Source: an uncultured bacterium (lineage in GTDB: Bacteria > Bacillota > Clostridia > Oscillospirales > CAG-272). From it: a stretch of 64,000 nt of DNA. Positions 1 through 64,000 of the stretch are shown piece by piece. A program made the translations under genes and the position numbers. Position 1 is the stretch's first letter. Each line of letters starts with the position of its first letter. The stretch is taken from the NCBI GenBank assembly GCA_949282345.1, contig CASDOQ010000053.1, positions 37,720 through 101,719 of the forward strand, read 5' to 3'. The notes below the pieces were generated by a model. The model saw only the letters and a program-made list of their open reading frames with translations. It was not told where the DNA came from and searched no databases.

Positions 1-504
1 GAGAATATGCAGAATATCGCGCACCGCCGCGCCGGTCGGCGAAGTGATCACCCCGACGACCCTCGGATATTGCGGGAGAGGGCGTTTCCTTTCGGGAGAA
101 AACAACCCCTCGGCATTCAATTTTTCTTTCAGTTTTTCGTAAGCCTGCCAGAGCGAGCCGACCCCGTCCGGGCGGAGCGCTGTCACATATAGCTGATAGG
201 AGCCGTCTCGGACAAAAAGCGAGACGTTTCCCTCCGCCGTTACCTTCATGCCGTTTTCGGGACGGAAGGTCAGGTGCGCCGCCGCAGAGCGGAACATCAC
301 CGCCCGCACCGCGCCGCCGTCGTCTTTCAGGGAAAAGTAGAGATGCCCGGAGGAATGCAACTTAAAATTCGAGATCTCCCCGCGTATCGAAACCCGCTGC
401 AGAAGATCGTTTCCGTCCAGCAACGCTTTAATATACTCGTTCAGCGCGGTGACGGTGATCGGCTCCCGCCGCCGCGGTATCAATTCCTCAAAACCGTAAT
501 TCAT
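1..504 (-). CDS. xseA: Exodeoxyribonuclease VII large subunit, N-terminal part (gene continues beyond window start)
   Basis: The frame runs off the 5' edge, so it is not in the ORF track. From ATG 504-502 it reads MNYGFEELIPRRREPITVTALNEYIKALLDGNDLLQRVSIRGEISNFKLHSSGHLYFSLKDDGGAVRAVMF..., a typical ExoVII large-subunit OB-fold N-terminus. ATGA overlap with the upstream stop (501-504). Confidence 0.85.
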   Translation of the reverse strand, partial: MNYGFEELIPRRREPITVTALNEYIKALLDGNDLLQRVSIRGEISNFKLHSSGHLYFSLKDDGGAVRAVMFRSAAAHLTFRPENGMKVTAEGNVSLFVRDGSYQLYVTALRPDGVGSLWQAYEKLKEKLNAEGLFSPERKRPLPQYPRVVGVITSPTGAAVRDILHIL

Positions 505-1457
505 AAAACATCGGTGTGCCTTTTCCGGCAGAGTTCGGCGATCCCCACGGCGTTATCGGTGCTGAGCGCCGGTTCGGCAAATGCAACATCCGAAAAAGCA
601 GAAAGCCGTTCCCGGATCCGAAGATCCGACATCACGCCACCGGCATACAGCACAGGGATCGGGCCTTCGGTCTTTCGGAGAGCTTCCGTGAGCGCCGCAA
701 GCGTTTCAGCAATGAAATCGAGGACATAAGCAGCCGTCAACGCCGCATCCCCGCTTTCTCGGAAAAGTTTTTCCGCCTGATTTTGCAGGCCGGAAAGATT
801 GGCGGTACATCCACGCACGCAAATGCGGGGCCGGGGAACTTTGGCCGTACAGGTTGCGGCAAGCGCTTCGAGCGCCTTCCCACACGGGAACGCAAGGCCG
901 AGCATCACGCCGATGCGGTCAATCACCTGCCCTGCGTGCAGATCGGCACTCCCACCGAGCACCGTTGCCAAAAAACCGCCGGTCCCCTCGGCGTAGGAAG
1001 CCGTCAACACCTCCGTCGTTCCGCCGGAAACATGAAAAGCCCCGAAGCGGCGGGTATAAAAATCCTCCCGCCCGGAGGAAGCGATGGCGGCCGCCAGATG
1101 ACCGCATTGATGCGAGAAACGGTAAAGCGGCACGCCGAGAGCCGCCGCTGCGGTCGAAGCAGCCGCCTCTCCCGCGAGAAAACAGGGCATATAGGATCCC
1201 TCTTGCGCGCGCGGGCGACAGGACACCCCGACGGCAACCGGCCGGCGACCGGAAAGCAGTTTTCCGATCTCCTCGGTCAGTCCGGGCAGATTCTTCACGT
1301 GGGCAAAAACGGCGTCCGACTGCCGGAGGCCGCATTCCCCCTCGCGTACCGGCAAAGGCCGTTTGGCGTTACAGAGGATATTTCCCTCCCCGTCGACCAC
1401 GGCCGCCGAGGTCGTATAATTGCTTGTGTCGATCCCAAGATAGAGTTCAGGTCTCAT
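501..1457 (-). CDS. Kae1/TsaD-family (peptidase M22, ASKHA fold) paralog of unknown function
   Basis: ORF 501-1505. Contains LGIDTSNYTTSAAVV, an HQCGH (HxxxH) metal motif, FHVSGGTTE and YAGGVMSD. Start set at the internal ATG 1457 (MRPELYLGIDTS); ATG 1505 is also possible. Confidence 0.75.
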   Translation of the reverse strand: MRPELYLGIDTSNYTTSAAVVDGEGNILCNAKRPLPVREGECGLRQSDAVFAHVKNLPGLTEEIGKLLSGRRPVAVGVSCRPRAQEGSYMPCFLAGEAAASTAAAALGVPLYRFSHQCGHLAAAIASSGREDFYTRRFGAFHVSGGTTEVLTASYAEGTGGFLATVLGGSADLHAGQVIDRIGVMLGLAFPCGKALEALAATCTAKVPRPRICVRGCTANLSGLQNQAEKLFRESGDAALTAAYVLDFIAETLAALTEALRKTEGPIPVLYAGGVMSDLRIRERLSAFSDVAFAEPALSTDNAVGIAELCRKRHTDVL

Positions 1458-1869
1458 CGGGACGTTCCTGCGCGGCGATTCCGGCAATGGTGTTGAGGAT
1501 CCCATTCACAAATGCGCGAGCGCGCTCGTCATCGTATTTCTTCACCAATTCCACCGACTCGTTCAACGATACGCGGATCGGGATATCGGGTCGGTAAAGC
1601 ATCTCGTATGCCGAGAGTTTGAGTACAGCCAGTGAAACTTTGCTGATCCGGCGAAGGCTCCAGCCCTTTGCGTTTTCGGAAATCAGTGTTTCGATCCGCG
1701 CCTCATTTTCCAGAACGCCGGAAAGGACGGCGCGCACATATTCGTCCTCTTGCACATCCTCCCGGAGTTCCTTTGCCGTTTCGTAAATCTCGTCAGCGGT
1801 TCGCACCTTGTCAAATTCATGCTCAAAGAGCAGAAAAAAAGCCAGTTCTCTTGCCTGATGTCTGTTCAT
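1447..1869 (-). CDS. nusB: Transcription antitermination factor NusB
   Basis: 140 aa. MNRHQARELAFFLLFEHEF... and ...VELVKKYDDERARAFVNGIL match the NusB family pattern and size. Confidence 0.9.
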   Translation of the reverse strand: MNRHQARELAFFLLFEHEFDKVRTADEIYETAKELREDVQEDEYVRAVLSGVLENEARIETLISENAKGWSLRRISKVSLAVLKLSAYEMLYRPDIPIRVSLNESVELVKKYDDERARAFVNGILNTIAGIAAQERPDET

Positions 1870-1955
1870 ACTTTTCGCGGCCGCACGGCCCTTCCTTTAC
1901 CTTTCTGCTTTCCGGCCTTTCGCCGAAATTAGAATAAATATAAATATACGCATAT

Positions 1956-1984
1956 ATTATATCGCGGCCGTCACGGAAAGTCAA
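1956..1984 (-). promoter_or_regulatory. SigA-type promoter for nusB operon
   Basis: The minus strand reads TTGACT-17 nt-TATAAT, about 90 nt upstream of the nusB ATG. Confidence 0.55.
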
Positions 1985-2075
1985 TGAAAAAACGGTATCT
2001 TTTAACTTTTCTCCCCGGTATTCCCCCGGATAAACGAAAGCAGACGAAAAATACTAAACGGGAATGAGGTGAACG

Positions 2076-3083
2076 ATGAAAAACAAGACCGGAAAAATTC
2101 TTCTGCTTCTCTTCTCTACCGTACTCTTTTTGGCCGGAAGCGTATTACCTGCCCGGGCGACCGAGGAAACGGCGGGAGAAAAAAAGAAGCCCATACGTTA
2201 CGTTGAATTCAATATAACGGCCGCTGCACTGTCCGATGCGGCAGAAGCCGACATCGCCTCCCACCGCGGGGAAAAACCGATTGGGTGGGTGGAACTGCTC
2301 GCCTGCCTCGGACAGCAGTACGGGGGCGATTTTTCAAAATATAAAAAAGCTCATCTCACCGCCCTTCTCAAGGAATTACAGGAAAAAACACCCGAGGAAA
2401 CGGTAAAAAACAAAAAACTTTATCGGTATTATCTGGAGGCGTACGGCGCGGTGCTCTCCGGGCTGCTCGGCCCCTACACAAAAGAATGGGAGGAAGAGGG
2501 CGTGACGCACCGGGAGGAATCTTACGGGGTACGCGCATTTTCTCCGATCGCGGCCGGGTATTCCTACTCGCATTACGATGACTTCGGCGCGGCAAGGAGT
2601 TTCGGATACCGGCGTTCCCACCTCGGGCACGATATCCTCGGAAGCGTCGGCACGCCGATCATTGCGACCGAGGGCGGGATCGTGGAAGCCATCGGGTGGA
2701 ACCGATACGGCGGCTGGCGGATCGGCATCCGTTCTCTGGACGGGAAACGCTATTATTACTACGCGCACCTGCGCCGCGGCCACCCCTACGCCGATCTGTA
2801 CGAGGGACAGATTGTCGCCGCCGGTGAGGTCATCGGATACCTCGGCATGACGGGGTACAGCGACCGCGAGGACAGCAACAATATCAACGTCCCCCATCTG
2901 CATTACGGTATAGAGCTGATATTCGACCCGGCGCAAAAGGACGGTACGAACCAGATCTGGATCGATTGTTACGAGCTCATCCGCTTTCTGGACAAGTATC
3001 GGAGCAAGACCTCTCTCCGGGAAGACGGAAAAGAACGGGTCTCCTCTTTCCGATACCTGATCCCCGAAACGCCGGAGCAGTAA
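2076..3083 (+). CDS. M23 (LytM-type) peptidoglycan metalloendopeptidase, secreted
   Basis: Signal peptide, then HLGHDI, GTPIIATEGGIV, YYYAHL, GYLGMTGYS and PHLHYGIEL, i.e. the HxxxD and HxH M23 motifs. Confidence 0.85.
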   Translation: MKNKTGKILLLLFSTVLFLAGSVLPARATEETAGEKKKPIRYVEFNITAAALSDAAEADIASHRGEKPIGWVELLACLGQQYGGDFSKYKKAHLTALLKELQEKTPEETVKNKKLYRYYLEAYGAVLSGLLGPYTKEWEEEGVTHREESYGVRAFSPIAAGYSYSHYDDFGAARSFGYRRSHLGHDILGSVGTPIIATEGGIVEAIGWNRYGGWRIGIRSLDGKRYYYYAHLRRGHPYADLYEGQIVAAGEVIGYLGMTGYSDREDSNNINVPHLHYGIELIFDPAQKDGTNQIWIDCYELIRFLDKYRSKTSLREDGKERVSSFRYLIPETPEQ

Positions 3084-3109
3084 AACGCGTCCGAAAGCCG
3101 AAACGGGAC

Positions 3110-3138
3110 TTGCAAAATACGAAGGTTTCTGTTATACT
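3110..3138 (+). promoter_or_regulatory. SigA-type promoter
   Basis: TTGCAA-17 nt-TATACT, 24 nt upstream of ATG 3162. An AGGAGG RBS lies in between. Confidence 0.55.
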
Positions 3139-3161
3139 GTCCTCGTAGCAGGAGGTATATC

Positions 3162-3641
3162 ATGCAGAAAAAACAAAATAGGGTCTGGGTTTTTCTTGGC
3201 CGCGGTTTCAGCCGGGGCTGTATCATTGCGGTTCTTGTACTGCTCGTCTTTTTCGCTGTGATGAGCCTTTCGGCTTCGGCGGCTGGGATGAGGGATCCGG
3301 CCATGAACTTTTCTTCTCTCCTCACCATTCTCCTTTTCTCTTTCATCATCGCATACGCGCAGGAGATCTTTCTCGCCGTTTCCCTCCCGATCGCGGCGCG
3401 GTGGGGGCTGCATTTTCTCATCATCGGGATCGCATATTTTTTCATTATTCTGAAAAGGCGCAGCGAACTTCTCCCGGAGGAAGGATATCTTATCGGATTC
3501 CTCCTTTACGTTTTCGCATACGCCCTCATTTCCGGCCTCGTGCTTCTCTTCCGCACCCTGCGCCGCCGCAAGACCCACAAGCACGAAAAAGTATCCCCCG
3601 AAAGCGACCCCCCCTATACCAGTATGTTTACCGAAAAATAA
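3162..3641 (+). CDS. Hypothetical polytopic membrane protein
   Basis: 159 aa with about four hydrophobic helices and a basic C-terminal tail. Has its own promoter, RBS and terminator. No family recognised. Confidence 0.55.
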   Translation: MQKKQNRVWVFLGRGFSRGCIIAVLVLLVFFAVMSLSASAAGMRDPAMNFSSLLTILLFSFIIAYAQEIFLAVSLPIAARWGLHFLIIGIAYFFIILKRRSELLPEEGYLIGFLLYVFAYALISGLVLLFRTLRRRKTHKHEKVSPESDPPYTSMFTEK

Positions 3642-3669
3642 AAGAGCCGGACGGCTCTTTTATTTTTTG
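3641..3669. terminator. Bidirectional rho-independent terminator
   Basis: AAAGAGCC-GGAC-GGCTCTTT hairpin flanked by A-run and T-run, between convergent genes. It touches both stop codons. Confidence 0.6.
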
Positions 3670-4343
3670 CAAGACTCATTGACCGCATTCCAATCGATCG
3701 GGGGAGCTCCGTTTTCCTGTAAATATTTGTTTGCAAGAGAAAAGTGATGACAGCCGAAAAATCCCCGATATGCCGAGAGCGGGCTGGGATGTGCCGTTTC
3801 AAGTATCAGATGGCGGGGATTATGGATCAGGGCACGTTTCGACCGTGCGGAAGACCCCCACAGGAGAAAAACGACCGGGGTCTTTTTTTCGTTCAGCGCG
3901 CCGATGACCGCGTCGGTGAATCTCTCCCATCCGTGCCCGGCGTGGCTCATGGGAGCCCCTTCCCGAACCGTCAGCGTGGTATTGAGCAGTAAAACGCCCT
4001 CGCGCGCCCACGGCAAAAGGTTGCCGGTGGGGGGTCTCTGCACCCCTATATCGCTTTCCAGTTCTTTGAATATATTTTCAAGTGACGGCGGCATGGGAAC
4101 GCCGTCCTGAACCGAAAAACAAAGCCCGTGTGCCTGCCCGGCTCCGTGATAGGGATCCTGGCCGAGAATAACGGCCTTCACCGCGCTGAAAGGAGTCTCG
4201 CGCAAAGCCGTAAAGATATGATACATATCCGGGTAGATCCGGCGCGTGGCATATTCGCTTTTCAGAAATTCCCGCAAAGCCTTGTAATACTCCGCGTCAA
4301 ATTCCTTGGCAAGATACTCGTCCCAATCGTTCCCAAGACGCAT
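3660..4343 (-). CDS. ung: Uracil-DNA glycosylase (family 1)
   Basis: Contains ILGQDPYHGAGQAHGLCFSV and AHPSPLSA motifs. Start moved to ATG 4343 (GGGAGGAG RBS, MRLGNDWDEYL) because the ORF-track extension overlaps the divergent promoter at 4381-4408. Confidence 0.9.
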   Translation of the reverse strand: MRLGNDWDEYLAKEFDAEYYKALREFLKSEYATRRIYPDMYHIFTALRETPFSAVKAVILGQDPYHGAGQAHGLCFSVQDGVPMPPSLENIFKELESDIGVQRPPTGNLLPWAREGVLLLNTTLTVREGAPMSHAGHGWERFTDAVIGALNEKKTPVVFLLWGSSARSKRALIHNPRHLILETAHPSPLSAYRGFFGCHHFSLANKYLQENGAPPIDWNAVNESCKK

Positions 4344-4380
4344 AACTCTCCTCCCGCCTGTCCCCGGCCTTCCGGCATCC

Positions 4381-4408
4381 TTGACAAGCAAAAAAATTGA
4401 TGTATAAT
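4381..4408 (+). promoter_or_regulatory. SigA-type promoter for small membrane protein gene
   Basis: TTGACA-16 nt-TATAAT. Confidence 0.55.
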
Positions 4409-4463
4409 AGAGAAAAGAAAACTACCCGCCATTCGACCGACCGGCGGGGCAAGGAGGTGCGGA

Positions 4464-4664
4464 ATGAAAAAACTTCTTCCGTTTATCATCGCTTTTCTGA
4501 TTGTGGTAGCCCTCATCACCGTCGGGCTGATATTGAGCCGTAAGGACGCCCCGCCTGCATCAACCACCCAAACGGCCGGGGCAGTCACGACGGCCCCCGG
4601 GATCGATGCGGGAGGCCCATCCGAAAACGATAACGAAGTCCCCGCCGAGGATATCTTCGACTAA
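4464..4664 (+). CDS. Small membrane-anchored protein with acidic tail (hypothetical)
   Basis: 66 aa. AAGGAGG RBS, one N-terminal TM helix (LLPFIIAFLIVVALITVGLIL), then a Thr/Ala/Pro stretch and an acidic tail. Has its own promoter and terminator. Confidence 0.5.
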   Translation: MKKLLPFIIAFLIVVALITVGLILSRKDAPPASTTQTAGAVTTAPGIDAGGPSENDNEVPAEDIFD

Positions 4665-4683
4665 AAAACGCCGACAGCGCAAA

Positions 4684-4711
4684 CCGACCGGCTTACGCGG
4701 TCGGTTTTTTC
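4684..4711 (+). terminator. Rho-independent terminator
   Basis: CCGACCG-N7-CGGTCGG stem followed by TTTTTTC. Confidence 0.65.
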
Positions 4712-4746
4712 TATTATGCAACTTCCGACGGCTTATCAAAAATCCA

Positions 4747-5577
4747 TCAAAGCGTGCAGACCCAGTACAGAAGCACCAGAGAGCCGAGGGCGATCCGATA
4801 CCACCCGAACGCCTCGAAACTGTGACGACGGACAAAATCCATCAAGAACCGGATGGCGACCAGAGAAACGGCAAACGCGGTCACCAGCCCAATGACAAGG
4901 ATCCCGATTTCGGTCCCGCTGATACCGACCCCGGAAGAAAGGAATTTTGCTCCCTTCAGGAGTGACGCTCCGGCCATGACGGGGAGCGCCATGAAGAAGG
5001 AAAACTCCGCCGCCGTCGTGCGGGAAACGCCGAGCAGGCGCGCCCCGAGGATCGTGGAGCCCGAACGCGAAGTGCCGGGAATCAGAGAAAGCACCTGAAA
5101 GCACCCGATGAGAAGCGCATCGCGAAAACCGAGCTCCGCAATGTCACCGACCGATGCCGGGCGATCCTTTTTGCAACGTTCGATCACGATAAAGGCCACG
5201 CCGTATACGACAAGCGCCGCGGCAACCACGACGAAATTATAAAAATGCTCGTCGAACCAATCGTCGAGCAATACGCCGATCAGAGCCGCCGGCAGACAAC
5301 CGACCAGCACCTTTGCCCAAAGCAGCCAGGTCTGCCGCTTCTCTTCCGCCGTTTTCTTTCCCGAAAACGGATTGAGTTTATGAAAGAAGAGAACGCATAC
5401 GGCAAGGATCGAACCGAGCTGAATGACAACCAGAAAGAATTCTTTGAATTCCGCGCTCGTATTCAGATGAAAAAACCTATCGAAAAGGATCATGTGGCCG
5501 GTACTGCTGACGGGAAGCCATTCGGTAATCCCCTGGATAATCCCGATCAGAAGCGCCTTCAGAAATTCAAGGATCAT
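4747..5577 (-). CDS. uppP: Undecaprenyl-diphosphate phosphatase (BacA/UppP)
   Basis: MILEFLKALLIGIIQGITEWLPVSSTGHMIL signature. Polytopic, 276 aa. Confidence 0.9.
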   Translation of the reverse strand: MILEFLKALLIGIIQGITEWLPVSSTGHMILFDRFFHLNTSAEFKEFFLVVIQLGSILAVCVLFFHKLNPFSGKKTAEEKRQTWLLWAKVLVGCLPAALIGVLLDDWFDEHFYNFVVVAAALVVYGVAFIVIERCKKDRPASVGDIAELGFRDALLIGCFQVLSLIPGTSRSGSTILGARLLGVSRTTAAEFSFFMALPVMAGASLLKGAKFLSSGVGISGTEIGILVIGLVTAFAVSLVAIRFLMDFVRRHSFEAFGWYRIALGSLVLLYWVCTL

Positions 5578-5598
5578 TTTGTTGTTTCCTCCGTAAAG

Positions 5599-5626
5599 TT
5601 ATTGATAAAACCTTATTGATAAAACC
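5599..5626. repeat. Perfect 14-bp tandem direct repeat (TTATTGATAAAACC x2)
   Basis: Copies at 5599-5612 and 5613-5626 are identical. They lie just upstream of the uppP RBS (GGAGGAAACAAC on the minus strand). Confidence 0.9.
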
Positions 5627-5659
5627 AAAAAGCGGGAAATGCCGTTCAACAGGCGGGCT

Positions 5660-6889
5660 TCATTCCGCACTGCGTAAAAGATCGCCGGCCGAAGCGGAAA
5701 ACGGGAGACGGCAGAGAAAGCGCATTTTCGGCCGATTCACGCAGTCAAGTCTCTCCCCCTCCGCGGAAAAGAGTTCCCCGAGAGAAAAGCCCCGGCCGCA
5801 TTTTCCGGGCGTGAGGAGTTCAACCGGCATCCCGGACGTTACTTTATTGTGCTGTAAAAGAAGCGCTTCCCCTGTCGCTTCATTATAAGACAGAACCTCT
5901 GCAAGATATGTCTTTTCCCGCAGATATCCGTCTGCCGCATAGATCTTGGCGTCCTCGTGCGGGGAGGAAAAATAATAGCCCGTATCGTACGGCCGGTGGC
6001 TGACGCTTTCCACTTCTCTTTGCCAGGCGGGATCATACGGCTTTCCGGACAGTGCCGCGTCGATTGCCATACGGTACGCATTACTGAGTACTGCCGTATA
6101 ATAGGCGCTCTTCATCCGACCTTCGATCTTGAAAGAGGTAATGCCCGCATCCAGCAATTCCGGGATGTGTCCGATCATGCAAAGATCCCGGCTGCTCATG
6201 AAGAAGGCTTCTCCGCCCTCTTCATAGACCGGGAGGATCTGCCCCGGCCGTTTTTCCTCTTCGAGTTCCGCCGAAATGCTTCGTACGCGATAATGCCAGC
6301 GGCAGGGCTGGGTACAGGCGCCCCGGCAGGCATCCCGCCCCGAAAGGTAATTGGAAAGCAGGCAGCGGCCGCTGTACGATACGCACATGGATCCGTGCAC
6401 GAAGGCCTCCAGCTCCACCTCTCGGGAAAGCCGGGCGCGTATTTCCTTGATCTGTTTCAGCGAAAGTTCGCGGGAAAGGACCACCCGTCTGGCCCCGAGC
6501 GCGGCATAGGCCTCTGCCGCGGCGGTCGACAGAATGTTTGCCTGGGTGGAAATATGGATCTCGGTATCCGGGAGAAGTCTGCGCGCCGCCGTCAACACCC
6601 CGAGGTCGGCAACGATCAGCCCGTCAGGCGGGCAGGCGCGCAGGGCCGAAAGATACGCGATCAACGCTGGATACTCTTCGTCGCGGGGTTGGGTATTCAC
6701 GGTGATGTAGATCTTCTTTCCAGCCTTTTTGGCATCCCGGACAGCCGAAAAGATCTCTTCCTCCGTGAAATTCCCGGCCGCCGCGCGCATACCGAAGGCA
6801 GGACCGGCAAGATAGACGGCATCCGCACCGAAGCGGAAAGCGGCCATCATTTTTTCGGGAGTCCCGGCGGGGGACAGAAGTTCTGTCAT
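5660..6889 (-). CDS. Peptidase U32 family protein
   Basis: Contains ELLSPAGTPEKMMAAFRFGADAVYLAG and EAFVHGSMCVSYSGRCLLS blocks typical of the U32 family. 409 aa. Confidence 0.85.
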   Translation of the reverse strand: MTELLSPAGTPEKMMAAFRFGADAVYLAGPAFGMRAAAGNFTEEEIFSAVRDAKKAGKKIYITVNTQPRDEEYPALIAYLSALRACPPDGLIVADLGVLTAARRLLPDTEIHISTQANILSTAAAEAYAALGARRVVLSRELSLKQIKEIRARLSREVELEAFVHGSMCVSYSGRCLLSNYLSGRDACRGACTQPCRWHYRVRSISAELEEEKRPGQILPVYEEGGEAFFMSSRDLCMIGHIPELLDAGITSFKIEGRMKSAYYTAVLSNAYRMAIDAALSGKPYDPAWQREVESVSHRPYDTGYYFSSPHEDAKIYAADGYLREKTYLAEVLSYNEATGEALLLQHNKVTSGMPVELLTPGKCGRGFSLGELFSAEGERLDCVNRPKMRFLCRLPFSASAGDLLRSAE

Positions 6890-6996
6890 GGTTCTGCCTT
6901 TCTTTGCGGCCGTACAGGCTTGATTTTTCCGGCGGCACGTGATATACTTTGGTTACGCCTTCCCTTGCCGGGAGAGAAAACACGGAGGTTCAGAAC

Positions 6997-7335
6997 ATGG
7001 AATGTCTTTTCTGCAAGATCATCGCGGGGGAAATCCCCTCCGCAAAGGTATATGAGGACGAGAAGGTCTACGCCTTCCGGGATATCCATCCGCAGGCCCC
7101 TGTTCACGTTCTTGTCGTTCCCAAACAGCACCTTGCTTCCGCAGATGCCGTCACACCCGAAAACAGCGGCACAGCAAGCGCGGTCTTTGAGGCCATCCCG
7201 CGGATCGCAAAGGCGGAGGGGCTGAAAAACGGCTACCGCATCATCACGAACTGCGGCGAGGACGGATGCCAATCGGTGCAGCATATCCACTTTCATCTGC
7301 TTGGCGGCCGCAAATTGCCGGAAAGCATGGGGTGA
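6997..7335 (+). CDS. HIT-family (histidine triad) nucleotide hydrolase/transferase
   Basis: Contains CLFCKIIAGEIPSAKVYEDEKVYAFRDI and HIHFHLLGG. Start at ATG 6997, preceded by a GGAGG RBS. Confidence 0.85.
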   Translation: MECLFCKIIAGEIPSAKVYEDEKVYAFRDIHPQAPVHVLVVPKQHLASADAVTPENSGTASAVFEAIPRIAKAEGLKNGYRIITNCGEDGCQSVQHIHFHLLGGRKLPESMG

Positions 7336-7360
7336 AATCCCTCGCAAACGATTCAAAAAA

Positions 7361-7386
7361 GGACCGCCGATTCCGGCGGTCCTTTT
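7361..7386. terminator. Bidirectional rho-independent terminator
   Basis: GGACCGCCG-ATTC-CGGCGGTCC (9-bp stem) with AAAAAA upstream and TTTT downstream, between convergent HIT and rplS. Confidence 0.7.
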
Positions 7387-7391
7387 CTCGG

Positions 7392-7733
7392 TCAGATCTT
7401 TTCCTTGACCTTTGCATCCTTACCGACTTTGTCGCGCAGGTAATACAGCTTTGCGCGGCGGACTTTGCCGACGCGGACAATGCGGACCTTCTCAACGTTC
7501 GGGGAATGCAACGGGAAAGTCTTTTCAAGACCTACGCCGTAGGAAATTCTGCGGACGGTAAAGGTCTCGGAGATCCCGCCGCCGTGTCTGGCAATGACGG
7601 TCCCCTCAAAGAGCTGGACTCTCTCGCGTGTGCCTTCTTTGATCTTGTTGTAGACGCATACGACGTCACCGATCTTGAACTGAGGCACATCCTGTTTCAA
7701 CTGCTCACTTACAAAAGCCTGGATCTTTTCCAT
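7392..7733 (-). CDS. rplS: 50S ribosomal protein L19
   Basis: [28 protein letters not shown]...RRAKLYYLR, 113 aa. Start at ATG 7733 with a GAAGGAGGAG RBS; the ORF-track extension is rejected. Confidence 0.95.
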
Positions 7734-7822
7734 TCTGGCTCCTCCTTCATATCGAACATTCTTGCGGAGCATCGCAGCGGACTGTTCTCTGATTCCGCCG
7801 GGGAAAGACCCCGACCTTACGT

Positions 7823-7851
7823 ATTTTATCATACCGTTTTTCAAAAATCAA
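7823..7851 (-). promoter_or_regulatory. SigA-type promoter for rplS
   Basis: The minus strand reads TTGATT-17 nt-TAAAAT. This leaves an ~80-nt GC-hairpin leader before the rplS ATG. Confidence 0.5.
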
Positions 7852-7987
7852 CCCTTTTTCCGAATTTTTCTGTTTTCTTCGAAAAAGATTGTAAAAAGAA
7901 AAAAAATATGCTATACTTATTTTGTTCTGCACGATCGTGCAAACGACGCACCTTGCGTGGCGCCGATATCCGGAAAGGAGTACGAAC

Positions 7988-8602
7988 ATGGACGAGCATC
8001 AGCTCAGTTATGAAGAAATAGATCGTGAAATTGCCGAACGGGCAAAAGAAAAACGCCAAAAACGCCCCAACAATGTTTTTGATATTTTTGAAATTCTGGC
8101 CATCACGCTGGTCGTGCTCCTCTTTGTCAATCTTTTTCTCTTCCGGCAATCGGTCGTTTCGGGCCAATCGATGCAAAACACGTTGGAAGATGGGGAACGG
8201 CTGATCATTTCCGGTCTCTTTTACTCCCCGAAGGGCGGGGATATCGTGGTGCTTCAGCTCCCCGATGAGATCACGGAAAGTACGCCCGCTCTCATAAAAA
8301 AAGAAGCCCTCGTCAAGCGCGTGATCGCCACGGAGGGTCAAACGGTAGAGATCCGTCAGGGGATCGTCTTCGTAGACGGTGCCCCGATCACGGAAGATTA
8401 CGTATACCGCGACGGTCCCGACAGCACGCGGACCTATAATATGCCCGCCGTCAGGGTTTCTCCCGGATGCGTTTTCGTGATGGGGGACCACCGCAATAAT
8501 TCCTACGACAGCCGTTATTTCGGCGAGATCAGCACCACCTGCATCGTTGGGAAGGTTTTGTTCCGGATTACGCCGTTTTCACGTTTCGGAGGTGTTGGCT
8601 GA
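7988..8602 (+). CDS. lepB: Signal peptidase I
   Basis: TM anchor followed by GQSMQNTL (catalytic Ser), VKRVIATEG (Lys) and VMGDHRNNSYDSRYFG boxes. Start at ATG 7988 with a GGAAAGGAG RBS. Confidence 0.9.
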   Translation: MDEHQLSYEEIDREIAERAKEKRQKRPNNVFDIFEILAITLVVLLFVNLFLFRQSVVSGQSMQNTLEDGERLIISGLFYSPKGGDIVVLQLPDEITESTPALIKKEALVKRVIATEGQTVEIRQGIVFVDGAPITEDYVYRDGPDSTRTYNMPAVRVSPGCVFVMGDHRNNSYDSRYFGEISTTCIVGKVLFRITPFSRFGGVG

Positions 8603-9474
8603 TGCCGTCCGAGGTGATCCAGTGGTTCCCGGGGCATATGGCCAAGACCCGTCGCCTGATCGCCGAATGTCTGCCGCAGGTCGACATTGTGCTGGAAGTG
8701 CTGGACGCGCGTATCCCGAAAAGTTCCGCAAATCCAGAGCTTTCGAGGCTTATCGGTGATAAGCCGCTTTTGAAATTACTCAACAAATCCTCTTTGGCCG
8801 ACCCGGCCGTGAGCCGTGCATTCGACGGATATTACCGGCAACGGGGCATCCTTTGTCTGGAAACAGACTGTCTGACCGGGGCGGGCATCCGCGAGATCCC
8901 GCGCACCGTGCAGAAGATCCTTTCTGAAAAACTTGCCCGCTATGCCGAGCGCGGAATGCAGGGACGGCATCTGCGCGCCATGATCGTGGGGATCCCCAAC
9001 GTCGGAAAGTCCTCGCTCATTAACCGGCTGGCCGGCGGAAAGAAAGCCAAGGTCGAAAACCGCCCCGGGGTCACGCTTGACAAGCAATGGGTCCCGGCCG
9101 GCGAGGGGCTTGACCTTTTGGATATGCCGGGCGTTCTTTGGCCGAAGTTCGATAACAGAACGACCGGCCTCCATCTGGCCCTGACCGGCGCCATCAAAGA
9201 CTCTATCCTCGACCTGGAAGAGATCGCCTGCTCGCTCTTGGGGATCCTCGCCGCACGATACCCCGACCGGCTCTCCGCACGCTACCGCGTAACGCCGGAG
9301 GAGGTCTCCTCGCTCACCCCCTACGACCTTTTTCTGACCGTCGGGAAGCGGCGCGGCTTCGTGATTTCGGGCGGAGAAACCGATACCGAACGGACCTGCC
9401 GGATGCTGCTGGACGAATTTCGGCGCGGGGTTCTCGGCGGGATCTCTCTGGAATTTCCAAAGGAGACCGAATAA
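8602..9474 (+). CDS. rbgA: Ribosome biogenesis GTPase A (YlqF/RbgA)
   Basis: [18 protein letters not shown]. The G motifs are circularly permuted ([29 protein letters not shown]). The start shares 1 nt with the lepB stop. Confidence 0.9.
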
Positions 9475-10082
9475 TGCCGGGGTATGAATATGAAAACGAA
9501 TTCTGCACGCGCGGTTATACCGCCGTCTGCGGCGTAGACGAGGCGGGGCGCGGTCCTCTCTGCGGGCCGGTCGTTGCCGCGGCGGTCATCCTCCCTCCGG
9601 GACTTTACCTCGAAGGTCTGAACGACTCGAAAAAACTCTCGGAAAAGAAGCGGGAAGCCCTCTTCCCCGTGATACAGAAGGAAGCGATCGCTTTTGCCGT
9701 GGCCTCTGCAAGCCCCGCCGAGATCGACGAACTGAATATTCTCAATGCAACCATGCTGGCAATGCGTCGCGCCATTTCCGCGCTTTCCCCGGCGGCGGAT
9801 TTTGCTTTGATAGACGGGAATACCGTCCGCAATCTCCCGGTTCCCGCCGCCGCAATCGTCAAGGGAGATTCTCTTTCCTGCTCGATCGCCGCCGCCAGCA
9901 TTCTGGCCAAGGTAACGCGGGACAGGCTCTGCCTGGAACTCGACGCCGCTTTTCCGCAATACAAAATTGCCACCCATAAAGGCTACCCGACCGCAGAACA
10001 CCGGGAACTGGTGCGAAAATTCGGCCCCTGCGAAATATACCGGCAGAGCTTTCTCAAATTCCTGCAAAGCGGCGAAAAATGA
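9474..10082 (+). CDS. rnhB: Ribonuclease HII
   Basis: Contains [21 protein letters not shown] and [11 protein letters not shown]. 202 aa. TAATG junction with rbgA. Confidence 0.9.
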
Positions 10083-10498
10083 AAAGAAGATCCTCGCAAG
10101 GCAGGATAACGCTCGCAAAGGCGACCGGAGATCTCGGAGAAAGGGCGGCTGCGCGCCATCTCTTCTTCCACGGATATCGGATCTTAGAGCGAAACTGGTC
10201 CTATTACAATAAAGAAGTCGATATTATTGCGCGGCGCTTCGGGAAATTGGTTTTCTGTGAAGTGAAGACGCGTACCGTCCCGCAAAACGCAAAGGGGCTG
10301 CTTTACGCCCCTGCAGACGCCGTCAATGCCAGAAAGCGCCGCAATCTTTCGGTCGCCGCTCGCGCCTATCGGAATCTCAGTGGTATTTTCCTGCCTCTGC
10401 GCATGGATATCATCGAAGTTTATCTCACCATAGACGAATCGAGCGGGAAAAGAAAGATCCTTCGCCTCAACCATATCAAAAACGCCTTCTCTCCATAA
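10079..10498 (+). CDS. YraN-family (UPF0102) endonuclease-like protein
   Basis: Contains [27 protein letters not shown] and [13 protein letters not shown] overlap with rnhB. Confidence 0.8.
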
Positions 10499-10518
10499 AC
10501 TGATGGAGGAGGACGCTT

Positions 10519-11442
10519 ATGAAATATTTTGATCTGCACGCCGACACCCCCTCGAAACTCTATTACCACGATCTGCCCTTTACCTCTTCGGAGCTCGATA
10601 TTTCCGCAGAGGATCTGAAAGGATTTTCCCATATCACGCAGGTCTTTGCCTGCTTTTGCAACGAAACAAAAAGCGATGAAGAAGCATACCGCGACTTTTT
10701 CCGTATGCGGGAGAAACTGTTTGCGGAGATCTCCCCCTACCTGAACGATCGTTTTTCCTTTCTCCTTTCCGTGGAGGATGCCCGGCTCCTTGCGGGAGAC
10801 ATCCGCCGTCTCTCCGCACTGCGCGATGCAGGCGTTTCGATCCTTACGCCGGTATGGTGCGGAGAGAGCTGTATCGGCGGGGCGTACGATACCGATACCG
10901 GCCTCACGGATTTCGGCCACCAGGTCCTTCGCGAATGCTTACGCCTCGGGATCGTTCCCGACGTATCCCACGCGTCGGACAAAACCTTTTACGACGTTGC
11001 AAAGATCTGCTCCGACGCCGGGTCTCGCTTTATTGCTACACATTCCGACGCACGCGCCGTGTGCCCGCATCCGCGCAACCTGACCGACGAACAATTCACG
11101 ATCGTCCGTGATTCCGCCGGTATCGTGGGGCTTTGCCTGTGTCCGGCACATCTGACCGATTCCCCCGTCGCGGAGGAAAAACATATTCTTTGGCACCTTG
11201 AGCATTATCTTGCGCTCGGCGGCGAGCATACGGTCTGCCTCGGCACCGATTTTGACGGAATCTCTTCCCATCCGGCAGGACTTTCGCGCCTTACGGATAT
11301 GGCGCATCTCGTTTCCACACTTCAAAAAGCCGGATATTCCGATACGCTGATAGACCATCTCTTTTATAAAAACGCAGAAAACTTTTTTCAACATTTTCAA
11401 AAGGCAGGAAATCGAAATGAATTACAGAAGCACGAGAAGTAA
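10519..11442 (+). CDS. Membrane-dipeptidase family (peptidase M19) protein
   Basis: Contains FDLHADTP, PDVSHAS, ATHSDARAVCPHPRNLTDEQ and GTDFDG zinc-ligand blocks. Confidence 0.8.
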   Translation: MKYFDLHADTPSKLYYHDLPFTSSELDISAEDLKGFSHITQVFACFCNETKSDEEAYRDFFRMREKLFAEISPYLNDRFSFLLSVEDARLLAGDIRRLSALRDAGVSILTPVWCGESCIGGAYDTDTGLTDFGHQVLRECLRLGIVPDVSHASDKTFYDVAKICSDAGSRFIATHSDARAVCPHPRNLTDEQFTIVRDSAGIVGLCLCPAHLTDSPVAEEKHILWHLEHYLALGGEHTVCLGTDFDGISSHPAGLSRLTDMAHLVSTLQKAGYSDTLIDHLFYKNAENFFQHFQKAGNRNELQKHEK

Positions 11443-12898
11443 AAACACCCCCGCCGTCAGTGCCGCCGTGGCGATCAAAAACGGTCTGGCGCCGGACGGA
11501 GGACTGTATATGCCGGAGGAGATTCCCTTGCTCGCCGAGGCGGATATACGCGCCCTTGCCGGAATGAATTATCCCGAGCGCGCCGCGAAGATCCTCTCGC
11601 TTTATCTTTCGGATTATACGGAGGAAGAATTGCTCAACGATTGTAGGATCGCATACGCCGATGACCGTTTTCCGGGCGGCGCGGTTCCCCTTACACAGAT
11701 AAACAGCCGGATCTCTTCGCTGGAGCTCTGGCACGGACCGACCTGCGCTTTCAAGGATATGGCCCTGCAAATCATGCCCCGCCTGCTTTCCCGCGCATTG
11801 GAAAAGACGGGCGAAAAAAGGACGGCTCTCATCCTTGTTGCCACCTCCGGCGATACCGGAAAGGCGGCTCTGGAAGGCTACCGCGACGTTCCCCATGTGA
11901 AGATCCTCGTCTTCTTTCCGACCGATGGCGTCAGCCGTATTCAGAAACTGCAGATGACCACGCAGGAAGGGAATAACGTCGGCGTGTGCGGAATTTTCGG
12001 GAATTTTGACGACGCACAGAACGGGGTGAAAAAGATCTTCTCCGATCCTGCCATGGCCGCGGAACTTGACCGCCTTGGCTACTTCCTCTCCAGCGCCAAC
12101 TCTATTAACTGGGGACGGCTCGCCCCACAGATCGCTTACTATGTATCGGCCTATTGCGATATGCTGAACGCCGGTCGCATCAGCCTGGGGGACAAGCTCG
12201 ACGTGGTAGTCCCCACCGGGAACTTCGGAAATATTTTTGCCGCGTATCTTGCCAAACGCATGGGAGTCCCGCTTGGGAAACTGGTATGCGCCTCCAACCG
12301 GAATAACGTCCTGACCGAATTTTTACAGACGGGAAAGTACGACCGCCTGCGCGACTTCCACATGACGACCTCGCCCTCCATGGACATTCTCATTTCCAGC
12401 AATCTCGAACGCCTCCTTTCGGTCGTTTGCGGAACCGAAAAGACGGCCGCTTATATGGATTCTCTTTCAAAAACAGGAACTTATACCGTGGCAGAAGAAG
12501 ATCTGGCAAAGATCCAGCATGACTTCGTCGGATACTGCTGCAACGAGGAGGAAACGGCGTTTTATCTGCACGAAGCCTTCCGGGATCACAGGTATTTGAT
12601 GGACACGCATACCGCCGTGGCCTACGGAAGTGCCCGGAAGTATCTTGCCGATACAAAGAGCGATACCGCGCTGTTCATTGTCTCAACAGCCAGCCCCTAC
12701 AAATTCGCCCCGGCCGTCCTTACCGACATCACCGGGAAGGAGACCGCAACCGCCGACCCGCTCGCCGCTCTTTCCTCCCTTACGGGAACAAAGGTTCCCG
12801 CGCCGCTTGCGGAACTCGAAGCAAAAGCCGTCCGCTTCCCCGGATCGGTCGCTCCGACCGATATGCCCGCGCGGGTGCTTTCCTTCGCCAAAGAGTGA
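11417..12898 (+). CDS. thrC: Threonine synthase (long form)
   Basis: Contains MNYRSTRS...IKNGLAPDGGLYMPEE and the FKDMALQ PLP-lysine block. 493 aa. Overlaps the upstream gene by 26 nt. Confidence 0.9.
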   Translation: MNYRSTRSKNTPAVSAAVAIKNGLAPDGGLYMPEEIPLLAEADIRALAGMNYPERAAKILSLYLSDYTEEELLNDCRIAYADDRFPGGAVPLTQINSRISSLELWHGPTCAFKDMALQIMPRLLSRALEKTGEKRTALILVATSGDTGKAALEGYRDVPHVKILVFFPTDGVSRIQKLQMTTQEGNNVGVCGIFGNFDDAQNGVKKIFSDPAMAAELDRLGYFLSSANSINWGRLAPQIAYYVSAYCDMLNAGRISLGDKLDVVVPTGNFGNIFAAYLAKRMGVPLGKLVCASNRNNVLTEFLQTGKYDRLRDFHMTTSPSMDILISSNLERLLSVVCGTEKTAAYMDSLSKTGTYTVAEEDLAKIQHDFVGYCCNEEETAFYLHEAFRDHRYLMDTHTAVAYGSARKYLADTKSDTALFIVSTASPYKFAPAVLTDITGKETATADPLAALSSLTGTKVPAPLAELEAKAVRFPGSVAPTDMPARVLSFAKE

Positions 12899-13003
12899 TC
12901 TGCACAGCGGGATATCTCTTCGCGGAAAGCGTCCCGGGAATCCCGTCGGCGGCAACCGTACATCACGAAAAAGTGCGATCCGGTCGGACGGCTGACCGCA
13001 AGG

Positions 13004-13028
13004 AAAAAGAGGCGGGTTTCCCCGCCTC
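13004..13028 (-). terminator. Rho-independent terminator of DUF1540 gene (may also stop thrC)
   Basis: GAGGCGGG-TTTC-CCCGCCTC (8-bp stem). On the minus strand it is followed by TTTTTCC. Confidence 0.65.
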
Positions 13029-13048
13029 CGCAGAGTTTTACGCATGTC

Positions 13049-13234
13049 TTACCCGAAAGTCTCGTCCTTCGGCTTGAAAGTCGCGCAGATCGTTTCGGCA
13101 CTGCAACAGGCATTGTGAGGGCCGACCGAAATCTCATCGGCCTGGCAACAGTTATTCTGCCCGTGGTGGATGCAGTTGCAAGCGTCACAGCAAACGCCCT
13201 TCAGGTGCTTTCCTTTGTTTTCCGTTTCTTTCAT
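13049..13234 (-). CDS. DUF1540-type small cysteine-rich protein
   Basis: 61 aa. GVCCDACNCIHHGQNNCCQADEISVGPHNACCSAETICATF matches the DUF1540 Cys pattern as I recall it. AAAGGAG RBS. Confidence 0.7.
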   Translation of the reverse strand: MKETENKGKHLKGVCCDACNCIHHGQNNCCQADEISVGPHNACCSAETICATFKPKDETFG

Positions 13235-13262
13235 TTTTCCATCTCCTTTCGTAGGCTTCTCT

Positions 13263-13293
13263 TATTTTCCCCCAACCTTTTATGCTTTATTCA
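13263..13293 (-). promoter_or_regulatory. Forespore-type (SigF/SigG-like) promoter candidate
   Basis: The minus strand reads TGAATA-15 nt-GGGGAAAATA. This fits the remembered SigF pattern G(C/T)ATA-15-GGnnAnAHTR. It lies ~28 nt upstream of the DUF1540 ATG. Confidence 0.3.
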
Positions 13294-13306
13294 GAAGGCG
13301 GATGAC

Positions 13307-14032
13307 ATGTCTACCTATGTAATTTCCGATTTGCACCTCTCCATGGCCGACGGCTGCAATAAGTCCATGGAGGTTTTCGGCCGGCGATGGGCCGGCTATA
13401 CCGAAAAACTCCGGAGGAATTGGTGCGCCCTTGTGGAACCGGAGGACACGGTCGTAATTCCCGGTGATATCTCATGGTCGATCTCACTTGAAGGAGCGGA
13501 AGCCGATCTCCGCTTTCTCGACGCCTTGCCGGGGCGGAAGATCCTCGGAAAAGGAAATCACGACTACTGGTGGTCGACGCTTTCCAAAATGCAGGGTTTT
13601 CTGGATGAAAAACAATTCAAAACAATTTCTTTCCTCCATAACAATGTATGCGAAACCGAAGATTTTCTGCTGACAGGGACGCGGGGCTGGATGCTGGAGG
13701 GCGAGCCAGACGCGCACGCGGAGGGAGATTATGAGAAAATGATCGCGCGGGAAACGATTCGCCTGCGCCTCGGGCTTGCGGCGGCCGCCGGGCTTCCCTC
13801 CGCCGGAAACAAAGAACTTCTGGCGTTCTTCCACTATCCGCCTGCGTTCGGCGGACGCGAAATTCCTCCCTTCCTCGACGCGTTGGAAGAATACGGAGTG
13901 AAACGCGTTTACTACGGCCATCTGCACGGCAATTATACCGTCCGTCCATATTTTACGGCCCGCGGGATCGATTTTATCCTGATCTCCGCAGACTATCTTG
14001 ACTTCATCCCCCGCATCATTGTGCCGAATTAA
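13307..14032 (+). CDS. Calcineurin-like metallophosphoesterase
   Basis: Contains YVISDLHLS, GDISW, GNHDYWW and YGHLHG motifs. Start at ATG 13307; the upstream ORF-track part is antisense to the DUF1540 gene. Confidence 0.75.
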   Translation: MSTYVISDLHLSMADGCNKSMEVFGRRWAGYTEKLRRNWCALVEPEDTVVIPGDISWSISLEGAEADLRFLDALPGRKILGKGNHDYWWSTLSKMQGFLDEKQFKTISFLHNNVCETEDFLLTGTRGWMLEGEPDAHAEGDYEKMIARETIRLRLGLAAAAGLPSAGNKELLAFFHYPPAFGGREIPPFLDALEEYGVKRVYYGHLHGNYTVRPYFTARGIDFILISADYLDFIPRIIVPN

Positions 14033-14064
14033 GGCGAAAACCCTGTTTTTCTCCTAAAATAGGC

Positions 14065-14093
14065 TTGACAACCGCCATAGAATGCGGTAAAAT
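14065..14093 (+). promoter_or_regulatory. SigA-type promoter for tig-clpP(-clpX)
   Basis: TTGACA-17 nt-TAAAAT, 55 nt upstream of the tig ATG. Confidence 0.6.
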
Positions 14094-14147
14094 GATACGG
14101 ACTGATATATAGATATTAATTATTATTTACTTTTCGGAGGAAATAGC

Positions 14148-15659
14148 ATGAGTCTCATCAACAAAGAGTTGACAGACAAGAATCTCTACACTTTGGAGAT
14201 CGGGGTGGACAAGGATACCTTTGAAGCCGCTGTCAACCGCGCCTACAAAAAGAATGTCGGGAAGATCAACGTCCCCGGCTTCCGTAAAGGCAAAGCCCCC
14301 CGCGTGGTGATCGAAAAAATGTACGGAAAGGGCGTATTTTACGAAGATGCCATCAACGACTGCATCCCCGGTGCTTTTGAGCCCGCCGTGAAAGAGGCCG
14401 GCCTCGATATTGTCGGCCGCCCGGATTTTGATGTGAAATCGGTTGATGAGAACGGACTGGTTCTGACTGTGAAGGTCTACGTAAAGCCCGAAGTCAAAAT
14501 TGCCGATTACCTCGGCGTAGAAGCCGTCCGTGACGAAAAAGCCGTGAACGATGCCGATGTGGAAGCCGAGATCCAGCGCGATTTGGAGCGCAACGCCCGC
14601 ACCGTTGACGTGACCGACCGCCCCGCCGAAATGGGCGACACTGTCGTGATCGACTTCGACGGCAGCGTGGACGGCGTCCATTTTGACGGCGGAAAGGCCG
14701 AAGGACACGAACTGAAGCTCGGCAGCGGCCAGTTCATCCCGGGATTTGAAGAGCAGATCGTTGGAAAATCGATCGGGGATTCCTTTGATGTGAACGTCAC
14801 CTTCCCCGAGACCTATCACGAAAAGACGCTTGCCGGGAAAGCCGCCGTCTTCGCCGTGAAACTGCACGCCATCAAGAAGCAGGAACTCCCTGCTCTGGAT
14901 GATGAATTTGCAAAAGATGTTTCCGAATTCGATACGCTGGATGCATATCGGGCCGACAAAAAGGCTAAAATGGAAGAAAGAAACAAAAACGCCGCCGACA
15001 GCCAGTTTGAAGAGAATGTCATGCTCGCCGTCATCGGGAAGATGGAAGCCGATATTCCCGAATGTATGTTCGAGGCAGAGACCGAAAACTTCCTGCGTGA
15101 TTATGACAACCGTCTGCGGATGCAGGGACTTGACCTCAACACCTACTTCAAGTATACCGGCATGAACCTTGACTCGATGCGTGCCCAGCTCCGCCCGCAG
15201 GCCGAGCAGCAGGTGAAGCTCCGTCTCGCGCTTGAAAAGATCGCCGAACTTGAAGATGTCAAAGTCACGGAGGAAGAGATCGCCGCCGAATATAAGCGGA
15301 TGGCTGAGGCATATAATATGCCTGAAGAAGAGGTCCGCAAGATCGCCGAAGAAGACGGCGTGCGCAACGATCTGCGCGTGAAGGCCGCGGCTGAACTCGT
15401 CAAGAAGAACGCCGTTGCTACCGCTCCCGCTCCCGTTAAGAAAGTGACTCCCAAGAAAGCCCTTGCCAAGAAGGCCACCGACGCCGCCGAAGGGGAAAAG
15501 GCTCCTGCCAAAAAGCCCGCCGCAAAGAAGACCGCCGCAAAGAAGACCGCCGCGAAAGCCGAAGGAGAAGCCGAACAGAACGTCGAGAAGCCCGTCAAGA
15601 AAACCGCAGCCAAGAAGACTGCCACCAAGAAGACTGCCACCAAGAAGACCGAAGAATAA
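14148..15659 (+). CDS. tig: Trigger factor with C-terminal Lys/Ala-rich extension
   Basis: Contains the GFRKGKAP ribosome-binding signature, an FKBP-type middle domain (GSGQFIPGFEEQIVG) and C-terminal arm helices. The last 85 aa are KKTAAKK-type repeats. Confidence 0.9.
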   Translation: MSLINKELTDKNLYTLEIGVDKDTFEAAVNRAYKKNVGKINVPGFRKGKAPRVVIEKMYGKGVFYEDAINDCIPGAFEPAVKEAGLDIVGRPDFDVKSVDENGLVLTVKVYVKPEVKIADYLGVEAVRDEKAVNDADVEAEIQRDLERNARTVDVTDRPAEMGDTVVIDFDGSVDGVHFDGGKAEGHELKLGSGQFIPGFEEQIVGKSIGDSFDVNVTFPETYHEKTLAGKAAVFAVKLHAIKKQELPALDDEFAKDVSEFDTLDAYRADKKAKMEERNKNAADSQFEENVMLAVIGKMEADIPECMFEAETENFLRDYDNRLRMQGLDLNTYFKYTGMNLDSMRAQLRPQAEQQVKLRLALEKIAELEDVKVTEEEIAAEYKRMAEAYNMPEEEVRKIAEEDGVRNDLRVKAAAELVKKNAVATAPAPVKKVTPKKALAKKATDAAEGEKAPAKKPAAKKTAAKKTAAKAEGEAEQNVEKPVKKTAAKKTATKKTATKKTEE

Positions 15660-15683
15660 TCCTACCAAACCGGAGGTATAAAC

Positions 15684-16268
15684 ATGGCACTTGTCCCAAT
15701 GGTCATCCAGGAGACGAACCGGGGGGAACGTTCCTACGACATCTACTCCCGTCTTTTGAATGACAGAATCGTTTTCCTTGCCGATGAAGTCAATGATGTA
15801 ACGGCCTCGCTCGTCGTTGCCCAGATGCTCTACCTGGAGGCGCAGGATCCCGATAAAGACATTTCCTTCTATATCAACAGTCCCGGGGGATCGGTTTCGG
15901 CCGGATTTGCCATTTACGACACGATGAACTTCATCAAGTGCGACGTTTCTACCATCTGTATCGGGATGGCTGCCAGCATGGGCGCATTCCTTCTGGCCGC
16001 CGGTACGAAGGGAAAGCGCCTTGCCCTGCCCAACAGTGAGATCATGATCCATCAGCCGCTCGGCGGCACGCAGGGACAGGCGACCGACATCAAGATCCAT
16101 GCCGACCACATTCTCCGCACCCGTGAAAAGTTGAACCGCATTCTTTCGGAACGGACCGGTCAACCGTTGGACGTGATCGACCGTGATACCGAAAGAGACA
16201 ACTTCATGACGGCGGAGCAGGCAGCCTCCTACGGTCTGATTGACAAGGTGATCACCAACCGTTTATAA
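15684..16268 (+). CDS. clpP: ATP-dependent Clp protease proteolytic subunit
   Basis: Contains [25 protein letters not shown] (Ser) and IMIHQPLGG (His). 194 aa. Confidence 0.95.
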
Positions 16269-16321
16269 AAACAGGAAAGCGTGGGGCCTCCCGCGCTTTC
16301 TTTGCGAAAGGGCGAACAGAT

Positions 16322-17599
16322 ATGCCAAACAACAATCAAAAAAATCTCCGCCAATGCTCCTTCTGCGGCCGAAGAGAAAACCAGGTCATGTTTCTCATCC
16401 CTTCTCAGAGCGGGACCTATATCTGTGATGAATGCGTCCATGCCTGCTCCGAACTGATCGAGGAAAGCCTGGCCCTGCAAAGCCGCGAAAAGGCAAGCGA
16501 AGAACTGACCTTTGAAACTCTCCCGAAACCGCAGGAGATCAAAGAAAAACTTGACGAATACGTCATCGGGCAGGACGCCGCCAAGCGCGTCCTTTCGGTC
16601 GCGGTCTACAACCACTATAAACGCATTCTTTCCCTCGGTAAAAAGAAGGGAAAAGACGCCCCTGCCGACGATCCGGTGGAAATCCAGAAAAGCAACGTTC
16701 TCCTTCTCGGCCCCACCGGGGTCGGAAAAACTTTTCTCGCGCAGACGCTTGCCCGCACGCTGAAAGTCCCCTTTGCCATTGCAGACGCGACCACGTTGAC
16801 AGAAGCCGGCTATGTCGGAGAAGATGTGGAAAACATCCTTCTGCGGCTCATTCAGGCGGCAGACTACGATATCGAGCGGGCAGAGCGCGGCATTATCTAT
16901 ATCGACGAGATCGATAAGATCTCCCGCAAAAGCGAGAACCGATCCATCACGCGCGACGTCTCGGGCGAGGGCGTACAGCAGGCTCTCCTGAAGATTCTCG
17001 AAGGAACGGTCGCAAACGTTCCGCCTCAGGGCGGGCGCAAGCACCCCAATCAGGAATTTATCCAGATCCATACCGAGAACATCCTTTTCATCTGCGGCGG
17101 CGCGTTTGACGGACTTGAATCGATCATAGAACAGCGGCGCGGCAACCAGACCATCGGCTTTGGCGGCGATGTGCTGAAAAAGAGCGAAAAGGTCGGCCGC
17201 GGCGTCTACCGCGATGTGATCTCTCACGATATCGTCAAATACGGCCTGATCCCCGAACTGGTCGGACGGCTTCCGATCATCGTGTCGTTGGAAAATCTGG
17301 ATGAGGATGCGCTTGTGCGCATCATCCGCGACCCCAAAAACTCTCTGTACCGTCAATACAAAAAGCTCTTTTCGATAGACGGCGTGGAACTCGAATTTGA
17401 AGAGGGGGCTTTCCGCGCGATCGCACGGATGGCACTGGAGAAAGAGATCGGGGCGCGCGGCCTTCGTTCGATCCTCGAAGGAATCATGATGGCCCCCATG
17501 TACTCGATCCCCTCGGAAAAGGACGTGGAAAAGGTGATCGTCACCGAGGCCTGCGCGCTCGGGAAAGAGCCGCCTGTTGTGATCCGCAAAAACGCCTGA
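16322..17599 (+). CDS. clpX: ATP-dependent Clp protease ATP-binding subunit ClpX
   Basis: Contains an N-terminal zinc finger (CSFCGR...CDEC), Walker A GPTGVGKT, Walker [11 protein letters not shown] and the IGF loop. Confidence 0.95.
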
Positions 17600-17650
17600 G
17601 CCACTTCTCTTTCCTTGTGGGCCCCGAAAGAGACTAAAAAAATAAAAACG

Positions 17651-17685
17651 GCCGGTATACTTCTTACGGTATACCGGCTGTTTTC
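17651..17685. terminator. Bidirectional rho-independent terminator (clpX / livF convergent)
   Basis: GCCGGTATAC-N8-GTATACCGGC (10-bp stem), with an A-rich run upstream and TGTTTTC downstream. Confidence 0.75.
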
Positions 17686-17687
17686 AT

Positions 17688-18398
17688 TCAGCCGCCGAGA
17701 TAGGCTTCTTTGATCGAATCATCGGCAAGAAGCTCTGCCCCGGTGCCGGTCTTGGTGATCTTCCCGATCTCCAGAACATACGCACGGTCAGAAATCGCCA
17801 AAGCCTTGTTTGCATTCTGTTCTACCAACAAGATGGTCGTCCCCATCTCGTTGACTTTTTTGATCATATCAAAAATCGTATTCACATAAAGCGGTGAGAG
17901 TCCCATACTCGGCTCGTCCAGGAGGAGGAGCTTTGGGTCTGACATCAGCGCGCGGCTCATGGCCAGCATCTGCTGTTCCCCGCCCGAAAGCGTTCCGGCG
18001 ATCTGATTGGCCCGCTCCGAAAGGATCGGAAAATAACTGTACATTTCTTCAAGTTTTTCCTTGAATTTTTCCTTATCCTTTTTGGTGTAATACCCCATCT
18101 GCAGATTATCGAAAACCGTCAGTTCCTGAAAAATACGACGTCCTTCCGGCACATGCGCCATGCCCATTCCGACCAGTTTATGCGCAGGAACCGAGGTAAT
18201 ATCATCCCCGGCAAAACTGACGTGCCCCGAGAGTTTGGGCAAAAGGCAACTGACTGCGTGCATGGTGGTCGTTTTCCCGGCGCCGTTGGCGCCGATAAGG
18301 GAAACCACTTCCCCCTCATTCACTTCAAAGGAGATTCCTTTGATCGCTTTGATCGGTCCGTAAGCGACCTCAAGATCTCTGACTTCCAGTAATGCCAT
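17688..18398 (-). CDS. livF: Branched-chain amino acid ABC transporter ATP-binding protein (LivF type)
   Basis: Contains GANGAGKTT, LSGGEQQMLA and LLLDEPS. 236 aa. Last gene of the H-M-G-F order. Confidence 0.9.
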   Translation of the reverse strand: MALLEVRDLEVAYGPIKAIKGISFEVNEGEVVSLIGANGAGKTTTMHAVSCLLPKLSGHVSFAGDDITSVPAHKLVGMGMAHVPEGRRIFQELTVFDNLQMGYYTKKDKEKFKEKLEEMYSYFPILSERANQIAGTLSGGEQQMLAMSRALMSDPKLLLLDEPSMGLSPLYVNTIFDMIKKVNEMGTTILLVEQNANKALAISDRAYVLEIGKITKTGTGAELLADDSIKEAYLGG

Positions 18399-18401
18399 AT
18401 T

Positions 18402-19175
18402 TCACTCTCCTATATATGCCTTGATGACTTCGGGATTACTGAGAACATCGGCGGTTTTACCTTCTGCCAATACCGTACCGAAATTGAGGACGGTTGTGCG
18501 GTCGCAGATCCCGGAGACGAGCTTCATATCATGCTCGATCAGAAGGATCGTCATGTCAAAGTGATCGCGGACGAAGCGTATCGTCTGCATCAGTTCCTCG
18601 GTCTCCTGCGGATTCATGCCGGCGGCCGGTTCATCCAGGAGCAAAAGATTCGGATTCGTCGCCAATGCACGGGCAATCTCAAGTTTCCGCTGCTTTCCGT
18701 ACGGGAGATTGCAGGCAAGATTGTTTCTCTCTTCCTCCAGCCCGAAGATCGCAAGGATCTCCTTGGCGCGGGAGCGCATCGTAGTCTCTACTTCAAAATG
18801 CCGCGGCAGGCGGAACATGCTGGTCAGAAAACTGCATCGGAACTCGGGTTGATTCTGAAGGCCGACCATCACGTTCCGCACTACCGTCATATTATTGAAA
18901 AGGCGGATATTCTGAAAAGTCCGGGCGATGCCGCGATGATTGATCTGCTCCTGCGTATAGCCGAGGAGTTCCTGTCCATTCAGAAAGAAGGTTCCGTATG
19001 TCGGCTGATACACGCCCGTAAGCATATTGAAGACCGTGGTCTTCCCCGCTCCGTTCGGCCCTATCAGACCGTAAATCTCGTTTTTTTCAATTTTCAGATT
19101 GACGTGCTGTACCGCCTTCAACCCTCCGAAAGAGATGCCGAGGTCGCGCGTTTCCAGAACGTAAGAACTCTGCAT
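18402..19175 (-). CDS. livG: Branched-chain amino acid ABC transporter ATP-binding protein (LivG type)
   Basis: Contains GPNGAGKTT, LPYGKQRKLEIA and LLLDEPAAG. Start at ATG 19175 (MQSSYVLETRDL), 1 nt from the livM stop; the ORF-track extension is rejected. Confidence 0.9.
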   Translation of the reverse strand: MQSSYVLETRDLGISFGGLKAVQHVNLKIEKNEIYGLIGPNGAGKTTVFNMLTGVYQPTYGTFFLNGQELLGYTQEQINHRGIARTFQNIRLFNNMTVVRNVMVGLQNQPEFRCSFLTSMFRLPRHFEVETTMRSRAKEILAIFGLEEERNNLACNLPYGKQRKLEIARALATNPNLLLLDEPAAGMNPQETEELMQTIRFVRDHFDMTILLIEHDMKLVSGICDRTTVLNFGTVLAEGKTADVLSNPEVIKAYIGE

Positions 19176-19176
19176 A

Positions 19177-20340
19177 TCATTTATCTCCTTTCGGTTTATC
19201 GGGTTTATCCGGCGCGGATGTTGTGAGCTGAAGGTCGGTGGAAAGAATCTCATCAGAAAGGATCTTGGTGGGAACGCGGTCCCATGCCGCCGCATCATCC
19301 TTAACCGTTGCCGGCGTCGTGCGGACAAAGCGTTCGCGTATCCGGGAGAACAGGATCGAAAGGCTGAAACGATCACGGTATTTTTTCAGCGCGGGCGCAT
19401 TGTTATAAATGACCATGCCGATGAGTATCAGGGCATAGATCATATATTTAAGCGCCGCCATATCACCGGAAAGGTTTGCCGTCAGAAGGAAGTTGATCAG
19501 CGTCAGCAACGTAGCCGATACGATCGAGCCGGTAATGCTTCCCATCCCGCCGAGAACCACCATGACAAGGATCTCGATCGAATAGTTAAACGAGAAGAAA
19601 GAATACAGGATCGGCGTGGTATAGGCCCCGTAGATCACCCCGGCGATCCCGGCAAAGAACGCCGCCACGGAAAAAGCGAGGATCTTGTAGAAGGTTACGT
19701 TGACCCCCATGGATTTTGCCGCAATTTCACTGTCACGGATAGCCGTGATGGCGCGTCCGTGTTTCGAACGCATCAGGTTTTGAATCACGAAAAGCGTGAA
19801 GAGCACCGCAAGCAACGCAATAATAAAGAGCTTCGTGCCGTACGTTTCGGTCGGCATTCCGTAAGACTTTCCGAACCAAGGGAGATTTTTAAAAATATTC
19901 CGCACGATCTCCCCGAAAGCCAGCGTCACGATAGCCAGATAGTCGCCTTTCAGCCGAAGGGCGGGAATTCCGACGAGGATGCCGAAGAGCGCGGCGCAGA
20001 TACCGCCGACAAGCATGGCAAGAATAAGCCGGATGGCAAACGATGCGATGACCGGCGCAAGAAGCTGGGAGAACCAGGTGCCGATATACGCACCGATACA
20101 CATGAAACCGGCGTGACCCAGGCTGAGTTCGCCGAGAAAGCCCACCACGAGATTCAAGGAAACGGCCAAAATGATACTGAAGCCTATTTGCGTAAGGAGA
20201 TTGGCATAAGAACGCTTGAGTATTCCGCTCATTTCCAAAGCAATAAAGAGGATCAGTGCAAAAGAGACCAGTGCATAGTTAAAATAATATTTCGGCTTGA
20301 ATCCTTTTTTCACAGCCGCGAAATATCCGTTCTTCTTCAT
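19177..20340 (-). CDS. livM: Branched-chain amino acid ABC transporter permease (LivM type)
   Basis: Polytopic, 387 aa. Position and size match LivM, with a hydrophilic C-terminal tail. Confidence 0.85.
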   Translation of the reverse strand: MKKNGYFAAVKKGFKPKYYFNYALVSFALILFIALEMSGILKRSYANLLTQIGFSIILAVSLNLVVGFLGELSLGHAGFMCIGAYIGTWFSQLLAPVIASFAIRLILAMLVGGICAALFGILVGIPALRLKGDYLAIVTLAFGEIVRNIFKNLPWFGKSYGMPTETYGTKLFIIALLAVLFTLFVIQNLMRSKHGRAITAIRDSEIAAKSMGVNVTFYKILAFSVAAFFAGIAGVIYGAYTTPILYSFFSFNYSIEILVMVVLGGMGSITGSIVSATLLTLINFLLTANLSGDMAALKYMIYALILIGMVIYNNAPALKKYRDRFSLSILFSRIRERFVRTTPATVKDDAAAWDRVPTKILSDEILSTDLQLTTSAPDKPDKPKGDK

Positions 20341-20349
20341 ATTTCCACC

Positions 20350-21222
20350 TTACACTTTCTCTCTGCGCTTGCGTCCGAGCAGACCTGTAGGCTTTACAAG
20401 CAGGATCAGGATCAGGAGGCTGAACTCGATTGCCGTGGTATACGGTGAGAGCGGCGTAATGCTGAGGCAGAGTTTTTCAATAACCCCCAAGAGAATACCG
20501 CCGATCATGGCGCCGGGGATCGAACCGATCCCCCCGATAACGGCCGCTGTGAAGGCCTTGATACCGGGCATGGAACCGAGCGTCGGATTGGTGGCGGGAA
20601 TCTGCATCAGATAAAAGAATCCGGCAAGTGCCGCCAGTGCCGAACCGATGGCAAAAGTCAGCGCAATGATCCCGTTCACATGAATGCCCATCAGTTCCGC
20701 CGCCCCGCGGTCCTCAGAGACGGCGACCATCGCACGCCCCGTCTTGGTTTTCGCAATGAAGATCGTCAATCCCGCCATCACCGCCGCGCCAACCAGAAGG
20801 GTCAACAAAGTGGCATAAGTAATCCGGACCGAACCGATATGGAAAGCGCCGGGAATCAGCGTCTCGATCGTGTGGGATTTGGCACCGAAAATCAGTTGGG
20901 CGAGACTTTGCAAAAAGTAACTGACACCGATGGCCGTGATCAGCACCGCAAGCGGCGACGCCCCGCGAAGAGGACGATAGGCGATCCGCTCGACCGATAC
21001 ACCGAGTACTGTGCAGACCAGCACCGAAAGCAGGATGGCAATAATCTTAAGAGGAACAGAATCCCCGACCATCAGCGTGGAAAAAATGGTGTAAGCACCG
21101 ACCATAATGATATCGCCATGGGCAAAGTTCAGCATTTTGGCAATGCCGTACACCATAGTATATCCGAGGGCAATCAACGCATAGATGCTGCCGAGACTGA
21201 GTCCGTCAATGATTGTACTCAT
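20350..21222 (-). CDS. livH: Branched-chain amino acid ABC transporter permease (LivH type)
   Basis: MSTIIDGLSLGSIYALIALGYTMVYG... is the typical LivH N-terminus. 290 aa. Confidence 0.85.
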   Translation of the reverse strand: MSTIIDGLSLGSIYALIALGYTMVYGIAKMLNFAHGDIIMVGAYTIFSTLMVGDSVPLKIIAILLSVLVCTVLGVSVERIAYRPLRGASPLAVLITAIGVSYFLQSLAQLIFGAKSHTIETLIPGAFHIGSVRITYATLLTLLVGAAVMAGLTIFIAKTKTGRAMVAVSEDRGAAELMGIHVNGIIALTFAIGSALAALAGFFYLMQIPATNPTLGSMPGIKAFTAAVIGGIGSIPGAMIGGILLGVIEKLCLSITPLSPYTTAIEFSLLILILLVKPTGLLGRKRREKV

Positions 21223-21250
21223 GTTTTCTCCTTAACTAAATAACACATAA

Positions 21251-21282
21251 GCTCGCGCAGGCCCTCCTCGGGTCTGCGCGAG
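21251..21282 (-). terminator. Intercistronic stem-loop after the binding-protein gene (attenuator/stabiliser)
   Basis: GCTCGCGCAG-N12-CTGCGCGAGC (10-bp stem) between livJ and livH. Only a weak U-tract follows on the minus strand. Confidence 0.4.
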
Positions 21283-21306
21283 CAGAAAAATCGGAAACGA
21301 ATCAAT

Positions 21307-22440
21307 TTACTGCGCGGGGTTGGAAAGCACTTTGATGACCGGGGCCTTGACGCAAGCGCCGCTCTTTTCCCACTTCATGGTGCCGGTGAGGCCGGTGTAG
21401 GAATAATCGCTCGCCGTGATGACGTTGATGATCGCCTCGCTGAGGGTTTCGGGCTTCACGGTGTAATCGGTGATGCCGGCCTTGGCAATGGCATCGGCGA
21501 TGACCATCATGGCATCGTACGCGTCAGCCGCGAACTGATCGGGATCTGCATTGTATTCCGCACGGAAGGCTTCTACAAACGCCTTCGTCGTGGCATCCTG
21601 AGACTCTACGTCGAAAGGAGTGATATACATAACGCGGTTTTTTTGCATCACATCCGAGATCAGGGGAGAGATCCCGTCAAATCCGTCACAGCCGAAATAC
21701 GTAGCAACGCAGTCCTTCTGCGTGGCAGCCTTGGCGAAGAGCGACGCCTCGGTGTAATAGAACGGCATGAAAATGACGTCGCAATCCTTCAGAGCTTCTG
21801 CCTGAGAGGAGAAATCGGTCTTGTTTTCATTGTCGAAGGTCTTTTCGGTGTAGGTGATTCCGAGCGTTGCCATTTCAGCCTGGAAGGCGGCGTAAATGCC
21901 GGAAGAATAGGAATCGCTGGTGTTGTAGATAGCACCGACCTTGGCGCCGGGCATATTCTCATGGATCCACTGAGCGGCGAGTTTGCCCTGATCGGGGTCT
22001 CCGAAGCAAAGACGGAAGGAATAGGCATTCTTATTGATAACGGAATCAGCCGACGCAGAGGGCGACAGGCAGAAGAGCTTATCGTTTCCTGCTTTATCTA
22101 CGAAAGCCTCGGCGGCACCAGAAGTCACGCCGGAGAGCGACGCCTGCATACCGGCATCGAACAAGAGATCGTAGTTGGTACCGGCCTTCCCGGCTTCTGC
22201 GGCGTCGTCCTTGATCTCAAAGCGGAATTTCACACCACCCTTTGCGTTCAGCTGCTTTACGGCAAGTTCAGCACCTCTCTGCACGGCAATTCCGTACGAG
22301 GCCGCATCGCCGGTCAGCGGGCCGGAAGCGCCGATAAAGAAGCCCTCTTCTTTTCCGCAGCTCGCAAATCCGAGCAAAGCAACAGCCAATATAGCGCCGG
22401 CCACGAACACGGACATACACTTCTTGAAAAACTGTTTCAT
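21307..22440 (-). CDS. livJ: Branched-chain amino acid ABC transporter substrate-binding lipoprotein
   Basis: Lipobox (LLGFASCG), periplasmic-binding-protein type I pattern, first gene of the liv-type operon. 377 aa. Confidence 0.8.
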   Translation of the reverse strand: MKQFFKKCMSVFVAGAILAVALLGFASCGKEEGFFIGASGPLTGDAASYGIAVQRGAELAVKQLNAKGGVKFRFEIKDDAAEAGKAGTNYDLLFDAGMQASLSGVTSGAAEAFVDKAGNDKLFCLSPSASADSVINKNAYSFRLCFGDPDQGKLAAQWIHENMPGAKVGAIYNTSDSYSSGIYAAFQAEMATLGITYTEKTFDNENKTDFSSQAEALKDCDVIFMPFYYTEASLFAKAATQKDCVATYFGCDGFDGISPLISDVMQKNRVMYITPFDVESQDATTKAFVEAFRAEYNADPDQFAADAYDAMMVIADAIAKAGITDYTVKPETLSEAIINVITASDYSYTGLTGTMKWEKSGACVKAPVIKVLSNPAQ

Positions 22441-22622
22441 TTCTCTTACCTCTTTCTTTTTTGGTTATTATTTTATTGCAAATTGCTAACCATACATTGG
22501 AACCGTGGCGGTATCACAGAATTTCATACCCCATGGGATATGCGTGTTTTTCATATTCGTTTTTAACCACTTTCCACTCGATTTCCCTTATATTTCCGAG
22601 GGGTTAACCGAAATATGGACTT

Positions 22623-22651
22623 ATTATAGCGGAGAAATTTATTTTTGTCAA
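22623..22651 (-). promoter_or_regulatory. Consensus SigA promoter of liv operon
   Basis: The minus strand reads TTGACA-17 nt-TATAAT, a perfect consensus. It leaves a ~175-nt AT-rich leader before the livJ ATG. Confidence 0.65.
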
Positions 22652-22756
22652 TAGGTTTCTTGTTGAATAATATTCATCCTCACATTACATTTTGTAATAC
22701 TATCACCGTTTTTCTATATTGCACAAGCTTATCGGGTATAATTTTGTGCAAAATAT

Positions 22757-22787
22757 ACAGAAAAGAAGGGGGCTTTGTCAAACTCCC
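22757..22787 (-). terminator. Rho-independent terminator candidate
   Basis: The minus strand reads GGGAGTTTGACAAAGCCCCC, an imperfect stem, followed by TTCTTTTCTG, just after the stop at 22799. Confidence 0.45.
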
Positions 22788-22798
22788 GCGTGAAAATA

Positions 22799-23515
22799 TT
22801 ATTTTTTCTTTTCTTTTTGCTCTTTTTCTTTCTCAGAGGTATAGTTTTTTACATGATTTTTCACGTTCAGAAGCCACATCAGCCATACACCAACGCCGTG
22901 AGCCCGTTTGGCCATGCTTTCCTGCCAGACCCCATACCGCGCGGTGATCTCATTCCGAATGGCCCACGCACGGATACGCGCAACGAGCTGAAAGGAGAAA
23001 AATACATCCAAAAGAAAGATCCCGACAAAGATCCCCATGGGAAAGAGAAAAAAAGGTCTTTCCACCACATAGGAAAGAATGACGGCAATGTGAGGATGGA
23101 GCAAATAGTAATAGAGAAGGCCGATCCCGCCCCAGGCGAGAGAAAAGAAAGGGGTAATGATCCCGCCAACATTCCATTTGCAGGAGGAATAATCCCAAAG
23201 TTTCACCTTCATGACCTTGGTAAAAAAGAGACCGGTCACGTACTCGATCAAGGTCGAGGAAAGGATGATTAATAATAAGAGGAAGAGAACACGACCGACC
23301 CCGGTGGAAAGAAACGAATACTCCCGGGAACACAGAAAGTAGAGCCAAATGGTCGAAATACCGTAGATCGGCAGGCACGGCCCCAGTAAAAAGCCAGGGT
23401 TCTGCCATTTTTTATGCGCGATCCGCCGGTAAATAAGCTCCAGGACCCACCCGAAAAAACTTCCCAGGAAGAAAAGGCCGAGAAACTTCATGAATAGGTA
23501 CGTAAACTCTTCCAT
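22799..23515 (-). CDS. Polytopic membrane protein, PF06541-like (so-called putative ABC-transporter type IV)
   Basis: FLGLFFLGSFFGWVLELIYRRI N-terminal block plus multiple TM helices. Start at ATG 23515 (MEEFTYLF), which overlaps the AraC stop as TAATG. Confidence 0.6.
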   Translation of the reverse strand: MEEFTYLFMKFLGLFFLGSFFGWVLELIYRRIAHKKWQNPGFLLGPCLPIYGISTIWLYFLCSREYSFLSTGVGRVLFLLLLIILSSTLIEYVTGLFFTKVMKVKLWDYSSCKWNVGGIITPFFSLAWGGIGLLYYYLLHPHIAVILSYVVERPFFLFPMGIFVGIFLLDVFFSFQLVARIRAWAIRNEITARYGVWQESMAKRAHGVGVWLMWLLNVKNHVKNYTSEKEKEQKEKKK

Positions 23516-24360
23516 TATCCTTCCTCCCTGTCTGCTTGCATCCGGCGACGGAGCGCACGCAATGAAGCCGGCGTTGCTCCGCAACGTTCCCGGAATACCC
23601 GATGGAAATATCCGCTGTCGGGGAATCCGCACGCGTGCGCCACGGCCGAAACAGGCTCCTCCGAGCGCAAAAGTTCCTGCATGGCATGTCCGATCCGCAC
23701 GGTATTGATATAGTCAACGGGCGTCACTCCCAGCGTCTGCCGGAAGAAGCGGCCGAAGCGGTCGGCCGAAAGCGAAAGAAGCGAGGCCAGCCCCGTAAGC
23801 GTCAGTTTTTCCGCATAATGCTCCCCAATATATTCGAGCACGGGGCGCAGGCGCATCATACCGTCCAGCGGAAGCTCACCCTCCGCCACGTAACTGTAGG
23901 AACGCAGAAGCAACGCTGCCATATGACTGACCTCTGCCAGAACGAGACTGCCATACATCAGTTCTTTGCCGAGATATTCCCCTACGGCGTTCTCCATATG
24001 CAAGGACAGCGATTCGCAAAGCGGGTCATCCCCCGAAAAACGCAAGACACGGTTTTCGGTCTGCATCAGGAACAGCGAAAAGATGTCATGCTCAAATTGC
24101 CCGGCAAGAAAGACGGCAGAGCGCCGATAGGTCAGGGTACGAAGATAGCATTCCCCGTTTTCGGCCTCGGCATAATGGACGATCCCGGGCAAAAGATGAA
24201 CGATTTCTCCTGCAGAGGCAGAAAAATCCTCGAGCCCTGCATGGATGTGCGCGGAGCCGCGAAGGACTTCGATGAATTCCAAAGAGTCCTTGTGTGCGTG
24301 CGGCGCCAGCAAGGCTTTTTTTCCTCGTACAAATTCTGCAAAACAGGCATTCTCGGCCAT
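23515..24360 (-). CDS. AraC-family transcriptional regulator (cupin N-domain + HTH)
   Basis: C-terminal AraC HTH (LTLTGLASLLSLSADRFGRFFRQTLGVTPVDYINTVRIGHAMQELL...GFPDSGYFHRVFRE). Start at ATG 24360 behind a GGAGGAG RBS. Confidence 0.8.
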   Translation of the reverse strand: MAENACFAEFVRGKKALLAPHAHKDSLEFIEVLRGSAHIHAGLEDFSASAGEIVHLLPGIVHYAEAENGECYLRTLTYRRSAVFLAGQFEHDIFSLFLMQTENRVLRFSGDDPLCESLSLHMENAVGEYLGKELMYGSLVLAEVSHMAALLLRSYSYVAEGELPLDGMMRLRPVLEYIGEHYAEKLTLTGLASLLSLSADRFGRFFRQTLGVTPVDYINTVRIGHAMQELLRSEEPVSAVAHACGFPDSGYFHRVFRERCGATPASLRALRRRMQADREEG

Positions 24361-24399
24361 CTTCTCTCCTCCGAACTCCCAAATGTTCGACATAATATT

Positions 24400-24428
24400 A
24401 TCATAACAAATTTTCTTCGGAAAGTAAA
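24400..24428 (-). promoter_or_regulatory. SigA-type promoter (extended -10) for AraC operon
   Basis: The minus strand reads TTTACT-17 nt-TATGAT, with TGT immediately upstream of the -10. Confidence 0.5.
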
Positions 24429-24468
24429 GGGCGTTTGGGAAAAAAGAACCGAAAACCGGGAACTATGT

Positions 24469-24491
24469 AAAAAGGCCGCACAAGGCGGCCT
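24469..24491 (-). terminator. Rho-independent terminator
   Basis: AGGCCGC-N5-GCGGCCT stem, followed by TTTTT on the minus strand, after the stop at 24525. Confidence 0.65.
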
Positions 24492-24524
24492 TTGACGGAA
24501 AAAGCGATCCCGTACGGGAAGTGT

Positions 24525-25541
24525 TCAGTCGATATCCTCGAGATACGTGTCGATCGCGGTGTCCAGCAGTTCGGGATGCAGGAGCGCGCGTTTGACGATC
24601 TTGAATGCGGAAGCGTAATAATATCCATCGCAGATCCGCTCATCCGTCACGACGCGGAGAGAAACGAAATGCCGCCGCTCCACGCTTCCGTCTTCGTTGA
24701 TCACATCCTTGGTATACTTCTTTCCATACGAAAGGAATACCGGCAGTGTACCGAAATCGTAAAGATGGTGATAAATAGGATTGATACCGAGCGAGCCCAT
24801 GCTGGTAATGATAAAGGAACCGTGGAAGGGACTGACCTTCAGCAGTTTCCGAGGTAAAAGATCGAAATAATCGAGGAAGCGCAGAAGCCCGACGGTAAAA
24901 CGCAGAAGAAGACCGGGGATACGGCGCAAAAGCCCTGCGGTCTTATCAAAATTCGTTTCCTTCGCAAATGCTTCCTTTACCGTGGCCTCAAACTTCTCAT
25001 AAACCTGCACAGCAGTATCGCGGGGATCGAACTGCACCTTGACAACGGTATCGGGAGAATCCAGCGTCATTATTTTCTTGACGGTCATGACCGCCACAAT
25101 ATCCGATCTGGAATAGATATGTTGTCCTGCAACGAATCGATTGATACCGGGGCGCTGGGCAATGGCCCGGACGTAACTCGCCAAGAACAAATGCAGGATG
25201 CCCATATTGATGTAGCCTTCCTTATGCTTTTTTTCAAGATACGCTTCGATATTCGTGATGTCGATCTCGTCCTCAAAATGATTCTGCGCATCGGAGCGCA
25301 CCTTCATGATATACGGGATCATCGCAGTCATGGCCGGCAGCGTACGGATGCGGCGGCCGTCCCGCCGGTCGCCAAAGCGGCGGCGTCTTTTCTTTTCCTT
25401 TTTCCTTTCTTCCTTTTTTTCCTCTCCTATATCCTGACCGGCTGTTTCATTTTCCATATCTTCCACGTCGATCGTCAGGGTCGCCTGCTCGCCGACGTCG
25501 GTTCCATTGATTTTCTCTGGCACGTAAAAGTCCTCTTTCAC
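24525..25541 (-). CDS. Stand-alone 2-oxoacid dehydrogenase E2-type acyltransferase-fold protein (catalytic His replaced)
   Basis: The C-terminal ~250 aa resemble the E2 catalytic domain, but the DHRxxDG block reads DERICDG. The N-terminus is a charged low-complexity segment. The GTG start at 25541 is uncertain. Confidence 0.6.
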   Translation of the reverse strand: MKEDFYVPEKINGTDVGEQATLTIDVEDMENETAGQDIGEEKKEERKKEKKRRRRFGDRRDGRRIRTLPAMTAMIPYIMKVRSDAQNHFEDEIDITNIEAYLEKKHKEGYINMGILHLFLASYVRAIAQRPGINRFVAGQHIYSRSDIVAVMTVKKIMTLDSPDTVVKVQFDPRDTAVQVYEKFEATVKEAFAKETNFDKTAGLLRRIPGLLLRFTVGLLRFLDYFDLLPRKLLKVSPFHGSFIITSMGSLGINPIYHHLYDFGTLPVFLSYGKKYTKDVINEDGSVERRHFVSLRVVTDERICDGYYYASAFKIVKRALLHPELLDTAIDTYLEDID

Positions 25542-25555
25542 AAGTTTTCTTCGCT

Positions 25556-25584
25556 ATTGTAACAAAAAGTTCACATTTTGTCAA
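25556..25584 (-). promoter_or_regulatory. SigA-type promoter
   Basis: The minus strand reads TTGACA-17 nt-TACAAT. The -10 ends only 14 nt before the GTG at 25541. Confidence 0.55.
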
Positions 25585-25596
25585 GTGCCTGACAAT

Positions 25597-25621
25597 AGAA
25601 AGGGCGGGAAATCTCCCGCCC
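25597..25621 (-). terminator. Rho-independent terminator of EF-G paralog gene
   Basis: GGGCGGGA-N4-TCCCGCCC (8-bp stem), followed by TTTCT on the minus strand. Confidence 0.6.
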
Positions 25622-25627
25622 CGCCGT

Positions 25628-27700
25628 TTAATCGGCATTTGACGCCCGGATGACCTTCTCGGCCACCGAGGAGGGAACCTCCTCATATCGGACAAAGGTG
25701 TATTCAAATCGTCCGCGCCCCTGGGTTGCAGCACGAAGCGCAATCACATAATCGGTCATTTCGGCCTGCGGCACCTCGGCAAGCACCGTCTGATACCCGG
25801 ATCGCCCTTCGGTCGGCTCGATTCCCATGACACGGCCGCGCCGTTTATTGAGATCACCTAGCACGTCCCCGACGTAGTCGTCCGGCACGCTCACGCGCAA
25901 TTCTCCGACCGGCTCCAGCAAAACGGGATTGGCCCGCGGGATTCCGTCCTTGTACGCAAGAACCGCCGCCAGTTTGAAGGAGATCTCGTTACTGTCTACC
26001 GGATGATAGGAACCGTCAAAGAGGTCTGCCGCCAGATGCACCATCGGATATCCCGCCAAAACGCCGCGCTGCATCGACTCCTGGATCCCCTTCTCGACCG
26101 CCGGGAAGAAGTTACGGGGAACCGCACCGCCGAATACGCTCTCGGTAAAGGTCAGGCCCTCCTCTTCTCCGGGAGAGAACGTGATCTTGACGTGGCCGTA
26201 CTGGCCGCTCCCGCCCGATTGTTTCTTGTGTTTTCCTTCGGCCTCCACCCGGCTGCGGATCGTCTCCCGATACGGTATCTTCCGCTCCCCGAGGGTAACA
26301 GTAAGATTAAAACGCGATTTCAGTTTGGCGGCCAACGCATCAAGATGGATGTCCCCGAGACCGAAAACGACAAGCTGGCGGGTCTCCGGGTTGTTTTCAA
26401 GCCGGAGAGTGGAATCCTCCTCAAGAAAACGGGCCAACGCCGTAGACAGTTTATCTTCCTCGCCCTTTGCGGCGCTGATCGAGCGGCCATAATAGGCGTT
26501 CGGATAAACCGTTGGCGCATAGGAAAAATCCTGCGCCCGGGTGGTGAGGGTGTCGTTTGTCCCCGTGGCATTCAGTTTGGTAATTACGCCGATGTCGCCG
26601 CAGAAAAGCGTATCGACTTCATTCTGCTTTTTTCCGCAGGGAACCAACAGCCGGCCGAACTTCTCCGTACCGCCGTTCTGCGTGTTGCGCAGGGTTGCAT
26701 CGCGGGAAAGCGTTCCCTCCATCACGCGGAAATACGACATTTTTCCGACGAAGGGATCCGCGATGGTTTTGAAGACGAAGACAGAAGTCTCGGTGCTGTC
26801 ACGGTCGATGGGAAGCGTATCTTCTTCTCCGCCCCGGACGATCTTTTCCTTCCCGCGGACGGTCGGCCGCGGGAAGGAGTCGACAATGGTATTCAGCAGG
26901 GATTTGATGCCCCACAGTTTCACGGCCGCGCCGCAAAAGACCGGGATGATCTCATTATGGATGATCCCTTCATGAATCGCCTCGACCAGCTCCTCGTGCG
27001 AGATCGTCTCTCCGGCAAAATATTTTTCCATCAAGGCTTCGCTCGTTGCGGCGGCCGCCTCGACCAGTTTTTCACGGTATTCCTCCGCCACGGGCATGAA
27101 CTGCTCGGGGATCGGCGTGCTGACGACCTCGCCGCTGTGTGAATCAAAGGTATAGACCTGCATGTCGACGAGATACAAAAAGCCGGTCACCTTATCGCCG
27201 TCGATGCAGGGGATGAGCAGAGGACACAGTTTCTTTCCGTAGCGCTCGGTCAGTTTGTCATAGGCCTTTTTGAAGCGCGCCTCCCCGTCGTCAAAGCGGT
27301 TGATGAAAAAGGTGCGCGGGATCCCGGCGGCGGTGGCGTATTCCCATGCGATATCGGTGCCGACCTCCGGCCCGTTCTTCCCGTCCACGACAATGATTGC
27401 GCTGTCGGAAACGCGAATGACCTGACGCATCTCGCCCTCAAAGTCAAAATAGCCGGGGGCGTCCAGAATATTGATCTTCACATCACGGTATTCCACCGTG
27501 GCTACGGCGGAGGAAAGCGAAAAACCGCGCCGGATCTCTTCGGGATCAAAGTCACAAACCGTATTCCCATCAGGAATTTTTCCGAGGCGGTCGGTCGTTC
27601 CGCCCAAAAACAGCATAGCTTCCGCCAGAGAAGTTTTCCCGGCTCCGCTGTGACCGAGCAGACATACGTTACGTAACATTTTGGTGGGATAGGTTTGCAT
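25628..27700 (-). CDS. Elongation factor G paralog (EF-G II-like translational GTPase)
   Basis: G1 is LLGHSGAGKTSL, G3 is DAPGYFDF and G4 is NRFD. All five EF-G domains are present (690 aa). Start at ATG 27700 behind AAAAGGAG; the ORF-track extension is rejected. Confidence 0.85.
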   Translation of the reverse strand: MQTYPTKMLRNVCLLGHSGAGKTSLAEAMLFLGGTTDRLGKIPDGNTVCDFDPEEIRRGFSLSSAVATVEYRDVKINILDAPGYFDFEGEMRQVIRVSDSAIIVVDGKNGPEVGTDIAWEYATAAGIPRTFFINRFDDGEARFKKAYDKLTERYGKKLCPLLIPCIDGDKVTGFLYLVDMQVYTFDSHSGEVVSTPIPEQFMPVAEEYREKLVEAAAATSEALMEKYFAGETISHEELVEAIHEGIIHNEIIPVFCGAAVKLWGIKSLLNTIVDSFPRPTVRGKEKIVRGGEEDTLPIDRDSTETSVFVFKTIADPFVGKMSYFRVMEGTLSRDATLRNTQNGGTEKFGRLLVPCGKKQNEVDTLFCGDIGVITKLNATGTNDTLTTRAQDFSYAPTVYPNAYYGRSISAAKGEEDKLSTALARFLEEDSTLRLENNPETRQLVVFGLGDIHLDALAAKLKSRFNLTVTLGERKIPYRETIRSRVEAEGKHKKQSGGSGQYGHVKITFSPGEEEGLTFTESVFGGAVPRNFFPAVEKGIQESMQRGVLAGYPMVHLAADLFDGSYHPVDSNEISFKLAAVLAYKDGIPRANPVLLEPVGELRVSVPDDYVGDVLGDLNKRRGRVMGIEPTEGRSGYQTVLAEVPQAEMTDYVIALRAATQGRGRFEYTFVRYEEVPSSVAEKVIRASNAD

Positions 27701-27799
27701 ACAAAGTCTCCTTTTCTGTATTTCTATGGTTTGGATGCCTGAGGCATCCCGATACCACGACAAACGGCCGGCAGCTTTTTCTGCCATCCGCATATCTAT

Positions 27800-27828
27800 A
27801 TTATACAGGAGATCTGCCTGAAATGCAA
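27800..27828 (-). promoter_or_regulatory. SigA-type promoter for EF-G paralog
   Basis: The minus strand reads TTGCAT-17 nt-TATAAT. The ~95-nt leader has GGCAG-N6-CTGCC and GGATGCC-N3-GGCATCC hairpins. Confidence 0.55.
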
Positions 27829-27845
27829 TGGGGAGATTGTAAGTT

Positions 27846-28850
27846 TTAATCAATTAACGTAGAAATATCAGACATATTTTTATTAGTTTCGAATAAAAAT
27901 TTTCCTTGATAGGTATCTCTGCGTACAAACTCTTTGTCAATAGCGTTCATGAGGGTGAATTTTTTCAGCGTGTATTGGGGAGCCACGAGCTCCGCCGGCG
28001 GAGCATCTCCCGTCACGCGGCTGATGACGATGCGGGGATCGAGGCGCTCTATCTGGCTGACGAGGATCTCGGTATAGACCTCTTTCTCAAGCGGAAGATA
28101 CTCCCCTGCTTCATAGAGACGATGGAGTTCGGTTCGACGCAAAACGTCGAGAAGATGAAATTTGATCTCATCCGGCATCAGTTTGCCGACCGTCACAGCG
28201 CTGTGTATCATGGCTGCGCGGTCTTCTCCCGGCAAGCCGTCGATCAGATGAACGGCAATGCGGACCCGGGGGGCGGAGGCACGCAACCGACCGAAAGCAG
28301 ATAGAAAATCGGCATACGTATGCCCGCGGTTGATCCTTTTTGCAGTCGCGTCCGATACACTTTGTAAACCTAACTCTACAGTCAGGTCGATTTTTTCCGA
28401 GATTTCGGCAAGGAGCGCTACCACTTCCTCCGGCAGGCAGTCGGCGCGCGTGGCAATATGAAAGGCAACGCAGTCGGGTAAGGAGAGGACTTCCCGGTAC
28501 AGGGACCGGAGACGTTCGATCGGTGCGTAGGTATTCGTGTTGGATTGCAGGTACGGGATGCAACGCGCCGTCTCCCACTTTTTCCCCATCCGTTCGCGTT
28601 GCAGGCGGAACTGCTCGGCTACCGGCAGACCGGGGAAAGTAAAATCTCCGCTTCCCCGTGCTGAGCAATAGATGCACCCGCCAACGCCGGCCCACCCGTC
28701 GATATTCGGGCAGGAAAAGCCGCCATCCAAAGGGATCTTCACGCATTTCCCCCCGTAACGGCGGCGCAGATAATAATTGTAAGTATGATACCGCTTATTG
28801 GAATCGGTGTACGGGAAGGGGTTCCGTTCAGGCTCCGTCAGTTTTTTCAT
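27846..28850 (-). CDS. Radical SAM protein, TIGR01212 family
   Basis: Contains KRYHTYNYYLRRRYGGKCVKIPLDGGFSCPNIDGWAGVGGCIYCS. Start at ATG 28850 (MKKLTEPERN). Overlaps the upstream gene by 23 nt. Confidence 0.8.
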   Translation of the reverse strand: MKKLTEPERNPFPYTDSNKRYHTYNYYLRRRYGGKCVKIPLDGGFSCPNIDGWAGVGGCIYCSARGSGDFTFPGLPVAEQFRLQRERMGKKWETARCIPYLQSNTNTYAPIERLRSLYREVLSLPDCVAFHIATRADCLPEEVVALLAEISEKIDLTVELGLQSVSDATAKRINRGHTYADFLSAFGRLRASAPRVRIAVHLIDGLPGEDRAAMIHSAVTVGKLMPDEIKFHLLDVLRRTELHRLYEAGEYLPLEKEVYTEILVSQIERLDPRIVISRVTGDAPPAELVAPQYTLKKFTLMNAIDKEFVRRDTYQGKFLFETNKNMSDISTLID

Positions 28851-29505
28851 AAGTCTTCCGTCTCCTGTTTTTTTGATAGATCCATGCGCTGAGAAGCGAA
28901 AAGAGGAGCACTGCTCCAAAAAGCCAAAGGAATGCCGATTTGCCGCAGGCGGTAAAGAGCGCGCGGTAGAGGCCGAAAAAGCCGAAAAGCGTAAAGACCG
29001 CATAGGAAAGCGCGGAAAAAACACGGTCATCCACCCGCTTTTTGAGAAGCAATCCGATCAGGATCCCGGCGGCATCCGCCAAGAGGAGGCCAGCTATCCC
29101 TCCGAGCGCGACCTGCCAACGGTCGCCGGGCAATGCGGTGGCCGAGGAAGCGATCACGGAAAATTGCGTTTTGTCCCCCAGTTCCGCAAGGAAGAATGTA
29201 AAAAATATAAAGAGAACCGAACCCCGGCTTTCCCGCCGCTCGCGTTCCTTTTCGCTCCGCAGACACAAAAGGGCAAAGACGAGGAAAGCGGCCGCGCTGA
29301 GCGAGCGGATAATCCCCGCTGACAGGAAAGAGGAAAGGACTCCGCCGACTCCCGTGGCCAGCAGAGACAGCAACACAATAGCGGGCAAGACCCCCAAGAC
29401 GATGCGTAAGACCCCATACCGCGAAGAAAGACTCATCATGAGCAACTGCGTTTTATCTCCCAGCTCCGCCAAAAATACCAAGGAAAAAACCGATAAGAAT
29501 AGCAT
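28828..29505 (-). CDS. UPF0016 (GDT1/TMEM165) family cation transporter
   Basis: Two E-x-G-D-K-T motifs (FLAELGDKTQ appears twice) in an internally duplicated polytopic protein. 225 aa. Confidence 0.8.
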   Translation of the reverse strand: MLFLSVFSLVFLAELGDKTQLLMMSLSSRYGVLRIVLGVLPAIVLLSLLATGVGGVLSSFLSAGIIRSLSAAAFLVFALLCLRSEKERERRESRGSVLFIFFTFFLAELGDKTQFSVIASSATALPGDRWQVALGGIAGLLLADAAGILIGLLLKKRVDDRVFSALSYAVFTLFGFFGLYRALFTACGKSAFLWLFGAVLLFSLLSAWIYQKNRRRKTYEKTDGA

Positions 29506-29579
29506 AACCCCTCCGCAGAACAGATTCTTTTATCAGAATATATTTATTCCGCAGAAAGGCTTCTCATGAACGCCGGCTC

Positions 29580-30947
29580 TCAATTCGTTTCTTTTTTCAG
29601 AAGATGCGGCAGGACCCCCGCCACGTGGGAGATCCCGATGAGCGTTACGCCGTCCGGAACCCGGATCCGTTCCTTTGCCGAGCGGGACGGAAGCAGGATC
29701 CGGCGGAAGCCGAGGCGCACGGCCTCGTTGATGCGCTGTTCGGCGTGCGTGACAGGACGGATCTCCCCCGCCAGCCCGATCTCCCCGAAAGCAATCAGAT
29801 CGGTCGGGAAGGCACGGTCAAGGATCCCCGAGATCAGCGCACAGGCGACCGAGAGATCGGCTGCCGGTTCGCAAAGGCGGATGCCTCCCGCGATATTCAG
29901 ATACACGTCGTTGGCCGAGAAACGGAGCGTCAGACGCCGCTCAAGAACCGCCAAAAGCAGGCACATCCGATTATAGTCGAATCCGTCCGCCGTCCGGCGC
30001 GGCGCGGGAAAGACGGTCGGACAGACCAGTGCCTGTATTTCGGTGATCAGGGGTCTTGTCCCTTCCATGGCACAGCCGATACAGGTTCCCGCCGCCGTCG
30101 TGCGGTCATGGAGCAGGACCTCGGAGGGATTCGGTACTTCGGTAAGACCCTCGTCGGTCATGTCAAATACACCGATCTCGTTAGTGGAACCGTATCGGTT
30201 TTTCATCGCCCGGATGATCCGATAGATCTGCTGGCGGTCGCCCTCAAAATATAAAACGGCGTCTACCATATGTTCAAGGATCTTCGGCCCCGATATACCG
30301 CCTTCTTTATTTACGTGACCCACGAGAAAGACTGCGGGGCCGTCGGATTTTGCAAGGCCGATGAAAGCGGCGGCGCATTCGCGCACCTGGGCGATGCTCC
30401 CTGCCATAGAGCGGGAACGGGCACTGTAGATCGTCTGGATCGAGTCAACGATCAGAAGATCGGGCTGAAGTTTCTGCGTAGCCGCAAGGATCGCGTCGAG
30501 ATCGGTCTCGCTGATAAGATAAAGTTCTCCCTCCCCGACGCCGAGCCGTTCCGCCCGGAGTTTGATCTGCCCGCGGGATTCTTCGCCCGAGGCATACAGC
30601 ACACGTTTGTTCCGGCAAAGACTTTTGCAGATCTGCAAAAGGAGCGTCGACTTTCCGATCCCCGGTTCTCCGCACAAAAGAACCACGGAGCCGGACACGA
30701 TCCCTCCGCCAAGCACGCGGTCAAGCTCCCCCGTTCCGCTCGGAATGCGCATATATGTGGGGATCTCGAGTTCCGAGAGTTTGCGCGGGGTAGCCGTCTT
30801 ATGTCCGGCCGCAGACGTCGCAGGAGACGGAGCAGGCATTTCCTCCTCCATCGTATTCCACATTCCACATTCGGGGCAACGCCCGACCCAGTTTGATACG
30901 CAACAGCCGCACTCGCGGCAAATAAAGACCGGTTTTGGTTCTTTCAT
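29580..30947 (-). CDS. radA: DNA repair protein RadA/Sms
   Basis: Contains a zinc finger (CRECGC...CPECGMW), Walker A GEPGIGKST, the KNRYGSTNE motif and a Lon-like C-domain. Start at ATG 30947 in an ATGA overlap with the upstream gene. Confidence 0.9.
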   Translation of the reverse strand: MKEPKPVFICRECGCCVSNWVGRCPECGMWNTMEEEMPAPSPATSAAGHKTATPRKLSELEIPTYMRIPSGTGELDRVLGGGIVSGSVVLLCGEPGIGKSTLLLQICKSLCRNKRVLYASGEESRGQIKLRAERLGVGEGELYLISETDLDAILAATQKLQPDLLIVDSIQTIYSARSRSMAGSIAQVRECAAAFIGLAKSDGPAVFLVGHVNKEGGISGPKILEHMVDAVLYFEGDRQQIYRIIRAMKNRYGSTNEIGVFDMTDEGLTEVPNPSEVLLHDRTTAAGTCIGCAMEGTRPLITEIQALVCPTVFPAPRRTADGFDYNRMCLLLAVLERRLTLRFSANDVYLNIAGGIRLCEPAADLSVACALISGILDRAFPTDLIAFGEIGLAGEIRPVTHAEQRINEAVRLGFRRILLPSRSAKERIRVPDGVTLIGISHVAGVLPHLLKKETN

Positions 30948-31702
30948 GCTTCGGCTCCCGTTTTGTTGATATATCCCATAATACCACAAAACAGGGAAAA
31001 GCACAATCGCTTCTGATAATCTTTTTCGCAAAGGCGGGCGCATTCATCGGGGTTGGAAAGGAATCCGCACTCCACCAGCACCGCGCGGCCGACTGCTCCG
31101 TCCAGAAGATAAATGGCGGACGTTGCTTCCTTTACCTCACGCCGGTTTTCCGGCTGAAGAGAGGAAACGACCGCCTGCCGGATCGCCTCCGCCAACGCCA
31201 GACTTCCCGCCGTATGTCCGGCATAATAGACCTGCAGGCCGTTATATTTTTCCTGCGGGAAGTTGTTCATATGAATACTGATAAAAATTGCGTCGGGATG
31301 GTCTTTGGCAACGCGGAGGCGGTTTTTCAGATCAAATTCTTTTTTTCTTCCTTTTATGTTTTCCCCCTCGCCGTACAGCATCCGGTCTTCGGTTCGCGTC
31401 AGAATGACGGGGACGCCTGCCGCGCGCAAAAGATCCGCAAGCCGTAGCGTAACAGCAAGATTCAGATCCTTTTCCAGCACGCGGTTCACCCCGACGGCAC
31501 CCCCGTCCTCCCCGCCGTGTCCCGCGTCGAGGATCACGGTAGGATAGGCTCCTCCCGTCCCGGCCGGAGCCGAAGCAGTCCCGGCGCGCTTCCCGGAAAG
31601 ATAGACGGTAAGAAAACCGGCCGCAAGAAAGAGGAGTAAGAGAAAAAAGACACCTACCGTCTGACGGAACGGGCGTCTTTTTTCGTTTTTGGAATTTTTC
31701 AT
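30944..31702 (-). CDS. cwlD: N-acetylmuramoyl-L-alanine amidase (Amidase_3), CwlD-like
   Basis: One N-terminal TM helix, then ILDAGHGGEDGGAVG, FISIHMN and LVECGFLSNPDE. Start set at ATG 31702 (GGGGGA RBS); 31717 is possible. Confidence 0.7.
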   Translation of the reverse strand: MKNSKNEKRRPFRQTVGVFFLLLLFLAAGFLTVYLSGKRAGTASAPAGTGGAYPTVILDAGHGGEDGGAVGVNRVLEKDLNLAVTLRLADLLRAAGVPVILTRTEDRMLYGEGENIKGRKKEFDLKNRLRVAKDHPDAIFISIHMNNFPQEKYNGLQVYYAGHTAGSLALAEAIRQAVVSSLQPENRREVKEATSAIYLLDGAVGRAVLVECGFLSNPDECARLCEKDYQKRLCFSLFCGIMGYINKTGAEA

Positions 31703-31759
31703 CGGAATTTCCCCCATACAGTTTGCTACAATATATGAGGGCGCACACAGATTGAGAAG

Positions 31760-32329
31760 TCAGTCTCCGCGCTTTTTTTCAACCTGCGGATGGTTACAGC
31801 CGTAATTGTATCCCAACCATGCAGAAAGCGCCGCCAGCGCAGGGGTAATGAGATAGCAGACTACCGCCCCGGCGCGGATCAGGTTTTGCGGCAAGGCGCG
31901 CAGCAATGCGTAGATCAATCCGCTGTACATCGGTTGCAGGATAAAATTCGTGACGGTGAGCGCCGTCTCAAACAGCGTCTTTCCGAATCCTGTCCCGAAA
32001 AGGATCAACCCGACAAGCATTAAGAACGAAAAAAGATAATTCACTGCAGAGGCCGCAAATCCGACCTTCAGACCGAAGAGCTTATCATGCTCCATACGAC
32101 CTCCGGCGATCTTTACGCTGTCACGGTTTCCCGCTTCCCGCATGGCATAGAAAACGAGAAACAGATAAAACACCGAGGCAAACGCCGAGGCAACGATTGA
32201 CATACTGGCCTGGAGATTCTCCGGCATCGTGGTCACGGTCGTGTTGATCACAAGAGAAAAAATGATGATCCCCACCTGATTGATGACGAGGCGGGTGATG
32301 TGATACGAATTCTTTTTGATAAATCCCAT
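31760..32329 (-). CDS. Hypothetical polytopic membrane protein
   Basis: 189 aa with ~5 TM helices. AAAAGGAG RBS and its own promoter. No family recognised. Confidence 0.5.
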   Translation of the reverse strand: MGFIKKNSYHITRLVINQVGIIIFSLVINTTVTTMPENLQASMSIVASAFASVFYLFLVFYAMREAGNRDSVKIAGGRMEHDKLFGLKVGFAASAVNYLFSFLMLVGLILFGTGFGKTLFETALTVTNFILQPMYSGLIYALLRALPQNLIRAGAVVCYLITPALAALSAWLGYNYGCNHPQVEKKRGD

Positions 32330-32357
32330 GTGTCTTCTCCTTTTTCACTTCTCTTCT

Positions 32358-32386
32358 ATATTATCTCCTTTCGGATTCGATTGCAA
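32358..32386 (-). promoter_or_regulatory. SigA-type promoter
   Basis: The minus strand reads TTGCAA-17 nt-TAATAT, ~28 nt upstream of ATG 32329. Confidence 0.5.
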
Positions 32387-32477
32387 GGCGAAGGCGAAAT
32401 GTTTACAAATTGTACACTTCTCGGAAGAATGATTTTGTATAATCAGATTGAAAGACCACCTCACTTGGGAGGCAATC

Positions 32478-33545
32478 ATGTCAGGCAATCTTCTTCACTC
32501 CAATGAATTCAAAACCGTGCCTGCCGTCGTGCAGAATTTTATTCGCACCAAGATCGCCATCGAAGGTTGTTCCGAAAAGACGGCGACGGAATATCTTTTG
32601 GATCTGCGCACCTTTTTCCGCTATCTCGTCGCCACGGAGAAAGATCTGCCGCTGACTGGGGATGAATTCCGGTCGACTGATATTTCTTCGGTCGACCTTG
32701 CCTACGTTCTCCGTCTCTCGCGGGATGACGTCATTGATTTTCTCTCCTATGCGGCAACCGACCGCGAAAACGAAAAGCCCAGCCGTGCTCGAAAACTCTC
32801 CGCGCTGAAATCCTTCTTCCACTATATTTCCACGCTGGACAGTCGGTATGCCGACTTTGACCCGACGAAAAACATCAAATCCCCGAAACGCGATCAGACC
32901 CTGCCGAAATATCTGACGGCCGAGGAAAGCGTTTCCTTGCTTGACAGTATCGCGCAGGACGAAAATTCGCGTTCCCGTAAACGAGACTTTGCAATCGTAA
33001 CGCTTTTTCTCAATTGTGGGATGCGTCTTTCCGAACTTGTCGGAATCGATCTGACGGATATCGACCACTCGCTCCGTTCCCTGCGCGTCTTCGGAAAAGG
33101 GGGCAAGGAACGCATTATCTATCTCAACGATGCCTGTCGGGACGCTCTTTCCGCTTATTTTGAGATCCGTGCGCAGGAGCACCCGAAAGAAGCGGACGCC
33201 AATGCCCTTTTCATCAGCGAACGGGAAAATCGTATTTCGGTAAAGACCGTCCAGCACATCGTATACAAGTATCTGGAAAAAGCCGGGCTTGCGCAAAAGG
33301 GCATGTCTGTCCACAAACTGCGCCACACGGCGGCCACCCTCATGTATCAGACGGGACAGGTGGACGTGCGCGTCCTCAAGGACATTCTCGGGCACGCACA
33401 GCTCAATACCACCCAGATCTATACGCACCTCTCCAACCGGGACATGGAAGCCGCCATGCGGAAAAATCCGCTTGCCTCCGTCACCCTTTCCGGTGAAAGC
33501 CGAAAGAACGCCGAAGAGGAAAAAGACCTGGAGGGCGCGGAATGA
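32478..33545 (+). CDS. Tyrosine recombinase, XerC/XerD family
   Basis: Catalytic set present: CGMRLSEL (R), HKLRHTAAT (H-x-x-R) and LGHAQLNTTQIYTH (H, Y). Start at ATG 32478 behind GGGAGG. Confidence 0.8.
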   Translation: MSGNLLHSNEFKTVPAVVQNFIRTKIAIEGCSEKTATEYLLDLRTFFRYLVATEKDLPLTGDEFRSTDISSVDLAYVLRLSRDDVIDFLSYAATDRENEKPSRARKLSALKSFFHYISTLDSRYADFDPTKNIKSPKRDQTLPKYLTAEESVSLLDSIAQDENSRSRKRDFAIVTLFLNCGMRLSELVGIDLTDIDHSLRSLRVFGKGGKERIIYLNDACRDALSAYFEIRAQEHPKEADANALFISERENRISVKTVQHIVYKYLEKAGLAQKGMSVHKLRHTAATLMYQTGQVDVRVLKDILGHAQLNTTQIYTHLSNRDMEAAMRKNPLASVTLSGESRKNAEEEKDLEGAE

Positions 33546-33608
33546 TCCTCTCCCCGATCGCCTCGGCTCCATAACGCTTTTCCCCCGTGCGGCATATGCT
33601 GTACGGGG

Positions 33609-34337
33609 GTGATATTTTTGAACGAAACACGACTTTTTTATCTTTCGGAATCCCGAAGAAAAAAGAAAAAGACCTACAGAATAAAACCCTTTTTCTTTCT
33701 GCTTCTCTTCCTTCTTGTTTTTCTCTTTGTCAACCGGCAGTTCTCCTTCCTGCTGGAAAGTCTTTCAGAAAAGCAACTCAAAAACTCCGTGGAATGCGTC
33801 ATCGACCGCACGTTGGAAGAATCGCTCCCCCGATACAAAGATCTGCTTTCCCGCATCATCCGTATCCGTTACAAAGAGGACGGGACTGTCGCTTCTCTCG
33901 AGACCGACACCGCTTCCCTGGCCGAACTGCGCACGATTCTTTTGTTGCAGGTGCTCGATCGGATCGAAAAAGAGAATGCGCTCACCGTCCGTATTCCCGT
34001 TACCTCGCTGTTCGGGATCAATTTCTGGCAAAGCGAACAGACGCTTCCGGTTCGGGTACATCTGTCCCGCGATCTGCATGCCTATTTTACCAGCGAATTC
34101 AAAGAAGTCGGCATTAACCAGACGTTGCATCGCGTGAGCTTTCATATCAGCGTGGGAACCGTCCTGCTGATCCCCAGCCGCACGGTGCAGTTGCCCCTCG
34201 GGAAAGACTATCCGATCTCCGAAACCGTCATCGTCGGCACCGTGCCGGAAGCCTACACACGCATCCACCGTCTGAACGACGACATCACCGAGACTGAGAT
34301 CGACGACATCTACGATTTCGGTGCCAGCACCTCCTGA
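33609..34337 (+). CDS. yunB: Sporulation protein YunB-like
   Basis: Basic N-terminus plus one TM helix, then a ~200-aa domain whose layout and size match YunB as I recall it. The start (GTG 33609 or TTG 33618) is uncertain. Confidence 0.5.
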   Translation: MIFLNETRLFYLSESRRKKKKTYRIKPFFFLLLFLLVFLFVNRQFSFLLESLSEKQLKNSVECVIDRTLEESLPRYKDLLSRIIRIRYKEDGTVASLETDTASLAELRTILLLQVLDRIEKENALTVRIPVTSLFGINFWQSEQTLPVRVHLSRDLHAYFTSEFKEVGINQTLHRVSFHISVGTVLLIPSRTVQLPLGKDYPISETVIVGTVPEAYTRIHRLNDDITETEIDDIYDFGASTS

Positions 34338-34415
34338 GCCGTAGGTAGGCCCGACCGTGCATCGCAGAAATGCGGGATCGGCAAAAGCAAAAATTAAATT
34401 ATTTTTAACTTTTGC

Positions 34416-34444
34416 TTGCATAAACTCGTCGGGCGTGGTACAAT
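34416..34444 (+). promoter_or_regulatory. SigA-type promoter
   Basis: TTGCAT-17 nt-TACAAT, 30 nt upstream of ATG 34474. Confidence 0.5.
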
Positions 34445-34473
34445 AAAAAACAAAAAGTATCCGGGAGGGAACC

Positions 34474-35319
34474 ATGAAACTCGGTGAAAAGATCAAAATG
34501 CTCCGTCGTGAAAAAAAGATGACGCAAGCCGCTCTGGCCGGTGACCAGATAACGCCCAATATGCTCTGCGCCATCGAGCGGAATACGGCAAACCCATCCC
34601 TGCCGACGCTGCGCCATCTGGCGCGCGAGCTGTCGGTTCCGCTCTCTTATCTGATCGATGATGAAGAAGACAGCACCGCCTACCGGAAGCGCGAAGCCAT
34701 GCCGCGTATCAGTGCCCTGTACCGGGAAAAGCAGTTCAACGAATGCTTCCGGCTATGTGAATCCCTGCCCGGAGAACCCGACGACGAATTGGCGCTCATC
34801 CTCGCTTCCTCGGCGCTGGAGTGCGGCAGACGGGCTTTCCACCGCGGGAACATGGAAACGGCGCTGGTCTATTGCAACGAAGCGATCAACTATGCAAAAA
34901 AGACGGCCTATCCGACCGAATCGATCATCGCACAGGCCATGCTTTATGCGGCCATATGCGAAAACGTGAACGCGCCGCGACGTGACTTTCGTGAAGAGGA
35001 ATACCTCCGTGTGGCAGCAGATGCCGTAGGGCGGGAAACCCATGCCTATCTGACGGACGATGAGACCTATCCGTATCGAAACTCCCTGTTGGCCGAACAT
35101 ATTGCCGCGCGTGCCCTCATCCGAAACCGCAGATATGCAGAGGCGCTTCCGCTCCTTTTATCGGTAGAAGAAAAGAAAACCTCGCCGGAAGCCTCGGCTT
35201 ATCTCCTCTTCCGTCTTTATTCCGACCTGGAGGCCTGCCACCGCGAAGCCGGAAACTTTGAGGACGCATACCGTTACGCCTCCAAACGCATCACGCTCCT
35301 TTCCGCCTTTCAGTCCTGA
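34474..35319 (+). CDS. XRE-family HTH regulator with TPR-like C-terminal domain (RNPP-like architecture)
   Basis: N-terminal HTH_3 (LGEKIKMLRREKKMTQAALAGDQITPNMLCAIERNTANPSLPTLRHLARELSVPLSYLI), followed by ~210 aa of helical TPR-like repeats. Confidence 0.75.
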   Translation: MKLGEKIKMLRREKKMTQAALAGDQITPNMLCAIERNTANPSLPTLRHLARELSVPLSYLIDDEEDSTAYRKREAMPRISALYREKQFNECFRLCESLPGEPDDELALILASSALECGRRAFHRGNMETALVYCNEAINYAKKTAYPTESIIAQAMLYAAICENVNAPRRDFREEEYLRVAADAVGRETHAYLTDDETYPYRNSLLAEHIAARALIRNRRYAEALPLLLSVEEKKTSPEASAYLLFRLYSDLEACHREAGNFEDAYRYASKRITLLSAFQS

Positions 35320-35343
35320 GAACGCCGCCGGCGTTCTTTTTTT
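35320..35343 (+). terminator. Rho-independent terminator
   Basis: GAACGCC-GCC-GGCGTTC stem followed by TTTTTTT. Confidence 0.7.
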
Positions 35344-35428
35344 ATGCCGGATCTGCGGAAGGAATCCGCACCGAGGAAAAGCAAACGTAAAAAAGCGCGA
35401 GAAATACAGAAATACGGACGATAAAATC

Positions 35429-35457
35429 TTGACAAACCCGGATTTATATGGTATAGT
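35429..35457 (+). promoter_or_regulatory. SigA-type promoter (extended -10) of decarboxylase operon
   Basis: TTGACA-17 nt-TATAGT, with TGG preceding the -10. Confidence 0.6.
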
Positions 35458-35541
35458 GTATTCGGTGGAATTTGGGCTTTTACAGAAGCCCGGAAATTTT
35501 AGGGAAGGAGAAGATTTGCCATAGGCAAATCGTACAGCATC

Positions 35542-36984
35542 TTGGACAAGTACAAAAATCCGAAAACCGCTCTTGTGTTGCCGACGGCGGAGGACCTGAA
35601 GGCTTCGCTCTCCGGCACGGGTCTTTCGGAGGCCAGAAATAATCTCTGTGCGCTCTTTGACAAAGACACTTTCATAGAGATCGGTGCTTTCACAAAGAGA
35701 AAATTCTGCGAGTACGCAGACGTGGAACATGGCGAGGAATTTGAGGGGGTTCTCTGCGGCTACGGAGCCGTGGACGGCCGTCTCGTTTACGCTTTTGCTC
35801 AGGACGGAGCCCGCATGAAAGGCGCTATGGACGAAAACCATGCGAAGAAGATCTGCGCGCTCTATGATATGGCTTTGAAAAACGGCGCACCCGTCATAGG
35901 TCTGTTTGACTGCGCCGGAGCAGACATTTTTGAAGGAGCGGCCGCGCTGGCGGCTTACAGCCGGATCATGAAGGCGGTCTCCGCCGCTTCCGGCACCGTT
36001 CCGCAGATCGCCGTCATCACCGGCAACTGCACCGGGGCGATGGCCTCGATCGCCGCAATGTTTGACTTCACCGTCAAGGCGAGGAACGCCAACCTGTACG
36101 TGAACGCGCCCGAGTTTGCCGGCAACCGTGACTCGCAGGCACCCATCACCGCCTACGCGGCCGAAGACCGTCAGACGGCTATCGTGTACACGCGCAACCT
36201 CCTTTCTTATCTGCCCGACTGTGCCGGCGAAGGCGTACATATGGAAGGAACGGCAGATAACCTGAATCGGATGCTCGGAAACCGGGATTTTGCCGGGGAC
36301 GTCAACGCGGCGATTTCCGCCGTGGCAGATAACGGCATCTTTCTTGAAGTCTCGCATGAATACGCTCCCGTGCTGACGACCGCTTTTGCCACCGTCGGCG
36401 GGGTGAAATCCGGTTTCCTTGGAACCTCCTACGCGATCGGAGAAGGCAGACTGACGGCCGATGCCGCCCGCAAGGCCGCGCGCTTCGTTGAATTCTGCGA
36501 CGCCTTCTCGATCCCGCTCGTGACGTTGGTTGACTCGATGGGTCTTGCCGTCTGCGACGAATCCGAAAACGCCCCCTTCTCCGCCGACCTTGCCCGTCTG
36601 GCGATGGCTTATGCAAAGTCCGTCAATCCGAAGGTGACCGTCGTTCTCGGTCATGCTATCGGTGCCGCTTTCTCGCTTCTCGGATCCAAAGCGCTCGGCG
36701 CGGATATCGCGTATGCGCTCGATGAAAGTGAGATCGGCGCCCTCTCTACGGAGGTGTCGGTTGCTTTTGCCTGGAACAATCTGATCACGCCCGATAAATC
36801 CCGTGAAGATCTCATGAACGAATGGCGCGCCTCTCTCGCCTCCCCGGTCGCCGCGGCTTCCCTCGGCGAGATCGACGACATCGTAAGCGTCAACGAACTG
36901 CGTGCACGGATCTGCTCTGCCCTGCAGATGCTGGCGGTAAAGAGTTCGGTCCGTAACCGCCTCCACAACGTCAGTCCCCTGTAA
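35542..36984 (+). CDS. Carboxyltransferase, 12S/PccB/MmdA-type (acyl-CoA carboxylase beta family), divergent
   Basis: Family blocks present: GRLVYAFAQD, VPQIAVITGNCTG, RFVEFCDAFSIPLVTLVD and PKVTVVLGHAIG. The remembered catalytic blocks are altered. The start is uncertain (TTG 35542 has no SD). Confidence 0.75.
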   Translation: MDKYKNPKTALVLPTAEDLKASLSGTGLSEARNNLCALFDKDTFIEIGAFTKRKFCEYADVEHGEEFEGVLCGYGAVDGRLVYAFAQDGARMKGAMDENHAKKICALYDMALKNGAPVIGLFDCAGADIFEGAAALAAYSRIMKAVSAASGTVPQIAVITGNCTGAMASIAAMFDFTVKARNANLYVNAPEFAGNRDSQAPITAYAAEDRQTAIVYTRNLLSYLPDCAGEGVHMEGTADNLNRMLGNRDFAGDVNAAISAVADNGIFLEVSHEYAPVLTTAFATVGGVKSGFLGTSYAIGEGRLTADAARKAARFVEFCDAFSIPLVTLVDSMGLAVCDESENAPFSADLARLAMAYAKSVNPKVTVVLGHAIGAAFSLLGSKALGADIAYALDESEIGALSTEVSVAFAWNNLITPDKSREDLMNEWRASLASPVAAASLGEIDDIVSVNELRARICSALQMLAVKSSVRNRLHNVSPL

Positions 36985-36996
36985 GGAGGTGCGACC

Positions 36997-37341
36997 TTGA
37001 AACTTCCCGTTTTTCTTCTCCTGGAGATCGCGAAAGACCAGCGGGATCTCCCTTTCGTAGATGCGGTCCTTTACGGAGCCCAGATGCTTCTCATCGGGAT
37101 GCTGATCGTTTTCGCCGTTCTTTCCCTGCTCTGGCTCCTGTTGGAACTGCTCGGCTTTGTCATGCGCTCCGCCAAAACGAAGCCCGCCGTCGCACCTGCC
37201 CCGGCACCGGTTTTTGTCCCGCAAGCCCCTGCAAAGACGACCGATGACAGCGAGCTTATTGCCGTGCTGAGCGCCGCGATTGCCGCCTCGGAGTCCGCCC
37301 CTGCCACCCGCTTCCGCGTGGTGTCCTTCAAAAGAAAATAA
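36997..37341 (+). CDS. OadG/MmdD-like small membrane subunit of Na+-translocating decarboxylase
   Basis: TTG start behind AGGAGG. One TM helix (LLIGMLIVFAVLSLLWLLLELLGF), an Ala/Pro linker and a C-terminal DDSELIAVLSAAIAA block typical of this subunit. Confidence 0.65.
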   Translation: MKLPVFLLLEIAKDQRDLPFVDAVLYGAQMLLIGMLIVFAVLSLLWLLLELLGFVMRSAKTKPAVAPAPAPVFVPQAPAKTTDDSELIAVLSAAIAASESAPATRFRVVSFKRK

Positions 37342-37376
37342 AGTTGCCGCACACGCGGAGAAATGGAGAATTTAAA

Positions 37377-37766
37377 ATGAAAAAATATAATATCACTGTT
37401 AACGGTACTACTTACGAAGTCCTGGTTGAAGAAGCCGATGCCACCGGCGTTGTCGCTCCCGTAGCCCCTGTTGCTCCCGTAGCCGCACCGGCTCCCGCCG
37501 CCGCGCCCGCTCCGGCCGCTCCGAAGGCCGCCCCTGCTGCCGCGCCCGCTGGCTCTACTTCGGTGACTTCCCCGATGCCCGGCACGATTCTTGACATCAA
37601 GGTCGCCGTCGGTGCCACCGTTAAGAAGGGCGAAACGCTGTGCGTGCTCGAAGCCATGAAGATGGAAAACGACATTCCCGCTCCCTGTGACGGCAAGGTT
37701 GCCGCTGTCAATACTTCCAAGGGTTCTTCTGTTGCCGCCGGTGATATCCTCTTCTCCTTGAGCTGA
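37377..37766 (+). CDS. Biotin carboxyl carrier protein (biotinyl domain with Ala/Pro linker)
   Basis: MKKYNITVNGTTYEV..., a (VAP)n/AAPA linker and the EAMKMEN biotinylation motif. Start at ATG 37377 behind GGAGA. Confidence 0.85.
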   Translation: MKKYNITVNGTTYEVLVEEADATGVVAPVAPVAPVAAPAPAAAPAPAAPKAAPAAAPAGSTSVTSPMPGTILDIKVAVGATVKKGETLCVLEAMKMENDIPAPCDGKVAAVNTSKGSSVAAGDILFSLS

Positions 37767-37783
37767 CAGGGAGGGAACCCGGT

Positions 37784-39028
<1,245 letters not shown>

Positions 39029-39056
39029 TTATCGCTATTAAGAAAGGGAAAATACG

Positions 39057-40451
39057 ATGTCCAAAGTTCTGATTACCGAAACCGTCCTCCGCGACGCTCA
39101 CCAATCGCTTGCCGCCACCCGGATGACGACCGAACAGATGCTTCCCATCCTGGAAGCCATGGATCAGGTCGGATATTATTCGCTCGAAGCATGGGGCGGC
39201 GCAACCTTTGACTCCTGCCTCCGCTACCTGAATGAAGATCCGTGGGAACGCCTCCGCGCCATCCGGAGCCGTGTGAAAAACACCAAGCTCCAGATGCTCT
39301 TCCGCGGACAGAATATCCTCGGCTACCGTCACTATTCCGATGACGTAGTAGAATATTTCGTACAGAAATCGATCGCCAACGGGATCGACATCATCCGTAT
39401 CTTTGACGCGCTGAACGACCCCCGCAACCTTGAAACGGCCATCAAGGCAACCGTCAAGGAAGGCGGCCATGTACAGGCGGCCATCAGTTACACCACCAGC
39501 CCCGTTCACAACAACGAGTTTTTTGCCAACTATGCAAAACAACTTGAGAAAATGGGCGCAAATTCGATCTGCATCAAAGATATGGCAGGCCTTCTCAAGC
39601 CCTACGATGCCTTCCAGCTCGTCAAAGCGATCAAGTCGCGCGTCAAATTGCCGATCCAGCTCCACACGCACTACACGACCGGCCTTGCTTCCATGACGAT
39701 CCTGAAAGCCGTCGAAGCCGGCGTAGACGTGATCGACACGGCCATTTCTCCACTCGCCATGGGGACCTCTCAGATGCCTACCGAGTCGATCGTTGCAACG
39801 CTTGCCGGAACGCCCTACGACACCGGCCTTGACCTTGAAAAACTCAATACGGTATCCAAATATTTTGCCGATATCCGCGCGGAGTATCTTTCGAGCGGTC
39901 TTATCGACCCCAAAGTGCTGAAAGTCGACGTCAACGCCCTGCGCTATCAGGTCCCGGGCGGAATGCTTTCCAACCTCGTATCGCAGCTGAAAGCCGCCGG
40001 AAAACTGGATAAACTCGACGAAGTGCTTGCCGAGGTTCCGCGCGTCCGTGAAGATGCCGGATTCCCGCCGCTCGTTACGCCTACCTCCCAGATCGTCGGA
40101 ACCCAGGCCGTTATGAACGTGATTTCCGGGAGCCGCTATGCCAGCACCACCAAAGAGTTCCGCGGGCTGGTGCGCGGGGAATACGGAAAGACCCCGGCTC
40201 CTATCGATCCTTCCTTCCGAAAAAAGATCATCGGCGACCTGGCCCCGATTGACCACCGTCCCGCCGATGACCTGAAGCCCGAGATCGAATCGCTCCACGA
40301 GCGCGTGATGCCCTACGAAGAGCAGGAGGAGGACCTCCTCTCGCTGGCGCTCTTTGAAAATGTTGCCATCAAGTTCTTTGAATGGCGCAAGATGCAGCGT
40401 CACAAAATCGACCCGAACAGCGATGCGCAGAACGGAGTCCATTCCGTCTGA
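39057..40451 (+). CDS. 5S-type carboxyltransferase (oxaloacetate decarboxylase alpha / pyruvate carboxylase subunit B-like), no biotin domain
   Basis: Contains LRDAHQSL, FRGQNILGY, CIKDMAGLLKP and QLHTHYTTG, all canonical. 464 aa. Ends without a biotinyl domain. Confidence 0.9.
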   Translation: MSKVLITETVLRDAHQSLAATRMTTEQMLPILEAMDQVGYYSLEAWGGATFDSCLRYLNEDPWERLRAIRSRVKNTKLQMLFRGQNILGYRHYSDDVVEYFVQKSIANGIDIIRIFDALNDPRNLETAIKATVKEGGHVQAAISYTTSPVHNNEFFANYAKQLEKMGANSICIKDMAGLLKPYDAFQLVKAIKSRVKLPIQLHTHYTTGLASMTILKAVEAGVDVIDTAISPLAMGTSQMPTESIVATLAGTPYDTGLDLEKLNTVSKYFADIRAEYLSSGLIDPKVLKVDVNALRYQVPGGMLSNLVSQLKAAGKLDKLDEVLAEVPRVREDAGFPPLVTPTSQIVGTQAVMNVISGSRYASTTKEFRGLVRGEYGKTPAPIDPSFRKKIIGDLAPIDHRPADDLKPEIESLHERVMPYEEQEEDLLSLALFENVAIKFFEWRKMQRHKIDPNSDAQNGVHSV

Positions 40452-40484
40452 TCTCTCTGACCGATTCAAAAATCAGATCCTGCG

Positions 40485-40520
40485 GAAAGCGGCCGACCGG
40501 CCGCTTTCTTTTTCTTTTCC
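40485..40520 (+). terminator. Rho-independent terminator of decarboxylase operon
   Basis: GAAAGCGGCC-GACC-GGCCGCTTTC (10-bp stem) followed by TTTTTCTTTT. Confidence 0.75.
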
Positions 40521-40570
40521 CGCAACCGAAATGCCAGGAACTGTTTTAAAAATCCTTTTCATCACCTGTA

Positions 40571-40603
40571 CAAAACAAAAACAAAGGACGGTGGAAACCG
40601 TCC
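40571..40603 (-). terminator. Rho-independent terminator of ftsH
   Basis: The minus strand reads GGACGGT-TTCC-ACCGTCC followed by TTTGTTTTTGTTTTG. Confidence 0.65.
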
Positions 40604-40652
40604 CTTGCCTTGTACAAATCTAAAATTCAGAAGTTTGGGTGCGCATGCGGAA

Positions 40653-42710
40653 TCAGCCGATATCGCCGCCTCCATTATCGTCGGAGCGATCGTCACGCCC
40701 CACGACCGGGAACTGGCGTTCAAATTCTTCACGGGCACGGCGTTCTTCCTCCTGACGACGCTGTTCTTCCTCTTCCCGTGCGCGGGCATCCTCTTCATCG
40801 CTCTTCTTTTTCTTTTCGATTGCGATGGCCGCAATATCCTCAAAGGTGATCCCGTCCTGTTGCATGGCCGCCAGGAACTGGTCGCCGTCCATTGTCTCAT
40901 ACTTCAAGAGATATTCGGCGATCAAAGTCAGCTTATCCATATGCTGGGACAAGATCTCGCGGCAGGCATCATAGGCTTTATCGATGATAGCGCGGATCTC
41001 GTCGTCGATCTCCGCCGCAGTCTTTTCGGAATAATTCTTTCCGGAAGAGAAATCGCGGCCGAGGAAGACTTCATCGTCAGAGTGCTCCGAACCGTAGAGA
41101 ACCGTGCCGAGTTTTTCGCTCATACCGTAGCGTGTTACCATGTTCCGAGCAACGGCAGTGGCCTTCTGAATATCATTGGAGGCGCCGGTGGAAACGTCGT
41201 CCATCACCAGTTCTTCCGCCGCGCGACCGCCGAGAGAAACGATGATATCGTCAGTCATCTGGCCGCGGGAAGCGGTCATGCGATCTTTCTCAGGCACGCG
41301 CAACGTGACGCCGCCCGCCATGCCCGAGGGAATGATCGTAATGTGCTTGACAGGATCCGAATGCTTACAGTAATACGCTGCGACCGCGTGCCCCGCCTCA
41401 TGATACGCGCAGAGTTTGTTATCGTACTCCGTGCGCACTTTGGCGCTCTTTTTCGGTCCGAGGATCACCTTCATATAGGCATCCTGCACGTCTTCGTTCC
41501 GGATCAGCGAACGCCCCTTCCGCGCGGCGAGCAGGGCCGCTTCGTTAAGAAGATTAGCAAGATCCGCGCCGGTGAACCCAACGGTCGTCTGCGCAATCCG
41601 GGAAAAGTCCACGTTGCTTTCAAAGGGCTTTCCGCGTGCATGAACGTGCAGGATCGCTTCTCTTCCCTTGATATCGGGATAGTTTACGGTGATCTGTCTG
41701 TCAAAACGACCGGGACGCAAAAGAGCAGGGTCAAGAATGTCGGGACGGTTGGTAGCGGCGATGACGATGATCCCCTCATGCTTATCAAAGCCGTCCATCT
41801 CGACCAGGAGCTGGTTCAGGGTCTGTTCGCGCTCATCATGTCCACCGCCGAGACCGGCGCCGCGATGGCGTCCCACCGCATCGATCTCATCAATAAAGAC
41901 AATGCTTGCTGGGCTCTTACGCGCCGTGTCGAACAGATCGCGCACGCGGGAAGCACCGACACCGACGTACATTTCTACAAAATCGGAACCCGAGATTGAA
42001 TAAAACGGAACGCCGGCCTCCCCTGCCACCGCCTTGGCCAGCAGAGTCTTGCCGGTTCCGGGAGGGCCGACAAGCAGCACCCCGTGGGGGATCCGTGCGC
42101 CGAGCCGGGTATAGCGGCCGGGGTCACGCAAAAACTCCACCACTTCCTGTAATTCGGCCTTTTCTTCATCGGCTCCCGCCACATCGGAAAACTTGACGGG
42201 ATTTTTCTGTGCGCCGCCCACTTTGGCGTGTGCCCGCGCGAAGGAACTCATTTTCCCGCCGCGACCGCTCGTCTGATTCACCATATAGATGAAAAAGCCG
42301 CCGACGAGAACCATAAGAATGATATACGGCAGATATTCAAGGATCCACGGGCGATCTACCGGCTGTTCGAAATCGCATGCCGAGATGTCAAGATTCTGGA
42401 GAGGTTTTTTACTCACCCCGTCCGGCAATGGGATTCCTTCCACTGCGTATTTTTCCACGCGCTCCAGCTGCATCTGGTAAGCAAATCGGTATACGTATTT
42501 TTTGGGAGTTTCGTCTGCCGTAATCACGGTGATATAACCGTCCGTGTCAATCGAAAAGCTCTTTACGTTGTCCGCCTCAAAGAGTGCGATAAGCTGTCCG
42601 TAAGTGAACGTCTCCTTTTCCGTGACCATGTCCGAAATAATGACCGCTCCGAAAATGAAAACGGCAACCATCAGAAGGAGGAGGACAACGTGCTTCATGT
42701 TTGCTTTCAT
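40653..42710 (-). CDS. ftsH: ATP-dependent zinc metalloprotease FtsH
   Basis: Two N-terminal TM helices, Walker [16 protein letters not shown], the SRH block ([19 protein letters not shown]) and HEAGH. Charged E/R-rich C-terminal tail. Confidence 0.95.
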
Positions 42711-42739
42711 GCAGAGTATCCGTGCCTTTCTTTACTTGC

Positions 42740-43297
42740 TTAATTACCGGTAGAACCGTACACCTCGGGGCTCAGCACCCCGATATACGGAAGCGTCCGG
42801 TATTTTTCATCATAGTCAAGCCCATACCCGACCACAAATTCATCTTCAATGACTTTTCCGACGTAATCCGGCTGGAAGTCGACCTCCCGACGGGAAACCT
42901 TGTCAAGAAGGGTGCAGGTGCGGACGCTGTTCGCCCCTTTGTGGAGCAGATATTCCACGAGGTACATCAGCGTGCGGCCGCTGTCAATGATATCTTCCAC
43001 AATGATGATATCACATTCGTCTATATCCTTGCGCACAAGGTCAAGCAGAATATTGATATTCCCGGAGGACTTGGTGGAGGAGCCGTACGAGGACACCTTC
43101 ATAAAATCGATCTCTACGGGAATGGTAATCTTCTTCATGAGTTCTCCCATGAAGACCACCGAGCCCTTCAGAATTCCGAGAAGCAAAACGCGCCGGCCGG
43201 AGTCGGCATAGTCTCTGTCTATTTCCTTTGCCAGCCGGGAGATCAGCGTTTCCAGTTCTTCCTCAGTTATCATAACTCTTGCAATGTCTTTATTCAT
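42740..43297 (-). CDS. hpt: Hypoxanthine phosphoribosyltransferase
   Basis: PRPP-binding motif IIVEDIIDSGRT. Start at ATG 43297 (MNKDIARV). The ORF-track TTG extension actually encodes the GGAGGAAAAG RBS. Confidence 0.9.
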   Translation of the reverse strand: MNKDIARVMITEEELETLISRLAKEIDRDYADSGRRVLLLGILKGSVVFMGELMKKITIPVEIDFMKVSSYGSSTKSSGNINILLDLVRKDIDECDIIIVEDIIDSGRTLMYLVEYLLHKGANSVRTCTLLDKVSRREVDFQPDYVGKVIEDEFVVGYGLDYDEKYRTLPYIGVLSPEVYGSTGN

Positions 43298-43333
43298 CTT
43301 TTCCTCCAAAGAATCCCTTTATTCATATTCAGT

Positions 43334-44695
43334 TCAGTTTTCACGCACAGGCCCCCCGGGAACCCAAAGCACCCCTGCGTCATCCGTCATAACGGGATAC
43401 CCTGCACGAATCTCTGCGGGGATCCCGGCTTCGTTCATAATGTTTTTTACCGTGTGCGTATGTCCGCGGTAACGGTATGCATCTCCGCCCCGGCGCACCC
43501 GTGCATATAAATTCCCTCTTATTGTAGCAGAAGAAATTGCCGTCTTGATGTCAATTTTGTGAAGATTTGAAAAACAAGCGAGAAAAGTAGTATCACGCTC
43601 CCGGCCAACGGTCAGCGTATAGCCGCCGGGAAAGCGATTTTCTCCTTCCGATAACCGAATCGTTTTCCCCTCGGATGCTGAAGAAGAACCCGGGAGAAAG
43701 CGAAAAGCGCAGTTTTCCGATACCGCCGTCAACCCCGCCGGAACCGAAAGTGTGAAAGGGTGTCCCCCCTCCAGCTTTTTTTCGATTTCAAGAATATGCG
43801 TATGACCGAGAGAAAGAGAAAATGCGTGCGCATCCCGCGCCTCTTCGTAAAGACGTATAATAACGCGCCGCCGGATGGGAGAAGGCAATTCCGCAAGCAA
43901 TGCAGAGGAAAATCCCTCTTCGGTCCTGCCCCGTCGCAAAGCCTCATCGGAAAGCGAATCGAGATACGCGGTATCGGCGGACAGGATCTCGGCGGTCCGC
44001 CCGAACATCCTGTCCGGCTCTGGGGTCAGGACCGCAAGCCTCGGGAGGATTTCATGCCGCAGATAATTGCGCGCGTAAGCGGTGTCACCGTTGGTGCTGT
44101 CCTCTACGAAACCGATCTTCGCCTCGCGCAATGCCGAACGAATCTCCTCGCCTGTCAGTTGAAGGAGCGGGCGCATAAGATCGTCGGTCAGAGACGCGAT
44201 TCCGCGCAACGCGCGTGTCCCTCCGCCGCGCAGAAGATGCAAGAGCATCGTTTCGGTCCGATCGGTTGCGTTGTGGGCAGTCGCAATAAGGGAAAGTTCA
44301 GGATGAGCGGCAAGTTCTTTGCGCAGAGCCTCATACCGCAAGATCCTCGCGGTTTCCTCGATGCCGCGGCCGCGCCGTGTGGCCTCTGCGGGTACATCCG
44401 CATGGGAAAGAGAAAATTGTACCGAAAGATCGCGGCAGAGAGCTTCGCAAAAAGCGGCATCCCGGTCGGCCTCTGCTCCCCGCAGATGATGATGCACGTG
44501 CATGGCCGCCAACGGGAAGGATCTTTCGAGGCTCAACTGCCGGAGAAAGTAAAGCAAAAAAACCGAATCCGCCCCGCCGGAAAGAGCGACCAATACCCCT
44601 TCGGGGAGCCGCTCCGCCATGCCCGTCTTCTCCATGAATCTGCTCACCCGCTCGCAGGCAGAGCGAAAAAGCTGACTGTCCGGATAAGCGTTCAT
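43334..44695 (-). CDS. tilS: tRNA(Ile)-lysidine synthetase
   Basis: PP-loop VALSGGADSVFL. 453 aa. Sits upstream of hpt-ftsH as in Bacillus. ATGA overlap with the dnaB stop. Confidence 0.85.
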   Translation of the reverse strand: MNAYPDSQLFRSACERVSRFMEKTGMAERLPEGVLVALSGGADSVFLLYFLRQLSLERSFPLAAMHVHHHLRGAEADRDAAFCEALCRDLSVQFSLSHADVPAEATRRGRGIEETARILRYEALRKELAAHPELSLIATAHNATDRTETMLLHLLRGGGTRALRGIASLTDDLMRPLLQLTGEEIRSALREAKIGFVEDSTNGDTAYARNYLRHEILPRLAVLTPEPDRMFGRTAEILSADTAYLDSLSDEALRRGRTEEGFSSALLAELPSPIRRRVIIRLYEEARDAHAFSLSLGHTHILEIEKKLEGGHPFTLSVPAGLTAVSENCAFRFLPGSSSASEGKTIRLSEGENRFPGGYTLTVGRERDTTFLACFSNLHKIDIKTAISSATIRGNLYARVRRGGDAYRYRGHTHTVKNIMNEAGIPAEIRAGYPVMTDDAGVLWVPGGPVREN

Positions 44696-46065
44696 GCGGG
44701 TGGAGGCGCCCCCTGCGCGGTATCGATCGTATAAAACCGTGTATAGGCTTTATCAAAGTTCATCCTGACCGTTCCGGTAGAGCCGTGGCGGTTTTTGGCG
44801 ATGATAACTTCTATCGCGCTGGTATCTGTCTCGGAAATCGGGCCTTCCTTTTCATCGCTGTAATAGTCGTCGCGGTATAAGAACATGATGACGTCGGCGT
44901 CCTGCTCGATAGAGCCGGAATCACGCAGGTCGCTCATCATCGGCTTTTTGCTGGAACGCCCTTTTTCGGGACTACGGGAAAGCTGAGCGCAACAAAGGAT
45001 CGGCACGCCGAGTTCTTTGGCCATCAGTTTCAGGTTTCTCGAAATGTCCGAGACCTCCTGCACGCGGTTATCGATATTCCGGCCGCTTTGCATGAGCTGG
45101 AGATAGTCGATGACCACGAGACCGAGATTCTTGACCCGACGGAGTTTCCCCTTCATGTCCGTGACCGAGATATTCGTCGTATCGTCCAGATAGATCTCAC
45201 AGGCGGAAAGTTCCGCCGCCGCGCATGCCAGGCGCTCCCAGTCGTCCGGGGTGAGACTGCCCCGGCGCATCGCGCTGCTGTCCACCCGCGCCTCTGACGA
45301 AAGCATACGGTTCACAAGCTGTTCGGATGACATTTCAAGCGAGAAGATACAAACCGCTTTTTTGGTCGCCTTGGCTACGTTGGAAGCAATATTGACAACA
45401 AAACTTGTCTTACCCATCGCCGGACGCGCGCCGACAATGACAAAATCTCCGTAGCCGAGCTGAACCAGCGTGCTGTCGAGGCCGGAATACCCGGTCGCCA
45501 CGCCGCGCAGTTGCATCGGATTTTCCGAAAGTTGTTGCAGATCCTCGTATACGTTCTGCGCCACGTCCCGGATCAGACGCATTTCCCGGGAACCGCGCTT
45601 TTCCGCGATCTCAAAAATGCGCTGTTCCGCATCGTCGATGATCTGCGCCGCGCTTCCCTGCTCTCCGTATGCGTTATCCGTGATCTCATCGCAGGTGGAG
45701 ATCAGACGGCGGAGCAACGCCTTTTCATGTACGGCACGGGCATATTCCGCAACGTTGGAGGCGTTCGGAACGCTGAGAGAGATCAGACGAATGTAATCGA
45801 TCCCGCCTGACTCGGTATATACCCCGTCCTCCACCAGCTTGTTTACGAGCGTCACCACGTCGATGCTCCGGCTGGCGAGGAACATGGAGCGCATCGTCGA
45901 AAAGATCTTCCGGTGCTCCTCTTGGGCGAAGTCCTCTTCGCTCAGAATCCCGGTAATCTTTTCAAAGTTCCCGGGATTGGCAAGGATGCTCCCGAGGACC
46001 GCCTGCTCCGATTCTATCGATATGGGAAGCCTTCTTCCCAGTTCTTCGTTCATGTCTTTGCTCAA
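44692..46065 (-). CDS. dnaB: Replicative DNA helicase (DnaB family; DnaC in Bacillus nomenclature)
   Basis: Contains SIESEQAVLGSIL (N-domain), Walker A GARPAMGKTSF and the RecA-like C-domain. The start is TTG 46065 or ATG 46053 and is uncertain. Confidence 0.9.
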   Translation of the reverse strand: MSKDMNEELGRRLPISIESEQAVLGSILANPGNFEKITGILSEEDFAQEEHRKIFSTMRSMFLASRSIDVVTLVNKLVEDGVYTESGGIDYIRLISLSVPNASNVAEYARAVHEKALLRRLISTCDEITDNAYGEQGSAAQIIDDAEQRIFEIAEKRGSREMRLIRDVAQNVYEDLQQLSENPMQLRGVATGYSGLDSTLVQLGYGDFVIVGARPAMGKTSFVVNIASNVAKATKKAVCIFSLEMSSEQLVNRMLSSEARVDSSAMRRGSLTPDDWERLACAAAELSACEIYLDDTTNISVTDMKGKLRRVKNLGLVVIDYLQLMQSGRNIDNRVQEVSDISRNLKLMAKELGVPILCCAQLSRSPEKGRSSKKPMMSDLRDSGSIEQDADVIMFLYRDDYYSDEKEGPISETDTSAIEVIIAKNRHGSTGTVRMNFDKAYTRFYTIDTAQGAPPPA

Positions 46066-46505
46066 TCGTGAACGACAACAGTGAACTTGCCGACGATGTC
46101 GGTATAGAGGCGCACTTCCGCAGTGTACATTCCATAGGAACGGATCGGCTCCGAAAGCGTCAGCTTTCTCTTATCCACCGAAATGCCGGTTTCTTTTTCA
46201 AGGGCCTCCGCCACGTCCTTGGCGGTAACGGCGCCGTAGAGCTTTCCGTCCGCGCCGGAAGCACACCGGATCTTCAAAGTGACCGAAGACAGGCGGGCGG
46301 CCGTTTCGCGGGCGGACTTCTGCTCCTCTGCCACACGGTATTGCCGTGCCGCTTCCTTATTGCGGATCTCATTCATGACTTTAGCATCCGCCTCTATAGC
46401 CAGTTTGCGAGGCAACAGGAAGTTGCGCGCGTAGCCTTCGGAAACTTCGATCAGCTGATCGCGCTTTCCCTGGCCTTTCACATCCTGCAACAGTACAACT
46501 TTCAT
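46062..46505 (-). CDS. rplI: 50S ribosomal protein L9
   Basis: MKVVLLQDVKGQGKRDQLIEVSEGYARNFLLPRKLA. 147 aa. AGGAGG RBS. Confidence 0.95.
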   Translation of the reverse strand: MKVVLLQDVKGQGKRDQLIEVSEGYARNFLLPRKLAIEADAKVMNEIRNKEAARQYRVAEEQKSARETAARLSSVTLKIRCASGADGKLYGAVTAKDVAEALEKETGISVDKRKLTLSEPIRSYGMYTAEVRLYTDIVGKFTVVVHD

Positions 46506-46507
46506 TT

Positions 46508-48505
46508 TTATTCCTCCTTGTTTTGTTTTTCAAAGTAATTGTCGATCGCCGCGCGGAGCGTTTCAATCACGTCTTCCACTGTCCCTTCGCGGATCTGCGC
46601 CCCGGCCACGTCAAAGTGCCCGCCACCGTTTAAGGGTTCGAGGATCCGCTGAACATTGACCGAACCGTCCGAACGGGCAGAAATATACACAATATTTTCG
46701 ATCTTTACGATTGCAAAGGCCGTGGTAACGCCCTTTACCTCCAGCAGACCGTCCGCCGCTTTTGCCGCCGCGACGCGGTAAGAAAGATCGACGTCTTCGC
46801 CATCGCAGGAAGCAATGGCGACCTGCTTCCGATAAATGACCACCCCGCTGTTGAAGCGCGCCTCTTTGGCAAGATCCTCCGGCGTGGCTTTGAAGAATTC
46901 GTAACTTCCTTCGGGGTTTGCCCCGGCGCCGCGCAGAAAGCGGGCAACCGAGAAGGTGTGCGTTCCGGTATTCCGGGTAAAGCGTTTGGTGTCCAATAGC
47001 ACACCGGACAAAAGCAGTTCGGCCTCTTCGGGACGGAGGATACGCTCCCCCGCCACGTATTCGATCATCTCGGAAACAAGTTCGGATGCGGAGGAAGCGG
47101 AAGGCTCGATATACTCGAGTTTGACTGCGGAATTGAAGGTAACAGTCTTGATATGGTGATCAATGACCGCCACGGTCTTGGCACGTTTCATCAACGCAGG
47201 GGCTTCCACGTAATTCGGATTGTTCACGTCGGTAACGATCAAGAGGGTCCCGGTACCGAGAAGATCCTCGGCCTGCGCCCCGTCCACAAAAAGCCCGTCG
47301 TATTCCGAGAGGCGATGCACCTTGGCAAAGCAGGAATCCAGATTGGCATCGTCACGGTTCACGACGATATTGACCCGAGCCCCCTGGCTGATCGCCAAGC
47401 GGGTAAGCCCCACCGCCGAAGCGAAGGAATCGTAATCCCCGAAACGGTGTCCCATCACAAGCACGTTATCTGCTCGCGTGATGAGCGAAAGGAGTTCGCG
47501 TGCGGCGACCCTGGCCCGGATGTTGATGCGTTTATATCCCGCTTTTGTCTTCCCTCCGAAGAAAGAAACGTCCCCGTCATCCTGAAAGACGACCTGATCC
47601 CCGCCGCGTTGCAAGGCAAGGTCCAGCGCATACTGCGCCGCGGCTTCCCTGGAAGCAAGCGTTCCGTCCCGCATCCGGCAGACCCCCATTGAAATCGTCA
47701 CGGGGACGCTGTCCCCGACGCGGATACTGCGGATCTCGTCCAGAACCGAAAAACGATCGTCGAGGCATTTTTCAAGATAATCGTTGTCAAAGACGATCAG
47801 ATATTTATTCCTGTCATAAGCGCGCAAGATCCCTTGCGCTCCCGCCGCAAATTCACGGAGCTTTTCCTCTACCTGTGCGGTCACGCGGGTATACTTGTCC
47901 TGCACGAACTGAGAGAGTTCCTCCAGATTGTCGATAATGGCGTAGGCAACCACGGCACGGTCACTGGTGTACAGCCGGAGGGCTTCGCGTTTTTCGGTTT
48001 CATCCGCAAACAGAAAAAGGCTGTAGGTCTCCCCGCACAGATAAAACGTAGAGCGGTGGATCTTGCACTGCCGGGAGCCGAATTCGGTCTCCGCCATATT
48101 TTCTCCATCCGGGAAGCTGAGCGTGCAGATCTCCGAAAAAGGGGTACCGGCCGGGACGCTGTCTCTCTCGGAAAGCGTGAGAAAAGCGGGATTGCAGAAG
48201 ACGGCACGGCCGTTCCGATCGCACAGAAGCAGCGGAAAAAAGATTTGCTCAAGGCTTCTGTATAACGATTCCGGATCCGCCTCCGCGACGAGAATATCAC
48301 GGTCAACACTCATGCGGCGACGGAACGCGGCGTATACCGAAAGCGATGAAAGATAAAAAAGGACGGTAATGAGGGCGGAAAAGGCAGTATGCGCTTCCGG
48401 GAAGAGCGCCGATATCAGTACGTAGATGACCGGCAGGCAACAGCCGAGGCCGATGCAAACGGCCAGGTCGATCGCCGGACCGCTCCGATTTGGATGTTTC
48501 GCCAC
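46508..48505 (-). CDS. gdpP: GdpP/YybT-like DHH-DHHA1 phosphodiesterase (c-di-AMP PDE type)
   Basis: Two N-terminal TM helices, a PAS-like region, a degenerate GGDEF region, DHH (AVIDHH) and DHHA1 (NGGGH). GTG start behind AGGAGG. yybT-rplI-dnaC synteny. Confidence 0.8.
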   Translation of the reverse strand: MAKHPNRSGPAIDLAVCIGLGCCLPVIYVLISALFPEAHTAFSALITVLFYLSSLSVYAAFRRRMSVDRDILVAEADPESLYRSLEQIFFPLLLCDRNGRAVFCNPAFLTLSERDSVPAGTPFSEICTLSFPDGENMAETEFGSRQCKIHRSTFYLCGETYSLFLFADETEKREALRLYTSDRAVVAYAIIDNLEELSQFVQDKYTRVTAQVEEKLREFAAGAQGILRAYDRNKYLIVFDNDYLEKCLDDRFSVLDEIRSIRVGDSVPVTISMGVCRMRDGTLASREAAAQYALDLALQRGGDQVVFQDDGDVSFFGGKTKAGYKRINIRARVAARELLSLITRADNVLVMGHRFGDYDSFASAVGLTRLAISQGARVNIVVNRDDANLDSCFAKVHRLSEYDGLFVDGAQAEDLLGTGTLLIVTDVNNPNYVEAPALMKRAKTVAVIDHHIKTVTFNSAVKLEYIEPSASSASELVSEMIEYVAGERILRPEEAELLLSGVLLDTKRFTRNTGTHTFSVARFLRGAGANPEGSYEFFKATPEDLAKEARFNSGVVIYRKQVAIASCDGEDVDLSYRVAAAKAADGLLEVKGVTTAFAIVKIENIVYISARSDGSVNVQRILEPLNGGGHFDVAGAQIREGTVEDVIETLRAAIDNYFEKQNKEE

Positions 48506-48549
48506 TGCGCTTTCCTCCTTTCAACAGAGAATAATCCCATAATACCGTT

Positions 48550-48578
48550 ATTATAACAGAAATGTCGGCTTTTGTAAA
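48550..48578 (-). promoter_or_regulatory. SigA-type promoter for gdpP-rplI-dnaB
   Basis: The minus strand reads TTTACA-17 nt-TATAAT. Confidence 0.55.
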
Positions 48579-48699
48579 GAGTGACCGACTTCTTTTTTAA
48601 TATTTTATAAATTGCGCATAGTTTATATTTTATGCGTAGGCTATTGTTTTGAAACGGAATATGTTGTAAAATAGAAAAAACGGGAAAGGAAAAAGCAAA

Positions 48700-50859
48700 A
48701 TGGAGGGACTATCGCCGGGAAGCCCCGTATCCGCATTGCCTGGGATCGGCAAAACGCGCGAAGCGGCTTTTGCGCGCATCGGCATATTTACGGTACGTGA
48801 CCTTTTATATCACTTCCCCACCGCCTATGAAAACCGGGGCGATATCCGCCGCCTGGCCGACGTCATGGCAGACCGAGAAACGCACGCCTTCCTGCTGACC
48901 GTTGACACCCCGCCAAAAAGCGTAACCATCCGGCGCGGCATGACGCTGACAAAATTCCGCGCTTTTGACGAAAGTGGAAAGATCGAGATTGTTTTCTTCA
49001 ACCAACCCTATTCTGACAAAGTCTTTCACGTCGGAGAACGTTACCGCTTTTTCGGAAAATTTTTCTCGAGCGGAAAAAAGCTACAACTTTCCAATCCCGC
49101 TTACGAGCCGGCTCCCGAGGGAGTCGTGCTGCCCGATTTTGTCCCGCGGTACGGGCTGAGTGAAGGACTGACGCACAAAGCCGTCCGCCGAGCCCTGGAT
49201 GCCGCGCTCCCTCTCCTTTCAGAATTGCCCGACCCTCTGCCCGAAGAATTGCGCCTGTCCCACGGCTTCCCCACCGTTGCGGAAGCGTTGCGTACCCTGC
49301 ACGAGCCGGGGAATGCACATGGCAACGCCACGGCTCTGCGCCGCGTGGTTTATGACGAACTGCTCATTTTTTCTCTTGCAACGGCGCTCTCGGACATCCG
49401 ACGCCGTGAGCAAAACGCACCGCCCTGCGTCCGGCAGAACGTGTCGCCTCTGCTTTCGCTCCTTCCGTATGAACTGACCGACTCTCAGAAAAATGCCGTG
49501 CGCGAGATCGCCGCCGATATGCGCGGGGACGGGACGCGCGCCGCTCCGATGGCGCGCGTCCTCGTCGGCGATGTGGGGTGTGGGAAGACAGTCTGCGCCG
49601 CCATTGCGCTTTTCATCGCCTTTCTGAACCAACGCCAAGGGGCACTCCTCGCCCCTACCGAGATCCTTGCCCGTCAGCATTACGAAGACCTTTCCCCGCT
49701 TTTTGAAAAACTCGGGATGAAAACCGGTCTGCTCGTCGGCTCAACGCCGAGAAGCGAAAAAAAGCGCCTCCGGGAAGCGCTTGCGTCAAACGATCCGAAT
49801 GAACGGTGCGATGTCATCATCGGCACGCACGCACTGCTCGAAGAGAATGTGACCTTTTCCCGGCTCGGACTGGCCGTAACCGATGAACAGCATCGCTTCG
49901 GCGTTGCGCAACGTGCCGCGCTGAAAGAGAAAAACGAAACGGCGCATCTGCTCGTCATGAGCGCCACTCCGATCCCGCGCACATTGGCGCTGGCTCTGTA
50001 CGGTGACCTCGCCGTTTCCCGCATTACCGAAATGCCGCGCGGCCGACAAAGAGTCAAGACGCATCTCATCGGCAACGCCATGCGCGGTCGACTCCATAGC
50101 TTCATCCGCCAAATGACGGAGGAAGGCGGACAGGTCTACGTCGTCTGCCCGAGCATTGAAGAGCAGGACGCGGACGGAACCGTTCCGCTCGCCGCTTTTT
50201 CCTCAGAGAGAGCCGAAAAGTCCCCCCGCCGTCTGACCGCCCCTCTCAAGAGCGCCGTTGCCTGCGCCGAGGAGCTCTCCGACGCTCTGCCGGGAATTTC
50301 GGTCGCCTGCCTGCACGGCCGTATGAAACCCGCGGAGAAAGAAGAGATCATGCGCCGGTTTTCCGCCGGCGAAATCTCGGTACTCGTCTCCACGACCGTC
50401 ATTGAAGTCGGCGTCAATGTGCCGAACGCCACGCTGATGGTGATCGAGAACGCAGAAAGATTCGGTCTTTCCCAGCTTCATCAATTGCGCGGGCGCGTCG
50501 GACGAGGGAGTAAAAAATCCTACTGTATTCTCGTCTCGGATGCCACGGGAGAAACCGCGCGGGAACGTCTGCGTACCCTGTGCGCGACCTGCGACGGATA
50601 CGAAATTGCGGAGCGTGACCTGGCGTTGCGCGGTCCCGGAGATTTTCTTGCTTCCGCCACAGGAGGCTCCCTCCGTCAAAGCGGCGGCATGGAGCTTCCT
50701 CTCCTCGGCCTTTGCCGGGATCCGGCTCTTATGGAAAGCGCCTTCTCCGATGCCAGGCGTCTCCTGGCAAAAGACCCCGATCTCTCATGGCCGGCGCACC
50801 GCGCGTTGGCCGGGGAGATACGCCGCCGCTTTGCAGTCAATGAAAACACCCTTTCCTGA
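48700..50859 (+). CDS. recG: ATP-dependent DNA helicase RecG
   Basis: Wedge-domain N-terminus (LPGIGKTREAAFARIGIFTVRDLLYHFP), GDVGCGKT, the DEQHRFG box and a helicase C-domain. Confidence 0.9.
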   Translation: MEGLSPGSPVSALPGIGKTREAAFARIGIFTVRDLLYHFPTAYENRGDIRRLADVMADRETHAFLLTVDTPPKSVTIRRGMTLTKFRAFDESGKIEIVFFNQPYSDKVFHVGERYRFFGKFFSSGKKLQLSNPAYEPAPEGVVLPDFVPRYGLSEGLTHKAVRRALDAALPLLSELPDPLPEELRLSHGFPTVAEALRTLHEPGNAHGNATALRRVVYDELLIFSLATALSDIRRREQNAPPCVRQNVSPLLSLLPYELTDSQKNAVREIAADMRGDGTRAAPMARVLVGDVGCGKTVCAAIALFIAFLNQRQGALLAPTEILARQHYEDLSPLFEKLGMKTGLLVGSTPRSEKKRLREALASNDPNERCDVIIGTHALLEENVTFSRLGLAVTDEQHRFGVAQRAALKEKNETAHLLVMSATPIPRTLALALYGDLAVSRITEMPRGRQRVKTHLIGNAMRGRLHSFIRQMTEEGGQVYVVCPSIEEQDADGTVPLAAFSSERAEKSPRRLTAPLKSAVACAEELSDALPGISVACLHGRMKPAEKEEIMRRFSAGEISVLVSTTVIEVGVNVPNATLMVIENAERFGLSQLHQLRGRVGRGSKKSYCILVSDATGETARERLRTLCATCDGYEIAERDLALRGPGDFLASATGGSLRQSGGMELPLLGLCRDPALMESAFSDARRLLAKDPDLSWPAHRALAGEIRRRFAVNENTLS

Positions 50860-50871
50860 AAGGAGAATCCT

Positions 50872-52104
50872 ATGAGTTATCAGCCGTTGGCGGACCGCAT
50901 CCGCCCGGAGACCTTTGACGAGATGGTCGGTCAGCGCCATCTGGTAGGCCCGCACGGGATCCTGCGCCGGATGGTGGAGGGCGGTTCTGCGGGAAATATG
51001 ATCTTCTGCGGTCCTCCCGGAACCGGAAAGACCACGGCCGCGCGTATCGTTGCCGCCGCAAGCGAACGGCGGCTCTGCCGTCTGAATGCCACAACGGCCT
51101 CGCTCGCCGACGTCAAAGCGGTCATCAGCGAGACCTCAAATGTCTTCGGTGCGGGCGGGATCCTGCTTTATCTGGACGAGATCCAGTACTTCAACAAAAA
51201 ACAACAACAGTCTCTCCTGGAATACATGGAGGATGGGCGGGTGGTGCTCATCGCTTCCACGACCGAAAACCCCTATTTTGCCATTTACCCGGCCGTCCTA
51301 TCCCGTTCCACGGTCTTTGAATTCCGTCCGGTGGAGCCTGCCGAGATGGTTTGCTTTCTCCGCCGCGCGCTCGAAAAACTGAATGAAGAAAACGGAACGA
51401 AAAAAGGCGCGGAGGAGGAACTTCTCCTCACGTTGGCATCGCGCGCGGGAGGAGACGTACGCTCCGCCGTCGGACTGCTCGAAAGCGCCTATTATCTTGC
51501 GGACGACACGCTCCGTAAAGAAGATTGCGAAGCGCTCTTTCCTTCCTTCGCGGGATCCTTTGACCCCCATGGCGACGGGCATTACGATCTGATGTCCTGC
51601 CTGCAGAAGTCGATCCGCGGTTCCGATCCCGACGCGGCAATCTTTTATCTTGCCAAGATCCTGGCCGCCGGCGATCTGTCTGCCGCTATGCGGCGTTTAC
51701 AGGTCATTGCCAGCGAGGATATCGGCGCCGCCTATCCGATGGCGGCAGTGATCGTGCGCGCCTGCGTGGAAAGCGCCAACGAACTGGGGCTTCCGGAAGC
51801 CGCCATTCCGCTCTCCAACGCCGTTATTATGCTGGCCACCGCGCCGAAATCCAACAGCGCGTACCTCGCGTACGGCGCCGCGCGGGAAGACGTGGAGGCC
51901 GGCCGGGGACAGACGGTTCCGGAACATCTGCGCTCTCCGCTCTTCCGGGGATACAAATATCCGCACGACTATCCGGATCATTACGTCGAACAGACCTATC
52001 TGCCGGATGACCTGGCCGGAAAGCACTACTACACCTTCGGTCAAAACAAGACCGAACAGGCGGCGCGGGCCTATTACGACCTTATCCGACAGAAAAAAAG
52101 ATAA
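50872..52104 (+). CDS. rarA: Replication-associated recombination protein A (MgsA/RarA AAA+ ATPase)
   Basis: Contains [30 protein letters not shown] and LYLDEIQYFNKKQQ, plus an MgsA C-terminal domain. Confidence 0.9.
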   Translation: MSYQPLADRIRPETFDEMVGQRHLVGPHGILRRMVEGGSAGNMIFCGPPGTGKTTAARIVAAASERRLCRLNATTASLADVKAVISETSNVFGAGGILLYLDEIQYFNKKQQQSLLEYMEDGRVVLIASTTENPYFAIYPAVLSRSTVFEFRPVEPAEMVCFLRRALEKLNEENGTKKGAEEELLLTLASRAGGDVRSAVGLLESAYYLADDTLRKEDCEALFPSFAGSFDPHGDGHYDLMSCLQKSIRGSDPDAAIFYLAKILAAGDLSAAMRRLQVIASEDIGAAYPMAAVIVRACVESANELGLPEAAIPLSNAVIMLATAPKSNSAYLAYGAAREDVEAGRGQTVPEHLRSPLFRGYKYPHDYPDHYVEQTYLPDDLAGKHYYTFGQNKTEQAARAYYDLIRQKKR

Positions 52105-52119
52105 ATATTGTAAAACCGT

Positions 52120-52148
52120 TTGACAGACGCGCGGATTTATTGTATAAT
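52120..52148 (+). promoter_or_regulatory. Consensus SigA promoter
   Basis: TTGACA-17 nt-TATAAT, a perfect consensus, 145 nt upstream of ATG 52293. Confidence 0.65.
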
Positions 52149-52292
52149 GCGCACAGTGCGATGCGCGCGGAAAGTCCTTGAAATTCAGCTTTTTCTCTTT
52201 TCGCCTCCGCGCCAAGCGTCGCATGATTTTCGCCCCGCACAGTGCCTTCGCTTTTCGCGGTCGGCATACCCACATGATCGGAGTAACTGCCC

Positions 52293-53303
52293 ATGAAACA
52301 CCATTTCATCATCAATCCGGCAGCCGGGAAAGGCACCCTGACCCGCTCGCTGACCGCACGCATCCGGGAACGCTGCGATTCCCGTGGGGTGGACTATCTC
52401 GTCTATGAGACCACCGCCCCCGGCGATGCGGAACGCTACGTGCGCGACACGCTTGCCTCTGATACGGGATCACACCGTTTTTACTCCTGCGGAGGCGACG
52501 GAACGCTCTGCGAGGTCATAAACGGCGCACCGATATGCGACCGGGCCGAATTTGCCCTGATACCGATCGGGACAGGCAATGACTTCTGCCGGAATTTCGA
52601 CGATCGTGCCGCTTTTTTCGACATCGATCGCCAGTTGGACGGAACACCGATCCAGTGCGACCTTATCCGATACAACGATCGCTATTCGATCAATATGCTG
52701 AATATCGGCTTCGACTGTAACGCGGCAAACGCTACGATTTCATTCAAAAAGAAAAAATACATCCCCTCCGGGATGGCGTACGTGTCCGGCGTGGCTGTCT
52801 CACTCTTTCATAAGATGACGACCCCGATGCACCTGGAGCTGGACGACGGAGAGGTCATTGAACGCCCGCTTCTGCTCATCACCGTTGCAAACGGTAGATT
52901 CTACGGCGGCGGCTTCAGGTCCAACCCCCTTGCCTCTTTGAACGACGGTCTTTTTGATGTCAATATCATCGAAAAAATCTCCCGTCTCACCTTCCTTTCC
53001 CTCGTCGGCTCCTATAAGGCCGGCACGCATCTTGAGCAGGCAAAGAAATTCGTTACCTACAGGCAGTCCTCCTCCCTGCTTCTTCGCTTCCCGCAAAAGA
53101 TCCCGATCTGCGTGGACGGAGAAATCGAGCAGGCGCAGGAACTTCGGATCTCTCTCTGTCCGCACGTACTGTCCTTTATTGTACCGTCGGGCGTTACCTG
53201 CCTCTCTCTCACCGCCGGCAATTCCGAATCGCCCGCCGGGGAAGAAGATCCCGCCGCCCCCGATGAAAGAAAAAATGAAGTCGAAGAACCGCTCGCTCTA
53301 TGA
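52293..53303 (+). CDS. Diacylglycerol-kinase-family lipid kinase (YegS/BmrU type)
   Basis: Contains INPAAGKG, CGGDGTLCEVING and IPIGTGNDFCR motifs. Confidence 0.85.
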   Translation: MKHHFIINPAAGKGTLTRSLTARIRERCDSRGVDYLVYETTAPGDAERYVRDTLASDTGSHRFYSCGGDGTLCEVINGAPICDRAEFALIPIGTGNDFCRNFDDRAAFFDIDRQLDGTPIQCDLIRYNDRYSINMLNIGFDCNAANATISFKKKKYIPSGMAYVSGVAVSLFHKMTTPMHLELDDGEVIERPLLLITVANGRFYGGGFRSNPLASLNDGLFDVNIIEKISRLTFLSLVGSYKAGTHLEQAKKFVTYRQSSSLLLRFPQKIPICVDGEIEQAQELRISLCPHVLSFIVPSGVTCLSLTAGNSESPAGEEDPAAPDERKNEVEEPLAL

Positions 53304-55480
53304 ATCTCTATAAAAACCGCCCGTTGGCACTGGTGTGTACCTGCCTGATGGTCGGATGCCTGCTCACCGTCCTCTTTCTCGATTCAGGATGCGCATCCGA
53401 AAAGACGCTTTGGCCGATCCTTACGGTGCTTTTGCTTCTCGCGGCGCTTTTCTCCTTTATCGGACGGGGAAAACGCCCTTTTCTTTTCTTCTGTGCGCTG
53501 GCCCTGACGGCCGGCTGCATCGTCACGCTTCTTTGGGACGCCGCGGCGTTTCGCCCGTTCCGAACTGCGGAAAGCGGCGTTCATACGTTCAGCGGGAAGG
53601 TCGAAAAGATCACGCCGGGAAATGAAGAAAACGAGTTGATCGTCCGCGTTTACAGTCTGGACGGGGAGCCTGCCGCACTCCGCACCGCAGTCTCCGTCCC
53701 GGTAGAGGAAGAGATCGGTCTGCACGACAGCGTGATATGCGCCGCGCATCTTACCCCGGCAACCGCCTATCGCAAAAGTGACGGAATCGCCGGCGAAGCG
53801 TCGCTTTTCATGCTCGTTGAAGTCAATCATCCCGATTCTCTCGGTTTCCCCGAAAAGGCGCAGGACGCCCTGTCGTATCTCCGTGATATTCTGGGTCGCC
53901 GTCTGGATAACGCCATGGAAAAAGAACCGGCAGGACTTTTGCGTGCGTTGCTCCTGGCGGACAAAAGCGGTATCACGGGCGAAGAAACGCTCGCTTTCCG
54001 GCGGAGCGGACTCTCTCACACCCTGGCCCTCAGCGGTCTGCATCTCTCGATCCTTTCTGCCATGCTTCTGGCTCTTTTCCGCGCACTTCATCTTTCCCGC
54101 TGGGTCTCAACCCCCTTGCTCCTCTTCTTCATTGCGCTGTACGCTGCCGTTTCAGGCTTTGTCCCCTCGCTCATGCGCGCCGCGCTGATGTTGCTCATCT
54201 CCCGGGTCGGCCTTCTGTTGCGCCGAGACGCGGAGCCGATCACCTCGCTTTTCGTGGCGGTCTCTTTTCTGTTCCTTCTCTCCCCGGGCGCGATATACGA
54301 CATCGGGCTCTGGCTCTCCTTCGCTGCCACGCTCGGCCTCCTCGTCGGGGCTGACTTGTCCTCCGGCTATGCACGGGGATCGCTCCGCCGCTTTTCCATG
54401 CGTATCCTTTCCGGGATCCTCCTTACCCTTTTCGCCATGCTTTTTACGTTAGGTATATCGGCCTTTCTTTTCGGGGAGATCTCGCTGATCTCGCCGATAT
54501 CCAACCTCGTTGTTTCGCCGCTTCTGGGTCTTTTGCTCGGGCTGGGTCTGCTGACGCTGATCCTCCCCTTTCTCGGCGTACTCTGTGCCCCGGTTGCCGT
54601 CTTTCTCCTGGACATCGTGCGCGGTTTTTCCTCGTTATCGGGCATCGTTTTTCCCCTCACACATCCCGCCGTTCTGATCGCCGTCCTGCTGATGACGGCT
54701 GGAATCCTGCTTCTTCTGCTCCTGCCACTCAGAACGAAAAAGACCGCCCGTCGCCTTTTCCTCTCCCTGATACTTTTCTTTTGCGTTTTCTGCACGGGAT
54801 TTCACTTTTCCCTGCAAAGCGGGAACGCTCTCTTTTACCGGGCGTATGAAGCCGACGAATATCTCTGTTTCCGCACCGACGACGGGACCGTCCTCTTTTC
54901 CGCGGCAAAGGATCCCTATGCCGCCGCCTCGCTCCTCGGAGACGTGAAACGGGAAGGCATAACCGAAATCGACCTGCTGATCCTTTCTCATTATCACGCA
55001 AGCAGCGCAAAATACCTCCGCAAGTTGTGCAATTCCGTCAAAATACGTAAAGTTTTGTTTCCATCCCCTACAAACAGATCTGAATGGGATATCTGCCATG
55101 CGATCGCTTCAGTTGCGAACGAGAATCGCGTAGCGTACGCGCTCCTTTCAGAAGAAGAAAGCGGAAGCCCTGACTTTTCCTATCGGATCCGCTACGATAT
55201 CAACCCGAGTTTCACCTCACATCCCACGTATCTTGCTAAATTCAGGTTGTGGGGAAAAACGATTCTCTACGCTTCCGCCAACGCCTATATTCCCGAAAGC
55301 GAAGAAAAGACCGATCTTCTGATTCTCGGCGCGCATCCGTCGAAGACGTCCAGACGCTTTTGGGTTCCCGAACTGCGCACAGGTGTCCTGATCGTCGGTG
55401 CCCCGGACGTGACCGACGTCTCCGCCGTGCAGGCAGAATCGGTTCTCTGCGCTCCGACCTCCTTCTCGCTGAAGCCCTGA
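53300..55480 (+). CDS. comEC: DNA internalisation competence protein ComEC/Rec2
   Basis: Polytopic, with the LSHTLALSGLHLSIL competence block and a C-terminal metallo-beta-lactamase-like region (LILSHYHASS). ATGA overlap with the upstream gene. Confidence 0.85.
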   Translation: MNLYKNRPLALVCTCLMVGCLLTVLFLDSGCASEKTLWPILTVLLLLAALFSFIGRGKRPFLFFCALALTAGCIVTLLWDAAAFRPFRTAESGVHTFSGKVEKITPGNEENELIVRVYSLDGEPAALRTAVSVPVEEEIGLHDSVICAAHLTPATAYRKSDGIAGEASLFMLVEVNHPDSLGFPEKAQDALSYLRDILGRRLDNAMEKEPAGLLRALLLADKSGITGEETLAFRRSGLSHTLALSGLHLSILSAMLLALFRALHLSRWVSTPLLLFFIALYAAVSGFVPSLMRAALMLLISRVGLLLRRDAEPITSLFVAVSFLFLLSPGAIYDIGLWLSFAATLGLLVGADLSSGYARGSLRRFSMRILSGILLTLFAMLFTLGISAFLFGEISLISPISNLVVSPLLGLLLGLGLLTLILPFLGVLCAPVAVFLLDIVRGFSSLSGIVFPLTHPAVLIAVLLMTAGILLLLLLPLRTKKTARRLFLSLILFFCVFCTGFHFSLQSGNALFYRAYEADEYLCFRTDDGTVLFSAAKDPYAAASLLGDVKREGITEIDLLILSHYHASSAKYLRKLCNSVKIRKVLFPSPTNRSEWDICHAIASVANENRVAYALLSEEESGSPDFSYRIRYDINPSFTSHPTYLAKFRLWGKTILYASANAYIPESEEKTDLLILGAHPSKTSRRFWVPELRTGVLIVGAPDVTDVSAVQAESVLCAPTSFSLKP

Positions 55481-55534
55481 ACGGCCGCGCTCAAAAAGCG
55501 CCCCGAAGATCCGCCAATTCCGTACCGAATAAAG

Positions 55535-55559
55535 AAAAACCGGCAATATGCCGGTTTTT
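55535..55559. terminator. Bidirectional rho-independent terminator (comEC / ychF convergent)
   Basis: AAAAACCGGC-AATAT-GCCGGTTTTT. Confidence 0.7.
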
Positions 55560-55610
55560 CAACTATATCCGAAACGTCGCGGGTTTTGAATGGTTCACCG
55601 CGTCGGAAAA

Positions 55611-56705
55611 TCAGACGTTAAAGCGGAAGAGAACGACGTCTCCGTCCTGCATGACGTACTCTTTTCCTTCGCTTTGCAAAAGTCCTTTTTCACGGACGGC
55701 ATTCATACTCCCCTCGCGGATCAGCGTCTCATACGGGACGATCTCCGCCCGGATAAACCCGCGCTCGAAATCGCTGTGGATCTTCCCTGCGGCCTGCGGG
55801 GCGCGGGTGCCGCGGCGGATCGTCCATGCGCGGACCTCTTTGGGCCCGGCGGTCAGGAAACTAATGAGCCCTAAGAGACTGTAACTCTCACGGATGAGTT
55901 TATCAAGGCCGCTCTCTTCAATGCCGAGATCGGTCAGGAAAGCACGCTTGTCCTCCTCCGCCATATCCGAGAGTTCTGCCTCGATCTGAGCGCAGACGGC
56001 AATGATACCGGCGTGCTCGGTCTCGGCATGGGCGCGAAGCGCACAATACGCCGGGTTGTTTTCATATTCTCCGCCGACCTCGTCTTCCGAAATATTGGCG
56101 ACATAGATCACCGGTTTTCTTGTCAGAAGGCGGGTCTCCGCAATGAGCAGTTCTTCCTCTTCGGTCAGTTCCACTGTGCGGGCGCAGGTACCGTTTTCGA
56201 GGGCCGCCTTCAGTTTTTCCAGTACGGCGACCTCCTTGGCGGCTTCCTTGTCGTTGCGCGCCAGCTTCTGCGTTTTCTCCAACCGGCGTTCCACGATCTC
56301 AAGATCGGAAAGGATCAGCTCGAGATTGATCGTTTCGGCATCGCGGACCGGGTCGATCGCACCATCCACATGGATGATATTTGTGTCTTCAAAGCAACGC
56401 ACTACGTGTACCACGGCATCGACCTCGCGGATGTTCGCGAGGAACTTATTTCCCAATCCTTCCCCACGGGAGGCTCCGCGAACCAATCCGGCAATATCCA
56501 CGAATTCGATGACGGCGGGGGTATACTTTTCCGGATTATACATTTCAGCCAATCGGTCAAGCCGGGCATCGGGCACGGCCACCACGCCGATGTTCGGGTC
56601 TATGGTGCAAAAGGGATAGTTGGCGGACGGGGCTCCGGCATTTGTCAACGCATTGAACAGGGTGCTTTTTCCGACATTCGGCAATCCTACGATACCAAGC
56701 TTCAT
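55611..56705 (-). CDS. ychF: Ribosome-binding ATPase YchF
   Basis: [21 protein letters not shown] ... [11 protein letters not shown]. 364 aa. Start at ATG 56705; the 789-aa ORF-track version is an antisense read-through artefact. Confidence 0.95.
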
Positions 56706-56750
56706 GATCTTCCTCTTCCGATTCTGTAAATTCTGATCTGCGTACTGATA

Positions 56751-56779
56751 AGTATAGCATACTTTCCCGCACCTGTCCA
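56751..56779 (-). promoter_or_regulatory. SigA-type promoter for ychF
   Basis: The minus strand reads TGGACA-17 nt-TATACT. Confidence 0.45.
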
Positions 56780-56839
56780 GTCTTTTCCGAAAAAACCGAA
56801 AATTCACCGATTCTTCACCTGCTTTTCTCCGCGTCTTTC

Positions 56840-56868
56840 TTGACAGTAGTCTTTTTTCATGGTATACT
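56840..56868 (+). promoter_or_regulatory. SigA-type promoter (extended -10) for response regulator
   Basis: TTGACA-17 nt-TATACT, with TGG preceding the -10. Confidence 0.6.
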
Positions 56869-56924
56869 TTAACAAAAAGTATCTGCACTATTATCTGGAC
56901 AGATGATGCGGAAAGGGGTACGAA

Positions 56925-57614
56925 ATGACCGATACAAAATTGTTGATCGTGGATGATGACACCAACATCTGCGACATGATGCGCCTCTATTTTGAAAACG
57001 AAGGATATAAGGTGAAGCTCGCCTATGACGGCGTAGAGGCTCTCAACGCCTTCCGCGCATTCGACCCCGATATCGTCCTGCTTGACATCATGATGCCCAA
57101 AAAGGACGGACGCCAGGTCTGCCGGGAGATCCGCGAGATCTCGCAAAAGCCGATCATCATGGTAACGGCAAAGGGCGAGGTTTTTGATAAGGTTCTGGGG
57201 CTTGAACTCGGCGCGGATGACTTCGTGATCAAACCCTTTGACCTGAACGAGCTTTCCGCCCGCATCAAGGCCGTCCTGCGGCGGTACAATGCGCACAGCA
57301 ACACAGGGGAGGAAGTGGTACGCTTCGAAAACATTGAGATCAGCCGTCAGAAATACGAGTTGAGGATCAAGGACAAGCCGATCGATATTCCGCCGAAAGA
57401 ACTGGAGCTTCTTTATTTCCTTGCATCCCACTGCAATATCGTCTATACGCGTGACCAGTTGCTTGATAAAGTATGGGGATTTGAATATTACGGGGACAGC
57501 CGCACGGTAGACGTCCACGTCAAACGTCTCCGTGAGAAACTGGAGGGCGTTTCCGATAAATGGACCCTGAAGACCGTTTGGGGCGTAGGATACAAATTTG
57601 AGACCCTGCAATGA
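56925..57614 (+). CDS. OmpR/PhoB-family response regulator (WalR-like), no adjacent kinase
   Basis: Receiver domain with LLIVDDD, LLDIMMPKKDG (phospho-Asp), MVTAKG and VIKPF, plus a winged-helix C-domain (VWGFEYYGDSRTVDVHVKRLREKL). Confidence 0.9.
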   Translation: MTDTKLLIVDDDTNICDMMRLYFENEGYKVKLAYDGVEALNAFRAFDPDIVLLDIMMPKKDGRQVCREIREISQKPIIMVTAKGEVFDKVLGLELGADDFVIKPFDLNELSARIKAVLRRYNAHSNTGEEVVRFENIEISRQKYELRIKDKPIDIPPKELELLYFLASHCNIVYTRDQLLDKVWGFEYYGDSRTVDVHVKRLREKLEGVSDKWTLKTVWGVGYKFETLQ

Positions 57615-57713
57615 TCTGCGACAAAAAGACGGCTCAAAGGCCGTCTTTCCGTTTTTGTGAAAAAGTTTACCGCCGACAAAACAAACCACATCGAACGACT
57701 TTGGAGGAAAAAT

Positions 57714-58859
57714 ATGAATCCCAAAAAGGTGATGCAAGCCGTCGATCTGCACTATGATCGCTATATAGACTTTTTGTGCGGGATCTGCGCTTTTGAGGCC
57801 AGAGCATACGATAAGCTCGTCATCGACCAAATGGCCGACTACATTTCGGAATTCTGCGAACAAGAGGGTTTCTCCGTCACACGCTTCCCTTTTGAAAAGT
57901 GCGGTGATTTTCTGACCGTTGACCTGAATCCCGGTGCGGAAAAATCCTGTCTTCTTCTCGCGCACATGGACACCGTACACGAAAAAGGAGTCTTCGGAGA
58001 TCCGCCTGTTTCACGGCAGGGAGATCTCATCCGTGCCCCCGGAGTCAATGACTGCAAGGGCGGGATCGCCGTGGCACTGCTGATGATGCGGGCGCTCCGC
58101 GATGTCGGATTTGAAAAACACGTCCGCCTGCTGCTGACCTCCGATGAAGAGGTCTCCAATATACTGGGCGGCGAGGAGGAACAACGCTTTTTGCGCGACC
58201 GATCCGCCGGTTTCGCCTGCGCGCTGAACTGCGAAGTCTCGGAAAACGATCAAGTGGTCGTCTCCCGCAAGGGAATCCTGCGCTATCGGATCGATATAAC
58301 GGGGGTCCCCGGTCATTCGGGCAAACATTATTTTGATTGCAAAAACCCGATCGTCGAAGCCGCCCATAAGATCCTTGCACTTGAAGCAAAAAGTCAGAAG
58401 AAGCGAACGACTTTCAGTTGTAACGTCATAAACGGCGGCGATGTGGCAAACATCATCCCGAAGACCTGTTCCTTCACGGTCGATATCCGCATTCCCGACC
58501 GCCCCGGGATGGAATCCGCCGCGCAAGCCGTCCAGGAGATCACGGAGACCTCTTTCCTCCCGGGGACGAGTGCGGTATATACCCTGCTCAGTTCCAGACC
58601 GCCCATGGAAAAGAGCAACGCCACCCTGGCGCTCTTTCATCAGATGAGAGAACTTTCCCTGCAATGCGGCCTCGGAGATCTGATCCCGATTGAATCCGGC
58701 GCCGGATCCGACTCCTGTTATACGCAAATGGCGGGGATCGCTTCGATCTGCGGCCTCGGCCCTTGCGGCGGCGGCTGTCACACGACAGAAGAATTCGTGA
58801 TTGCGTCAAGCGTTGCAAAAAGGGCAAAAATCTTGGCTGTATTTGCTCTGCATATATGA
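57714..58859 (+). CDS. M20-family metallopeptidase (carboxypeptidase G2 / glutamate carboxypeptidase-like)
   Basis: Contains LLLAHMDTVH, GVNDCKGG and LLLTSDEEV metal-ligand blocks. Start at ATG 57714 behind GGAGG. Confidence 0.8.
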   Translation: MNPKKVMQAVDLHYDRYIDFLCGICAFEARAYDKLVIDQMADYISEFCEQEGFSVTRFPFEKCGDFLTVDLNPGAEKSCLLLAHMDTVHEKGVFGDPPVSRQGDLIRAPGVNDCKGGIAVALLMMRALRDVGFEKHVRLLLTSDEEVSNILGGEEEQRFLRDRSAGFACALNCEVSENDQVVVSRKGILRYRIDITGVPGHSGKHYFDCKNPIVEAAHKILALEAKSQKKRTTFSCNVINGGDVANIIPKTCSFTVDIRIPDRPGMESAAQAVQEITETSFLPGTSAVYTLLSSRPPMEKSNATLALFHQMRELSLQCGLGDLIPIESGAGSDSCYTQMAGIASICGLGPCGGGCHTTEEFVIASSVAKRAKILAVFALHI

Positions 58860-58901
58860 TTCTTTCTTTGCTTTCCAGATTCTCGTTTTCTTCTCTCCAT
58901 C

Positions 58902-58932
58902 AAAAAAAGGCGACCCTCCGGCCGCCTTTTTG
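58902..58932. terminator. Bidirectional rho-independent terminator (M20 / prs convergent)
   Basis: AAAAAAA-GGCGACC-CTCC-GGCCGCC-TTTTT, with one mismatch in the stem. Confidence 0.6.
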
Positions 58933-58946
58933 CTTTTTGTTGCTTT

Positions 58947-60071
58947 TTACTGCTTTCCGATCTTTTTGTTATGCTCGGTGATCAATTTGCGGATGCGCTT
59001 AGACTGGTCAAGCAGACCCGAGACACTCTGATCGTGGTTGAGCGTATCAATGATATATGCAACATATTTGCACATATTGACCTCGTGATACCACGGCCGT
59101 GCGAGAAGTTCCGGGGTACGGTAGATCAGGTTGGTCGTCATGATACGGGTAAAGAGCCCCTCTTCATATGCCTTGTCCATCATGGAAAGACCGTTGCAGA
59201 AAAGGCCGAACGCTGTAAAGATGAAGATCCGGTTGGCTCCGCGTTCCTTCAACTGAGTGGCAACGTCGATCATTGACTCGCCGGACGAGATCATATCGTC
59301 CACCACGATCACGTCCATCCCGTTCGGATTATGACCAAGGTATTCATGCGCTTCGATCGGGTTCTTTCCGTCGATGATGACCGAATAGTTGCGGCGTTTG
59401 TAGAAGGTACCGAGGTCGATGCCGAGCATCGAGGAATAATACATACACCGGCCCATCGCCCCCTCGTCCGGCGAAACGATCATGATCTTTTCTTTGTCAA
59501 AATCAATATCCGGATACTCGGCAACGAGCGCCTTGATCATCTGATAGGTGGAGCGAAAATTATCAAAACTGCAAAGCGGGATGGCGTTCTGGACGCGGGT
59601 ATCGTGCACATCGAAAGTAATGAAATTGGAAACCCCCATCTGGGAAAGTTCCTGAAGCGCAATGGCGCAGTCCAGCGATTCGCGGCTGGTGCGCTTATGC
59701 TGACGGCCTTCGTAGAGCATGGGCATCAGCACCGTGATGCGTTTGGCCTTGCCGCCGATGGCGCCGATGATACGTTTGATATCCTGAAAATGATCGTCGG
59801 GGCTCATCGGCACCGTCTGCCCGTACATATTGAAGGTGACGCCGTGATTGAAAACGTCCGCAATGATATAGACATCTCGGTTCCGCATGGAATCCCGGAT
59901 AAGGCCCTTGCCTTCCCCACTTCCGAAACGCGGGCAGCTTGCCTCCGCGATAAAAGTTCCCTCGCTGTCATGCCGACGCCACTCCTGAATGTAGGAATCC
60001 ACCTGCTCCACGAATTCCTCACATCCACGCATGGCGATGATACTCAGATCTCCGTACGCGCTCTCTTTCAT
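58947..60071 (-). CDS. prs: Ribose-phosphate pyrophosphokinase (PRPP synthetase), long form
   Basis: PRPP-binding loop VIVVDDMISSGES. Flexible loop and divalent-cation blocks are also present. Start set to ATG 60071, because TTG 60110 lies inside the -10 box and ATG 60098 has no SD. Confidence 0.85.
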   Translation of the reverse strand: MKESAYGDLSIIAMRGCEEFVEQVDSYIQEWRRHDSEGTFIAEASCPRFGSGEGKGLIRDSMRNRDVYIIADVFNHGVTFNMYGQTVPMSPDDHFQDIKRIIGAIGGKAKRITVLMPMLYEGRQHKRTSRESLDCAIALQELSQMGVSNFITFDVHDTRVQNAIPLCSFDNFRSTYQMIKALVAEYPDIDFDKEKIMIVSPDEGAMGRCMYYSSMLGIDLGTFYKRRNYSVIIDGKNPIEAHEYLGHNPNGMDVIVVDDMISSGESMIDVATQLKERGANRIFIFTAFGLFCNGLSMMDKAYEEGLFTRIMTTNLIYRTPELLARPWYHEVNMCKYVAYIIDTLNHDQSVSGLLDQSKRIRKLITEHNKKIGKQ

Positions 60072-60109
60072 TTCCGAACGTCCCCCGTAATCATTCATTT
60101 TGCATATCA

Positions 60110-60138
60110 ATTATACCGAATGTCCCGGGGCTTGTCAA
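60110..60138 (-). promoter_or_regulatory. Consensus SigA promoter of prs
   Basis: The minus strand reads TTGACA-17 nt-TATAAT, a perfect consensus. Confidence 0.65.
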
Positions 60139-60170
60139 GAGAGACCGGGCGGAAATAGACTTTTTTTCCA

Positions 60171-60232
60171 GTGCTTTTTTCCTTTTTCCCGGTGCCTTTT
60201 TCCTTTTTCCCGGTACTTTTTCTTTTTTTCGG
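60171..60232. repeat. Three tandem ~21-bp polypyrimidine/A-tract repeats
   Basis: GTGCTTTTTTCCTTTTTCCCG / GTGCCTTTTTCCTTTTTCCCG / GTACTTTTTCTTTTTTTCGG. The first two units differ at 1 of 21 positions. Confidence 0.9.
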
Positions 60233-60239
60233 ATCAGGC

Positions 60240-60267
60240 ACCCCCGGGGAACCCGCCGCATATACTA
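60240..60267 (+). promoter_or_regulatory. Mother-cell-type (SigK/SigE-like) promoter candidate
   Basis: AC-17 nt-CATATACTA fits the remembered SigK pattern AC-16/17-CATAnnnTA. It lies 28 nt upstream of ATG 60295, with a GGAGG RBS in between. Confidence 0.3.
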
Positions 60268-60294
60268 TATTATCTCTTTACCGGAGGATTCACC

Positions 60295-60747
60295 ATGCCT
60301 GAAAACGAAATTCCAGAAGTCACCGGGGCCGGGGAGGACCCCGGCTACCTCATTACCTTCGTCCGTACGGCGAGAGGATTTGTCCCGCTGGAGGGGGCCG
60401 ACGTCCGCATCAGCGGCGCCGAGGAAGTCAATCGGAACGTCTTTTTCCTCGTCACAAGCGACAGGAGCGGTCTGACCGCCAAGATCGCACTTCCCGCTCC
60501 CCCGATCGCCCTCTCCCAATCCCCGGGGAACCCGCCGGGATATCTGCGCTATAATCTGCAGGTCTTCAAAGAAGGTTTTTACGTCAATACCTTTCTGAAT
60601 CTGCCGATTTTCCCGACTGTGACTTCGATTCAGCAGATCGATATGATCCCGTATTCCGAGTACGATCCTCTCCGGAACCGACCGACCGATGAACTGCTGG
60701 TCGTGGACCGGGAACCGCTGATTCTCTCGGAGGGGCGCAATGGCTGA
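60295..60747 (+). CDS. Hypothetical small protein, carboxypeptidase-regulatory-like beta-sandwich suspected
   Basis: 150 aa. Start at ATG 60295 behind GGAGG. YLITFVRTARGFVPLEGADVRISG...YNLQVFKEGFY resembles CarboxypepD_reg-type repeats. The upstream ORF-track part covers the repeat array. Confidence 0.45.
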   Translation: MPENEIPEVTGAGEDPGYLITFVRTARGFVPLEGADVRISGAEEVNRNVFFLVTSDRSGLTAKIALPAPPIALSQSPGNPPGYLRYNLQVFKEGFYVNTFLNLPIFPTVTSIQQIDMIPYSEYDPLRNRPTDELLVVDREPLILSEGRNG

Positions 60748-62140
60748 TCTGTTTCCCTACATTCCGGCAACCATCACCGTGCATCTCGGCGCGCCCAGCT
60801 CGAACGCCGCCAACGTGATGGTCTCCTTCCCGGATTATATCAAGAACGTGGCTTCCAGCGAAGTCTTTCCCACCTGGCCGGAAAGCTCCCTGCGCGCCAA
60901 CATCCACGCGCAAATCTCTTTCGCGCTGAACCGCGTTTATACCGAGTTTTATTACAGCCAGGGATATGATTTTCAGATCACGAACCTCACCGCCTTTGAT
61001 CAGGCGTTTGTGGACGGAAGAAACTTTTTTGAAAACGTCTCGCGTATCGTGGATGAGATCTTTGATTCCTATATCCGCCGCATAGGTCGCGTGGAACCGC
61101 TCTTTGCCGCTTACTGCGACGGCATCCGGGTGAGCTGCAACGGTCTTTCCCAATGGGGGAGCGTTTCGCTGGCGGAAAACGGATTCTCGCCCATTGAGAT
61201 CCTACGGAACTATTATGGGGGGAATATCGAAATTGTGACCAATGTTCCTGTACGAAGCACGGGCGGAAGCGCCCCGGAAATCCCTCTCCGGCGTGGCAGC
61301 GTCGGAAACGACGTACAACTTCTTCAGGTACGTCTGAACCGGATCTCTGCCAATTTCCCCGAAATACCGAAGATCTACCCGGTAAACGGAATCTTCAACG
61401 AAAACACCGAAAACGCCGTGCTCACTTTTCAACGGCTGTTCGGCCTTTCCGAAGATGGGGTGGTCGGGCCGAGCACGTGGTACTCCGTCCTCTACGTTTA
61501 TAACGGCGTAAAACGCCTCAGCGACCTCAATTCCGAGGGGCTCCTGATCGAAGAGCTTCCCTCTCCTTATCCGAGCGTTCTGTCAGAGGGGGAGCAGGGA
61601 GTAGGGGTCAGGGTATTGCAATACTATCTGGACTATATCGCGCAGTTCATAAACACCGTCCCCTCCGTCACGATCGACGGGGATTTCGGTCCTGAGACGA
61701 GGGCTGCCGTCCTCGCGTTTCAGAGAGCCTACGGACTGACGCCGGACGGAATCGTTGGTCCCGAGACCTGGGATGTGCTCTACAACACCTATCTCGGCAT
61801 GATCGCCTCGGTTCCGCCCGTCTATGTGGAAGGGCGTCCTCTCCCCTTTCCCGGGAACACCTTGACGCTCAACGATACCGGCGAGGACGTACGTCTGCTT
61901 CAGGAATATCTTTCTTTTATTGCGCAATACTATCCCGAAATCCCCGCGCCGAATCCCGACGGCGTGTTCGGCCCCGTAACCGAGGCAGCCGTGATCGCCT
62001 TTCAACGGATCTTTGCGCCGTCTCTCCCTGCGGGCGTGGTCGGCGCGGCCACATGGGATATCATCACGACGATTTACGAAGACCTCTATCTCGGAAGCCG
62101 GGTAAGCCCGGGACAATATCCGGGATATACCATCGGTTAG
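60740..62140 (+). CDS. SpoIID/LytB-like domain protein with three PG_binding_1 repeats (SleC-like putative cortex-lytic enzyme)
   Basis: The N-domain has YIKNVASSEVFPTWPESSLRANIHAQISFALNRVY and AYCDG...CNGLSQWGSVSLAENGFSPIEILRNYYGGNIEI. Three ~70-aa repeats follow, each ending DG(V/I)VGPxTW. 8-nt overlap with the upstream gene. Confidence 0.6.
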   Translation: MADLFPYIPATITVHLGAPSSNAANVMVSFPDYIKNVASSEVFPTWPESSLRANIHAQISFALNRVYTEFYYSQGYDFQITNLTAFDQAFVDGRNFFENVSRIVDEIFDSYIRRIGRVEPLFAAYCDGIRVSCNGLSQWGSVSLAENGFSPIEILRNYYGGNIEIVTNVPVRSTGGSAPEIPLRRGSVGNDVQLLQVRLNRISANFPEIPKIYPVNGIFNENTENAVLTFQRLFGLSEDGVVGPSTWYSVLYVYNGVKRLSDLNSEGLLIEELPSPYPSVLSEGEQGVGVRVLQYYLDYIAQFINTVPSVTIDGDFGPETRAAVLAFQRAYGLTPDGIVGPETWDVLYNTYLGMIASVPPVYVEGRPLPFPGNTLTLNDTGEDVRLLQEYLSFIAQYYPEIPAPNPDGVFGPVTEAAVIAFQRIFAPSLPAGVVGAATWDIITTIYEDLYLGSRVSPGQYPGYTIG

Positions 62141-62147
62141 GAGGAAT

Positions 62148-62711
62148 ATGATGACCGTCAGCAATGAAAAAGATGCCATCCGGCAGATACAGACCTTTCT
62201 CTTAGAACTGCACTACAGCGAGGGCTATCTTCCCGCCGTGCATATCGACGGCACATACGGGGATCTGACCCGGGAGGCCGTCTCGCTCTTTCAGGAAAGA
62301 AACCGTCTCCCCGTGACAGGGAAAGTCGATTACGAAACCTGGACCGCTCTTTACCAAGCGTACAGCCTTGAACGCAAAGAAAGGATGGAAAAACAGCGGA
62401 TTCCCCCGGACACCGCCTTCCCGGTCCGAACGGGCAACCGGGGAGAGGGAGTCCGGCTCCTGCAAAAAATGCTGAACGTATTGGCAGAACGTTATCATTT
62501 GCGCTTGCGCACCGACATAAACGGGATCTATACCTACGCCACCGCCGCACTCGTTTCGGGAATACAGAAGATCTACGACCTGCCGGAAAACGGAGAGGTA
62601 AACGCCGTCCTGTATGCCAAAATGCTCCGGGACTACGGATATCCCGACTGCATCCGATATGCCGATAACCCCAAAAAAGGCGGAGAGGAAAGCGAACCCG
62701 GCGAAAAGTGA
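62148..62711 (+). CDS. Peptidoglycan-binding-domain protein (two PG_binding_1-like repeats)
   Basis: Repeat 1 is IRQIQTFLLEL...IDGTYGDLTREAVSLFQERNRLPVTGKVDYETW. Repeat 2 is VRLLQKMLNVL...NGIYTYATAALVSGIQKIYDLPENGEV. Confidence 0.6.
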   Translation: MMTVSNEKDAIRQIQTFLLELHYSEGYLPAVHIDGTYGDLTREAVSLFQERNRLPVTGKVDYETWTALYQAYSLERKERMEKQRIPPDTAFPVRTGNRGEGVRLLQKMLNVLAERYHLRLRTDINGIYTYATAALVSGIQKIYDLPENGEVNAVLYAKMLRDYGYPDCIRYADNPKKGGEESEPGEK

Positions 62712-62774
62712 GAGTGAATAGAGGAAAAAGATTGTGTCAAGAATAGGCGAAACGAACAAGAAGGAGAAAGGGCC

Positions 62775-64000
62775 TTGACGCAGAAATTTACCTCAAAGGC
62801 GCAATCCGCCCTGAAGCACGCGGCGGGCATCGCTTCGGAACTCGGTCATACGTATATAGGAACCGAGCATCTTCTCTTCGGCCTCTCGGCAGAACGGGAG
62901 GGCGTTGCCGCCCGGGTATTGGACGGTGCCGGGGTCCATCCCGAAAAAATACGGGATGCGGCCTCGCGTTTTACCGGCATCGGCCATCAGACTTTCCCCG
63001 GAGCAGCGGATATGACCCCGCGCCTGCGGAAGCTGCTCCGGGAAAGCGGTCAGCTCCCCGGCGCTTCCACCCTCGGTCTCATCGGGACCGAGCATCTTCT
63101 GCTCGCCTTGCTCCGAATGCGCGACTGCGTTGCCGTAAAACTTCTTTCCTCCCTCGGCGTGCAGTGCGATGAAATGCGGTCGGACCTGGAGGAGATTCTC
63201 GACAGCACGCAAAAAGAAAAGAGCAAAAAATGCAATCATCAGATTGCCGAAATATGCCCCGTACTGCAAGGATTCGGGCGCGACATGACCGCCATGGCGG
63301 CCGAAGGAAGACTCGATCCCGTCATCGGTCGGGAAGAGGAGATCGCCCGTGTGATCCGGGTACTCTCCCGCCGGCAGAAAAACAATCCCTGCCTCGTGGG
63401 AGAACCCGGGGTCGGAAAGACCGCCGTAGTGGAAGGCCTGGCAGATCGGATCGTGCGGGAGCAGGTGCCGCCTCCCCTGCGGGGCAAGTTCATATTCAGC
63501 CTGGATCTCAGCTCCATGATCGCCGGGGCGAAATACCGGGGAGAATTTGAAGAACGGATGAAGAACATGGTGGAGCAACTCCGTACAACGCCCGAGATCA
63601 TCCTGTTTATCGATGAGATCCACACCATCGTCGGAGCCGGAGCGGCCGAAGGCGCGATTGATGCCGCCAACATTCTGAAACCCGCCATGTCGCGTGGTGA
63701 AATTCATGTTATCGGCGCAACCACGGCCGAGGAATATCGAAAGCATATTGAAAAAGATGCCGCCCTCGAGCGACGCTTCCAACCGATCACGGTCGAAGAG
63801 CCGTCGCACGAGCAAACGCGGGCGATCCTCTCCGGCCTGCGGGATCGTTACGAAGCACACCACGGGCTGAAGATCTCCGAAGACGCCATGGATGCCGCCA
63901 TCCTGCTTTCCGAACGCTATATCCCCGACCGCTACCTGCCGGATAAAGCTCTCGACCTTCTCGACGAGGCGGCGGCCGGACTGCGCCTCCAGAACCTGGA
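62775..64000 (+). CDS. clpC: ATP-dependent Clp protease ATP-binding subunit ClpC (N-terminal 408 codons; continues past window end)
   Basis: Not in the ORF track because there is no stop in the window. TTG start behind AAGGAGAAAG. MTQKFTSKAQSALKHAAGIASELGHTYIGTEHLLFGL is a Clp_N repeat. Also GRLDPVIGREEEI, Walker A GEPGVGKTA and ILFIDEIH. Confidence 0.85.
   Translation, partial: MTQKFTSKAQSALKHAAGIASELGHTYIGTEHLLFGLSAEREGVAARVLDGAGVHPEKIRDAASRFTGIGHQTFPGAADMTPRLRKLLRESGQLPGASTLGLIGTEHLLLALLRMRDCVAVKLLSSLGVQCDEMRSDLEEILDSTQKEKSKKCNHQIAEICPVLQGFGRDMTAMAAEGRLDPVIGREEEIARVIRVLSRRQKNNPCLVGEPGVGKTAVVEGLADRIVREQVPPPLRGKFIFSLDLSSMIAGAKYRGEFEERMKNMVEQLRTTPEIILFIDEIHTIVGAGAAEGAIDAANILKPAMSRGEIHVIGATTAEEYRKHIEKDAALERRFQPITVEEPSHEQTRAILSGLRDRYEAHHGLKISEDAMDAAILLSERYIPDRYLPDKALDLLDEAAAGLRLQNL

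Follow-up and report, generated by a model that had tools for sequence, protein, structure and literature searches.

A putative five-subunit, membrane-bound biotin enzyme with two carboxyltransferases and a sodium pump, encoded by a conserved operon of uncultured Clostridia

A five-gene operon on the + strand (35542-40451) of DNA from an uncultured gut Clostridia bacterium probably encodes a five-subunit, membrane-bound biotin enzyme of transcarboxylase-like build, with a sodium pump attached and a divergent 12S-like carboxyltransferase, g1, as its obligatory core. Positions are those of the window, the whole 64-kb stretch of DNA that was analyzed. Neither the two-transferase layout nor the divergence of g1 is peculiar to this window; the order g1-g2-g3-g4-g5 recurs in each of the 41 related loci that offer enough DNA, even where g1 identity drops to 32%, both among other uncultured Clostridia/Eubacteriales and among Lachnospiraceae (Dorea, for example). 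Contrary to a preliminary description of this DNA, the layout is not unusual within its lineage, and earlier work has discussed pump-less relatives from C. thermocellum and strain BL-4; no biochemical study of the five-gene layout was found in the literature.

Coordinates, transcription signals, and protein families (Table 1) all bear out the earlier picture of five tightly packed genes bracketed by one promoter, close to consensus, and one strong terminator. An independent gene caller run on the identical ENA contig returned the same coordinates for g1-g5, which are separated by gaps of 12, 35, 17, and 28 nt. Promoter-like matches across the whole region are about as frequent as expected by chance (3 found vs 2.7 expected); the position of this promoter is kept in orthologous loci, with a TTGAC-type -35 and an extended -10 in L004, L001, L005, and others. 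The gene beyond the terminator is ftsH, in convergent orientation, and the surroundings of the operon are housekeeping genes.

Table 1. Coordinates of the operon genes and of the signals that flank them
Feature	Coordinates	Strand	Family or description
Promoter, sigma-70-type	35429..35457	+	TTGACA, 17 nt, TATAGT plus TG extension; 11/12 matches
5′ leader, conserved	35458..35541	+	Layout common to about 30 loci whose g1 is at least 52% identical
g1, divergent 12S/PccB-type carboxyltransferase, 480 aa, TTG start	35542..36984	+	PF01039
g2, OadG/MmdD-like single-pass membrane anchor, 114 aa	36997..37341	+	PF04277
g3, MmdC/1.3S-like biotin carrier, 129 aa	37377..37766	+	PF00364 Biotin_lipoyl, 74 bits
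g4, OadB/MmdB-type Na+-translocating carboxybiotin decarboxylase, 414 aa	37784..39028	+	PF03977
g5, OadA/5S-type carboxyltransferase without association or biotin domain, 464 aa	39057..40451	+	HMGL-like and PYC_OADA
Intrinsic terminator	40484..40519	+	11-bp stem with 7 GC pairs, then T-rich tail; top terminator-like site of the scan (40484-40509)

Elements of the leader between promoter and g1 are the motif GGTGGAATTTGG, one hairpin at about 35472-35493, a Shine-Dalgarno sequence, GGAAGGAG (35503-35510), and a second hairpin of 8 bp formed by GATTTGCC and GGCAAATC (35513-35531), which 10 nt separate from the TTG start. In the 8-bp stem, three of the eight pairs have changed on both sides, 96% of cells are paired, and the covariation score was reached by none of 500 shuffles; the folding z of the leader is -3.1. 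A search of Rfam families returned no match for the leader.

Profile models assigned Carboxyl_trans, OAD_gamma, Biotin_lipoyl, OAD_beta, and HMGL-like plus PYC_OADA to g1-g5 as originally claimed, which places two different carboxyltransferases (PF01039 in g1, HMGL-like/PYC_OADA in g5) beside one carrier and one pump. The g5 product scores 755.4 with NF008985 (oxaloacetate decarboxylase subunit alpha), above the cut-off of 718, and 569.3 with the 5S equivalog NF008984, below its cut-off of 827, making the OadA model the better fit; LRDAHQS, KDMAG, and HTHYTTG can be read in its translation. It covers positions 1-442 of the 582 in the oadA model, with the C-terminal 140 absent, and indeed has no biotin domain of its own. 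The g4 product qualifies as a beta subunit, with 523 bits for PF03977 OAD_beta and 486.8 for TIGR01109 (cut-off 190.6), and g2 as a gamma-type anchor, with 68.9 for PF04277 OAD_gamma (cut-off 27) and 46.8 for TIGR01195 (cut-off 36). The C-terminal tail of g2, RFRVVSFKRK, is conserved; L011 and L038, two of the loci without a pump, have it too. The biotin carrier, g3, is a separate polypeptide and the sole carrier in the neighbourhood, consisting of an N-terminal peptide, MKKYNITVNGTTYEVLVEE, a long Ala/Pro linker, and the biotinylation motif EAMKME.

Because g5, g4, and g2 pass the OadA, beta, and gamma cut-offs and g3 has the MKM motif, g2-g5 are a complete, putative split-subunit oxaloacetate decarboxylase. 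By family membership, g5 would move the carboxyl group of oxaloacetate to the biotin on g3, a free-standing carrier; g4 would decarboxylate the carboxybiotin and export Na+, and g2 would serve as the membrane anchor. That two independent systems lie side by side, with g1-g4 as one decarboxylase and g5 transcribed separately and working with another biotin protein, is highly improbable: the signal scan found no promoter-like or terminator-like site in the 28-nt gap between g4 and g5, the gene immediately preceding g5 is g4 in each of the 41 complete loci and g3 in the pump-less ones, and g5 lacks a biotin domain in a neighbourhood where g3 is the only carrier.

Since g5 also lacks an association domain, the 12S-like g1 would be the obligatory core of the favored five-subunit enzyme. 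This core, probably a hexamer, would keep the 5S-type subunits at the pump by binding both the N-terminal peptide of g3 and the C-terminal tail of g2, contacts proposed by analogy with the Propionibacterium transcarboxylase. Across 15 loci compared, Lachnospiraceae among them, the first 19 residues of g3 hardly vary, and g3 aligns end to end on the MmdC model NF047903, which together mark the N-terminal peptide as a putative assembly peptide. The constant g1-g5 order in 41 loci likewise suggests that g1 is an obligatory partner, and an OadA-type g5 is kept in every related locus with room for it. Three loci (L011, L037, and L038) lack only the pump and retain g1, anchor, carrier, and g5; as these are metagenomic contigs, the pump gene could sit elsewhere in those genomes. 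The earlier idea of a membrane-bound transcarboxylase-like assembly is supported; 12S-type, 5S-type, and carrier genes share one operon here, in the 41 related loci, and in the 3 pump-less ones.

The g1 product matches Carboxyl_trans (PF01039) with 248 bits (cut-off 22), and among proteins of solved structure a PccB is its nearest relative in sequence (E = 1e-66). Its AlphaFold model (pLDDT 87) superposes best on 12S (1ON3; TM 0.89), to which it is about 29% identical, with Foldseek TM values of 0.85-0.89 to PccB and 12S. The model thus confidently predicts that g1 keeps the 12S fold, with its two crotonase-fold domains as in other Carboxyl_trans proteins. Within that family, g1 falls in a clade that is very large and consists of short, divergent transferases.

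A closer kinship, with g1 a genuine alpha subunit of methylmalonyl-CoA decarboxylase and the pump serving both methylmalonyl-CoA and oxaloacetate in succinate-to-propionate fermentation, is unlikely. It draws on the order of carboxyltransferase, anchor, carrier, and pump (alpha, delta, gamma, beta), which is that of the Veillonella and Propionigenium mmd operons, on the 12S-type alpha, MmdC-like carrier, and pump beta subunit that the two have in common, and on the top NCBIfam models, which are MmdA for g1, the OadG family and then MmdD for g2, and MmdC for g3. All three proteins nevertheless score far below the Mmd cut-offs: g1 reaches 279.2 of 998.8 with the mmdA model TIGR01117, g2 28.9 of 150 with NF047902 (MmdD), and g3 122.8 of 200 with NF047903. 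Furthermore, g1 does not keep the canonical MmdA/PccB motifs, and the OadA-type gene is additional to the mmd set. Mutase and epimerase genes are absent from the 64-kb window and the syntenic flanks, and the authors who described a comparable cluster in strain BL-4 did not find a mutase gene in that genome. The likeness to the Veillonella operon proposed for g1-g4 is one of layout only.

The preliminary description had reported that g1 departs from canonical enzymes at catalytic blocks; the motifs it quoted are all present, and its PccB/MmdA consensus is right for canonical enzymes (DSGGARIQEG, GPCAGGAVYSPA, VDVPGFLPG, RKAYGGAY), from which g1 differs at every named block. It reads DCAGADIFEG at the adenine-binding GGARIQEG loop and MGLAVC at the PGFLPG pocket loop, both with unchanged loop lengths. 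The protein retains neither the Arg and Gln in GGARIQE nor PGFLPG, GG-x-I-x-HGAK, or the second Gly of either oxyanion hole, and about 16 residues are missing, including ELGGA-x-x-H. The Arg of GGARIQE is replaced by Asp128, which is 98% conserved within the family. The first oxyanion hole is G165-A166, with position 166 varying and most often Thr (55%), and the second is A375-A376, which follows G374 and departs from the canonical pattern; position 375 is Ala in 86% of family proteins, and some, P0061 among them, have Gly there (Gly-Gly-Ala). G165 and G374 are invariant, along with the other anchoring glycines, G126 and G334; the first hole of canonical enzymes is Gly-Gly, with Gly-Ala in AccD4. 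In the wider family alignment the acyl-pocket tyrosine, Y139, is nearly invariant.

These losses raise the tentative possibility, less probable than a working site, that g1 is a catalytically dead pseudoenzyme, surviving as an oxaloacetate decarboxylase core that bridges carrier, anchor, and OadA and does the job performed elsewhere by OadH or by the association domain of the alpha subunit. Consistent with such decay, the canonical-block positions drift freely over the wider clade, the mmdA model score declines stepwise from 805 for a canonical enzyme (686-805 among canonical relatives) to 279 for g1, and a fully canonical OadA always accompanies g1. Divergence of g1 is also about 2.5 times faster than that of g5 (OadA) or g4 (the pump); canonical carboxyltransferases are 56% identical even between Archaea and Bacteria. 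Conservation at the predicted pocket is not enriched over the remainder of the protein (0.77 vs 0.71, p = 0.13).

Selection on g1 is nonetheless strong and purifying, as strict as on the pump, with dN/dS of 0.04 for g1, 0.058 for g4, and 0.023 for g5. Because of this low ratio, at least 97% conservation at 106 positions within the family, and the confidently modelled 12S fold, g1 is predicted to be functional. Whether that function includes catalysis is a closer call, with the evidence leaning modestly toward a second carboxyl-transfer site, for some acyl-CoA, having been kept. Pointers to a working site are the kept loop lengths, the invariant anchor glycines, Y139, and the Gly-Ala first hole, which is shared with mycobacterial AccD4 (G169-A170), a protein treated in a cryo-EM study as a long-chain acyl-CoA carboxyltransferase and described as having conserved oxyanion holes. 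The preliminary description had allowed that its case would fall if biochemically characterized decarboxylase alpha subunits shared the substitutions; for the first hole, the Gly-Ala of AccD4 goes part of the way. Further pointers are that CoA contacts in this carboxyltransferase family are mostly made through the backbone, as at the GGARIQEG and PGFLPG loops in MccB, that Gly-Gly-Ala members occur, and that less divergent Lachnospiraceae homologues, which retain GGG and Arg-Leu-Gln-Glu, occupy the same operon. The pump-less set of g1, anchor, carrier, and g5 would also make sense as a transcarboxylase, and a dead g1 would leave it without a productive reaction. Counting against a working site are the lost blocks, the fast divergence, the unremarkable pocket conservation, and the absence of acyl-CoA partner genes from the 64-kb window. 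With two live sites, the carboxyl group of oxaloacetate could go either to Na+ export or, in transcarboxylase fashion, to an acyl-CoA.

Among known systems, the oxaloacetate decarboxylases of Klebsiella or Vibrio have the biotin carrier fused to the alpha subunit. The split enzyme of Enterococcus faecalis comprises OadA, OadD, OadB, and OadH, and its OadA without a biotin domain, separate carrier, and OadB pump resemble g5, g3, and g4. Its fourth subunit is the small OadH, whereas the operon described here encodes an OadG-type anchor and a 12S-type protein of 480 aa; the E. faecalis genes belong to a cluster for citrate fermentation, and housekeeping genes surround the present operon. Mycobacterial AccD4 differs from g1 in having Gly-Gly at the second oxyanion hole instead of Ala-Ala, as opposed to the Gly-Ala of PccB and AccD5, and in having a biotin carboxylase as its partner in place of a pump and a 5S subunit.

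Pump-less clusters have been described in C. thermocellum (Cthe_0699-0701/Clo1313_1523-1526), with a carboxyl transferase, a sodium-pump gamma-subunit gene, and a putative oxaloacetate decarboxylase gene, and in strain BL-4 (CLOSBL4_v1_1895-1897), with a carboxyltransferase, a biotin carrier, and an OadA-type gene. These clusters have been annotated as oxaloacetate decarboxylase or proposed to be transcarboxylases; in C. thermocellum, the transferase turned up in the membrane fraction, and oxaloacetate decarboxylase activity reportedly went undetected. No pump gene is listed for either cluster, unlike the operon described here, and it is L011, L037, and L038 that, going by the published descriptions, resemble them.

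The methylmalonyl-CoA:pyruvate transcarboxylase of Propionibacterium likewise combines 12S-type, 5S-type, and small carrier genes in one operon, and the superposition of the g1 model on 12S and the conserved N-terminal peptide of the carrier extend the likeness. That enzyme is soluble and has neither pump nor anchor, in contrast with the g2 and g4 subunits encoded here, and g5 scores as OadA and not as a 5S equivalog. Only the three pump-less loci share the lack of a pump with the transcarboxylase, and all three still encode the anchor.

The sodium-pump decarboxylase operon of the window comprises five closely packed genes, separated by gaps of 12 to 35 nt and bracketed by a promoter-like site and a terminator (table below). 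An independent gene caller returned the same five coordinates on the identical ENA contig, and a scan of the junction between g4 (the OadB-type Na+ pump subunit) and g5 (the OadA/5S-type carboxyltransferase) found no terminator or promoter signals. Profile searches matched the Carboxyl_trans, OAD_gamma, Biotin_lipoyl, pump beta, and OadA families, and these matches, the gene calls, and the promoter and terminator scan bear out the five-gene layout proposed in a preliminary description of the region. The biotin carrier g3 gave a full-length alignment to the MmdC model at a score under the cut-off, and the best model for g1, a divergent 12S/PccB-type carboxyltransferase, was MmdA, with a score far under the cut-off. 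The match of g5 to the oadA model covers only positions 1-442 of 582, and g5 therefore has neither an association nor a biotin domain. Promoter-like sites are no more frequent in the region overall than in shuffled sequence; the one ahead of g1 recurs at the equivalent spot in orthologous loci. Two long antisense reading frames, over g1 and g5, were not called by the independent gene caller and are most likely spurious, a product of the high G+C content of the coding sequence.

Features of the operon and its surroundings, with dN/dS from comparison of the window with the related locus L004
Feature	Position	Strand	Description	dN/dS
338-aa protein gene	24525-25541	-	faint match only, to 2-oxoacid dehydrogenase acyltransferase catalytic domain	
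GTPase gene	25628-27853	-	EF-G family	
HTH protein gene	34474-35319		281 aa; HTH_3/HTH_19, long helical C-terminal part; directly upstream of operon	
Terminator of HTH protein gene	35318-35338			
Antisense reading frame over g1	35158-37224	-	688 aa; rejected	
Promoter-like site	35429-35457	+	TTGACA-17-TATAGT with TG extension	
Leader layout	35458-35544		Shine-Dalgarno, hairpin, TTG start	
Conserved motif region	35465-35493		directly 3′ of -10 box	
8-bp hairpin	35513-35531		between Shine-Dalgarno and TTG start	
g1	35542-36984	+	480 aa, TTG start; Carboxyl_trans, 248 bits	0.040
g2	36997-37341	+	114 aa; OAD_gamma, over Pfam and TIGR01195 cut-offs	0.19
g3	37377-37766	+	129 aa; Biotin_lipoyl, EAMKME, Ala/Pro linker	0.067
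g4	37784-39028	+	414 aa; sodium-pump decarboxylase beta subunit, 487 bits vs cut-off 191	0.058
g5	39057-40451	+	464 aa; "oxaloacetate decarboxylase subunit alpha", 755 vs equivalog cut-off 718	0.023
Antisense reading frame over g5	39012-40469	-	485 aa; rejected	
Terminator	40484-40509	+	top-scoring terminator of region	

The hybrid set of 12S-like transferase, 5S/OadA transferase, 1.3S-like carrier, pump, and anchor is the conserved form in every related locus checked, among uncultured gut and rumen Clostridia and Lachnospiraceae, and the layout once described as unusual is the norm for the g1 clade across these loci. Twelve loci of uncultured Eubacteriales/Clostridia from the guts of humans, goats, and deer (g1 52-91% identical) carry the five genes in unchanged order, and the layout is the same in 11 loci with g1 32-36% identical, ten of them from Lachnospiraceae including Dorea ammoniilytica and one from an unclassified bacterium. 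Metagenomes were scanned for g1 homologs with a nine-sequence alignment; all 18 metagenome loci with g1 42-55% identical and at least 4.6 kb downstream have g4 and g5, and shorter contigs agree with the layout up to their ends. No related locus with room for g5 was found to lack it, and only g4 is missing from L011, L037, and L038, one genome locus and two metagenome loci. The Lachnospiraceae anchor, at 11449-12231 in the Dorea ammoniilytica locus L020, is 260 aa long, with a lipoprotein-like N-terminal domain of ~150 residues followed by an OadG-like membrane helix and tail. The pump subunit varies in length (414 aa in the window vs 383 in Dorea) via an insertion after residue ~75-115, as a comparison of the window with loci L007 (12247-13650) and L069 (9262-10776) illustrates, and the g4 match is split by ~175-300 nt in some loci.

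A word-indexed search returned 4784 relatives of g1 at E <= 1e-10, the best 120 of which are all 53-91% identical and ~480 aa long; most of the relatives listed are unnamed, three being called "hypothetical protein [Clostridia bacterium]" and one acetyl-CoA carboxylase carboxyltransferase component. An exhaustive search of 50%-identity representatives recovered proteins of 440-500 aa whose identity to g1 grades without a break from 55% to 31%, with canonical-motif proteins turning up only at ~33-36%. The phylogeny, a neighbor-joining tree without bootstrap, sets the OadA-linked transferases apart from the canonical PccB/MmdA group. Down to 56% g1 identity the neighborhood is kept, with radA, amidase, xerC-like, (yunB), and HTH regulator genes upstream of the operon and ftsH, (hpt), tilS, dnaB, rplI, and gdpP downstream; the operon sits in a vertically inherited core locus, not in a mobile island. 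Elsewhere in the window, the gene for a 338-aa protein adjoins that of the EF-G-family GTPase, and the pair is syntenic in locus L094 (901-4042).

The best solved relatives of g1 in a PDB sequence search are PccB-type subunits (E = 1e-66, ~30% identity). Alignments with canonical enzymes confirmed both the consensus given in the preliminary description and the divergence of g1 from it: the blocks DSGGARIQEG, GPCAGGAVYSPA, VDVPGFLPG, E-x-GG-x-I-x-HGAK, and RKAYGGAY are carried by Methylorubrum PccB, the archaeal homolog L018, and database representatives P0212, P0233, and P0234, and at the same columns g1 reads DCAGADIFEG, GNCTGAMASIAA, VDSMGLAVC, ENAPFSADLAR, and GHAIGAAF. Some 16 residues, including ELGGA-x-x-H, are missing from g1. 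The score against the mmdA model TIGR01117 declines stepwise from 805 bits for L018 through 715, 686, and 562 bits for representatives P0212, P0193, and P0176, 419 for Dorea g1, and 340 for representative P0125 to 279 for the g1 of the window. An AlphaFold model built from 58 sequences (mean pLDDT 87) superposes on 12S, PccB, and AccD5 with TM 0.85-0.89, best on 12S, and the predicted fold of g1 is intact. A role as pure scaffold, possible but the less probable one, would fit the loss of Arg/Gln, PGFLPG, and HGAK, a deletion that takes in ELGGA-x-x-H, and the free drift of the lost-motif positions across the wider g1 clade, whereas the loop lengths, anchor glycines, and pocket tyrosine have all been kept.

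Rates of evolution point both ways on this question. Across 666 locus pairs, g1 divergence is ~2.5 times that of g5, with a g4/g5 ratio of 1.1; where g5 is 70-80% identical, g1 is at 46%, and canonical transferases keep 56% identity between an archaeon and an alphaproteobacterium. This 2.5-fold faster evolution relative to g5 suits a scaffold, whereas the strict purifying selection on g1 argues against one; a pseudogene is ruled out by the dN/dS of 0.04. Within the 120-member family, conservation reaches at least 97% at 106 positions, including the loop-anchoring glycines G126, G165, G334, and G374 as well as Asp128 (canonical Arg) and His371 (canonical Lys), and hardly any variation occurs at the acyl-pocket tyrosine Y139 in a wider family alignment. 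Conservation at the 21 positions assigned to substrate contacts does not significantly exceed that of the remaining protein (0.77 vs 0.71, p = 0.13); that pocket positions are not specially conserved is in keeping with a scaffold, yet the result leaves enzyme and scaffold unseparated. The protein is clearly functional, and the conservation data are silent on whether its function is catalysis.

The oxyanion positions, flagged earlier as divergent, separate into one with a precedent and one without. For the mycobacterial long-chain acyl-CoA carboxylase, a 2026 preprint places oxyanion hole 1 at G186-G187 in AccD5 and G169-A170 in AccD4, and hole 2 at G428-A429 and G405-G406, respectively. Residues G165-A166 of g1 match the Gly-Ala of AccD4 hole 1, whereas A375-A376 at hole 2 has no counterpart in AccD4 or AccD5, with Gly at 375 in some family members (such as representative P0061). 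In MccB, a PccB homolog, it is the backbone of the GGARI loop and of the glycines that contacts adenine and pantetheine, and therefore side-chain changes at those sites in g1 are not automatically disabling. The AccD4 precedent, the presence of less divergent Lachnospiraceae homologs in the same operon, and pump-less variants, which would serve no purpose without a second carboxyl acceptor, all count against a pure scaffold, and activity of g1 as a carboxyltransferase is slightly favored.

Judging from family membership, g5 would transfer the carboxyl group of oxaloacetate onto the biotin of g3, g4 would decarboxylate the carboxybiotin and pump Na+, and the OadG-like g2 would anchor the complex in the membrane. 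Since g5 lacks an association domain, something must tether it. The N-terminal peptide of g3, MKKYN(I/V)TVNG-x-x-YEV-x-VEE, hardly varies among the 15 loci listed, Lachnospiraceae included, and appears better conserved than the biotinyl domain. The 1.3S subunit of Propionibacterium transcarboxylase starts similarly, with an N-terminus that joins 12S and 5S, and in Salmonella the beta and gamma subunits form a subcomplex that is a beta3-gamma3 trimer, which would fit a 12S-type hexamer with its threefold axis. Because of the missing domain in g5, the conserved g3 peptide, and these two parallels, g1 would be the core for attachment of the carrier, anchor, and 5S-type subunits. The complex might even be a sodium-pump-coupled transcarboxylase, an unlikely proposal in which the 12S-like core would act on a short acyl-CoA such as acetyl-CoA, and the carboxyl of oxaloacetate would be split between Na+ export and ATP-independent formation of a carboxy-acyl-CoA such as malonyl-CoA. 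A metabolic model of C. thermocellum has assigned such a role to the related pump-less cluster. A genuine methylmalonyl-CoA decarboxylase is very improbable. A search of the window and the syntenic flanks for genes of mutase, epimerase, PEP carboxykinase, acc, and fab yielded only housekeeping genes.

Expression of the operon may involve a structured leader. The Shine-Dalgarno GGAAGGAG lies ~31 nt ahead of the conserved TTG start of g1, with a perfect 8-bp hairpin (GATTTGCC/GGCAAATC) in between, a layout common to ~30 loci whose g1 is at least 52% identical (L001-L015, L033-L045, and L060). The stem covaries, with three of the eight pairs changed on both sides, and none of 500 shuffles attained its covariation score. 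Locus L050 has an analogous hairpin of other sequence and an ATG start, and at more distant loci the ribosome-binding site is of the ordinary kind. Rfam searches, run over the entire window at the gathering threshold and over the leader at a permissive E-value, gave no family match. The hairpin leader may serve to tune translation or may constitute a split ribosome-binding site. The conserved motif GGTG(G/A)AA(T/A)TTGG, directly 3′ of the -10 box, is followed by a small hairpin that varies in sequence and keeps its pairing (GGGCTT/AAGCCC in the window, GGACTT/AAGTCC in L004); together they could be an operator or a piece of the structured leader. The HTH protein gene has its own terminator, and its product is a candidate operon regulator because the position upstream of the operon is kept at 56-66% g1 identity (L092, 9000-9842; L094, 9011-9856).

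Biotin-dependent sodium pumps and transcarboxylases are textbook enzymes of separate types. No biochemical study of the hybrid subunit set was found in the literature searched, and no paper on a five-subunit form with pump in a limited literature collection. If g1 is active, carboxyl groups could be switched between energy conservation and biosynthesis with no ATP spent, and the finding gains interest if the 12S-like core is a transferase coupling oxaloacetate to acyl-CoA carboxylation; as a sodium-pump-coupled transcarboxylase, the complex would be an enzyme central to abundant, uncultured gut Clostridia and encoded at a housekeeping locus. If inactive, g1 would plainly exemplify an enzyme converted into a scaffold and would account for the tethering of a domain-less OadA to its pump. 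Either answer would correct present labels, namely oxaloacetate decarboxylase or proposed transcarboxylase for pump-less clusters and MmdA as the best model of g1.

The pump-less loci L011 (10001-13615), L037, and L038 (68-3513) retain g1 (~54% identity, same subfamily), carrier, and g5; L011 and L038 also encode an anchor in which the membrane helix and the RVVSF(K/R)R tail are preserved, and a g2-like match occurs in L037. All three are similar to pump-less clusters of C. thermocellum and strain BL-4. The former (Cthe_0699-0701 / Clo1313_1523-1526) includes genes for a carboxyl transferase, the gamma subunit of a sodium pump, and a putative oxaloacetate decarboxylase and has been annotated as oxaloacetate decarboxylase. 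A metabolic model of C. thermocellum treats it as a putative malonyl-CoA-making transcarboxylase because the organism lacks a standard acetyl-CoA carboxylase and no oxaloacetate decarboxylase activity had been detected; its carboxyl transferase has been seen in the membrane fraction. The BL-4 cluster, with a 33%-identical 12S homolog, carrier, and OadA, has been proposed as a transcarboxylase, and no mutase gene was found there. The split oxaloacetate decarboxylase of E. faecalis works with an OadA without biotin, OadD, OadB, and OadH. The closest relatives of the operon have already been noticed, uncharacterized, in cellulolytic and chain-elongating Clostridia, and the operon is a variant of the known oxaloacetate decarboxylase, methylmalonyl-CoA decarboxylase, and transcarboxylase kinds.
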